This document shows, piece after piece, positions 1 to 64,000 of a stretch of DNA of 64,000 bases. The notes beneath the pieces were generated by a model, which did not search any database, was not told the DNA's origin, and saw nothing but the letters and a program-made list of their open reading frames with translations. Every line of letters begins with the position of its first letter. Within the stretch, counting starts at the first letter, position 1. The DNA is from Lingula anatina (lineage: Eukaryota > Animalia > Brachiopoda): assembly GCA_051362555.1 (NCBI GenBank), contig CM120640.1:68798788-68862787 (forward strand), written 5' to 3'. Made by a program: the position numbers and the translations under genes.

Positions 1-1080
1 GCTGTTTTAAAATTCCGTTTTTTATGATAAGCCGGTCAAGGACCCGGATATAGCGTTCCTTAGAGTTATGGATATGAAAAAGGCACAAGCGTATCAAACT
101 GATACAATTCGTTGAGTGATTTGATTCGTCATGTGTTTTGATTCGAAGGAATCAACAACGGCGACGAGGATAAACTCTAGTGCAAGACTGTAAGCCAACT
201 TTCTTTGAGAAAATGGAGGAAAAATGCGAAATTCTGAAAATCGAGCCGTACAGAAGTCGGAGAGGCGCCTGCTAGACGAGCGCGTTGGCTAGAAAGTTTG
301 AAACTCTTCGCTGACGGATTCGGGAAAAGGATTGATTTTTTCAGAACCAACGGACGGAATGAATAATTAGCAAAGACGGAAAATTAAAAATACTTGTCAG
401 AGGAGACGCACGCTTATGTTGCAGGAACAGGTGTACACGATATTTTCAGAACTCTCTCAAACACAGGTGAGAAACATGAATATACATCGTCAGTTAAATA
501 TTTAAATGAAAAGGAACACCAGAAACTGTGAGTATGGTGAAACCGAAGTCATTTGACAAACCACCTCAGTCTAAACGCCAGGAGGTCAGACATAAAAAAC
601 GAAGTAGAAACCCCCTGACTGAGAAAACATGTTACAGATGTGGAGGTAAGGGACACTTTGGTCGTGACCTTTAATGCCCTGCTAGAGGAAAATCTCGCAA
701 CAAGTGTAAGAAGTTGGATCACTTTGCAAAAGTCTGCAAAACTGAAACTATTACCCATGTAAATCACAGTTATGAACATGATAATCCAGGAGTGCATGTA
801 CATTTGGTGTGGAAACTGATGCAAAATGGTGGAAATAGAGATCTATAAGCAGTGTTAATCTCAGTGTTTTACCAGACTCTGGTGAATATTGTAATATCAT
901 TGATGAAAATACGTGGGAAATGCTGAAATCCAAGAAAAATAAATGTGGCTCTAGTGCAGGACCATGAAACAAAATATTATTCATACATGTTTGAGAAACC
1001 TTCAGAAGTATAGTGACATAAAGGATCATTAAGGCAGGCAAAGGAAGAGATCATGCGGAATTTGAAGTGAAAGGACATTT
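1..1080 (+). mobile_element. Decayed Ty3/Gypsy LTR retrotransposon fragment (LTR end, PBS-like site, gag zinc knuckles, protease)
   Basis: AACA followed by a PBS-like (C)GGCGACGAGG at ~154-169. Positions 630-743 translate to CYRCGGKGHFGRDL*CPARGKSRNKCKKLDHFAKVCKT, a double Gag knuckle with an in-frame stop. The aspartic protease motif LPDSGEYCNIIDENTWEML has DSG at 875-883. Stops and frameshifts are present, and no RT or integrase follows. Confidence 0.8.
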
Positions 1081-1176
1081 AATGTAAGATAGAAGTGTTG
1101 TTGTTAAATGTTAATGAGTTGATTAGATTTCAGAATTTTCAATGTGGTTAAAAGAATTATAGTTGGAGTTCATATG

Positions 1177-1177
<1 letters not shown>

Positions 1178-1232
<55 letters not shown>
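1178..1232. repeat. (TA)n microsatellite
   Basis: Pure TA run of ~55 nt. Confidence 0.97.
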
Positions 1233-1234
<2 letters not shown>

Positions 1235-1607
1235 GCCATTTCTTAGTATTTGACATGCAATTGCAACAAACATCTGGATATTACAAGAATCCAAATGCAT
1301 CTAGCATGCTTAGGTTTTCAAAATGATTCAAGCATGAATTGTTTCTATAAACTTAGGTTAAGATCAGCCATCTGTGTTTTAAAAAATAAGTTTCACATAC
1401 TCTTTTAGAATATTATAATAAACGTTAATGTTTTAACATTTACTTTTTATTATACCTTTTATTATTACCTTATGTATATACATGCACTCGAATAAAATCA
1501 GTTGTAGAATTGATAATCACTTTTTTGTGGTGAATATAAATATTAAAGCTTAAATTTAATATATTGCCTTTAAATTCATTTGAAAAATAAATAATTGAAA
1601 GCAATAA

Positions 1608-1968
1608 TTAACGTTGGATGAATGTTGGCACTTTAAAATCCCCAACGTTGGGCCAACATTGGCCCAATGAAGGTTTGTTAGGGGTATGACATTGGGCCAA
1701 CGATGGCAGCCCAACCGTCAGAATTCCAACATTGGCATGACGTTGGCCCAATGCCTTTGGTTGGCCTAATGACGTTGGGCCAACGTTGGCAGGTTGGCAA
1801 AATGACGTTGGGCCAATGCCTGTACAACGTTGTGCCAATGAGCAACCATACATTGGGCCAACGTTGGCCCAACGTCGGTGGTTGGCTTGCCAACGTTGGG
1901 CCAATATTGGCAGTACAACCAACCATGCGTTGGGCCAACGTTGGCCCAATGCCATCCTGCTATCTGGG
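1608..1968. mobile_element. Palindrome-rich repeat (TTGGGCCAACGTTGGCCCAA units), probably one arm of a non-autonomous DNA transposon
   Basis: Many copies of CCAACGTTGG / TTGGGCCAA in both orientations, ending in GCCATCCTGCTATCTGGG at 1968. No matching CCCAG left end is seen. Confidence 0.65.
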
Positions 1969-2579
1969 TCATTTCCTGAATTGGATTGTGGATTGTGGGT
2001 GGACACAGCCGTATGGATTAAATATAAATAGCACAGGAAGAAAACAGAAATTATCTGCTTAGATATTTTTTCAGAAAGTATCAGGCAACGTTCTTTGTTA
2101 TTTCTGTAAGTTTCGCTATTTAACCATGTAATATAATGGCATTTGGTCGGGTTGAGTGGCAAATATTTGACCTCATTTTTAACCTTTATACCTCATATTA
2201 AAGTGAAAGTGAAACGACCCATCCTCTCTGGTCCAATACCACCAGCATTAAATCCTTCCAACTTTCACGTGAATAAAATATCCTCTTTCTATGTAGGGAC
2301 ATAAAAGTCTAACGTATTTTCACAAGAAATGAGGACAAAGCCCAAGTATACAAGCATGAGCATTTGGCCGCTGGGGGATTTTTGTTACACTTCGTCACGA
2401 GTATCAATGTTAAAAATAAACCCTATTAAATGCACCGTTGTGCTCAGTTTCACTAAAACAAAACACAACAAACCAAATATTAAAAAGTGTGAATAATTTC
2501 TAGTACATAAGAGATACAAAACCACAGCTGGTTCATTTGTGATTAATTACCTGAACAACGTGGGTACTTACAGTTGTAA

Positions 2580-2915
2580 TCCCCTGAATTTGGCGGTGCG
2601 CGCGTCGTAATCTGATATAATTGGATAATTTTGATAATTTTAATAGATGGGTAATTTGAGTCAAAAAAGACACAAATTGAAACAACATTTATATAAAGGA
2701 AGGTGTACATATGATATCTGCACAAGTCACGAATACTTTTTAATAAAAAAGGAAAAAACGTACAACATTGAGCTTGCGTTAGACCTTATCGGAAATTTGT
2801 GCTCCTGAGTAACGACCAAGCTAAAGAGGGTGACCACGCCAGTGTCAACCTTGTGACATTGTCTTACCTTTAAGCAAATACAGCGAGGATTGTTTTGCTG
2901 AGGAAAACCAAGAAG
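2580..2915 (+). promoter_or_regulatory. Putative ARMC6 promoter and non-coding first exon (donor at 2916)
   Basis: CpG-containing patch with E2F-like TTTGGCGG and GCGCGCG at ~2588-2604, and AAG|GTAGT donor at 2915/2916. The coding ATG (4234) lies 6 nt after an acceptor (TTTACAG, 4227), which implies an upstream UTR exon. Confidence 0.45.
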
Positions 2916-3529
2916 GTAGTGTTTAAGTTCCTTGCTCTAATGCTGGTAATCATAATTAGCCATTGCAGGGGATAACATAATTCACCAATCAAGTACTTGA
3001 AGTACTGTTGTATCAAGTTGTTGACCAATTTTCTGCAACAATTTACGTTTAATTTATTTTGATAACCGGCACAGATAATCTAGTATCCTATAACCCGCTA
3101 CTTGTGATTAGAACAGAACATGCATTTGCATTAACTTGGGAAGCTGAAGTTGCAAGCTGTGACTGTGATAACTTTTGAGAGGTTAACACTTCTATTGTCA
3201 GTTGCTGACTCATGTGTCTGCAGTATGCGGTAATGACTCGATCTTTTAAATGGGAAAATTGTGAATTTCACAGATACTGTATTTTTTTAAGTCACAATAT
3301 CTTAAAATTAAAACAGTCCTATTGAGTGGTAGCAACAGAACTGAAAGGCAAGATCATACATTATACCCAGTAGTTTATTGTGTATTCTTTACAGAAAAAG
3401 CACAGACACCACAAATGAAACTAAGAAATATATTTTCAATGATTCTGAAATCATGTATTTGTAAACTTTTATAATTTTTCCCTTTTGAGAATATTAAAAG
3501 ATTGAGTAATTACTATTCACGACATTAGT

Positions 3530-3696
3530 CAGGCCAGTAGCCAGCAATTTCAGAGGGGGGGTTCGTTTTCTGAAAAAGTGGACCTTTTACCATAGAATCC
3601 TCAAGTACATATATCAAATTTTATCCAGAGTGGACCTTTTCCCAGCAAAAGGGTGGTTCTTTCGAACCCCCCGAACCCCCCCTGGCTACGGGCCTG
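3530..3696. mobile_element. 167-bp MITE with TIRs and a 5-bp TSD (TTAGT)
   Basis: Left end CAGGCCAGTAGCCAG, right end CTGGCTACGGGCCTG (14/15 match). TTAGT occurs at 3525-3529 and 3697-3701. Confidence 0.8.
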
Positions 3697-4233
3697 TTAG
3701 TATTCATGTTTTGAATGTATTTGAAACATAATTTGGTAAAAATGATGGACATGAATGATAGTACTATAATGTGATAATAAACTTAAACCAAGCAAAAATG
3801 ATGATAATAAAATGCTAACATATACACTTGTTAATCACTACTATTTGTAATAATTAATTTCAGAACACTCAGTCATATACTTGCTACATATCTTAATATA
3901 GTTGCTTGTTGCATGTATAAAAAATGATGAACGTGTTTTCTTTACTAAGACTATTTGTATGGTTTTAACAATGACATCTTACATATATTTGTAATTTACT
4001 GTTGAATATTTTGGGCAAACTTGTATGGTGGATTTGAATTTTTTTACAGTTTGATACCAACTACATCATGTTTTATATGTTCATTGAATAATTATCCAAG
4101 TCTGATTTACCATATCATTTTTCTTTCTACTAATTTTGAATACATACAATGTAAGCTGCTGACATATGTGTTGGTGTTGATAGTAATATCCTTATATAAT
4201 GACAGGTTGTTATTGCATTATTTACAGACTGCC

Positions 4234-7200
4234 ATGGCCAAAAGAATTACACAGAAAACATTTGATGATGTGGTCTGTGAAAACATGCAAGAGTTTGACA
4301 TGTCAGCAGAAGAGGCACTGCAGGAAGCTGAACAGCAGTTTCTGGCACAGGTAGAATTAGGGGATGGGAGGGGCTAATGTGCAGTAGTTGTTGCAGTCAA
4401 ATTGGTAAATTACAGTACAAGGTGAAGTGTGTTATAATCAGCAGATAATGTTTTCTGAATTTATTTTTTCATTGACTTGTATAAGACAATTGACCCCAAG
4501 GACATGTTTAAGATATTTCATTAGTCACAAATTAAAGTGCAGCATCATAAAGATGCTCTTAACATCAATGTTTTTTCTCTAGGGAATAGACCTCAGCAAC
4601 ATAGTCAAAGACATCAGTTCCCACACTGGAGAGGGGACCACACACCCAGTGGTTGCTGCTGTGCAGAATCTCAGTGGTGTTCTAGACAGTGGAGATATAG
4701 ATCCTACCACAGTGAAGGCAGCTTTAGCTCAGATAAAAACAGAATGTGATATAGATCTCCCTCATAGATGTCTTGCTGGTAGCAACAAGGCATACCCTGT
4801 ACTCTTCAAATTATGTCAGAAACTTTCCTCTGACAAAGAACTTCTGAAATGCTGTGTGGATGCCCTCAGTTCACTTCTGAATGGGCAGCCTGACCTGGTG
4901 GACCAGACTGGTATAGAGTACTTCACCAACTTGCTGAAGGACAGTGAAGAATCTGAAGAACTCTGTGAAGCGCTTGTAAGGATGATTCGTTTGACTTGTG
5001 TCATGCATGAAAAGAACAGACAAGCTTATGTAGAACAGAATCTTATTTCTGTACTCATCTCTGTTTTGACTGCACACCAGAAAAGTGCTGGGATTGTGAA
5101 AGAAGTATGTTTTGCATTACGTGTTTTAACCTTTGATGATGATCCAAGGGTCCCATTTGGAAAAGCTCACGAACATGCCAAGATGATAGTGGCAGAGGCA
5201 AATGCTTTGAAGGTGATATTGGAGACGTGTAATGGTAAGGATCTGATAATAATGAGTCAACATCAAGAAAGTGCATGATTATTCATAGATTCTGTAAACA
5301 TTTCTGTAACTTCAAAGTCAGTGATAAATGCAAAATAATCGACTGTGCAAATCATCAAACATTTTGATATTTTTATTCTTCTTATATCTGTTGGATCAAT
5401 TTTAGGCTTTACAGGGGATGTAGCTGTACTTGGGGAGCTGTTTGCAACTCTGAGTAAACTTGCTGTCAGGAATGAGTTTTGTCAGGAGATAGCAGACAGA
5501 GGGGGTTTACAGCTATTGATGACTACCCTCACTGAAAACATGCATCACCAGGTGAGTTCTTTCTCTGCTGTTAAGAATAAAGTGTTGAGATATCAAATAA
5601 AGTGGGTTCTTACTCTGCTGTTAGGGATGAAGTTAAGGGATAAAGCGTGTGTTAAGATATCAAATTATGTCAAAACATATAGTTTTAACTTATGCATGCA
5701 AACATGAAATCTTATTGATATGGACAGGTTTTTTTTTCAAAGAATTGATTATTTTTTTGCCTGTGGTCAAAGCATCAAACCTTGGAAATAACAAAGAAAA
5801 GATGCCAGTCCATCAGGTAGAGCTTTCCATCACATACTTGCAGACAAGGTACTCGGTAATGGGCGATCTCTGTGACAGAGCATTCATCTGTATTTTCAGG
5901 GTTTAGCCAAATATTCCATTGGCTTGATGCCAACATCATACATTTTCAATTCATGGCAAATGTGTCTGGCTGTCAGATGGTTTTTCAAGAATACCAGCAA
6001 TCTCTGTGAGAAATATTTCAATACTTCTGTATTTTCAGGGTTTAGCCAAGCATTCCATTGGCTTGATGCGAACCATTGCAGGGAATGACAATGTGAAGGC
6101 AGCTATTGTGAATGCTGGTGGTGTGGAGCTGATTGTGGGAGCTATGGGGACACACCAGGCACAGCCTCAGGTAGAGTGTGTCATCTTGTTCTTATTTATT
6201 ATAACTAATAGGTGCTATATATGTAACAGTCACTGAGTGTTATAGTGTACTAATACCAAGTACAGGTATCATACTTTGTGTACTTTTTTTTGGTCGAGAC
6301 TGGCATACCTGTATTTTTTTTTTTCAGTCTATCTATGAGTTAAAAGTTAAACATAGCTAAATATGTGATCAGTGTTTTTTTTTTTCTTTTTTTTTTTTGT
6401 TGGTTTCCTTGAAAATGTTGATTTCCTAGTCATTTAGACAATAAATATTTTATGTCAGATATGTGAGAATGGTTGTGCAGCTTTGGGAACACTTGCCCTG
6501 CGCTTACCCCCTCATTGTGCCAAAATCGTGAAATGTGGAGGCCATGAAGTCATTATCCAAGGGATGAAGATACACAAAGATGTCTCTGCTGTGCAGGTAG
6601 CTACAGTTATTAATGGAAAATGAGCAAATACACAAAATGCACTTGTCACATGAAGCATTATATCTATTCAATTACTGCTTGCTTAAAGGGGTTCCTCCAC
6701 CTTATTACACTACAGGGGACTTTATTCTCTTTCACAAATTTGTTACAAGTTTGCCTCCTCGCAAAGAAACATGAACAACAAAGTTTTCCCTACTTCACCT
6801 AAGCACTTCAAGTTACAGATAATTAAGCTGATTACATTGACCTTGCCTTGGCTGAGATATGTCCATCCTGCTGGACTGATAACTTTTAATCTAAACACAC
6901 CCCTGTTGACATACACTTTAGAATTAACAAACTTCATACCCTAGTGAAGTAAAAAAAATACTAAACAAGTATCAAAAGAAAAAAATATATATATCTTGAA
7001 AGAATTTGATTTTATAAAAATAATGCTCATATCCAGATTTTGACACAGTTTGTTGCACCCCTTCTTTAGGTTTGTTTAAGGCATCCCTGATGCTGCTTCA
7101 AGAAAAGGTACCAAAAACTTTTATTTTGATAAAATTTTAAAATGATGTTCAAAATTCCCATTTTCAGAAGCAGGCTTGCATGGCTCTGAGGAATTTAGTA

Positions 7201-7380
7201 GCTCGTACCAGAGAATACTGTGATCCAATCTTGGAACTTGGTGCGGAAGGTTTGATTAACCTGGCCTACCAGCAACATAAAGATTGTACGGATGAAGCCA
7301 AGAGTGCACTCAGGGATTTAGGCTGCAAAGTGGACTTGATAGAAAGATGGAAAGGAGAAAGGGGAGAAATTTCTCAGTGA
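4234..7380 (+). CDS. ARMC6: Armadillo repeat-containing protein 6, 6 coding exons, 465 aa
   Basis: Exons 4234-4350, 4583-5234, 5406-5551, 6039-6170, 6459-6596, 7168-7380 (1398 nt, GT-AG, phases consistent). Recognisable ARMC6 motifs: MAKRITQKTFDDVV.EN..EF, GIDLSNIVK, LTFDDDPRVPFGKAHEHAKMIV, LAVRNEFCQ, IAGNDNVK, KQACMALRNLVAR, AKSALRDLGCKV.L.ERWKG. Confidence 0.93.
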
Positions 7381-9281
7381 GGAGAAAAATGGTTGTCTTC
7401 CAAGTCCCCATGACTCTGATCGTATATATACTGTGAACACAAATGCTGGAACAATTTTGTAGGAAAAACTTTAGTGTAATGTAGTATAACACAAACCAAG
7501 CTGAAAGGAGGAACTTATTTAAAAGTCATAATATATGTTGTTTATAAGTTATTGCTGTGATTTTTTTAAAGTGAATAAAAAGAGATTGACACTGACAATC
7601 CCTCACATGAATCCAATACCCATTAACAATAACAAGTGCTGCAATATTTTTCCAAAGAATGTTTTTTTATTATACAATGATATAGTCCACATGTACAAAA
7701 CTATTACATACATACAACTATTACTATACCCCATCTTTTCCATAGTGTTAGAACAACACCCGAGGCTATGTACATTAAATTAGTATTGTTCAATATTTCA
7801 TCATCTGGCAGCTTCTAAAGCTGCTAAAATACTTTAAATTTTAAACTTTGGAAGCACAAATAGGCTGGTTGTGGTTTCTGGTGTTGTTTTTAAGTCTTTC
7901 ACATTTTGAGGCATTTGTTTAACGTAACCACATTTAATTGAGCAAAGATCTGCTACTTGTATCTTGTATGTTTCTCTGTGCCTGCTGTATTGAAAGAAAA
8001 ACATTTTAAGTTTCAATCTAACATGAATATTGGTGAACCACCTAACCTACCTTTCCTTTGCCTTACTATGAATACCCAACTACATGGAAGATATGAAACT
8101 GAAACTATTCTTTTCAAATTGCACTACAAAAATAAATTCTAATTGTTGTGGACAAAACACTACCTACCTAGTGGTTCAATGTCTACTTAGTTCCTTACCA
8201 GTATTTGCTACTTTGATTTGGCATTTAAATATAACTACATTAATAGGCAAAGTTCAAATTACTTGTCAATGGATGTCTTTCTGATAATACCTGAAAAAAT
8301 ACAAAATACATCAATTTTCTTCCAAGTTACCCAATCACCTCTGAACAAGCAGTGGGCTCAAGATATGAAATGGCATATAAAATGTTTAAATTCATAAGTT
8401 GAAACTAGCACCTGCTCACCTTACACAAAAGAAGCCAATTACCATAATATGGATGGAACACAAATTGAATATCAAATGTAACACTGATGTGAATAAGAGA
8501 TACAATTTATTAGCACAACTTGAGGAAAAAAATGAAAAGCATTAAAGAACTGTCAGCCCTCTAATACTTAATTATAGAAGTGGTTTTGAACTTGCTGTAC
8601 ACCGTTCTTTATTCTCAGCTTATAAAGTTCGTTTTTGACAATTATAATAAAACCACTTGGTCTTCTCAAATGTAACAAAAATAAATTAAATGTATCCTGT
8701 ACAATCCTGCAACCATAAACATACTTTTACTGATGTTGGTGAACAAGTTCTTATGCCTCAACATTCATTGCATTAAGAACTATCTTGAATTATAAACACC
8801 GCATACACAATAACAATAATAATGTATCTCTGTACAACATTTTTCATCATTCACAGACATGATATTGGGTTGTAAATAGAAAGGAAGAACTAGCTTGGTG
8901 ACCGAATGACTGGGGGCTGCTTTAGGCTGAATACCACCCAGAAAAAAGTCTTAAATTCATGAGCTTAATGTTACATGTTCACTAAAAAATAAATGGCTCA
9001 AAATTTTGGACAATATTCTCAATTGTTCCCAGTGCATACATTATTGCAGGTACACAAGTGTACTAAGATTGGTTACATCGTTATGCCACCAGCATTTGGT
9101 AAAACACAGGCCACTGTATTCCTTGTACTTTTTTCTTTAAAAAAGTAACATTAACACATTTTGGAAAATATCTTTGTTCACTTTAAACAACACATGTTAT
9201 CTCAGTTTTTACTCAATCTTTGGACTCTGTAATCAGACTCTACTCTGAAACAATATAATTGGTGTAACATGAAAGTGAAAT

Positions 9282-12200
9282 TTAGTAAAAACGTTTTCTT
9301 GAATTTTCCTGTGATTTTTGAAAGATGATAAAGCCCACCATAAGGCACACTCCTATGCCTATGATAATGAGTATGATGACCACTAACAGCTTCCAGCCAG
9401 ATAAACTGTTCAACATGAAGGCCCCTTTGGCATCATCAACATGGTCTAAAAATAATAACATCAATTATCATGGACTATTTTAAATATACAGAGATAAACA
9501 CAGTTCACATTTAATATACGAAAATATATGTTTATGATCCATTTTTAATTTCTACCTGATGGGCAAATTGATTCTGAAAAACTTTATTGGAATGCAAAGT
9601 GCCAAATAAAATATTCTCTCTTTCAAGTAACAGCATATTTGCCTCTCACACTATGCAATAAAATGAATAATTTAATCTTTACTAACCTCTCGGTGAAGCA
9701 AAAAACTGTGCAGATGGTTCTATTTTGGAATAATCAACACCATCATCTTTCTGAAATTAATAAAATGTTACACTTTCATTACCACTAATAATCTAATGAA
9801 ATGGTGTGATTAACTTTCAGTCACTTTGAAAAAGACTGAAGGCAAAAAACATCACTATAAATGTTACATTTGCAGCTAAAAACACAGACTTTTTTAATGA
9901 GTGCTTAATGAGTTTTTCAGAGGGTCACCATGCCCAACAAAAAGTTTCTTAGCTTAGCTTTTCAATAATATCAAAATGGAAGATATAAATCTCTTCACTA
10001 AATTCAAACTGCACTTACATGTAATATCAATACTTACTCTTTCTGTTTCCAGTTCATAAAATTTAGCAGAGATAATATCATGGTTATCTGAAAATAAATA
10101 GAATGTATCAAATAACATAAAAAGCAGTCCCAGAAACCTTTGGCATCAAAATATTGATTAAATGATGCATCTTTTATACTGTACTATCAAACATGTCATG
10201 TTCTAATCACAATATATAAATATGAACATCACTTTTAGTCATTCAAGAAGAGGAAAACACTTATGGTAAGAACTGCATTAATATATATAAATATTAAAAA
10301 AGAACTAAAAAAAAGTGTCATTTCCAGCTAAGAATTAAAAAGTTAAAAAGTTAAAAATATACAGCAATGTTTGGAAACACAAAATTGTTTGTTAAAATAA
10401 GATAAATTCATCCCCTGTCACATGAAAGCACTCCCATTGTAATCCAACACATAGGAATATTTTGACAGACTTTCAAAGCTGATAACCCAATGTTGTTACC
10501 CAGTATCATGGACGTGCAGATATATATGACACACCCCTCAAATTAACTTAAAAGTCCCACAGCAGGTCTAAGTCTATTATTTCATTACATAACATCAAAT
10601 CAAAAGATTATAAAAGCTTTATACCGTTTTTCATACGTACATTAACCCACTAGCACTACAATGACAGCTATAAACTAAAGGTAAAGTTATAAGTGAATGA
10701 GTGTTATAAACAACAAGCATAAGTTCCACAACCTTCTATGAGCACACACTTAATAGATGGAAGAAGGTTCTGAATTGAATGAGCAATTCGGATATCCCAC
10801 AATCCCACTGATAACAAAAAAAATTTGAAATCAGCAACAGAAAATGGAAATAATAAAATCAGTTATATATTTTCTTAAATATGTGATTGTGTTCCAATCT
10901 GGTTGTACCTGCGAGGTCTCCCGTTGCAGCAGAGAAGCCCAGATAATAGCCAGTGGGCAAATGTACACCTTTCACTTTAAAACATTCCTTCCATTTATTT
11001 TTATTGTTAATGTCTGTGGATACCTGAAAATGGAATGTGATGAAAATCTAGCACTACAATGTTTGGCCTCTAGTTCTACATCATGCTCAAATGACTTGTA
11101 TTTAGGGAAACTATAATTAGTTCTTCCCTATATTCAAGATATAGAGTTTCATGCAACCATTAAAATGGCTCATTCAATAAATTTGGCACCATTCAGTGAA
11201 GGTAGGCTGACATAGGTTTAAAAAGCTTTCTGGTCTTACTTAACAATTCAAAAATGAAAATTCAAAGCTTTCCTCGAAGCTGACAGTAGCATGCCAAACT
11301 CTCAAAAAGACCTTTAATTAAATTTTTCATATAAATATATTGAATAAACCAAATAAGGTTGCATGAAAAAGAAAGTTTCCCACAAAAGTTCATTTAAGCC
11401 ATTTCACTTCAATGAACTTAAATGCACTTCAGCTGAGGTTGATAGGGAAACCAAACACAGTGCAGCATCTACAAGACAGACAGTGTTAAGTGAGGCACAG
11501 CACTCCAAATGTTAGGGCTTCTCTCCATGCAGAGCTGGTTGGTTAATTCATCTCCACTTGGAGTGACCTTTTTGTACCTGCTAGCTGTCCAGTGGCCGCA
11601 CTGAAGCCTAAATAATAGCCAGTGGGTAGATGGACACCTTTCACTGTAAAACATTCTTTCCATCCCCCTTTGTTATTTATGTCGGTTGAAACCTGGATAA
11701 TCATGTGGAGCAAAAATAACCTGTCATATGCGACACCTTTGGATAAATCAATTTCAGTTTGTCAATGTTTCCAGTAAATATGGATGAATATCAATACATA
11801 TATTTTTTAGATAAGCAATTTTTTCATCTAGACAAAATTGACTACTTTATCTGGTCTAAACATTAAATGATTAAGTTCTACTTTAACAAGTCTTGTTAAA
11901 ATTCACAGCTTTTTGGTAAAATAAACTGCTTAACACCATATTAAAACTTACCGTTAATGTGTCATCAGAATACCTGACAGCAACATAAGTGTCGTAAGCT
12001 AAATTTCTAAACAGGGCCTCACAACCTGCCAATTCTGTGTGTGTGCCATCAGCATCGTGATCATAACCCATTGTACCATTGTCCACCATGGCAGAGATAT
12101 AGGGGTGTAGATGCTGAAATACAAAACTAGTTGAAATTTATTATCCATACCAACAATTGAAAGCATACCAGCTAAATTTAAGGCTACTTTTATAAAGTCA

Positions 12201-14885
12201 GGTGAAGTGGCTTAAAGGACATTCCCATTCCACCTGCAAGCATCACATTATTTATGGTGTGAATGCATTTCCATTTAATTATCTAAATGCAGCCATTAAT
12301 GCCTTCCTTAAGACTGAAATAATGCAGTCAGTGCATAATGTCAGTGCATCAGGTTTACAGTCATTAAATAAACTGTCCATAGCTAGTCAGAATCTATTTC
12401 TTGCTAGTGGAGTAAGAAGAGCAAAGCTGTAGATGCCAGCCCAGCAAAGGATATTATTATAGACAAATGGTGGCAAATTAAAGGGAAGAAAAATAGCTGT
12501 GATTTCCTTGGATTTATGATAGCACTTATCTGGATAGACTAGGGGCAGCCTAAGACTACCCAGCATCAAGTGCAAAGCAAGATAGCTGACATGCATTAGA
12601 AGTAAAAGAACAAATATTTCTGATGTCCAAGAGACAAGACACTATCTACCAATTGCTTGGCTACATATAATGGAAAATATTATATGGTTATTGCCTGGTT
12701 TCGGCTTTTTGCAGGGCATTGGTTAACCATAAAAGTAACAATTTAACTTAACATTAAGTACAAATTTCTCATTGGTAACATGTTGTGTGGAGATATACCC
12801 ATCAAATGAAACAGCACTTTAACTGATTGTAATAAAATTACATAGCCATATTATACCACACTTGAGGATTTGTATCCAGCACAGTTGGGATGTGAGAATC
12901 TTACATTAAGCAGACCGGCACAAGCATGATTATTAACACAATATCATAAAAGAATGTCTACTATTTGTAATCCCCCAGTCACTTATGTTAAATACAAGCC
13001 TCGTACTTACATTATGAGGACCATTGTGATTGCTGTAGGTGTCCATGAAAATAGCCAGGCCATGGAAAAAATTTTTGCTGCCAAATACATCTCCTGAAAA
13101 TGAGGCACCAATAAGAAATCATTATGGTATTTTCAAAAAGACTGTTGACCTTGTTTTTAAATTATTTTCAAACTAACTGTACAACAAATAAGTTATACTG
13201 AAAAATGTGTACAGATTTTAAAGGAATTCCATAATATCTATTACAGCAATTTATTCAAAATTTGTAGATAAATATGCCTCTATTTCATCCCTTCATACAC
13301 CCTTCATAGGCACTATCACCTGGCCATTCAGGCAGTGAATATTACCATATAATAAGACTGCTCTTACTTACCCATTGTCAGTCTCTCTTTAGTGTACCAA
13401 ATGGCAAAGCCATCGCCAAATAAATTTGTCCCCTTTCCATGCACCTTAAACTGTATATGTAATTCCCAATCTCTGACAAGAACAGGCTGAAATATTCAAG
13501 TGAAAACTTGAGTTCAAAAAATCTCTATTACTTTCCATACACAGAAACCCATGCAGGTGCCTGTGTTCAACTTCTGGTAAAATCATCATTGTTCTATTCG
13601 AGTTCCTCTGGAATTTCAAATTTAGTAATATAAATTTCACCCCACTTTTCTTTTGTTGAAAGCATATTATTCCAAATTGATTAAAACCATATTTCACTGA
13701 ATACAAAACATTTTTTCAAAAATCAGTAAATATCTAATACTCAGTATTTTTTAAATAAATAATTTTTTCTGGATTAATAACTCACATGCTGGTTCCAAAG
13801 ACCTCCCTTCATACTCTGATGATCTGATGTTAAACGAATGTAATTATTGGTAAGCATTGTACTCCCTACAAAGTCCCATGGAGTTCCTGAAAAACAATGA
13901 CAATAAAATAACTATAACAAATGCTGCATACTGTTTACTAGTAAGCATCACCAAATACTGAAGTAGGTTCCACTGATTGTTTTTTTAAAAGTTTTTCAGT
14001 TATTATAATGTGATAATATGTATCTCTTACTTTAAGGATTTTACCAATGATTTTGATAAATATAAGCCAAGTAAATGAAAGACAACCATTGCCTTCAATT
14101 TATGCAACAGTTTTCAAATCACATCTCTGGTTGGTCATGTTCCAATTTAATTCTGACTGAACAAAACATCAAGCCTGCTTCAGGGAATAGATAGTTGTTT
14201 TAAAATTGCTCTTAAGAAATTGGAGAGGTAATACTTCACTTGAAATGGGTTTTGCCTTGAGTTTAGCACTGGTCTCTAACTTGATACATGTACTTATTGG
14301 CATAAAGAAACAGGGCACAGGACCCCTGTATCCGACCCCTTTAAGGTGCTGAACATCGTTAAAAATTAAATAAAATATTGAGGACCCCCTGATTTTTACT
14401 GCACTCATTCCACGCTTACCCGAGTCTATGAACATGCAAATTAATGACTAATATGTTATCGACTTGTGGCAAAGCGCAAAGTCGTGCCAAGTTAATACCC
14501 CACGGCGTTATACTGAGTATATATCACAAAAAAACAACAAAGTTTCCACAGGTGTTAAATTAAGGACACCATTTCATGATTATTATCTAGAAAAGTAATC
14601 ACAAAACTGAGCATTACCTAAGTTTGTTCAGGAGAGATGAACTTACAGAAATTTCCAGTAACTGCGGACCAGGTGACTGTGCCACGCAGAGCACGACCGG
14701 CGAATCTTAGATTTCGCCAAGAAAAATACAGCAATTATTTAAGAAAACAATGTCTTACCCACATACGGCTTCACAAGGGAATGCTCCTTTTTCATATAAT
14801 CTCTAGTGTTCCATTCGGCAAAATTAACACAATACTGCTCAAATAAAATGAGCACTGCCACCACGGCCTTACTGATCGTCGCCAT
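9282..14885 (-). CDS. LMAN2: VIP36/VIPL-like legume-type lectin cargo receptor (LMAN2/LMAN2L ortholog), 9 coding exons per isoform, ~326 aa
   Basis: Exons 14885-14759, 13886-13786, 13486-13372, 13093-13011, 12113-11952, [11692-11578 or 11023-10909], 10087-10038, 9750-9687, 9445-9282 (981 nt). Signal peptide, KKEHSLVKPY, LFGDGFAIWY, GLAIFMDTYSN, YDHDADGTHTELAGC, LPTGYY.G.SAATG.LADNHDIIS, a TM helix and a cytosolic RKRFY tail. Confidence 0.93.
10909..11023 (-). CDS. LMAN2: LMAN2 alternative exon 6b (canonical GDL variant)
   Basis: TTTTCAG acceptor, 115 nt, VSTDINNKNKWKECFKVKGVHLPTGYYLGFSAATGDLA, donor G|GTACAA, phase 0 to 1. Confidence 0.9.
11578..11692 (-). CDS. LMAN2: LMAN2 alternative exon 6a (GQL variant)
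   Basis: CAG acceptor, 115 nt, VSTDINNKGGWKECFTVKGVHLPTGYYLGFSAATGQLA, donor G|GTACAA, phase 0 to 1. Confidence 0.85.
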
Positions 14886-14975
14886 GTTTGAACTTCCGCT
14901 GACGTACTTCCGTGTACCTGTCGCACTGCAAAACGCAATCGAGACGACACCAGTGACGTTGCCCCCTCCCCATTA
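14880..14975 (-). promoter_or_regulatory. LMAN2 proximal promoter motifs
   Basis: CpG-rich stretch. YY1-like AACATGGCG over the start codon, two ETS-like CGGAAG sites (+ strand CTTCCG at ~14893 and ~14907), and TGACGT CRE half-sites. Confidence 0.45.
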
Positions 14976-14991
14976 TCTTAAGAAGTTAAGA

Positions 14992-14993
<2 letters not shown>

Positions 14994-15029
<36 letters not shown>
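14994..15029. repeat. (AAT)n microsatellite
   Basis: About 12 perfect AAT units. Confidence 0.95.
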
Positions 15030-15030
<1 letters not shown>

Positions 15031-16479
15031 TTATACATATTTTACCATTTGTATCGATTTAAAACCTTTTCCTTATTTTAATATTAAAATAAACTATTAA
15101 AATAGTTCATCTTTGTTAGGCTCCTGTCTGAACCCATGGATAAATATTTTCATGAATTAGGCCTACATATAGGCCTAGTGCAAAATGTTTTTTGATAAGC
15201 AGACAATAAGGTCGCTGAATACCTTCTATACAGACGGGATGAAAACTCTGAAAATGGTATAAAAAGTCTACCTCTACCTGCACACGCGAGCCTGGCATTC
15301 TCTTTCACCTCGGACAATGACATGATGTTTATAAAAATTAAGGGACCATCATCAAGTGCAACAATCATAGGAAGTGTCATCCCGGCATTCATATCTACCC
15401 AATTATTTGTTATGGATAGGCTCCTTTTCACAGATATTCTCTGGCTATTCACTAGTTTTGCGCATTTCTGTTTTGGTGAGGATTTTTGCACCACAGCTAC
15501 GTCATCAACCTGTTGCGTCCTCCTGGTCCTCTGGTAGGCCCTACCCCCTAGCTGTGCATGTAGAGACTATAGATTCTCGCACGGGCATTGTTAACATTGA
15601 AATAAAACAGATATTGTGAGTTCAAGGCTATTGTTCGACGGTGCATTAATAGCAATGGGTTTATTTCGCTCATTTCACGCTTAGGCATAGATGAGTAACA
15701 AATTGTGTTCTAGTGCAACCGAAATTCTGCCTGAAATTCAACAAAAATTCTCGATCTAGTTTTATTTCGAAAGCTTATCACAATGGCGAAAGCACAAGAG
15801 ACAGTCTTACATTCTTTGTTTAAGTTATTTAATAAAAAGGGTCCTTTGTAACAAATGAGAAAAGAAAACACTGTGTGATTCTAAATATAGGCCCTACAAC
15901 TATGACTTAGGACGCAGGTTCCTCACTTTTGAATATTTTAACTATTAGCATAGCATGCGCAGATGAAAATCTTGTTTGAAATGGAAGTTAAATTAAAACC
16001 TTTCACAATTAAAACGTCAGTGGTGTATTTTTTTTTTTCGGTTAGGCTACAGGCACAAGAAGGAAAATAACTGGTACGACAAAATAGGCCTACTGCTTAA
16101 AACGGCTTTTGGTCGCGCTTTCTAAGTGTTCATTCTCAATATCATATTCACCGTAGTCACAGAATACGTTTCTTATTGTATATCTTATATAAAGATATTT
16201 TTCAAAAAAATTTTTTTTTCAATTTTGGTAGTCCAGAACCAAACAACTCGTTGTAATGAGCCTCCGTATGTAATTTCGAATAACAGACCCTGAATTTCGC
16301 AGTTATTACAATGTACATATAATTCATTAATGTTAATAATTATGTGTCACAAATTATGCATGAAAATTAATGTGCAACTTCTGGTTTCTCTCTTTTATAC
16401 AACCTGCAGGCTAGTGGACGCAGGGCCCAAAAGCTGAATGATTAAAACCCAAATATATCACACCAATATTCCCCTCTTT

Positions 16480-16671
16480 AAATTAAAATTTGACTAGCTG
16501 AATCATAGTCCAAAACCGTACCAAAAGGCACCGTGTGCCCACCAAAACTCCAAAAAATATTTCGGGACCCTTAAGCAGGCCCCGAACCCCACGCCAAAGG
16601 GACGATGGTCGCATCCGAGGCTTGTCGCTCCGCCCCCCCCCCCTCTTCAAATAATCCTAGATCTGCCCCTG
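16480..16671. mobile_element. Truncated non-autonomous DNA transposon arm
   Basis: Ends in a C-tract plus TCCTAGATCTGCCCCTG, a CAGGGGCAGATC-type TIR common in animal MITEs. No partner TIR was found. Confidence 0.5.
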
Positions 16672-17759
16672 AAATATGGCTTTGTGATTTATAGCTATCT
16701 ATTCTTCCATATTTCAGTTATTAAAACATTTTGACTTCATCAATTGTTAAATAACATCGGAATGCGACATTGCACACTAAGTCACCTGTTTTTACGTAGA
16801 TAGGCTACAAAATAATGAATTTCAGTCGGGATAAAATAAGGAACTTTCGGTACGGAAAGCACGTTTGTATGCGTTTGCTGTGCGTTTAATGCAGTAGTTT
16901 TCCTTCAGTAATAAAGTTGAAACCGGTCATTGAGGCCTAGGAAAGGTAAATTATATCATACAGTACTTAGGCCTACATGTAGGCCCCTATAGGCCTATAT
17001 CAATAATTTTGATTTCACGTCTAGTAGGGCCTATTCCAAAAGCAGTTTTGAGAATAATAATCGTTATTTAAGTTTGTCATGTTTAAATAGCTTAATCTGC
17101 AGTCTTATTTGTTAAAAATCAGAAAAAAATGTATTTAAATCGAAGTCACGCATTTAGTTTGATGGTGGTGAAAGGTGTTGATCTCGAGGAATAATAATTC
17201 CATATAGCCTAGGCTTAATGATATGTTTGAATACATTGTTAAGAATGAATAAATAGGACAAAAGTGCGTTTTGTGGAATTTTTGCCAAGACTTTTCCTAT
17301 TCTTACTGTTCTTATCCCATTTAATTTACAACAACTTTTAGATCAAACAGCGAAATGTAAACTGAAATAAAAGATGAAACTTTAATTGTCCCCCCCCCCC
17401 CCTGTACGTATTCGAGCGTGTTTGGGGTTAGATCTATAGTGCCCTCTTATTTCCACTTACAACGTTCTTGTTGTAAAAACATACAAGCCCTTCAGAGTCG
17501 AAAAGCGTTTTCAGAGGGAAAAAAATTGACCTTTCTAGGTGTAAATTATTTTTGAATATCCATCGATCCCCTTACAAAACTCACGGTATCTTGACACAAG
17601 GAAAGAAGAGGGGAATAATCAACAATAATTTAGTTGACTATCTGTCATACCTAAAATATTTAACTATCCGATAGTTTCATTGATCTAGGTGTAGATCATT
17701 CATCCAATGCTTTGTTTACGATATCGAGATCATCGATAGTCAAGTTGTGTGATTTTTTC

Positions 17760-17859
17760 GTGCAGAGGTGGCCCTTCCTGTTGATATTCAGCGCCCTCTA
17801 CCTATGTAATGAAGCATGCGCAGTCGTAACATAAAAGGTAGCCATTCAATACAGGGGAC
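17760..17859 (+). promoter_or_regulatory. TIA1/TIAL1 proximal promoter and 5' UTR
   Basis: NRF1-like GCATGCGCAG at ~17814-17823 and CAGCGCCCTCTA at ~17789-17800, directly upstream of ATG 17860. Confidence 0.4.
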
Positions 17860-20800
17860 ATGGAAGGTACGTAAAATACCGAATAAGTGTTGAATTTCAA
17901 AATAAATATTTATTTGAATACTTTTAAAACTGTTTTTCTTTTTGTTTCAGATTACAATGATGAATCCCAGCCACGTACTTTGTAAGTATCTGAAAGCAGG
18001 CGCTCTAAATTCTATGTCACGTCCAGTAGTTTACAGAGGCATGTTCAACCTTTAGTCATGTGAAACTTTAGAAATGACTAGATTCCGGTCTGCTTTACAC
18101 AAATCCCAGTCATTATATATTTAACCGAATCATTTCGTATTCCATTTTGTGAAGGTACGTTGGTAACCTGGACAGCATGGTGACAGAAAATCTCATCATA
18201 GCCCTTTTTGGTCAGATTGGTGAAGTGAAAGGGTGCAAAATTATCCATGAGGTGAGTTTTGAAACAGGAAGATGCAACAGATGCTTGAAATAAACCGGGG
18301 GGAAATACTCCCATTTTAACCACTGCTGCTCTTTTCAGCAAATACTTTTGCTCTTGAAAACAACAGCAGCAGATCAATGTTTCTTGTGCACTGATCTGGA
18401 GAAGTATTCATGATACTCGCAGCTGTGATTTGTGAATACCGTTCTACTTATTTTGTACATCTTTCTTTAATTTTGAAAATGAAAACAAAGCTGTCAATTG
18501 TGTTTTTGTTAGGAAATCCCACAAAACTGGCATGAGAAAGGTTTTTTTAAAAAGTACTATCAGTATTGAAGAGAACAACCATATGCACATGTTTGTTGAG
18601 TATATGATGATTACTTAACTTTTAAAACAATTTAAACCAATTATTTTGGACTTGATTTGATGTAAAGCACAAATTTTTATGAATTTTTTATGAATATATC
18701 ACATACTTTTAGATTAAGTTACTCTTATTTTTAACTAAAAGGCAACGTGTTAAAAACAAATGATTATTTTGGAAAAAATATTTTTGCATCAAAAATTTAA
18801 ATTAAAGTAAGTGAAAAAGGAAGTATATTGTGGTTGGTATTAATTTTTTTCTGTGTATGAAAATGAAAGGGTAAGTATACTTAGAGTTTATTCTTTTGTC
18901 ATATAAATAAACGTGTAGTCAAGAAGAAGTGAACAACATGGGCTTGGGAAGCAATAGGACATGTGGTATCTGTTTTTTTTTATACTTTAATTTTATAGAT
19001 AAAAAATTTACACTTGTTATGTATTGAAGTTCTGTTTTCTCACCATGATAGTGAGTGTTGAACAGACAACTCTAAGCTGTAAGGTAATTAGGTTTTCTTT
19101 TCATTATTAGCCCAGTTTCTTGTGTCCTAAATACAGTTTTTTTAATAACACTCTTTTGCAAGACAACCAACTGTTGTTACAGTTATTTCATGTTATTTGG
19201 TGTAGATAAATGATAGTTGGAAAACATTTTAAGAAAGCTAAGAAAAAAAGGCAAAATAAATAAACCCCAAGACCTTCAGTAATTATTAACAGACAGGTAA
19301 ATAATTTCCTACTGTAGTTTTATATAAAATGACACTGGTGGTAAGTATCAGTTTTGTTATTGAGTGTTTTCAAAGACTAAGTTGTACTTGAGGAAAACTG
19401 GGGGACATGATTCCTTAACCTTAGGTGAGACTTTTTATACATCTTTTAAACATTTTGTCCCCAAATCACTTGACACATTAGATAAAATCCTTGATAGCTG
19501 GAAAATTGTAAGGATTGATAGAACAAGGACAGTGGTATGTATCTTTTTATTATAATATTGTGTACTACACAGTTTCCCAAACTTCACTAAACTGTAATAG
19601 TAGAACACACTTGCTTAAGTTCTTGCCCGTCATTTCATTTTAATCTGTCGGACAAGTAGACCCTTTTAACTTTTTCCAAAGAAGATTTCAGTGGCTTTCC
19701 CCAGTTGTTATTTTTGCCGTTTGAGAATTTGTCTATAGCACCACTGATCTCTTGGAACCATATACCATTTTTCAGGTCACCATGACCAAAGCTTTCTCTG
19801 AAGAAATGTCAACATGACAATTGCTGCTTCCCCAGAAGGGTATTGCTTTTCATTTTCATTCACATATTGTGCCATATATTATATCATTGCAGCTTATTAT
19901 ATTATTGTACTCCTATGATATTCATAACTAAATTGTGCAATACACTTTTAGTTTAATATGAAATCAAACGAGCAAAATCTATCTATTTGAAGGGGTTGCA
20001 TATAACCTCAAATATTGTGTGATTTTGGTGCCATAACTGAAGTAGTTGGGGGGCTCAATTTTCAGTCTTGTGGCTCATGTGGACCACACTGAGAATAAGA
20101 AGAATGCCCTTGTTAATTGAAATTTAAAAAGCTATTGTCTACTTGGTTGAAAGTATTGAAAAAAGGAAGAATTGATCTGAAAAAGGTTTTTGACTACGAA
20201 GACAAATGTACTGTGCATCTTTCTGTTTCTTTTGTAAAAAAAAAAGTGCAATCAAATTAGTGTGGCTGTGACAGTTTAATGAGTATGATTTGGTTGGCTA
20301 ATTACAGTAGCTGGCCTCAACTAAATACATAGTAAATATGTTAGAATATCTAATTAGGCTGTAGTGAAAGTTTGTGACCTGGCACCAGATGCTACTGTAT
20401 CGTTATCAAACTTGGGCACCACTGGGGGAGTAGATAAAATACAGCGATAGTATTCAGATATTATTGACTTTACAGATCGGATATTTTTCGATAACATAAC
20501 ATTATAGCAGATTTGATATATTAAAAAAGAGCTGGTCATACTAAATTAAAGTGTGTGATAGCATTTATGATTATCAAGGAATAAAACAGAATGGTATAAT
20601 TTAATTGTGCTTGTACATATGTATTATTTTTGAAAATATGCTGTTATGTTGGTTAAGTTCCAGCTGCAGGGAATAGTTTTAAACTGAGTTTTTGCCACAC
20701 CCTCCTGTGAATTTTAATTAACTGTACACTGGGCTGCAACAGAATAATGGGTTTATCCAGTATATAGATGCTAAGAAGTTGAAAACGTTATTGAATTGGC

Positions 20801-23800
20801 CATGTTATGTTAACAATGTATAAGTTGCTAAGCTTTGTGTGGCATTTTAATTATTCAAAAAAAAAGTGTTATATGGTGTACTTACCTTATAATAAACCTC
20901 TAAAAAAATTAGTTTTTATTAAATATACATATATATATATGTATTGAAATTTTGTTCTTTCATCTGCAGCCCAACAATGATCCTTACTGTTTTGTGGAGT
21001 TTGCCGAACATTCAGCGGCAGCCGCTGGCCTCAACGCCATGAATAAGAGAGTCTGCCTTGGCAAGGTAAGTGCACAGCTTTTACATGCACTTATATATGA
21101 AACTTATTGCTGCTTTATTGCTGAGCTAGAAACGTTGATCTGTACATTTGTATTGAATTATCCTTGACAACATGAACATAAAAACTCCATGTGATAATTC
21201 AAAAACATGAAACGATGACATAAACTCTACATGATCATTTACAACATGAACAGGTGATATAAACTCTACATGATCATTCAAGTTAGGTCACTTATTATAC
21301 CCAGATATGGTTTTAAGATGACACCTGCCTTTTTCTCAGCATTTAATATGACGTTGATTACTGTATTATGCAATTTAAGACAAGTTCACTGAAAGTTGTC
21401 TTTTTGAATTTATCATTTTAAATGTATGTTAAATGTGTTATACTATAAATAGAATAGACGTGGATAATAAATACATTTCATTAATTAAACAGTGTTTGCG
21501 TTTCCATTTCTTTTTTAACCTCAAAGTTTGATTTACTGATCTAGACAGACTGGCCTAAGCAGGTAGATCCAAAATATGCCACCTTGTCCTAAGTCTCGTA
21601 AACAGGATCCTGGATTCCCTGTGTCCCATGGTGTAATAAACCATCTTCCCTGTGTCCTACAGTGCAGTACACTGGATTCCCTGTGTCTTGGGGCTCAGTA
21701 CACTGGATTCCCTGTGTCTTGGGGCTCAGTACACTGGATTCCCTGTGTCTTGGGGCTCAGTACACTGGATTCCCTGTGTCTTGGGGCTCAGTACACTGGA
21801 TTCCCTGTGTCTTGGGGCTCAGTACACTGGATTCCCTGTGTCTTGGGGCTCAGTACACTGGATTCCCTGTGTCTTGGGGCTCAGTACACTGGATTCCCTG
21901 TGTCTTGGGGCTCAGTACACTGGATTCCCTGTGTCTTGGGGCTCAGTACACTGGATTCCCTGTGTCTTGGGGCTCAGTACACTGGATTCCCTGTGTCTTG
22001 GGGCTCAGTACACTGGATTCCCTGTGTCTTGGGGCTCAGTACACTGGATTCCCTGTGTCTTGGGGCTCAGTACACTGGATTCCCTGTGTCTTGGGGCTCA
22101 GTACACTGGATTCCCTGTGTCTTGGGGCTCAGTACACTGGATTCCCTGTGTCTTGGGGCTCAGTACACTGGATTCCCTGTGTCTTGGGGCTCAGTACACT
22201 GGATTCCCTGTGTCTTGGGGCTCAGTACACTGGATTCCCTGTGTCTTGGGGCTCAGTAACCTGGATTCCCTGTGTCTTGGGGCTCAGTAACCTGGATTCC
22301 CTGTGTCCCATGGTGTAGTAAACCGGATTCCCTGTGTCCTACAGTGCAGTACACTGGATTCCCTGCAACCCGGATTCAGTAAACTGGATTCCCTGAGGGC
22401 TCTGTAAATGGGATTTTCAGTGACCTAGGCTTAACAGTGAGTAAATGTGCCATTGTCAGCAGAAAATATTTGCAAATAAGCTGTTAAATTAACTTTCTCC
22501 CATTTTCTGTTTTTGCTTCCATCTACTGTCACCTTCACATTTTGCTTTTGTTGTAGACACTGTTTCGAATTCATTTGGTGTGGAGGCCTAATAGTGAGCC
22601 TCCTAGGGGGATGTCTTTATTTGACCACTAATGGATTCAAATGTTTCATACATTTCAGCTCATTTTGATCAATAAAGAGTACATCCATGTTTTGATTTTG
22701 AAATTGAAAATTGGATTAAAGAAAATTTAGCATCTCCTGTGTCCTTCAATACCAGATGTTTGATTATGGGAATTGATGGTGAGATGAATATAACAATTCA
22801 TTTTGTTTCAGCTCATAGGATTAAACAGATATCTTATTCTGTACAGCTTCATCTGTGTGTTGATATTGGGGTTCCGTTTGTAAATTAATATATATTTATA
22901 CCTGAACTGTTACTGTGAAATGTTATTCTACTTTCAGTGCCCAAATATGCCTAAAATTATAATTGTCCATTTACTCAATATATAGTCAATCTTACTACAT
23001 AGCAACTTGCATCTCTAATCTATGGTCAGCTCAGTCTGTTTTAAAGTATACTTTAGGATGTTTGACCACCTGTTGCTTTATAACTGACAGATGCTTTCTT
23101 TTCTTTTCATTATAATCATCTGCACAATATCTGAGTGGAAACGTGGTTGATTTATAATATGCTAATCATCTCACTAAGGTAGCTCAGTGAAATACAAAAA
23201 AAAAAAAAAAAAGGTTTTCAACATAATTTGGAAATCAACACTGAAGTGTGATTCTAAGCACTGTTTGCTGAAAGTCAAACTTGTTTATTGATCATTTGGG
23301 TGAAGTTAAAGATTGATTCAATCTCCATATCAAAATTCACAATGAAGCACACATTGCGGAATATGCCAACATATTGTGTGCATACATGGCATACATGTTC
23401 TTCTTCTTGTACTATTTTCTCTAGGGAATTTGATATACATGTTTTAATTAACAACCAGGAATGACCTAGAGGATCTTACCTAATTATTTGAGTTACATAA
23501 AAAATGTAATCTGAACATATTATTGAAATTTTAATTAATGGTCTGCACGACTGCATTTTAGGACTGCTGAGGGATGGAAAATGGGGAAGAAAATATTTAA
23601 AAGTACAAAAATGATATGACATTAATTTGAGATTTGTGGCCTTTGTGTGCTGGCAAAAAAGATCCCATTATGTATTAGTTGGTTTATTTAACTAATGTGA
23701 AGTTATTGCTTGATGTTAGTAATAGTGCATCAGTTTGAAGATACAGACTATAACACTCACTTATTAATGCTAGTTTTAAATCGTGGATTTATCCCAGTAT

Positions 23801-26800
23801 TTAATTAAGTATCAATAGATAATAAGGATAGATAATAATGGAACTAGGCTAACCCAATTCCGTAAGTTGCCTTTGATGGTAGGTTTCTCTCAGAGATGAA
23901 TTAATGATTGGATTTGCATATCAAAGCTTTCAAAAAGTATGAGTTGATAGATGAGCCCTGCCTTGATGTCTCTGGAAAAATACTGATTGGCATGCTTGGG
24001 ACAGATTCATTCTTCATCAGATTGCATGCACACATGCTTTATTATTGGTCCTGCATTGTACTGCAAATAGTATACAGTTTCACATCAAGATCCTAGTAAG
24101 AAAAGTTCTATATGCATAGAATGTTTATGTCCTGTAAAGATATTCCCCACCGTGTCTCGTGTCAGGTGATCTGTTTTCTTTTTACTGTATACATCAGGTT
24201 ATTACATGTTCATGATGAGGTGCTTGAAGCTCCTTGTGTTTTTTTCTTTGTCTTCAGGGAGGACGAGGTCCCTAGGGTAATCAGCATCTGTGAAAATAAG
24301 CCGATTGATACTGGAGTCCACATATTGCATGTGAAGGCTGTCTAATTGAGTGAACAGACAATAGATGGATATGAAAATGTTTTTTTCTTAAAGAAATTCC
24401 ATTATTCTGAGAAGTGTGCTAGTTGTAGTATGATTAATATAGGTCGCTTGTTGCTTCCATTCATGTCCACATATTTCATTTGGTTAACAAGTTGTGGCTA
24501 ATTAGATCAATTAAATTCAAATTAAGGTTCATCTTAGAAAGATTGATGGTAGATTGGAACATAATGAATTGAGGGTTGGAGCTGACTGGCTTTATTTCAA
24601 TGTCTTTTTGTTAAATTGTATTGGTATTAATTATGAACCAGAAGCCATTTACTCTTCTCTTTGTTATCAGCCCAATGTGGCAGAGATATGAAAGAAGCAC
24701 CATTGTTTTAATCTACTCGTCTCTTTGCAGTCTTCTTTTGTGAATGATATTTGCACAAAATGGTGTAATTTCTTAGAGATGGTCTCCCTATTAGGATGGC
24801 CTATGTTGAAAAGGAGTATGAATAAAACCATTTAAATTTAGATTGTATATTTATTATGCTATTTACATGATCCAAACCATCAGAACAATCATGGTGCCAT
24901 AGTTTGAAGCAAAGTTTAATCTTCAATTTGATACTAATCTGTAATGTAAATACTTGTAACCTTTTTGTAAGTTTCAGTTACTTTAGTCTCATCCAGCTTT
25001 ATACTCCCTGGATCATAAATGAGTACAGCTTGGTCAAAATTTTACTTTATTTTCTACAGTGGGGATGGCTTTTTGTGTGACTCTGATTATCATAGCTTTT
25101 CTGTCAATTTAAGGAACGCAGAGGACATTTGTGAAATCAAATTTGCATTGATCTCTTTTTCAAAAATGATTGACATGTCATGGGTCTTTATTGACATCTG
25201 TAGGTCAAAAGTCGCATATTGAAGCATATGCAGCTAAATGTCAGTTTCTTTATGGATTTCATAACAAAATGAGAGAGAAACCTGCATGTTAAATATGACA
25301 CGATTACTCTAAAAAGCAATATGATGAGGATGCACATAGGAAATGAAAATTGAGGTTAGAGATCTTAGAGTCATTGCAGAAGAAGAGCTGGAAAGTTGTT
25401 CAATCAAATCAAGTATCTTTTATTTGATGGTATGTGATGATGGATGCAAAGGTAAGACACATTTCACCAAAGACACAAGAAGCATGAAGTTTTTTTTTAG
25501 TTTTAAAAAAGTGAGTATATTTTATATTTTAGAGTGATATTTCAATGGACAGGCGTGAAGAAATTTATTGGAGAAGTAAGTAGGTACAACTCCAGACTTG
25601 GGAGGTGGGGGGTGGGGGGGGAGGATGCTTGGGGAGATGTGGGGGAGAGTGTTAGAAAAATGTTGGGTAAGGTTGCACTTGGACATTCTGTCAGGATTTC
25701 CAGGATTATTTGTTTTGACAATTTAATATTTACTGATACTTTTTTTCTTGGTTGGATTACAACTAGAAATTCGAGATCTGTTTTTGTTCAAAATGGGTTT
25801 GAATAGTTTTGGAAAGGCTATTTCTAAAATATTCTGCATTAGATGGATATTAATAGTCCTATTTTACTTCTTGCAATTACAGCGATAGATTCTTTCTGTA
25901 CAATTATCATGTGAGATCAAAACTGAAATAATGGCAATGTGCATAGCAATATAAATCACCTTTGATTTAATGAATCCTACAGGTAGCCATCTTTGAAAAA
26001 TCCTTTCAGAATTTTTATAACAAGAGATACCGTTCCCATTTTATCGAACACCGTTTTGCTCGGGATGATCTTACTAATGGTTCCTGTGTCAATGGAGTTC
26101 AACAGATAGCCAGCAAAGTGGATTGTTTTTTCAAGGTGCCTGTATAATTATGAATCAATATTTAAAGTTGTCTTATCCCTTAATCTAGTCATAATTCTCG
26201 TGCAGATCAGAAATATAAGATGTGCTTTGCGGATGAAATGAATTTAGCAGTAGATTAACTCTAGATTGACATTTATTATTTGTAGAGGAGAGTGAGAGAA
26301 AAGATGCTTTGAACACTTCATTTCCACTCAGGAAATTGAGATATTTCATGTGAGTTTAATGATTTTGTTCAGTAGACTTGACATGAAGTATTCCCCTGTT
26401 TCCCACAGGAGGCCAGATGTTCTGATGGGCACTATTAGATTAGGTTTGGTGAGGAGATCCTACAGAGGTAGACATCAGAAAGTAATGAGGCTCGGTGTAT
26501 TGTGTGAAAAAGATAAAGAAGGACTTTGGAATGTGTTTGTTTTACTTTTGTTTAAGGAACTGTGCAGTGAAAGAAGCCGCGTAAGATGGCATTTATCAGC
26601 ATGTGCGTGGTCAAAGTCGGGAAGCATTTGGGAGGGAAATTGACCTCGAGTAATCCACCAGGAAAAAATCTAGTTGCAAAACTGCAGAATATCTCTCTCT
26701 GTACCAGAGAGGGAATGTCTGTTAAGATATGAAGAAAAACTTTGATAATCTACTCCCAGAAAATTCATAATGAGCATAGCTAGTTTCTCTATATTATATG

Positions 26801-29800
26801 GTCCTACAGTGATAAATCCCTTATTAATATTTAATGTTTATCCCTGTCAAGTAATGTTTAGTAATCCCCAGTCAAGAGGATTGACATTGAAAATAAGCTA
26901 GGCATCTCTTGAAAACAAATATATACCTGTTATGCTTCAGTTTTGTTTTTAAAACTAAGTATTGACAAGGTAGAGAAGAGATGTGTTCACATTCCTGATT
27001 GTTCTACAGATTGATGGCCTGGTATCATCCAGTGTAATGATAAGTGGTGTGAACACTGCTTATAATTTGAGGCGCATGGGTGTTGCAGAGAATCTAAATA
27101 TCCCGAACAAGTGATACTGTCAATGTCTGGTTAGCACACAGCTTTTCTGAATATCTTGCAGGTGGATTTAGATGACTCTTGAATTGGCAGATTTTAAGTG
27201 CATTTCCCTTTGATTTGTGACAGTTTAACTTAAAACAATTCTATCTCGGCAGCCTGGACATAAATTCTTTGTAACCAAGCCCTCTGGTAGGCATTCAACC
27301 AACTCATTTATAACAGTGGTAAGCCAGGCAACTGGGAGGGATTAGAATATATCTCCTCCTGGTAGAAATTTATTATCATCTACCACAGCTGATCATCTCT
27401 TTTCACATTGAGTGGCACAGTTTTCTGTACTGCTCCGGTTTGACTATTCCTGGCATGTAATTTTGCAAGGGGGGGGGGGGGGGGTTCTTCCTTTTCTAGT
27501 ACACTTCCAATCAGTTGAAGTATCAAGGGCCCAGGGAAACATAAGGTCTCTGTATAGGTGGCTTCTGCATTAGCCAAAGTATTACATTGTCAACATCTTA
27601 AACTGCAGTGGCACAGAAAACTGGAAATCAAGATGTGTAAAGGGGCATGTTGTGGTATTGTACAGAGTTAGGCAGTTATAAGTAGACTGTAAACGGACCT
27701 GTATTAATGGTCCATATGTTTTTCGACTGGAGCCCCAGTAAGATATGTGGAAGTGAATGTGACTGTGACACCTTTATCAGCCTGATGGCAGACACGACTA
27801 AATATGAAGTCACTTTATATTTATTAATGTCTGCCATTGTACGAAGAGGCCATGAAAAAGGAAATTAACTGTAGCTTAGTGGCCTATTAAAACTGATGAT
27901 GTGTGTGGATGGAGTACTATGAAGCTTCGTGATCCACTGCATTTATAGTCATCTGCCCCTCGCAAGCACAGCGGCCTTTTAAAAATGCAGTGTTTTGAGA
28001 ATGAAGTGGGTTGGATGCAGGAATTGAATGGACTGGCTAACTTGAAATAGCTGATGATACTTTCAGGAGTGTGTAAAATAAATGGAAAAAAAATTGTAAT
28101 TACGTTAATGGACTGTAATGATAACCCCTGTACTAATGCATGACCAAAAGAATTGTATGAAACCAGACAGTTTCCACGAAGTTCATTATAGAATACAGAC
28201 TAGCTGATATTGACCTGCCTGGTTTGTGAAATAAAAAATATCTTCTTTGTAGTTTAAAATATGTGTATGATACAGTAATAACATTCATCCTAGGAAATGT
28301 AATTGATTTATGTGGTACCTGGTTGTCTTAACTAGAGACCACGCAGATATTTGTAAAGATACCGCTCAATCAGCCTGCTTTCCCCCTGTTGCTCATTACC
28401 CTCTGTATGGCAGTTAACACAGCAACTAATCTTGGCTTGATGTGTCAGAAATGGACATTGATTTTCTTTAAAAAAAATGATGAAGTGGCGGCATAGAATG
28501 GGATGACTCTGGTCATAGATGATGCTGACCTCTATTGAGAGAATTAGACACTGATAGATTGAAAAGGGACATATAGGTTCAAGATAACATATTGTGGCTT
28601 AATATGATCATAAAAATTATTATTTGTCTTTAGACAATAACCATAGGATTTCAGACAGGGACCATCAGTTTAAAAGAAATTCATCTATTGATTGTTGGGG
28701 CTTCAGATAAGAAAAAATCACTGCTTTGTTTAGATATCTTGCTAAATTTAAATCTTACAAGTAGTCATTTGAAGGTAACTGTTTTTTTTTTGGAAAATTA
28801 AAAAGATAAAGTGTTTGCAGGTGTGATGTTAATTTTTTTTTTGTTTTATTTGTTTATTTTTATTATTATTTATCATATTTTTTGTGCGTGTTACTTGATA
28901 GTTGACTGATGTCTTCCTGTTTGAAGCTTGTATTTGGATAATGGCAGTGTAGGGCTGCTATGTATGTGAAGGAATAGGTGTAAAAACCTGTCATGCAGCA
29001 TGCGATCCACGCTCTCTTAGCTCAGCTTTCAATCATGTATCTTGTCGCTTTAATTGCGTAAATACACAGTTATGACACCAGGATATGCTTCACTGAGTAA
29101 CATTTGAAAGAAACAGAACATTTCAATTTGCAGAGGATATTGACTTGATATTGAGGCAGCAGAATGGGATCTTAGATGTATTTATAAACAACAAATAGAA
29201 GGAACTCTATTTTACTTCTCTAAATGCAGCAGACGAAACACACTAAACGAGGTTTAAGTCACGTTTGATGTGCAGGAAAAGAAAGAACTACTCGGTAAAC
29301 ATAATAGAAGCGGACTTAAAAGTTTGAAGTAGATTGTTCAAGATGGTCAATTGAAAACTTTCAAAGATGTTAATTTGATTTGCAGGTAGATAAACATTCA
29401 GTTAGTCTGCTCTGTCTGTCATCAAAAATTGACAAGAACAAAAGATATAATGTAAGGTGCATTAGCAATAATACAGCGTATGTGTGTGTTTATAAATGAC
29501 CATTATATATTTAAAAGAAAAATGGCATTTTGATTTGGAGTTCCTTCTTTTGCCCACCACATTGTAACTGTTGACATTTGTCTATTTCTACAGGAGCACA
29601 GTTTTAGAGACAGAGTGCTGAGAAAATCATTTGATGCAAAAAAAAAAAAAGCTCCTCTTCACTGAAAACTATTAAAGAAATGATACTTGCTTCAGTCTTC
29701 ATACCTGCATAGCAGCCACTCAACTCTTCTCAACCATGCCTTCATCAGTTTCAAACTGACGAATGGTATATATTAATATTAATTGGCTGATAGTAGGGCA

Positions 29801-32800
29801 ATATACCATCATGGTTTTCAGCAATATATATGTGTGCGCATCCTACCCTCATCATCTTCATGGTATTGACAACAATAGCAAGTCTGCGAATAGGTGAAAA
29901 TGCAACATACTAAATATTGATTTGCCCAGCATTTTTGTAAGTGGCAGCAGGCTTGCAGACCGGCCTCGGAGATGAGAACAGGTTGTTGTTGGCATTAAGG
30001 GCTTCCCAATTGAAATGAACAAGCTTGTATACTGTCGATACGCTGGTGAATGTTAAAGACAGTTCATTGTCCATTGACTAGGAAAAGCTGCATGTGCCAA
30101 TGAGGACAAGTGCTTTTTTATATGCTGGTTTTATATTGATGGTTTTCTTGTGTGATCAGCTGAATACTACTTCAACTATTTAAGAAACATTGATACTGCT
30201 GCTGCTGTTATTGTTGTCTAAACACATTTTGTAATTATGATGACTCAACAAGTGAATCTGCCACAAAAGCAAGTGGAGGTAGGTAGAATTATCTCGAGTT
30301 TCTTATATGTGAAAGTATCGCAATATTATTTTCTCTTTAAACCTTTATTTAATTTTTTCATTGTTAGTGTTATTTCCTTGGAAATTGATTAAATCCCCTG
30401 ACCTGTGATTAATTCACAGGTATTTCTCTTCTGACATTTGTACACCTTTGCTTTGTTCTGTATCTCCATCCATGCATGTTTTACCTTCGAATCTGTTTTC
30501 AAGCTTAAATACTTTTTCTGCTTGGTTTGCGCAACATTTTGTTTAAGTAGCGTATTGACTCAATTAAACTAATGAGTTGGATCTTTTTAATGGATTTCTT
30601 TGTAACCAGTGGTGTTAACTGAACTTGGGGATGTACAAGAGTAATGCTGGCTTGCTTGCATGTGTGTCTTTGCTGTGAAGTGAGATGCCCCTTTTTGCCT
30701 GAGTTGTGTCCTGACATGTCCTATCTTCATGGTTAGCTAGTTTTTCTGTCCAAACTTAATTGGATGTCAAATAAAAAGAGTTCATATGTTACCAGAAGGA
30801 TAGGAAATTTTTGTGGAGATAGTGAGGTTACACCAAATTAGAGAAGACCAACGTGATACATTCATCCAGACAAGATAAGTTAATCAAATTTAAAAGAAAG
30901 ACGGCATTAATTGGCAGTTTGAAGGATATGGATGTGGATGGTTTTCCTCCTGATGAAAACATTTAAGGTGTTTAGGGCATCTTTTTCTTTTTTAAATTAT
31001 AATAAGGTGAGTTTTGTGATTGCAAACCAATAAATGACTTAACATGTTTAAACTTCATTAGTTATGGAAGAAATATAATGGAAACCATGTGGAGTGGATA
31101 AGCGTGTTGGTAGGTGCTTATGAAGTGTAGTGGAGATGACTGAAATTTTAAACTATAATCTGCAAGGCTAAAATGTATTTGGATACATTAATACATTAAG
31201 TTGATCAAAAGCTTAAGATGAAGATGGCATTGGACATCAAAGATGTACCAATAAATAGATCAAAATTCATTCTGTGGAGAAATTTGGACTGAGAATGGAC
31301 TGAAGATGTGAAAACCAAGGCTACTGAGCCTTGTGTCCACCTTGGTGAAAGCAGCAAAATGGTATCTACTGCATGTGACACCACAACATTTGAACAACTT
31401 CCCAACATGTCCGGTTGTAACAAAGGTTGCTTATACAATACTCTATTTATTTGTTTTATAAATAACTAAAGAGAACACATTTAGTTTGAGTTTGTTTTCA
31501 CAGAATACCATATTGATATAGTCTGACAGATGATTGAAGGTTAAATATTCAGAAAGACTTTGTTTGCTTTTAGTCGGCATGGTTATGATACTTTTTTGGA
31601 CAACTTGGTTCAGATGATATGATGTGTTGGTCAGCACTGGTCCCAGCACCATTATCAGGAGGCTATCTTCTGTATTACCCAGGACGGGTTGCCCTGGCTA
31701 TGCTTTGAAATTGTGATTTGACAAAATTTTATGTTCGTAGAGTGTTTATTACCACTTTTATGAAACTATGTCCATTTTTAATGTGACCTACTTCACCAGA
31801 ATCATTCCCAGTGTATCCTGTTTATATGATTTCTGAAATATTATTTAATTTCCTCATCCCTCACTACATTGTACAAAAGCTGCTTCATGTCCTATAATCC
31901 TTCCATTTCAGCAAGATATATATTTCATCATCTGTTTTGATAAAACCAACTTAAATTACATTTTGCTTATGCTACACAATTAAAATTTTATAGCAGCTGA
32001 TGGTCTGAGAGGCATCTTTAATAGAGTTTGTCAAGATAATCAAAGCAAGGGTGGCTACACTTTTTTCTTGCTTGGTGAAATAACTTCTGATATATTATTT
32101 TTGACCCGATGTCATTCTTGCCTCTAAATTATTTGCTGTCTCTTAATTATTTTCTGTACAAGTCTTTTCATTCTTGAATCTTCCTTACCATATGCAAATG
32201 ATGTCAGAAATGTAGATAAGCTGACGTTTGACTGATGTGCGCTAGGGAAGGAAAGAAAGATCCAAGGTAGATGGATAACTAAACGAGATAGTGCAAGATC
32301 AATCAATTTTTTGGCCAGCAGTGTTTCCCCAACTGAAATGGAACTTTTCTAGTACTTGGCACTGTTTGTTTCATTTGGGTTCACAAGGGACAGTAATTGT
32401 GGTGGTCTTTGTATAGCCAGTACTGTATAGAGTGCTAGGCTAATAGCAGAGATGAGATGGACATGAAGGGGGAAACTCGGTGAAGTGTTTACTGAGGTGA
32501 TGACTACTCTTCCCTGTAAATGTTTATGAACTGGATAAAAAAATTAAAAGAAAATTAAATATGGCTTATTGACACTTATTCTTAGTGACAGTGCACATCC
32601 CCTCACTCCCTGGAAGTCACCAGGCGCTGTGGGTGTTATGTACTGTTATTAATTCAGTTGCAGTGTGGATTTCAATAACAACTTGGTTCTTTGTTCTGGT
32701 AAAGTGTACAGGTGACAGACAATAGGCCAAAGGATACTTCCTTAGGACAATACAATTGAAGTCCATTATCCAATTGTAGCATTCACGCGTTCATTCATAC

Positions 32801-35800
32801 GTCTTACTTCTGCACAGCCGTAATAGCAACGTTATTTTTGATCTGCTAAACATGTTTGTTATCATATTGATAATCCCCTTAGATGTAAGCTCAGGTATAT
32901 AGGTGGCCCACCGTGTATTGTGTACAATGAGAAACTACCATTAGAAATTATTACTATCATAATTTCCCTTTGTGTGTTTTACTTGTCTCGAGAGGTAATT
33001 ACATGATGGGAACTGCAATAACCAATCAGATTGGCGGAGCCCAGTTGACAGAAGTACATTCAATGACTTCAGGGCACATTTGTCGAAAAGCTTCGTAAAT
33101 TATTCATAATGGTAATCTGCTAGAGTTGGATAACAGGGAAGTGTGGAGTACCTTATTCAGTAACAGGCTGAGTGGACAAAGCTGTGCAAGACTGCAGTGG
33201 TAGATCTCAGCCATTGCCGCTTACATACAACCAGGTAGTCCCCTGTGTTAGAACTATTCAGAAGCCATGCTGACAGAAACGACTGTACAGAGTCCGTTTG
33301 TGAGTAAAATCACTTGGTTCATTTCTATTAAAATAAGTCTGTTTATATGAGGAATTCTTTCATTTCGGCGATTATTAATTAAAAAAAAAATTAGCTGTTT
33401 TGTTTAATTGATTTGAAAACTTATCGAGAATTGGAATATGTTATATAGGATTGGTGAATGGATGCATGCTCTGTGTGTAAGACTGACTGGTAACATTGTG
33501 TAGATAGAAACTGTCAATCTTCTCACCTGCTTAAGTAGCTCAAGTGGTAGCATTCCTTGCTTAATTTTCACTTGTTTTGTTATTGAGGCACAAGTGGAAG
33601 TAAGTGACAGTTTTTTGTCGCCAAAGCTCTGGCTGTTATTACCGAGGTTTAAGAACAGGTAGGCCTAGTATAGGTGGCAAATGAGAACGCTTAATTAGCC
33701 ATAACAAGTTCTTTTCATATCATTCTTATTAAGGACTGCAAAATGGGTTTGTTAGATAACAAATGCAGAATTGATTGTTTCCTCATGTCTTTTTTCACCA
33801 TCAGATACCCCTGTCCTCCTGTGAGAGTCTACCTAAACACATTAAAAAAAAGTAGGAGGCTGGGATATTCAATTTTTACTGACCATACTGTGGACAAGAG
33901 AGTAAAAGCTCTGGAGAAATAACACATCCAAGCCGTTTATTGTATTGATTTCCAATTGCTGTCCTTTTGTTCCTTGTTCCACACATGTTGATCCCTCTCT
34001 GTTCACCAGCCTTGGGATATTGGCATTCTAGCATAAAATATCTTTTTATTCATCGTTTGATTGACATTTCATATCTAATTGTTAACAATTGTCTAAAAGC
34101 ATTTATACAAATTATTTCTCGATTAATGGGCTGATTTGAAAACCATTTGTCAATTGCAATATTGACAGATATGATAACTTGCTTATATGTATGTGCATGA
34201 ATTAGAAAAAGGTCTCGATGGGTCACAGTCTTATTTGTTTAAGTCGCCTCGTGGCTGGTGTTGTGTTTTGTCAGAAAACCACGGAGCAGGTGTTGGTGCA
34301 AGTTGAAAATGTGAAACAATATTGTAATAATATCTAACGTGCTGCTGACTAATGGAACTTTCTTTTTACACATCCTGAAATTAGATCATCATGGTGGAAT
34401 CATGAACTGGTGAACTGGAAATTGACTTCTTACGTTATCGTAATCGGTGTATCTGTCTGTCTGTTGCTTTCTAGAGTGTATCAGAAACCAATTATGCCGT
34501 CACACCAGTGAAATTTGAATACAGAAAACACTAAACCAACAACTTGTACTGCAGTTTTTGTTTGAAAAAGCTGCAAATTCTGCAAACACAACTTAGATGC
34601 ACAGATCCACAGTAAATATTAGCTTTTGCATTGAATCCAAGAAAGCCCTGGCCACTGCGCCATTCAAGGTGTTTGAGCAAGGATGAGTTGTTTCCTAGTT
34701 AGAGAAGTTTCATTTTAGCTTTATTTGCAGCTTTGATCTGCATTTATCTCACAGGCAATGAGGTATGAACAATAAAATGTTGCAACAAAATGTCAAGCTT
34801 CCGATTTCTATCCTATTTCATGCTATTCAGTAAACAAATGAGTTGTCTCGCTTATTGATCTGATCACCGTTTCTGATGGTGTTGGTGCTACACAGCTTCA
34901 ACTTGTTCTAGGCAATGTGTGTGTAAAGCTAAGCAAGTGAAGGAACGAGTGATTAATAAAAATCAGCATATTGATTCAGATGTTCCATCTTGGGAGATAA
35001 TGGAGTCCAATGTCCCATGTGCCTGCATTAATAATGATATATTAGAAAAGAGGCTATGCAGCCGCAAGTCTCCAGAGATCCATGGAATTGGAGTAACTTT
35101 GTGCAGCCTATTGCTTAGTTCCTTCAAATAGCTTGATAAAGGAGACTATTTAAGACGGATAAGAAAATGAAATTAAACTTGTAGGGATCTGATAATCTTG
35201 ATGTACATACTTGCTAACGATGATGAAAGGGTCCATTTGAAGAGGAGATGCATTTAAAGAGGAGGCTTAGATTAAGTTAACATATCTCAGAAATTTAAAG
35301 AAATGGATGGTATGGTTATTGAACTGTCTTTGTCTTGCTGATTAGCACTTGCAATGACAGCAAAGCCCGAGTTGTCTGTTCATCAGATAAGAACACGTCT
35401 CCCCTACTGTCATGAAGTGAAAAGCGATACTGAAGTTTATTGTAGAATTGGCTTTCTGACTTCCCATACATAGACTACTATCAGCAGTGGTAATGGTTTT
35501 CTGCTTTCTATTGAATTCAGCTTCTGTGCATATTAAGTCATCTGACTTCTCGATGACGATGTGGAAATTGCTAGATAATTCTCTAAGTGGATGCGATTAT
35601 TGTCTGGGAGTTATTTGATGTGCTAAGTGTACTAGTTGACTTGATTCAGTTGGTCAATAAAGGGCTCTATGGGACAGAGGCCATATGTTGTAGAAGTGTA
35701 CCACAGCCTCATCACTAGGTGTCACACGTGTGGATGAAGTATGGCATGAAATTGTTCTTCCCTAGCATGAGCATGGTTTCCATATTAACTTAACTCAATG

Positions 35801-38800
35801 TATTTTATCTCTTTTGGGACTGCTTTTTTTCTTTCTATCTGGCTGACTTCCCATATCTCTTTGCACTAAGCTTGTCTCAAAGTATGTCTATAAACTGTGT
35901 ATGATGACAGCATTGAGTGGTGTGTGTGTGTGATGATTTGATCTGCTGTAATAAAGCAGCCTCGGTTGATGACTTGAGTATCTAACCAGCCTTGTTTCCC
36001 GCTCACAGCCATATGCTCTCGCCTCACCACCACCACCTGGACTGTTCGTAATGACCCAACCTCTAGGTGTCACTTACACCGCACCGCCATTACTTCCACT
36101 GACCCTCGTACCATCCGTGGACAGTATACTGTCGCCACAGGTAGGTGCCACAACACCTTTGATTTTGTTTTGTCTTTTTTTTATCAATTTTGACTTTATA
36201 TCATTGCATTTGTCTTTTGTCTCAGGTTTTTTCCTCAGGTTATTTGTTAGCATATGTGTTTTAATCGGAGTTCATGTATATTTTTTCTAATGAAGATATA
36301 TTTTTCACTTAATTTAGTAAAATAGTGATATATTTGTTCTACAACGATGAAGCTACTGTTTGACCAGGGAAAGTGAATGCTAGATTTTGAATGTAATATG
36401 CATTAGACTTATGGAATGAATAAAGCATGCTTTTATTACTTGTGGATGTTATTGTATGATATTTATCGAAACCTTCTTTTGCATAAGTTTTTTTTAACTG
36501 TAGATTTATGTTTATCAAATAATAAGATAAACAGTTTTTTGTTGAAAGTATTCCCTGGCAACTTCAGATTGAGGTTGTATGAACTATCTCAGGCAAAGGA
36601 AGAGGGACCAACACTCTTGAAAAGATTTGTTCTAGTTAGTAAGATTTCTGATGAACTGGGGTTCAAAATATGGGTGGGGTGGGGGTGGGTGGGGGGGGGG
36701 GTACGACAGATTCAGATTCATGGCAAATGAGAAATAAACTCAGTTGTCAGATTTTCCTCATCTGTGCCTCTAACATTGTGGTACTTTTTAAAACAACAGG
36801 TGTCCATGTGGACAAAGACTTGTATTCATTAGCCATTTTGGGGCTTTTATATTAGTGATCTGTGGCACATTAAAAATCACTATGTTCTAAATTGTTTGTG
36901 GCCATGTATTCATGGACAAAGAGTTCATCTTAATTTTAGAGTTGTCCTGAAAGTGAATCATGTTCAAATTCCACAGAGCCATTCTTCTTTATATTGTTTT
37001 TTTCCCTTTCTGTTTTGAACTATACTTGAATAATATGGTTAAGAGATATTATAGGGCCATATTTTGCAACTGCCATCATGTCAAAGAATAAGTTTTGTAT
37101 GTAAAAACTTGCTTCATGTTCTATATCCATGCTGAGAGCTGCCAAAGACAAAGGTGTGGAGGGGATTGGTCATTACTGTGAAGCAGGACACATGATGATA
37201 ATGAGGATGTACAAGACAAAGGATCTGACTCTTATCCTCATTAAAAACCTCATTGAATTTTTTATTGCTAATAAGAAATTGTTACTACTAAAACTTGTTT
37301 TGAGTCCACACAGCAAAAGCATTGAAACATACTGAAGCCAGTGTTTTGGCAAGATGGGTAGGTGTTAACTGCAAAACAACCGCCTCAAAATTCTCTGCTT
37401 CAGCGCTTGTAACTAATGGCACTTGCAGCATATTCTCAATTTCCCCGAAGTGTAATTGTTGCTGGCTTAATTGATATCCTTCCAGGGACATTGGAATACT
37501 TAATTAGCACTTATTTTCTGTTCTACAGGCACATTCTTTTTTTTTTTTTTCTTTTTTTTTTTTTTCATTTCCTGAAGATAGGTCTTGTATGGCATATTTT
37601 TGCCATCTCATTTATAATTTACACTCAGCTGTTTGTACCTTATAACTCCAGTGTAATCAGCCAACTTTGATAACAGACGTTATCTTCAGATGGGCTTGTG
37701 ATGTGACGCGGCAGATTAGGCCAATTCTTGTAAACTTGATTTGAATTGCTGCCCCTCTTTGCTGGGGGCTGTGCTGTTGGGCAGGTCATTTTTTACGACC
37801 TCTTATCATGGTAGAACAAATTACTTGACTAATTATTGATTAATAACTCTACACAAATGGCATTATTATTGCTTGATTGAGTGTAGAGCCTTTATTGATT
37901 TTTGCACCACATAGGTTTTCTTAAGGGAAGATCTGCTGCAATGAACACACAAGGAATGCTTATCTTTTCTATTTGGCCATCTCCAAGGACCAGAGTTAGA
38001 CAGTATCTGCAAAGTTACTCAAAATAAATCAAATATTGGTGCTTCTCCTTGTTCCAACCATTCTATTATTATCATTTTGGATATTATTTTACAAGTTCTG
38101 TAAGTTCTGATAGCAATCAACCCTGCAACTTTAATTTCTGAACAATTGATTAAGTATCTTTTTCCTTCTTCATTTAGGCAAGAAAGAGTTTTCCTATTAA
38201 TCATGATTGGAATATGTTTGAAAATTCCCAGTTGCTTCTCGGTGGGTTATTTATCATACATTTTGACATGGTGGCATTGGTGTCCCAGATTAGGTAGTGG
38301 TAATAGCACCCTATCTTTGTGACCACAGACACCTGTTGGTAGGACTTGGCTGTCCTCACATGCTCTATAACTTTCAAAGTAATACACACAAAATTGGCAA
38401 ACTTTTCTTTTTGGTTAGATCAAGCCTCTAAACGGGTCTAATATAGACCATGGATGATAGAATTTCATACATGTGAGAAACATTAGTATTGTCTATGGGA
38501 AAAAAGTGCATTTATTGGATGATAGCCTGCTTTTAGGAAGATCTCTCTAAAATTGATTTTGGTGGAAGGAGTCACTAGAGATCTAGTATTTTTCTGACAG
38601 CAAAGCAACTTGAATGGTAATAGACTTATCTTCAGGAAGCAGGACCGGGTCCAGCAGCTGGAAAAGTTGATTTATTTTTTTGTAAAAAGAAGAATGAGTT
38701 TCATGGTAAGGATTTGACATAAAACATATTTAAGATTGCATGGGGGCTTAGTCAATTTTATTTTATTATTTCTTGTCAAATATGCATATGTATTGATTCA

Positions 38801-41800
38801 ATCCGCGTGGACTGCCAGAAACCTCCATGAAATCTACTGTGAAAAGGGATTTGATATTGATATGGATGGATGAGACCATTCTGGAAGAAAGCAGAAAGAT
38901 ATTCAGATTTTCAGTATAAGCTTTATAATGGTTCTGAAGTTAATGTGCTGTGTTTTGCTATGAGCATTGAAGACAATATGAGATAATTGTTATTTGAATA
39001 AAATTGATACAATGTTTCAACATTGTTTTGTGTTGTCCAGGTGTCATCTTTAAACCATATGCACATAAAAGTACATGCTATGACAAAATATTCACATTGA
39101 CATAACTACACACATGTAACATTGAAAAACATTATCAGTGAAAAAAAAAAGCTTTGCATGATTTTAAGCAACAGAACATTGCATAGACTTTTGTAATTAT
39201 TTCTACCACAGTTGAAGTGATGTGTACATTGTTTGATGTAGCCGTTCTTTGTTTTTCCAGGAATTAAAAGTGAACTGGGCCACATCCCCTAGCAATGCAC
39301 CAAAACAAGACACAAGTAGTAAGTATGGACTACTACATAAAAAGTAACAACTTCTGTCCTTTTTATTATCATCACTGCCAAAGAGGTTGTGTTTGCTTTT
39401 GTTGGTTTATTAAATAACAGCCTGGCTCAAAAGTTAGATATTAATTAGATTTTAAGGATATGTCAGTAAAAGGCCAACATGGAATCGGTTAGGTTTTGGT
39501 AGCGTTTAATTCAAACAATGAGAATTGAGATACCGTGGTGAAGGTCTTCGCAGTGCTTTTCTAGTTGCAGTTGCAAGGTACTTGAAACTGTAAGTGTGAT
39601 CATTGTTTTCTGCTCTGGCTTGTGGCTTATCTGTCAAACTGTTCTTTTGGGAATGGTCTCATTATGAATTTTATCTGAAAAAGATTTAGGCTTTTTTTTT
39701 TCTGAAAAAAAAAAGCTATGTAAATGGAAGGAAATCTTTATGAATACCTTGGTATGTGATATTGTGATGCAGGACTCAGTAGATATTTTGGAATCCTGCA
39801 TCACTATATGTGAAGTTTTATTAGGGTCCTTTTCCCCCCAATTTTTATGAAATCAAATTTCAGTCTGCAACGTTGAGGAAACTTTTTTCTTTCCCAGAGA
39901 GATGACTGGTTCAAAATGGGTGGTGATCCATTCTCTCCTCGCTTGTAAATGGCCTTACTTATTGAACATTGAATTGATAAGTTTGTAAGTTATCATTGAC
40001 AATAACATTTTTCACAGACTTCTAGGTGATCTAGAACTTGTCAGCCATGTAGAGAAGTTGATAGCTAGCCAATAAGCCATTCAGCAGAACGTTTTAGTTC
40101 AGTTTGGTTTGCGCAGTGTCCCATTTGATATAAATGCATTTAAGTTGATTTTGTGTGATTTGGAATAAATAGTTGTACAGTATAATTCCCTGCTGGCATA
40201 TTCCTGGATGCTTTTCATTGTATTTTGGCAGTTGTGGTTCATTATGGCCGTTTTGTTTTCCCCAGTGATACAGTCTGCCATTTATATGATACAATCCAGA
40301 AAGGGGAATTCTCCCTCCCCTTCCAAAGTCAGATATTCTGGCAGACCTATACACACCTGTCTCCTGCCCCCCCCCACCCCCCCCACCCCCCTTGATTAAG
40401 AGGGAGGGGGAACTCGACAGCAGCTTTGCCAGAATGACATGGTGTTAGAAAATTGTCTGTCAAATGATCTGGATCTGATCTTCAAAAATATCTCCGTGCT
40501 CTATCGATCCTTTGTGAAGGCAATATCTGCTTCTCTCAGCCATAGCACCATGACCTGACAATGAAATATATGATGGCATGTTAGGGTTAATTTGCCATAA
40601 TGTTAAAAGATACAGTTGTCACCAGAAGAAAATCGTAAAATACTCATCGGCCCTTTATCTCCTCTGATGTCATTTGGAGGTTTTTTCCTGGAAAATAGAT
40701 TATTTTTTCAGCAAATGGGCCATCCATGAAAAATGGGATCAGCTGGCCATTATGGAGCTACCACAGTGTTCTCAGCCAGTAGAGGTGGCACACAAAAGAG
40801 AAATATTATACAACTTTTATATCAGTGCAATTTCATACTATCTTTCCTTCCCTTAGTGAATTCTTTACCTCTATAAAATGTTTTGTTTTGCCATATCTCA
40901 TGAAAGAGAAATTTTTGAAGGAATTGCACATTTCTTTCCAAGTTGAAGGAAGTGGAAGAGACAAAAAGTTTACAGAGGATAAATGATGTTACAAAAGGGA
41001 AGAGTCCTATAAAGTGTTCTATCTATTAAATGATCCAATTCAGGCTAGAGAAAAGACTGAACACAGTATAACCTGGCAAGCCATGGTCCTCATACAGTGA
41101 TGAATGGACATTGAACATAGGTTTTCAAAATGTAAAGTTGAATAATGGATCATTCCGGCACATCTTAATGGTATATTGACGTGATATTGACAGTATATTT
41201 AGCTGTGAACTGTATGTCCTGGGTGTCTGAGCATTAAACTTTTTTCAACTTTCTTAACTGTTTCACGAAACACATTATATAATTCAAGATTTTAATTTTA
41301 ATGTCAAACCAATTATCTTGGGATTTTCATGAGGCAAATGAAATGATTCAAGATTTTAAAACTAATGTCAAACCTGTTATCTTGCAATTACCTACGGTGG
41401 GACATTACTAAAATTAGAACAATACAGAATTATTATGAAGCATCTATGCAACGTCCTGGTTAAATGGCCAACGTATATTAATCATAATCACCCTTAAAAC
41501 AGTCAATTTACTTTTAAGACCCCTAAAAGAATACTTGTCTGAAGGCAGAGTTTGACTGGTCAGCATTGGGTAAATGCTGGTGATAGTAACATGAAAAAAA
41601 ACATACTTAACAGGACAGAGTTGACACAGGACTTGGAACTTTTTCCAGAGAAAAGTGTCAAAGTGAGATTGTCACGTAAATGTGACAAGGTTAACTGGGG
41701 ATAGTGCACCTTGTTAATAAGTAAGAGTTCACTCTTCTGGAAAGATCAGTTCCCCATCATTTTTCTATGCTGTGTCATTCTCCTTATAATCCAATACATA

Positions 41801-44800
41801 ATTGATGCCAGCCTGACTAAATGATGGGACTTTGCAAGATTGATAACAATGATAATCTGTGTGTTCATCATTTTATAGGAAAATGGATACACCCGACTGC
41901 ATTAACCTTTGTGTGCGTTTACCCGAGTACCGTTCTCGTGGCTCTCCCAGCGTTTATTCTTTTCACATGTTTTATACTGTTGATCAATACTGCATTGAAG
42001 AATGATCTGTTTCCAGTTCTCCTGGAGACTATTGGGGATAATGGACAGTTTTCATCCAATTCTGGTGATAATCTACCGCCACAATAAGTGGCATGGTTTA
42101 GTATTAACAGTTATAGGTAGGAGAGGAGACCTACAGAATGATCAGGGTTGGTGTGACCCAATGATTTGTAGTGTTAGCAGATTATATGAGATTAATCAAT
42201 CAAATTATCCTACAGCTATGAAAAAAAAGTAATGCGCAATCCTTTAAATACAAATTGATAGCTATTTACACCAGTCTGTTGCGACATATTCGGTGTTATT
42301 TTAAATACAGGTAGGGACAGGGTGGTGGAATAGACAGCCCATTGCTGAAGTTATTAACAAGTCTCTCTGATCCATATTTTTAATGCCTTTTCTTACCCTT
42401 CCTAATGAGTGAGTTGTATCAGGAAGAACAAACACAAAACCAAACATAAGCACAGCAGCTGTTTTGATACAATTTGCAAACACTGAGAGGCAAATTTGAT
42501 CAATCAGCCATCATTAGTTCAGCCTGGTTGATTCTATCAATTTAGTAGCCTGCTCTGGCAGATTATGTTGATTTTCTTGAAGAGAGGGATTAATTATTCA
42601 TACTTACCACTTAGCTTGTTGTTAGGCCTATCAAACTTCCAGCAGTTCAATGCAGATGCTGGTTCTTTATGTTAACTTTATAATTGCCAACAAGGTCGTG
42701 GTATCAGTTCTGAAGGCAATACGTCCCTTTGTTATCCTTCTAGTCTTGGGAGAAGATCTTGTTTACTTAATTAGAAAGTAAGAGTTTAATTTGCAGCAGC
42801 TCCTAATAATTGGAAGAAGGACATCTAAGAAAAGAACAAAGTTACTTAGTAATGCTGTCAGTGACACACAATAATGTTTAGAAATGAGATAAATGTTGGT
42901 TGTATCAGTTGCCTTTTGAAAATTGGTTTTTAGACTGAAAAAAATCTTGCCTGTTAGCAGAAGATATGAAATTAATCCCCCTGTTTCAGTGTGGGTCATC
43001 CCCATAGCAGACCTGAAAGAATTGTTTCGGTCACTGTATAGCCTGGTGTCAGAAGAAGAAATATGATTGAATCGACAAAATTGCTTTTAATCAACATTTC
43101 ACACATCCCACGGGAATGGCAGAGAGTACTGGTCCAATAAAAAGAGCAATTTTCACTAATGCATACCTGTATCAGAGAGACAAGCACTTTTTATGGGGAA
43201 CATTACATCAATAACTTCCTAGCTATTAAGGATCAGGCCATTGCTTTTAGTTGACTTCCACTCATAGCAGCTCTCACTCTTTCTCTCTCTCTCTCTGTTT
43301 TGTTTAGTGCCAGATAAGTGCACACACACACACACCCATCAACTGCAATCCCTGGGTGTTTGTAAATAGAGCAAATTGGAAAGTTTTCCCTAGATGTCTT
43401 TGAATATTAGTAAGTCAGAAACACAAGGCCAGAGTGAGATGTGGCAAAGCTTTCCTGTAATGTTGCTGCAATTAATTTTATTACAGGCAGAAAACAGGGT
43501 TTCTATTTTATTGATTGGACTGTGTCTGTGGTGGGAAATAGCTAGGCAACTGTGACTTCCAAACAAGATATCATTTTAGTTTGCTAATAAATCATTAAAA
43601 TTTTATCATTGCTTTTAGTAACTTCCTGGGACTTTCAGCCAAGGCAGAAAAGTTAGAATATTCTTGTCAGTGAATTGTCATTTGCAGGCTCATAATTTCC
43701 ACATTTTCAAAATTTGTTTATATAATTTGTTATTAAAATCAAAATAATTAAACAATTGTTATAGTACAGAAATTTATTTACTTTTGATATCAATCATTTG
43801 AACACATTTCATGATTGTTGTTGTTGTGACCTACTCCACTTTATTTTCTCATTTTATATTCAAAGTTTTCATTCTGATTTTCAGAACATTACCATGTATT
43901 TGTTGGTGATCTCAGCCACGATGTCCAGACACATCAGCTGCAAGCTGCTTTTGCTCCATTTGGAGAGATCTCGTAAGTAAATCATCAAGATCCTGTCTCT
44001 ACTTTATCACTCTTGTGATAATGTGTAATTTGAATGTGAAGTATCATTAACTGTCATTACCAGTTAAAGATTGTTCCGTTCTCTTTGACTTCCAAGGCAG
44101 AGCCAGGCTACCAATACCGAGTCTTAAGCTTGCCGTATTACTTATTATTCCCCAATGAAAAATGAGCAGCAGCGATAACTTGCATTGTGACACAGTCCTA
44201 TGTTCTTTCTGTCACTTATCATATTGAAACTGCATATCATGTGTCATTAATTTTTAATCATTATTAATCAATGCGATATAATGATATCACAAGAACTTCT
44301 CAATAAATTCTTTGATCCTGCAGGGAACTAAGGGACTCAGGCAGATTATTAATTACTTTTCTTTTGTTTGATTGTAACGGAGCACTCAGAGAAATAAGAA
44401 AAGTGTGACTTGACAGTTGCATGCGCCAGAACACATGCTTGTCACACACGGTCCAGTCCCAAACCCTCCGAGGTACATTTCTACTAATTTCAATATACAT
44501 AAATTAGAATCAATTGTCTTAAGAGGTATCCTGTTTCTCCTCTGATTCCCTGTCTCTTGCTTACAGCATGGCTGCAGCCCTAATAGGTATTCCTTGGTGT
44601 ACTTTGAGTAATAGAATTGATTACAGCTCAATGAAATTTGATTTTTGCGTGATTGTGTTTTAAACTAGACCTCCAGTTGTTTTGCAAATTATATCGATTC
44701 TTTCCTGTGAACAACTGATATATATGATCAGAGTTTGACATGGAAAATTGATTTTGTGGAGACTCGGGGGTTCCGTCTTAAATCCAACACTGCCTCATCC

Positions 44801-47800
44801 CTGCTCTCCCGGGACGTCAAAATGAAGAAAGGAGAGCTTTCCCTTAAGCAGGAAAGGGTTATTTATTTATTCAATTACCGTGAAAGAGGTGGTAGTATCT
44901 CTCTACAACCCACAGGGAGTAGAGAAATAATCCCATTGCATGCTGCTTCATAATGTGAGAATGAGAAGTGCAGCAACTGTCACAGCACATTATGAATGCA
45001 AGTACATGTTGCTTAGTGATTCTGTTATAAGCTTGTATTATTTGATTAACTTTTTTTCAAGGGGAAGGGGAGATGAAACAAATTTTGATGACAACTTGCA
45101 TTTAAATATATGTGGGTGTGTGTGTGTGTGTGGCAACTTAAATTTCTGCCTGTGGGATATAGATCATTGAACAGATTTGACATCAAAAGGGTGTGTTATC
45201 CAGAAGGTTCTAAAACTAATATTTGAGTGGGTAACATGACGTGGCCAATTCATTTCCTCTGAATATTCAGCACCCTGCAGTCTGTGCATGCACTTTTTTC
45301 AAGAAAAAAAAATCAATGGAATGTGATGGTTTTGGACATGCCCTAGCTTTACAAGCTTTACATCTGTACTATATATATTATTGAAAACAGTAGGCTAGGT
45401 TTAAATAGATCATACCCATGAACAGTCCCTGAAAAGTTAAATTGGAATTTTTGTCTATTTCTTTTTGAGAAGAGGGCCATCTTTGAGTATTTCTGAGTGT
45501 TTTTCTTTCTTTTTTTTTTAATGATTGGATAAGAAAAGTGTGTATCACCTTCAGCATGCACTTTGTGGCAATGCCTTAATGTCAACATATGAATGTGCAA
45601 AAAAAGGTGTCATTGTAAAGGGCAAGAGGTTTTTTTATGCCCAATCCAGAAAAATACAATAAGAGGGAGAAAAAACAATGTTCTGGCTATATAAATTAGA
45701 GATTGGTCATCTTCATATCGATTTATTCATGTTTGAACGTCAGAAGCAGCAGTATTAGGGAATAAAGTCAGGCAAATAATATATAAAATGTTTAAAAACC
45801 AGTGCCTGACTTTGCACTAACAGTATTCAAAGAGGGGTTGGGTTGTAGAAGGGACACATCAACATCAACAGACTGCTGATGTATGGCATAGAGGGGTGGT
45901 TTCTGCCAGTGAAAGATATAGTTTGATTATAAAATACTAAAATCTTATTAAATATTGTGAACATGAAGTGGGAGAAAGCATACCTATTTTATTTGGTGTT
46001 AATTTGATTTTTTTAGACCAGGCCCCCGTTTCACAAAAAAACTTAAGTCGGTTTCCCTGACTTAGGGCTTGGTTACCAACGTAATTAAGTCGTTACGTCA
46101 CTAAGTCCCGTTTCACAAAAAATCTAAAAGGTCGCTTACGTCGTTTTTTTCTTAGCTGTAAGTCGACGATGTCAAGCCTCCTCGGGAGGAGACTTAAGTC
46201 GGCAAGCTCAACTAAAACTCGGTAAATAAGAGCATAAACAACAAAAATTTGGAAAGAACATACCTCCTTCAAGATATTGTGTTATAACATCCTTGAATAG
46301 CACTGACATTTATGGAATATTAAAATAAAAAATAAAATTCCAATTTACCCAGCCGATCGCGTGTTTGTTTATGTTTTTGACCGCTAGACGTCCCTCAGTA
46401 GTGTTCCACGACAAGCTAATGTTTAACTGTTACTTTGAAGTTGTATTGAAGTTAAACTAATCAATAAAGTTCAAAAACAAACTTTGTTTGTGTTTTGGCT
46501 GACTTTTATTGTTGATAAACAATGTATACATGGTAGTGGTTGAAATTATAAAACTTGAATAATGTACTCTAGTTGAAAATGCCCAAAAATCTTTTTCCTT
46601 GTTCCTTACCATTATTTTTGTGAAATAGAAAAATACCTTCTTGCAGCAAATGATAATAAGTAATAAATAATAAAAGATTAAAGATTCATCATAACTTCAT
46701 TAGTATGAACAGAAAAGTACCGAGTCTTCGTTGCACTTATCTGTGGTGGCTGCCTCAGTTTAGCAGGCCCCATGAGATCAAGGTGGACGTGGAGATTCTC
46801 ATGTCACTTTCACTTCCTCAGAATTCTAAGTAAGAATGAGAGCTTGTTGACCAAGTACCGATAATGGCCCTATGAAGGTAACTGTCTCTGACAGTTTAGA
46901 AAAAAAAGCACCATGATAACCGCATTTGCTTTAAATTGTTTGGCAAAGTAGAATGGAAGATATTGGTCTCCATGGAATCCATTTGCTGCTGAGATGCCAA
47001 GAAATGCAAATTTGATGAGTGACTTAAGGCATTTGATGCATAACAAATGTGGCCCTATTGTCAGGGGCATACCAGTTGTTGCTGTCTATTCTTGGGAACA
47101 AAATTAACTTGTAACAGTATAGAGAAAGGTAGGAGATACAAATGACTCTTCATCTCTTTGATTAATTGTGTATTAAGTTCAGCTGCTGGCCATTACTCCA
47201 ACAGATGTGAAGAAACAACATAAAGCTAAAGGCAACTTTGAGATGTTTAATCTTGTTTTTTTTCTTGTTTTTATTTACTACAGAGCTATAGGACCCAATC
47301 AATGTATTAAAGGGCTCTGTTACCGAGTGTTTTAACAGGAAAATGTATGTCTTTTTTTTCAAAACTTCTTTTTGATATTTTTTGCTATATTTGTCAGTTT
47401 ATTCTTTCAACTTAACACTCTTTCCCTGATTGTTTTCATTTTCCTCAATTTTCATTGGGACTGTTTTTACGATGGGTGAAGGTTTTTTCTCTCGCCATTT
47501 GGCTTGAACATGGTTGCTTTCAAATAGCATATTATCCATTTTTACTGCTAAAATGTGCATAAATATAATAGAAAGATTAGTGATTTTTCAGTTGAATTAA
47601 AGCTTCCTGGATAATCTTATTTTTATCTAGAAGTTTGATATTATAAGAAGATATTTTACCTATTATGAGATACTTTAAGCTTTGGCATTGTAGTCAGAAG
47701 TCGAACCAGAGATTCAGAAAATTTTAAGAAGCATGATGCAATTCACCACATGTTATAAGCTGCACACCATATCTACCAGGCCATGGGCTAATGCCATGTT

Positions 47801-50800
47801 TTGAATTGTAATATAGATATGACACATGTATAATTGTGCTATGTCTCTGGTTCAACTTCAACGCTTGTTTTGTTGATTTTTCCTCTCATGTTTGGTATTG
47901 TAATGGTACTACTAGTAGTTATTGTTTAACCTCAGTCAATTGTGAACCATAACCCAACAGGCCTTCCCAACTACCAGACTCGGCACCTACGGGTCCAGAA
48001 TAAACCGGTATATCTGACCACATTACCCGTTTTCAAGGTGTGTGTCAGATCGCATAAAAGAGTATCATACCCTATCACAAATTCTGTAAGCCTACCTGTC
48101 ATCCGGGTATCGCGCCTCGTTTTCGTCAAGTAGGAGTCGTATGAATACAACAGACGACTCCCTCAATCAGGGGGTGGAAACGCGCTACTCATATGATTAA
48201 GACGAGCCTATTGTTTTGTGACCTTGAGGAGCAATTAGGTTTGGTCGTTGCGGCACGCATCAACAGTAGTTGAACTACCACACCTGGGTCTTTTGTTTTT
48301 GACAACTGTTCACTCGTCATCGAGGCGCTTGTTCAAGACTACAGGCTGATATCTACTAGTACTACCAGTGGCTTCATTAGTAACGTTCCCACAATACTTA
48401 AGTTTTCTGTCCGTGCGTACAAACCCTGAAAAAGGACAGCCTCGCTGACGAGAACAATGGACGTTTCTCGCCCCTCTCTAGGATTACCCCTGCCCTCAAT
48501 CTCGTCCATCCCGGTAGTCACGAAAATATTTAACCCCCGAAAGAATATGCTTCTGCTATCAAAATTAGGTCTACTTTTCTAAATTAATATATAAGTTTGC
48601 AAGTTCTTATTTACAAAACATCATTGGCTATGTCCGAACCTAAATTTTATGTTAAAAATTGCGGTACTGTCAGATTTTAGCATAAACAGAGAAAATTGCA
48701 GCAGCGCATGAATCTAGATGAGATGCACTACTTTCCAACCCCGCTTAGGATCATTGCTATCACATCGCGCTCCAGGCAAAATCGGTGTGGTGGCTGATAC
48801 TCTTTAATGCGATCTGACACACACCTTGAAAACGGGTAGTGTGGTCTGATAAACCGGTTTATACTGGACCCGTAGGTGCCGAGTCTGGTAGTTGGGAAGG
48901 CCTGACCCAAGAGGCAGCTGGGGTCTGGAAGTACCTGTGTAAATACCCAGACATGATTTTCTCTCTTCTTTTTTTCCCCGATTTATTTCAGAAATCTGTC
49001 TTTTTTTTTTTTTTTTTTTTTTTGCGGATTTCTGCCCTAAGCAGCCTGCAGAATCCCAGTCATAAGACCACTGAGCCATTTCTTCCTACTTTTTTCTTCT
49101 AACCCAAAATCATGTCTGGATACCCTTCAATGCACAGATAATTCAGAAAAGAACGAGGTGAATGTCACTAACACTTACTGAATTTTCAACATCCTCCTTT
49201 ACATACATAATACTGCAAAGATTGGAATATCTCTTTACAAATTTTGTGGATGGAAAATGTAGCAGAACATACAAGATTGATTAATGCAAGTAGTGAAGTG
49301 TATACAGATGATGACTACAATCAACAAGTTAAATGACGCATTTTACATTGTTACCGCTTGACGGATGTTCATAACTGAATATAAAGCAATCTGTTTCGAG
49401 TATGCAAAACTCAATTTATCATCTGAATTTGGTATCTGTCGTTGTGAGAAATATTTTATAAGAAATGCTGATGATCACTAGATCTAAAAACCCATTACTT
49501 AAAATGATGAAAGCTTTGTTGCTATGTGTATTGAAGGGTTTAACTGCCACTTTGCTCTATGAATCTAGACTGAAGTAACATTTATCTACTACCAGCTGTT
49601 ATAAATGTGCAGAATTTTGATACATACAATATTTACAAGCCATATAATTTGCTGGAAAAATCAATTTCTCCAAAAATGCTAAACTGTTGATTATCCTATC
49701 AAGTGTACGTTACAGGTTGTTTGCTAAGTAATATCTCTTCACTGTGTCAGCACAAAAGATGTATTTGGTTCATTTGCAATCCCATTGGGCATTTCGACAT
49801 TGTAAGTTGTAATGAGACTGGCAACCCCGACCCCTTGAATTGTGTGTTGATTAGCGTTAGATGAATTGACATTATTTCACCTGGCTGAGCACCTGCTCGG
49901 TCCGGCTCATCCAGCTCAGAACTGTGCTTCACTAGATCCTCGGAAGTCGGGAGAAAAGATCCCATCCTTGAACCAAGGAATCGATGAGTATTAGGTTACA
50001 CAGAATAAGCTGTGTTTTGTTAGGGAAGCCTGGGGAAGTGCATCTGTTAAATAAATAATGTTTTCAAAAATTAACTACAAAGTAATGCGCAGAAAAGGCT
50101 TTGCTTGTTTTTCTGTTTGGTATTGATAGCCATTACAATATCCATCAGAAATATAATGATTTTTTCCTAATGGTGCAGTGGCTTTCTTTGTTAAAGAGGT
50201 GATGGTGTTTCTTTGAAAGCACTCTAGATGATATGATGATTAAATTCTGAGCCACATTATGGAAGGCATGCAAATTCATAAGTAAACCATTCTGAATTAT
50301 CTCAAAGCAACCTGTCTCCAAGGAAAATATGTTTGTAAATGCAGCTGAAAAGTGATTAGTTTTACGAAAACCAGGAGATACATTGCAAATGATGTTGTCT
50401 CCTGTATTATTACTATAATCTACACGTACAATGAATTCCTATCCCAACCAACTTGAAACGTTCATTTATTTGTCTGCCTGTGCAAACTTTGAACTCTGCC
50501 ATATTTGTTTTCTTCTGTACTGCACATATGCTTGCCGATTTTGGAGGATCTTTGACTTTTGAATGCCATTAACCCTTATATAAAATTTGGTATTAGAGAT
50601 GTGTGGATAAATGACTGATGTGCAGCACCCATTGTTAACTTGATCCAATATAGCATCCAGTAATGGGATATTATAGCGAGAAAAGTTATTTCCTGAGTAA
50701 GAATACCTTGTCACCTGTAAATTAATTTAATCAGAGAGAAATAATGTTCTGACCATTATAGCGTTAAAGTTAATTAGCAGTCAGTCCAGGAAGAAAGTGC

Positions 50801-53800
50801 GGAGGCAGTTAATCAAGTGTGAACAACAGCCAGTCATATTTGTGAGAGATATTTGAAAACCCTCGCGAACAATATGTGGCAAATAATGTCTAGCAAAATT
50901 CGATATTAGAGGTGTTAAAATGGCTGTTTTTTCATTGTCATATTATTGCCTGAGTAAATATGCAGTACATTTCATAAATGATCATCTTTTTTAATTGCAA
51001 GGCTAAGTTATATGTATATAGATTTATGTGTATGTATTTAAATATAAATATAGATGCGTATAGATATCTACATACTTGTACTAGTAATTAGACCTGAAAT
51101 ATTGTGTTTAACTTCTTGATCTCCTTCCTTATATCCTAACCTCTTTTTACATCCTGTTACTTTATATTCATCCCTCCGTCTACTAAATTGTCTCAAAACC
51201 AGAACAGTTTTTGTAAGTATTGCTGTTGTCTCCATTCTAATCATTTTTCTTTCCAGAGATTGCAAAATTATCCGTGATCCACAGACGTTAAAATCAAAAG
51301 GATATGGCTTTGTCTCGTTTGTCAGGAAAGTGGTGAGTAATTATTAAAGTTTGATATATCTAATATACAGTGTTTGTCCTGCGGGCCATGGTATCAGGGC
51401 GTCTTAGAAATTGTGTTTCATATAACATGTCATTACTGATAATGCCCTTATGTGCTATGGCATTGAACACAGTAACTATAATGTGCACCATCAAGGCTCT
51501 GTCTCTATACGGTAATGGCTGGATCTTGTCAATTGGCAAAAAATATTAAACTTTCAGATACATTATTTCATAATCACAAAATTATATTTCTATAAAGCAT
51601 TAATTTTGTGGTGCTGTTACAGCATAGAATAGAACTATGCATTTAATTTTGTTGCTTCCAATCAATAGGAATGATCTACTTTTAAGAAATTCATACTTAA
51701 AAGATACAGTATTTATAAAGTTCACAATTTTCCCCAATTGAAAAGATCGAGCAATTATTGTATTTTCTGTGAATAATGAGTAAAACACTCAAGTTGATTA
51801 GAATGCTGGCATATACGGCTTCTATGTGCTTCCTATTTTTATGTCACTGTATATAATCTGATGACCTGCCAGACAATGTGATTGATCTGAGTGTGTTTAG
51901 GAAAGGTTTGTACATTAAAGATGAGCTCAGGTGAAAGTCGGTTTTCTGCTCAGAAAGATTTTGCGGGAAAATTCATTATTTGTTGAATGTGTCATGTCCT
52001 TGATATAGGTGGAGTCGACAGTCACAAGAAATGGTGTTTGTGTAAATTTTTTACAGAAAATAATGTTTTGCTGATTTTCTTCTTTTATTTAATGTGCCAT
52101 AAAAAATTACAAAAGCTGTTGGATTTTGTGAGAAATTATTAAAAACAGGAGAGGTTGGTTAGTGTAAGGAAGGGTGACTGGCTGACAAGTCTGGAATACT
52201 TCCCAGGTAGTCAAAATTATACCAGTATTTTGAGTCATACTTTACAGGCTCACCTGGACACCCCCCCCCCCCCACACACACACACACCCACACACACACA
52301 CACACACATGCACACACAACATTTGGTTAGTGTTTATTTTGAATGTTTCTCTCTCTCCAGGATGCAGAGAATGCTATAAAAGGAATGAATGGGCAATGGA
52401 TCGGAAGCAGGCCTATTAGGACAAACTGGGCCACACGAAAACCACCAGCTCCTCCACAAAAAGAAGGTAGAACCCCACATCCAATGAGCGGTATATTTCA
52501 CTTTTACTTCTCCTTTACAAGCATGACAAAAATTTTCCCAAGTTCAAAAAAAAAAAAAAAAAAAAAACCCCAATACAAGAAATTATTTTCAAACACAGTA
52601 CAAGAACAACTTAAAAAGAATTGGAAAGTTGGGGAAAATGATAAAGTGAAATATTGATAGAAAAGACCCAAAAGGAAGTGTTTGGGGACTTAAGTGGAAA
52701 TATGGCTTGCTTGTAAATCCAGCGGGGACATTGACACGCGTTTGTAGTCGTGCGTATGGATATTTATAAGTTGACTGGAAGACAGTGATGGGATCATTTT
52801 GTGATGGTAAATTGACCAAAACTGTTTGGAAGGGGGAGAAATGTCAAAGGAGGTCAATTTGCCTTTTGACTACTTGCACTAAACTGGTTTGATTAACATG
52901 AAAAAGATGCATTAAGAATCGATATCTTCCTTCATATTTAATGTATGGGGGTAATTTCTCAAAATTTTATGTCAGCTGAGTACTTACTTTAGGTTCCCTA
53001 AGTACACAAGCCAATTGCCACTTTTTTAGATTACATATGCTAAATGTAGAAAAAAAAGAAAAGAAAAAAAGAGAAACCTTGGGGAAATTTTTTGAATGTC
53101 GACTTGACATCCCATGGAGTCTATTTCAAGATACCACGTAAGCACCTCATTGGAAAACTTTTTGGACAATGTCTCATTCACATGTGGCTTATGTCCTAAT
53201 TCTGCATCTAAGCTTGGCTTTCACAGAAAATGGATTTATATATATATATATATATCTTTTTTGTGTTTTTTGAATTATTATTAGAGGTGTATGAAATAGA
53301 GATCATGTGCATGTTTTGTTTATTGTTGGTTACGTTTATTTTTATTTTACATTTTAAGTGTGCATTTCAGTATAATTTAAGCTCACTCTGTCATATTTGT
53401 TTTTCTCCAGTATACGACCTATGCTGGTTGGACAAAATAATTATTCAACAAAAAATGATGCCAAATTGGCAATATGTTTTTTTAGCCAGTTTGACCCAGA
53501 TAATAGCTGTGGCGTCTATTTTAAGTGCTTTTGTAATATCTTGGTGTATTTGGATATGCTGAATTCCTTGGTTTTTAATAACCATGCCCAGCATTCCTGA
53601 TGTTGGCCAAGTTCACTCTGCACTGGGTTTATGTGGCAAATCTTCCATTTTTGCTTTCATGTTTTCAATCTGTAATTTTGGACGTAATGTATTTGTACTT
53701 GAAGATATCTTATTTGTAATTTTGAATTAATCATTTATATTGCATGAGTTGGTGCATTTATATATTTGCATGGTTCAGTCTTTTTATGCCAATTCAAATA

Positions 53801-56800
53801 GGAGAACTTTTACAATTATATCTTTGCTTCTTTCTGGACTTTGTATAGCTTTTTTTTTTCCATAACACATTGTACAAGAATAGAGTATTTAGTATAATTT
53901 CTTGCATATTCTTGGTGATAATTTGATAGCATATTTTTCAGTATTCATCTCTCAAGAATGTTTAAAGAGCCATCTTAATTCTAACATCAAGATCTTATAT
54001 AAAAGAATACCTGTGAATTACTTCTGCATGTATAAAACAATGCTTATATATTTTCCTTTTGCCAGCTGTCCAAAAGTTAAGTTATGATGAGGTATATAAC
54101 CAGTCCAGTCCTACTAACTGTACAGTCTACTGTGGTGGCATCAACAATGGTCTCTCACGTAAGTACCATCTTCTCAGTGAGAATTTCAAAGATTGATTTT
54201 AGTGCGAACATTCACTTTCAACTGAATTTTTGATAGGAAGTTTTGTTATTTATGTCATGTTACACTTGTACACTTAATTTAAAAGCTTTGTTTTTCACAT
54301 TTTTCAGAGGAATTAGTTCAACAACATTTTATTCAATTTGGTCAAATAGAAGAAATTAGGATATTCAAAGATAAAGGTTATGCTTTCATAAGGTAAGTAA
54401 TATTGATAACTTCTTAATTATATTGAATAATTCCTGAAATGACTTAAAATCACAAGTGAAAAAGAAAACATTTTCTATATGCTTTAAATTTTTTCTGATT
54501 CTTTTTTCTTTTTATTTTTTTTTCTTATTTTTTTATACTACAGGTATAATAATAAAGAAGCTGCAACCAATGCCATAGTGTCAGTGCATGGGACGGATGT
54601 TAACGGGTGTCAAGTGAAGTGCTCCTGGGGGAAAGAGTCCAATGAAGGGCCAAACCCAGCAGCCTCACAACAGGTAAACAACCCCAGGGGGAAAACTCCA
54701 CAATCTGGGCCCTGGGAATGGCATAAATGATCATTTCTAGTCATTTTTCTGCTGGAGGTTAACAAGAAAAACTATCAAATTTATGAAGCCCAAGTTAGCA
54801 AGTCCGCTAATCGCTCTCTGGTCTTAAAATTTATTTCAATAAATCACACACGGCTTTCTGTTTAATCGACTAATTTAATGAAACTTTAGACTACAGTATT
54901 TTTACATTTGATAATAATAGAATTGTGTCATCTTGATGTAGCCTATGTATTGTAAATCACTATTATGTCACTAATATTTCAAATGTGTTCTCAGTATGCC
55001 AATGCCCCTGCTGGAGGTCCTGGGGGTCAGGGGTTTGGGAACTACTACAACCAGATGGGCTACTACATGGGCTATCCACAGCAGTACAGTCAGATGCCTG
55101 GCAATTACATGCAGAATGCACAATATGGATATGGGTATGGAAATTATGGGTATGTTTTATAGATGTGTTGTCCTGTTTCTGTGTATAAGGGGAGGCTTGT
55201 GTTAGGGACCATTCCTAGAGCCTATCGTACTAACTGTGGATCGATCTATCTTCAAGGGGATTCTCGCTAAATTGCTATCATTTTAAGCGGCTTAGATGTC
55301 TGTCATGCCTGCTGAAGCTGTTGGGGATAATTAGTTATCGTTTAGCAGCTTCAGTAGTAGTGCCAGACATCTAAGCCACTTAAGCTGAAAGTCAATTTAG
55401 CGAGAAACCCCTTGGAGATGGGCCGATCCTGTTGGATCGATCTAGGTATGAGAACCCAGTCTTAGTATACTTAGTGACAGCTGGCAGTTTAGAATATGAA
55501 CTCGTGATTTGTATTGGGTGCTGCATTAGAATTCTGTATTGTTAAGGGCATGAAGGTGAAAATAGCATAAAAAAGGGAATTTCTGCATGGCAAATGATGC
55601 TGGTTTTGAATTATTTTGTATTTAGTAATGGGATATTAATTATTAATGCATCTTTTCACGGGATGTCACGTAAAAGTGGTTTCCATAGCACAAACACAAT
55701 ATATGGCCTGCAGTATTATAATCACATCATAATTTTCAAGATACTTTATATGCTCCTAGCAGGTGACTCCCATGATATATTTATCAATTTAAAAAAAGTT
55801 TTCTAAAATTGACATTAATAAATATCTTTCAACCTTTTCCGGAATTGCATGACATTGTGTAAATAAAATTTTTATTATATATATTTTATTTACTTATTGT
55901 TCATAAAGAAAAGTTGAATACACAAGATCATTCCTAATTTTATGGTTTATTTTAAAGTTATCACGTCATAGTTTATTGTTTTGAATTGTAATCTAATACC
56001 ACATTATATCCATATGTACATTTTCACCAGTACATGCTGGTGTATAAGATACAATGTAATATATTGTATTTATTGTAGGATGCAAGGGTGTGTCCAGGGA
56101 AGCTATGGCCAGATGCCAATGGGCGGGGCACCTGGTGGTCAGCAGTATAATGGACAACAGCAGATGATGGGGATGGGGGGTTACCCTATGCAGCAAGGTA
56201 AGCATAGTGTACTGCCTACACTGGTCAGAAATATCAGCTACATCATGGTCAATATGTCTTATCCCTAGAATCTGAAATGGCAGTATTTCAAAGTTGGACA
56301 GAGTGTGGGATTAATGGAAAAAAAAGAATTTTTCAAATTGTATTACTGGGGTTGTAATTGCAGTTGTGTAAAAGTAACCAGTTTTACTTGGACATGTTGA
56401 AGCAGTTGCCTTTAATACATCTATGTATTGACCATGATTATGCTTCCACAGAGTATCTCTACAATAAGTTTCAAAGTTTATTTTCAAGTGATTCAGCCTT
56501 TCACGTTGCTTTTTTTTTTTTTTTCAAATTTTCTTGATAAGCAGCATGATATGCAAGTTTTGCTCTTTGCTTTACTGAGCATTCCACATTTTGATCATTG
56601 TATATTCTAAGGTCCCTAAGATAAAATATGTAATCTATGATTATGCATTGAAATTATTGAAAAGTATCAAATTCTTGATGTTTAATGTTTTTCACTCAGA
56701 ATTTTACTGTATAGCAGTGAATTTTAGAAAAAGATGTGTGGCATAATACAAATTTCTGCTTTGAATAGTACATATTTTAGACACCTAACATACTTGAGAT

Positions 56801-59088
56801 AAAGACCTTGACATAGATTTAGGTGCACCTAGCTTTGAATTCATGCTTTTTACCATAGAGCCTAGCCAAGTAAGCTTTTAAAGAAAGAAACATGCAAACC
56901 TGGTTTTTAAATTAGTTTGAAAGTTGTTTTACAGTTTGATAATGATTTGATATGTTGACAAAATGTTCAAAGATCTGTTAATATTTCTACATTTTGTCCA
57001 CACCCTGAAGTATCTTAATTGAATTGCTGTTGCTTTTCTTGAATCACTGTATCTGTTGGTACGGTAGTGTTATCAATGAGTTGGGGGGGGGGGGCACTCG
57101 AGTATCAAATTGTATTTTATCAGTTTGAGAATTGGCAAATGTTCTATCTCTCAGCAGACCCAGAAGGTTTTAATGTTGAAGTCGTGCATGCAATCCTGAT
57201 AAAACAGTTTGTTGCTAAAATGATGTATAACAGCAAATTCATTGATCTCTTTCAAGAGTTAACGCATGTTTCATGTTCACATAGAGAGCTATTGCTCTAA
57301 GTAATATGTTTTCTGCCAGCATATAGATCAGTTTGAAGCCAAGCAAAGCAGCAGCGTCTGAAGCCTAACTTAATTGACTAATACCTAATCTCTGTGCTGA
57401 CCATACCTATACTTAGAAGAATTAGAAAGAAAAAATTACTGACCTTGCTTATGCTAATAGGATTTTTTTACAAGCACTATCAATGTCTAACCAATGCCAA
57501 GCCACTGTTTTCCATATCGAGAGTTTATATTTGATTTCACAGAGCTTTAAATTATAGCTTTGCTGTGCAAGCAACATTTTTCCAAGCTTGATTCTAAATT
57601 GATTTCAAATTTCAATCAAAGGATTAAGAAAAACTGATATTTTGTCAAAATGTCTTATTGTTCAAGAGTCAGACTCCATCTTTACCATCACTGAATATTT
57701 TACACAAGATAAAAGTGGATGATATAGGTTCATTTATCTATGAAATAAAATTAGACAAATGTATTATTAAAAACAGTGACATGACTAAGGGATCCTCTTA
57801 GAATTGCCATTTCATGGAAAGGGAAAAACTGTATACACTTCTAAAATGTCTGTGGTGAATGGGTAGGAAGCTAAATTGCTCTATATACGAAGTCGGACAG
57901 AAAAGTGTTTAATTCAACAGCTGTTTGCGAGCTACGTTTTATTATTCTCATTAGAGCAATTATCAGCATGTTTTACACTTGGTCATTTGGATGTTCATCT
58001 GCAGTATCACTCTGTTATTAGATCATCTCTGTTTGATGCATGTTTCTATATTAGCCTACTAATCATCATTTTACTAAAGTTGCATTCCATTTTTTCTGTT
58101 GTAAATTTAGTTGAGCTCTGGATACCTATCATATAGGTAACTATTTTTCTATTTAAAAAAATGATGAAAAACAGACAACTAACCATACAAAATTGATGAA
58201 TTTACTTCTTTCACATTTTGAGCCTATGTTTTGAGAACCTAACAGCCGAAAGAGAAGGTAACTTTTGTCATTTCACTTAGTTTTATCTTCTTTTTCTTTA
58301 TGAATTTTGACTCCTTAACATTCCCTACAATGCATCCCATAACCACCTAGGTCAAAGGTAGGCTTTTTGTCAGTTATTCACCTACTATTAGCAAAGCATA
58401 ATAAACTAGGAGCTGCTACTAATCGTAATCAGCCATGGAGGTACAGCTATTGACATTTTTTCTTTTGTTCATTTTACCCAGATCAATAAAGACAAAGACT
58501 TTGTGTAGGTGAGTGTTGTAGGCTAATGATAGTGCTTACATTAGATTTTTTAGCCATATAAATTTGACTAAAAAGAAAAAGTCACTCTCAGTCAGTAAAT
58601 AGGTTCTAGGAAGTATTTCCTAAAATGTGTAAGGTTAATACTGCTAAGGTAAGACCACATAATATTTATTCCCATTTTTTCACTATATAAACTTTTTTCT
58701 TTTTTCTCTTTTTTATATGTTATTGTGTATTTTAAATAGTACATAGAACTTGACACCATCAGGCAGCAATATGTAGCAATATCTTTACTTTTTTCATGCT
58801 GTAATTTCAATATTTTATTATTATCATTATTTATGCGGACATGTCTGCTTTGCCAATGAATCTCAAACCTAAGTATTATTGGGTATTTTTTGTTAAAACA
58901 TGCAATTCCAGAACAACTTACGAAACAGAAGCAAACAAGTAGCTTTTAAGTTAAGATTTAATTGGACCGTGCTAGTCTTTGTTAATAGACATGCTTTGCA
59001 TTTGATATTTTATTATTAAGAATCCTTTTTCATGGTTGTTGTGTGATTATTTCCAGGCTATCAGACAGGATATCAACAGGCCCAGTAA
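17860..59088 (+). CDS. TIAL1: Nucleolysin TIA-1/TIAR family RNA-binding protein (3 RRMs plus Q/G/Y-rich tail), 14 coding exons, ~390 aa
   Basis: Exons 17860-17866, 17951-17981, 18155-18251, 20970-21065, 39261-39318, 43885-43972, 51257-51332, 52361-52466, 54066-54158, 54308-54392, 54544-54673, 54995-55149, 56079-56197, 59057-59088 (1173 nt, phases consistent). Motifs: [86 protein letters not shown]-terminus [10 protein letters not shown]. The terminal exon is the least certain. Confidence 0.92.
21167..21282. repeat. Degenerate ~35-40 bp tandem repeat (3 copies)
   Basis: ACAACATGAA...ATAAACTCTACATGATCATT repeated with variation. Confidence 0.6.
21610..22400. repeat. 31-bp minisatellite in TIA1 intron 4 (~26 units, 18 identical)
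   Basis: Unit CTGGATTCCCTGTGTCTTGGGGCTCAGTACA is head-to-tail and perfect from 21672 to 22229, with diverged units on both flanks. Confidence 0.97.
23850..26800 (-). mobile_element. Heavily decayed L1/Tx1-clade LINE (ORF2 remnant)
   Basis: Minus-strand remnants: an SRL(D)-like endonuclease motif at ~26610-26625 and an RT segment [12 protein letters not shown] at ~25360-25400 resembling ISLLCxDYKIL. They are in the expected EN-then-RT order, with many stops. Boundaries are approximate. Confidence 0.55.
36009..36140 (+). CDS. Candidate alternative TIA1/TIAR exon (in-frame Pro-rich cassette, or internal first exon with ATG at 36051)
   Basis: Branch-like CTAAC at 35982, pyrimidine tract, CAG acceptor, 132 nt open in frame, CAG|GTAGGT donor. 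Phase 0-0 matches intron 4. It is a GC/CpG-richer patch within an AT-rich intron. Confidence 0.65.
39361..39566 (+). mobile_element. Decayed Crypton-type non-autonomous element
   Basis: Starts TTATTATC...GCCAAAGAGGTTGTGTTT and ends GGTGAAGGTCTTCGCAGTGCTTTTCTAGTT. This resembles the GCCAAGGAGGTTATGTTT...GGAGGT...AGTGCTTTCTAGTT end pattern recalled for such elements. Confidence 0.45.
46021..46450. mobile_element. PIF/Harbinger-like transposon end (one TIR plus subterminal repeats)
   Basis: GGCCCCCGTTTCACAAAAAAACTTAAGTC with an internal repeat of CCCGTTTCACAAAAAA and CTTAAGTCG units. CpG-rich relative to the host intron. No partner TIR was found. Confidence 0.55.
47958..48904. mobile_element. 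947-bp non-autonomous DNA transposon with 110-bp TIRs and a 6-bp TSD (ACCCAA)
   Basis: 47958-48067 (CAGGCCTTCCCAACTACCAGACTCGG...) is the near-perfect reverse complement of 48795-48904. ACCCAA occurs at 47952-47957 and 48905-48910. Confidence 0.9.
52261..52318. repeat. Poly-C followed by (CA)n microsatellite
   Basis: C13 then an interrupted CA repeat just upstream of the TIA1 exon 8 acceptor. Confidence 0.9.
55238..55429 (+). other. Long imperfect inverted repeat (~190-nt hairpin) in TIA1 intron 12
   Basis: GGATCGATCTATCTTCAAGGGG...GATAA pairs with TTATC...CCCCTTGGAGATGGGCCGATCC around a ~4-nt loop (TTAG). Confidence 0.85.
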
Positions 59089-61900
59089 AGTGACCAGTGA
59101 CCCCAGCAGCCACGAAGTGACCACTGTACATAGCACACTGACTGGTTGTACACTCATGGCGGTCGATGGAATCAGGAGGGGTTTCAGCACTTATATTGGA
59201 CTTCGCGACAGCTTTAATGAAGACAGACAAACATAATGCAATTCAATATTTATTCAGATGAAATGAGAGTGAGGCATGGGTATAAAGACAGCATTCTGCA
59301 CAGCATGGTGGACCTTGGCTAAATTCACCCAAGTCTGTGAAGATTTAAATTTAGGATCTGGATGAAATTTTTGTATACATAACTAACATGCATAAGATTG
59401 AAAAATTTTGTGATATCTGCCAATTTTGTAGTGCAGCTTCTTCATGGGGAGGATTATCCCAATAAGATGAGGTGCCATTTTAAAACTTGATTTCCATTTC
59501 TGCTTCAAAATTTGGAGGAAGTTTCTTCAGTTGAAGGGATTGGTAACATGCTGTTGTTTTTGCATGTGTTGATTTTTTGACTGCATAGTACATGTGGAAA
59601 TATTTAGATCAGAGACCGCAAAGGTAACTTACAAATAATATCCCCAGATGCCCACCAGGAAAACTACAACGTTGATTTTTTTAAAGTTGAAAAAAAAAAA
59701 AAAGAAATCGGGGTTAGGGTAATTCACATGTAAATATAATGAGTAATGTATAGATATATATCGAACTATATATACCTCTACATGTAGCAAATCAATGTTA
59801 AAACTGTACTGCTTTGCTGTTCTCTAGCCACTTCCTCTCAGCTGTATGTTAGCGGCAGATGCACACGCCATAGGCAGTATTAGCCAAGCACTTTTGGTGT
59901 GCTGCCTGGATGCAGCAACGGTAGGGAAAAAACAGATCAATGTTCTTGCTGCTGATTAGAGTAATTGAATAACACTGACAGGTCTCTTATCAATTCTCAT
60001 CACATGCACCTGGGGTATTGAATAGCGATATGCCTTTTGTACATCCTGCTGTGTAGTACTAGAGAACACGGGTCATTTTTACAGTAGTAGATAATGCACA
60101 GGACAGTTGTAGATGACTGGTCTGTGTGCAGCTTGTAACCACAGATACTGCTAAATAAACTACATGGGGGTGAATGTTAGATTTTATTTTACACACAGGA
60201 AGCAATGTTTGATATTTAAAAAGCTGTCTATGATACCTTATTTGTAAAAAAAAAAAAGACTGTCGTACTTTATTTGTAAACTGTGCACTTGAGTATGATT
60301 TCTTGTTTATCAAAGGCAACTCATGATTCCAATAGCGTAACTTTGGTTTTCAGCTTAAATATAACTCTATTATTACTTTAAAAATTGAATTTGATATTTA
60401 AAATGTAGAGATAAGAGTCTGTAACAGTCTTGAATAATATGCCATTTTAAATGGGCACTGTTTTATTTTGCTAAGGTTTTTAAATTCAGGTGCTGCTTTT
60501 ATGTAGACAATTCTTCCACACTTTCATTTTACGAGACATTCTGTTGCTGTTGTTTTTATTTGAGAGTTGAGAAGTAAAGTATGGTCGTAAAGAATATATT
60601 GATATGAACATAGTGCACATAATCTAATTTTAAATATTTGTAACCAATCTATGCTCCACATGTCTTGATGGGGTTGTGAGTATCTATCCATACCAAATCA
60701 CCAGGTCAGTTTTCTAAAGGGGCAGGAATTCACCATTTCTCTCAAACAGTGTAACCCTATTTTTTGTAAAAAAGAAAGTGGCTGTAGGCAGACTTGGTAA
60801 ACAGCAAAGCCATTCTAACCAGTAGCTTTGGCTTGGTGCTACACCTGCAGATTGCATTGTATTGTAGTTAGTAACTGGTACCTGGGTGGGGGACTTCACA
60901 AGGAGAGGACCTGTGGCCCTGGATCCAGTGAAAGTAAATATGATCAGGACTTCATCTGCAGATATTGTTTCCCTAGCAGGCCTGTCTGTTACCATGAACT
61001 GAGAACCAAGTTGCACACAACAAAATTTTTACTACTGCTTTTTGGCAAAACAGTGGATGGTATCCAGTGAGAGATTAATAGTTTTCATATAACTACTTTG
61101 TAAATTAGTGGGGTTTGTATATCTTATAGTCTGAATTTCAATAAATGTTATGTAAAGCCACCTGTTACAGTGTAACGGTGAAAGCTCTAATTCATACACT
61201 ACGTACCTAGATAGGAAATATGTATTTAACCATGTATTATAGAAAAGTGTGCTCTTTTGTTGTGAGAATGTTATAATAATATAGCTGTATAACAACAAGT
61301 TAGTGAAATGTTCAAATGTCATGTTTGTATAGCAACTGCTTTTAGTACGCCCTGCAATGCAGAGGCAATCAGTCAAATATCTGTGTATGATCAGAAGATC
61401 AGGGCAATACTGTTTTGACAGAAAATGTTGTAAAAATAAGAAGTGGCAAACAATAAAGGACAGATATCATTTGTTAATATTGGAGCTGTTTGACATACTT
61501 CAAATTTATATAGTTTAAAGATGTGTTGGTTAAGAATCACCAGAAAGTTCTTCACTTTTCGAATGACCTTTGTTTTCAAAATGGTTGTTAATTCATTTTC
61601 TTTCCTTTTAAATTATTACCCCCCCCCCCCCCCAAAAAAAAATATTTATCAGCTATTATCTATACAAGTCAATAACACAACAATTTATATATATCTTAAT
61701 ATTTTTACAAAAATGAAAACATGTTTGTATCATTTGCTCCACATCTGCCAAACACTGTCATAACACGTCCAATAATTTTAAAAATTCAGGATTAAAGTGA
61801 TCTCTCTTTTTGCTCCACTTCCATGCAAGATTTTTTAACCTTTGTCGGCTTATATACAATTTAGTAAACAAATGGAAATAAATGTTTTACAGACCTTGAA
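59089..61900 (+). other. Putative long AU-rich TIA1/TIAL1 3' UTR with candidate polyA signals
   Basis: AATAAA at 61140, 61452 and 61877. The CpG-poor composition ends near 61.9 kb. Confidence 0.45.
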
Positions 61901-64000
61901 ATTATAGATATACAAGGTTTCAACACGTGCTAAATTACATAATTTCACACATGCAATAATCATAAAGCATATTTTATCATAAAAATTGAACAAATATGGC
62001 GTGCAAGTGACTCATATAATCTACTATTGTAGAGCTGCCCGTATTCATAATTCATTATACATCGGCTGCAGTATTTGGTTTCTGTAGAGAAGATTAATAT
62101 ATTTTGCCATGCTATTTGTAGAGCGAATGTACTAAGTCTAAAATCACTGAATACTGAAACATTCTTTTACTTAGTATTTATCTCTAAAAACGAACTTTGG
62201 ATTGATCGACACTATAGGATTTGAATAACCAATAATATATATTAGCTGTTAAAAATCCAAAAAAAAAGAGATCGCACAGAGTCCTAACTGCAGATGACGG
62301 CATTGAATTTTGCTCAGACCAAACAAAAGTGAATCTTTCCAGAAAACGCGTTTGGGTTCATTGTTTTAGATAAAGGAAAGAGATGAATGTAGGAAGGGCA
62401 CTTGCTAGCCCGGGATTCAGAAACGACACAAACAATTTCCAAACGTGTGCACACACAGGGAGATATGAAAAAGAAGACGCTGGCACACCTGTAGCTCTGG
62501 TTAGGCACTTGACAAAAATATCAGAATCCATTATTTTGCACCAACAATTTGTCCCCTTTACCTTTGAAATTGTCGCTGCTAACATAACTCACTGGAGATC
62601 GCCATTACACGGATACTTTCTCTGGATTTGAAATCTGATGTTTTGCCCCCATTACCTTTAACAATTTATGTGAGGATAAGAGTTCGCGTTGATCTTTGTT
62701 CCCTGGCCTCACTTTATCACAAGCCAATCCTGAAACTTAATTTGTGGCCGTTAATCTAAAGTTATTTTCTGATAAAGAAGCTTCTTATGGGGTCATTGGC
62801 CAGGATTCACTTGTAACTGACTGATGTTAAAGGATTTTACCGTTCGTTTATTTTAAAATAGATCCAGTAACGACTTTAGTGTACTTCCACAACGCGAAGA
62901 TATCAATACTAATTCCTGAGTATTATTAATCTTAAGTATAAGAATATATCTTAACTGATTAATTCAATAACATTTCATCCCTGCAGAGATCTTTTTTCTG
63001 CAATTCGGAACTAAACATCTATTATGTAGTGTTTTATGAAAAGAGCGGCAAAGGACTGGTTTCCTGTGTCATGGTATTGATCTTTTAGAGATCTCGCATC
63101 TAATTTATTTATTCAAAGGTTATATATAGAACATTGATGATTCTCGTACAAAATATTTATTTGTATTTTCAAAGGGTAGATCTTGATAAATTTCAAGAAA
63201 TTAAAAAATTAGGCTAACTGCTGCAAGTTTTTCAGTTTCGGCATAGAAACATTCTCTATTCAGTTTTAAGGCGTTCAGTGCGTGTTAGTGTTTTATTTTT
63301 TTTCCTTGAAATTTATGCTTCCAAAAAAATGTAAAAAATACGAGCTATTAATAAACTCTATTAATCAAATATAGGCCTAAAAACCCAGAACCCCCAAAAA
63401 GTTCACGGATGTTTATATTATATATTAGTCATAAATAACAAAAGCATTGGAATTTCCAGGAAATTAATTTTTTTTCCATATATAAAGTTCTAACGCTCAG
63501 AGTCTGCATTTAGTTTTGGAACGGTGAACACTGCACGCCAGTCAGTGAATATAGATTAAAAAGATCAAGTATATGTACCAGGTTGAGCTGCAATTTCGCG
63601 CAGCCAATTTCTTGATATAACCTTTACATAAAATAGGGCGTTATAATGATTTATCAAAACTATGATCCAACTAAAATGGAGAAAGACGCGCTGACCAAAT
63701 AAACGGTATGAGTGTAATAGGTAGGGGTCTACTGTAGGCCTATGATGAGGTGAATATGCATCAAGAAAACGTTTCTTATGTTCGATTTGATTTCATGATT
63801 TTCATTTGAGCACAATCGATTATTTGTTATATTGTCCCACTTAATGATCCTATTACTTATTCCTCGGGAACAATATGTGTGTGGTAATAGTTTAATAACA
63901 TGTTGATGGTGCTTTTTTCCATGGACATAATTATTATGTCCATGTTTTTTCTGAGGCTGCTTGTGTTTTGACGTCTCAGATGCGCTATTAGTCTTCTCTA

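Follow-up and report, generated by a model that had tools for sequence, protein, structure and literature searches.

The window, that is, the whole stretch of 64,000 nucleotides analysed here, contains on its minus strand the VIP36 gene of Lingula anatina. The spliced exon model matches both RefSeq isoform X1 (XP_013381018.1) and isoform X2 (XP_013381019.1): the product obtained with the first of two alternative exons (6a) is identical to X1 and that obtained with the second (6b) to X2. A shorter RefSeq isoform, X3, contains 6a. The features of the gene, in window positions, are the following:

14759..14885, minus strand: coding exon 1, with the ATG and the signal peptide, 127 nt coding (exon model, RNA reads and RefSeq match)
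13786..13886, minus strand: exon 2, with Ser67 (Ser96 of dog VIP36) and Lys69 (Glu98 of dog VIP36) (exon model and alignment)
13372..13486, minus strand: exon 3, with Asp101 (Asp131) (exon model and alignment)
13011..13093, minus strand: exon 4, with Asp132, Tyr134 and Asn136 (Asp162, Tyr164 and Asn166) (exon model and alignment)
11952..12113, minus strand: exon 5, 162 nt, constitutive in Lingula (exon model and RNA reads)
11578..11692, minus strand: alternative exon 6a, 115 nt, phase 0 to 1, ending in SAATGQLA; used in RefSeq X1
11024..11577, minus strand: intron between 6a and 6b, 554 nt
10909..11023, minus strand: alternative exon 6b, 115 nt, phase 0 to 1, ending in SAATGDLA (GEL instead of GDL in the animals of study P3); used in RefSeq X2
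10635..10655, minus strand: intron stretch complementary to bases 10968-10948 of 6b, a candidate regulatory duplex
10038..10087, minus strand: exon 7, constitutive, starting with DNHD (exon model and RNA reads)
9687..9750, minus strand: exon 8 (exon model and RNA reads)
9282..9445, minus strand: coding part of exon 9, with the transmembrane helix, the RKRFY tail and the stop (exon model, RNA reads and structure model)

At protein level, the legume-like lectin domain (Pfam PF03388) was recognised with 291-297 bits against a cut-off of 24, and a sequence search of the PDB gave E values of 4e-92 to VIP36 and 4e-38 to ERGIC-53. Ranks 1-12 of a fold search with a model of the protein were all occupied by VIP36. 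The initial annotation had called for both domains to be modelled; the predicted structure of the 6b form matches the VIP36 crystals (2DUO-2E6V) with an rmsd of 1.2-1.8 Å and 56% identity. The gene product groups with VIP36 and not with ERGIC-53. An N-terminal helix (residues 2-22), a helix at 289-320 and the RKRFY end, seen in the exon and structure models, give it a type I membrane topology with a short stalk and a short cytosolic tail. When the numbering of dog VIP36 is anchored by setting GDL at 260-262, Ser96, Asp131, Tyr164, Asn166, His190, Gly260 and Leu262 of the dog protein are aligned with identical residues of the Lingula protein, and most of these columns are invariant in 162 orthologs. 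The latter shares with mammalian VIP36/LMAN2 and VIPL/LMAN2L the fold, the sugar and calcium residues, the single membrane helix and the short tail, whereas it differs from mammalian VIP36 by a Lys in place of Glu98 and by the equivalent of residue 261, which is Asp/Glu or Gln depending on splicing. ERGIC-53/LMAN1 belongs to the same domain family and its GGL loop aligns with GDL/GQL; however, it has Gly at the site, a long stalk and, in the fold search, about 30% identity with the Lingula protein.

Exons 6a and 6b lie in tandem, are homologous, agree in length and phase, and both have valid splice sites. They had been described as two paralogous 115-nt exons with CAG acceptors and GTACAA donors, and this was verified on the minus strand, where 89 of their 115 bases are identical. 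The count of 15 synonymous and four replacement differences (G>N, G>K, T>K and Q>D) in 38 codons also proved correct. Within positions 5000-20000 of the window, no direct repeat is longer than the similarity between both exons (124 nt, 79%), which stops at the splice sites; in the flanks of 60 nt only 25/60 and 21/60 positions match, and no further copy was found by tblastn within the window. A Nei-Gojobori count gave pS 0.62 and pN 0.11 (Fisher p 8e-7; bootstrap 95% range of pN/pS 0.04-0.42), with a dS of about 1.3 and a dN/dS of about 0.09. The last two values indicate an old pair under purifying selection, in agreement with the initial annotation. The Gln codon (CAG, 11587-11585) and the Asp codon (GAC, 10918-10916) lie where they had been placed in the window, but Asp cannot be taken as a fixed residue of 6b, as Glu replaces it in the P3 animals.

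Nine RNA runs under the species label Lingula anatina were available, of which eight were used and run X2 was left out, the share of each run examined being only 6-30%. Reads at junctions 5-6a, 6a-7, 5-6b and 6b-7 were, in this order, 14/11/13/6 in run X1, 18/7/4/2 in X3, 12/6/0/1 in X4, 14/6/0/0 in X5, 5/4/0/0 in X6, 6/17/11/20 in X7, 4/10/21/28 in X8 and 13/10/14/9 in X9. All four expected junctions were observed and reads do splice into 6a. Both 6a junctions appeared in the eight runs, 5-6b in five and 6b-7 in six, and each exon was joined to both exon 5 and exon 7 in runs X1, X3, X7, X8 and X9. The eight runs together yielded 286 one-exon junction reads, 157 for 6a and 129 for 6b; neither the 6a-6b joint of double inclusion nor the 5-7 joint of skipping was listed in any of them at a threshold of three reads and two starts. 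The proposal that both exons are mutually exclusive is borne out by these reads and by RefSeq X1 and X2, whose only differences are G205N, G206K, T212K and Q232D.

The ratio of 6a to 6b varies between samples. By study, junction reads were 50:25 in P1, 47:1 in P2 and 60:103 in P3, the share of 6b being 33, 2 and 63%, respectively. Because one molecule can be counted at two junctions, the upstream junction was tested separately, giving 32:17, 31:0 and 23:46 (p 1.5e-9), or 24:13, 21:0 and 19:37 by distinct read starts. Exon 6b is present in the P2 animals, with one junction read in run X4 and, in run X6, two reads that cover the Asp codon. Differences between runs of the same study gave nominal p values of 0.046 and 0.007, inflated by the double counting. 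Regulation and genotype are not separable in these ratios since the studies differ in genotype, library and possibly tissue or stage.

Genetically, the animals of study P3 are further from the window sequence than those of the other studies. The codon at 10916 is GAA (Glu) in all their reads (21/21, 29/29 and 13/13 in the three runs), while reads of P1 and P2 give Asp. Among the best-supported variants listed, all five in 6a and three of the four in 6b are synonymous, and the sole listed replacement in 6b, from Asp to Glu, retains the acid. The contrast between an acid in 6b and an amide in 6a holds in both lineages. RNA editing was discarded as the source of this replacement, which is a C-to-A change found in all P3 reads alongside many other P3-specific differences. 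In exon 5 these animals have, besides many silent variants, two replacements (V>I at 11978 and A>V at 12052); together with the P3-wide Glu, these suggest a distinct population or a cryptic species under one label. As regards the order of the changes, a Glu codon in the ancestor would be a single base change away from both Gln and Asp, so that Asp in 6b may be recent.

The exon model was also used to follow the reading frame of each combination. Either exon alone gives a protein of 326 aa ending in RKRFY, whereas, as had been anticipated, inclusion of both leads to a stop after 239 aa (...GQLAGIHRH) and skipping of both to a stop after 222 aa. The stop of double inclusion lies 212 nt before the last junction, which makes such a transcript a likely target for removal by nonsense-mediated decay. 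That of skipping, at 33 nt from the last junction, would escape a vertebrate-type rule, and the absence of the 5-7 joint hints that skipping is probably avoided at the splicing step. Two mechanisms of exclusion were rejected: the 554-nt intron between 6a and 6b is too long for steric exclusion, and the AG-free zone has only 22 nt, too short for a distant branch point. The local folds at the splice sites were unremarkable (z 0.12, -1.61, 2.56 and -0.92). In a screen of nine region pairs for duplexes, the two best involved 6b (0/150 and 3/150 shuffles), and the intron stretch of 21 nt at 10655-10635 pairs with this exon at -28.5 kcal/mol, better than 150/150 shuffles. When 18 pairs of exon and flanking intron were compared with a simpler score, this duplex had a p of 0.008, but constitutive exon 8 scored better (0/500), so the 6b duplexes lose weight and are candidates only. 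The stretch complementary to exon 8 (9750-9687) in that control is a strong one and lies in its downstream intron, 9686-9446 (0/500 shuffles). In the intron between 6b and 7, at about 10338-10530, loose-ended and mismatch-rich reads pile up in four runs and resemble a dispersed repeat.

The counterparts of the swapped residue 232 in the alignment are Asp261 in dog VIP36 and Gly252 in ERGIC-53. PMC3912170 describes a bond between Asp261 and the 6-OH of Man(D1) and a contribution of this residue to affinity, which places residue 232, as had been claimed, at the mannose-contacting loop. That source further describes the pocket of ERGIC-53, without an equivalent of Asp261, as shallower, reports that the D261G mutant binds monoglucosylated glycans (citing Kamiya 2008) and finds that a modelled glucose clashes with Glu98 of VIP36. 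PMC6272264 gives the same account of Asp261, D261G and Glu98, and the contacts of the loop with the sugar are listed in bioRxiv 10.1101/092460. Regarding the rest of the pocket, Ser67, Asp132, Tyr134, Asn136, His161, Asp164, Gly231 and Leu233 are common to both forms and nearly or fully invariant in 162 orthologs. Residues 205-206 are located, in the predicted structure, in a loop between strands 194-200 and 207-214.

In a survey of 127 proteins, the motif was found in 126, with Asp in 86, Glu in 27 and Gln in 13. A larger set of 162 motif-bearing orthologs, from which 23 redundant isoforms or alleles, proteins shorter than 270 aa and proteins without the motif had been excluded, contained Asp in 106, Glu in 42, Gln in 14 and Gly in none. 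On the FastTree phylogeny of this set, built with the site masked and having many weak forks, residue 232 changed at least 26 times (mean of 50 and minimum of 44 with shuffled labels). Columns 205, 206 and 212 changed 23, 26 and 46 times, and the four swapped columns lie between the 72nd and 95th percentiles of variability. Even close relatives with a single isoform differ at the site, as Haliotis asinina (Asp) and H. rubra (Glu) or Argopecten (Gln) and Ylistrum (Glu) do. The column of Lys69, equivalent to Glu98, is also highly variable, with 41 changes and mostly Gln, Ser, Arg, Lys or Ala in the 162 invertebrate orthologs, and consequently glucose discrimination may not be general.

The initial annotation had concluded that one gene makes two receptors of different glycan selectivity by splicing. 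Its first half stands and its second half is not supported: the published switch, from Asp to Gly, is the loss of a side chain that Gln retains; orthologs exchange Asp, Glu and Gln freely at this site; 6b itself carries Glu in the P3 animals; and the Glu98 that would clash with glucose is replaced by Lys69. The Gly that marks ERGIC-53 at the Asp261 position is found in neither form, with Gln in 6a and Asp or Glu in 6b. Our preferred reading, to which we give a probability of roughly 55%, is that exon 6b and exon 6a are an old duplicate used in a mutually exclusive and sample-variable manner, both forms likely binding the same class of high-mannose glycans with a probably modest difference between acid and amide. 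A tandem duplication of exon 6 would have given the gene two full-length receptors by mutually exclusive splicing; at the rim of the mannose pocket, the side chain of Asp/Glu or of Gln would preserve the contact with Man(D1), in a pocket unlike that of ERGIC-53, and the exchange of acid for amide would tune binding at most. Both copies would have been retained because, in some samples, each accounts for a large part of the mRNA. The dN/dS of about 0.09, the differences in ratio and the conserved acid/amide contrast argue for this, as does the finding that the site is occupied in 162/162 orthologs by Asp, Glu or Gln, always a long oxygen-bearing side chain. However, the at least 26 changes at the site and the variability of the swapped columns fit near-neutral drift equally well, the studies are confounded by genotype, library and possibly tissue or stage, no mechanism of exclusion emerged from spacing, AG-free zone or duplex control, and the 50-nt junction rule assumed above may not apply to decay in Lingula.

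That drift is the core of a second explanation, clearly less probable than the first although the strongest of its competitors, in which both isoforms are equivalent, the duplicate survives only because the splicing signals have been shared out among the two copies, and the four replacements represent drift that the fold tolerates. The differences at the site between single-isoform relatives, the change from Asp to Glu in 6b among animals under one species label and the location of the replacements in variable columns are what would be expected from it, and an exon present in a large share of the mRNA faces purifying selection even when its product makes no difference. Nevertheless, both copies have been kept to a dS of about 1.3, although under equivalence the loss of one would be harmless, and neither the strong differences in ratio between samples nor the acid/amide contrast kept in both lineages is accounted for. 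A true specificity switch, in which the Gln form would relax the discrimination against glucosylated glycans or bind another set, providing a VIP36-like and a more ERGIC-53-like receptor, is possible, but we regard it as unlikely, and less likely than either modest tuning or equivalence. The exchange falls on the position known to determine specificity, at which D261G gains monoglucosylated glycans (Kamiya 2008, as cited in PMC3912170), isoform usage depends strongly on the sample and, with Lys69 in place of Glu98, residue 232 may carry a different weight in Lingula. Against this, the published effect comes from removal of the side chain whereas Gln is larger than Asp, 14 of the 162 orthologs have Gln with one listed form, and the Glu of P3 6b is one OH/NH2 exchange from Gln. 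Three of the four replacements (GG to NK in the hairpin loop and T to K in the strand) could instead carry the functional difference, by altering a partner or cargo surface rather than the sugar pocket. They add two positive charges, and the sugar contacts that the available portions of PMC3912170 and bioRxiv 10.1101/092460 mention do not include the equivalent dog residues, but their columns changed 23, 26 and 46 times in orthologs and no partner is known, which leaves this explanation very improbable. Finally, the near absence of 6b from P2 (1/48 junction reads) could recall a mis-assembled haplotype or an unused pseudo-exon; such an artefact is refuted by the reads joining both exons to exons 5 and 7 in five runs, and a dS far above the observed allelic variation and the dissimilarity of the flanking introns also speak against it.

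Mutually exclusive tandem-duplicated exons are found in tropomyosin, myosin heavy chain and Dscam. The Lingula pair resembles them in that the exons are homologous, of equal length and the same phases, and only one is used, but here the case affects a housekeeping ER-Golgi lectin and the exon covers one wall of a ligand pocket. The mammalian VIP36 and VIPL genes are not known to carry a duplicated exon, and a literature search found no such report. Outside Lingula, a duplicated exon 6 was not found among the search candidates, isoform pairs and metagenome loci compared, a set with no other brachiopod or phoronid genome. No second match to exon 6 was present in the best 80 of 341 metagenome loci, 79 of which match once, but most of these are spliced transcripts or compact genes and carry little weight here. 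The search with the 6a frame yielded three of 14 candidates (Lingula and two Octopus), and that with the 6b frame 11 short fragments, none above 82% identity. Eight X1/X2 pairs from other species (in 23 clusters) showed no exon 6 difference either, seven differing by indels or N-termini and one by a block in exon 5. This last pair, from Antedon mediterranea (VIP36-like X1 and X2, XP_071947642.1 and XP_071947643.1, 328 aa each), differs at 21 of the 54 residues from 145 to 198 and nowhere else. The swapped block corresponds end to end to Lingula exon 5, with the His190/Asp193 loop, whereas the Lingula pair is exon 6. Judging from the proteins, through which it is known here, the crinoid case is likely an independent duplicated exon pair in the same lectin domain, and it points to a way of varying VIP36 domains that may have been taken repeatedly.

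RefSeq already lists both Lingula products, by automatic annotation only. A published account of exclusivity, usage or function of Lingula VIP36 was not found, although MetazExp tables or the supplements of the genome paper may hold the event, and the pair is apparently annotated but undiscussed in print. The sorting of glycoproteins between ER and Golgi relies on intracellular L-type lectins, whose glycan preference is known to depend on one residue of this loop. A natural, expressed pair differing at this residue in a protein otherwise almost unchanged is a ready test of Asp, Glu and Gln, relevant to the many invertebrate orthologs with Glu or Gln. Should the two forms differ, splicing would be a way of regulating cargo sorting; if they are equal, this would be a clean case of a duplicate exon retained without new function. 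A broader and rather doubtful idea is that invertebrates repeatedly duplicate exons of the VIP36 sugar pocket (6 in Lingula, 5 in the crinoid) and that their regulated splicing produces measurably different glycan preference or pH-dependent release, by which cell types would retune ER-Golgi sorting using a single gene, a task for which vertebrates have two, VIP36 and VIPL.

Another duplication was observed in the neighbouring gene, on the plus strand, where a segment of 53 nt comprising a splice acceptor and the start of an exon is repeated at 5882-5934 and 6021-6073 with 91% identity. The copies are 139 nt apart, which is not a multiple of 3, and the upstream one may be a decayed duplicate.
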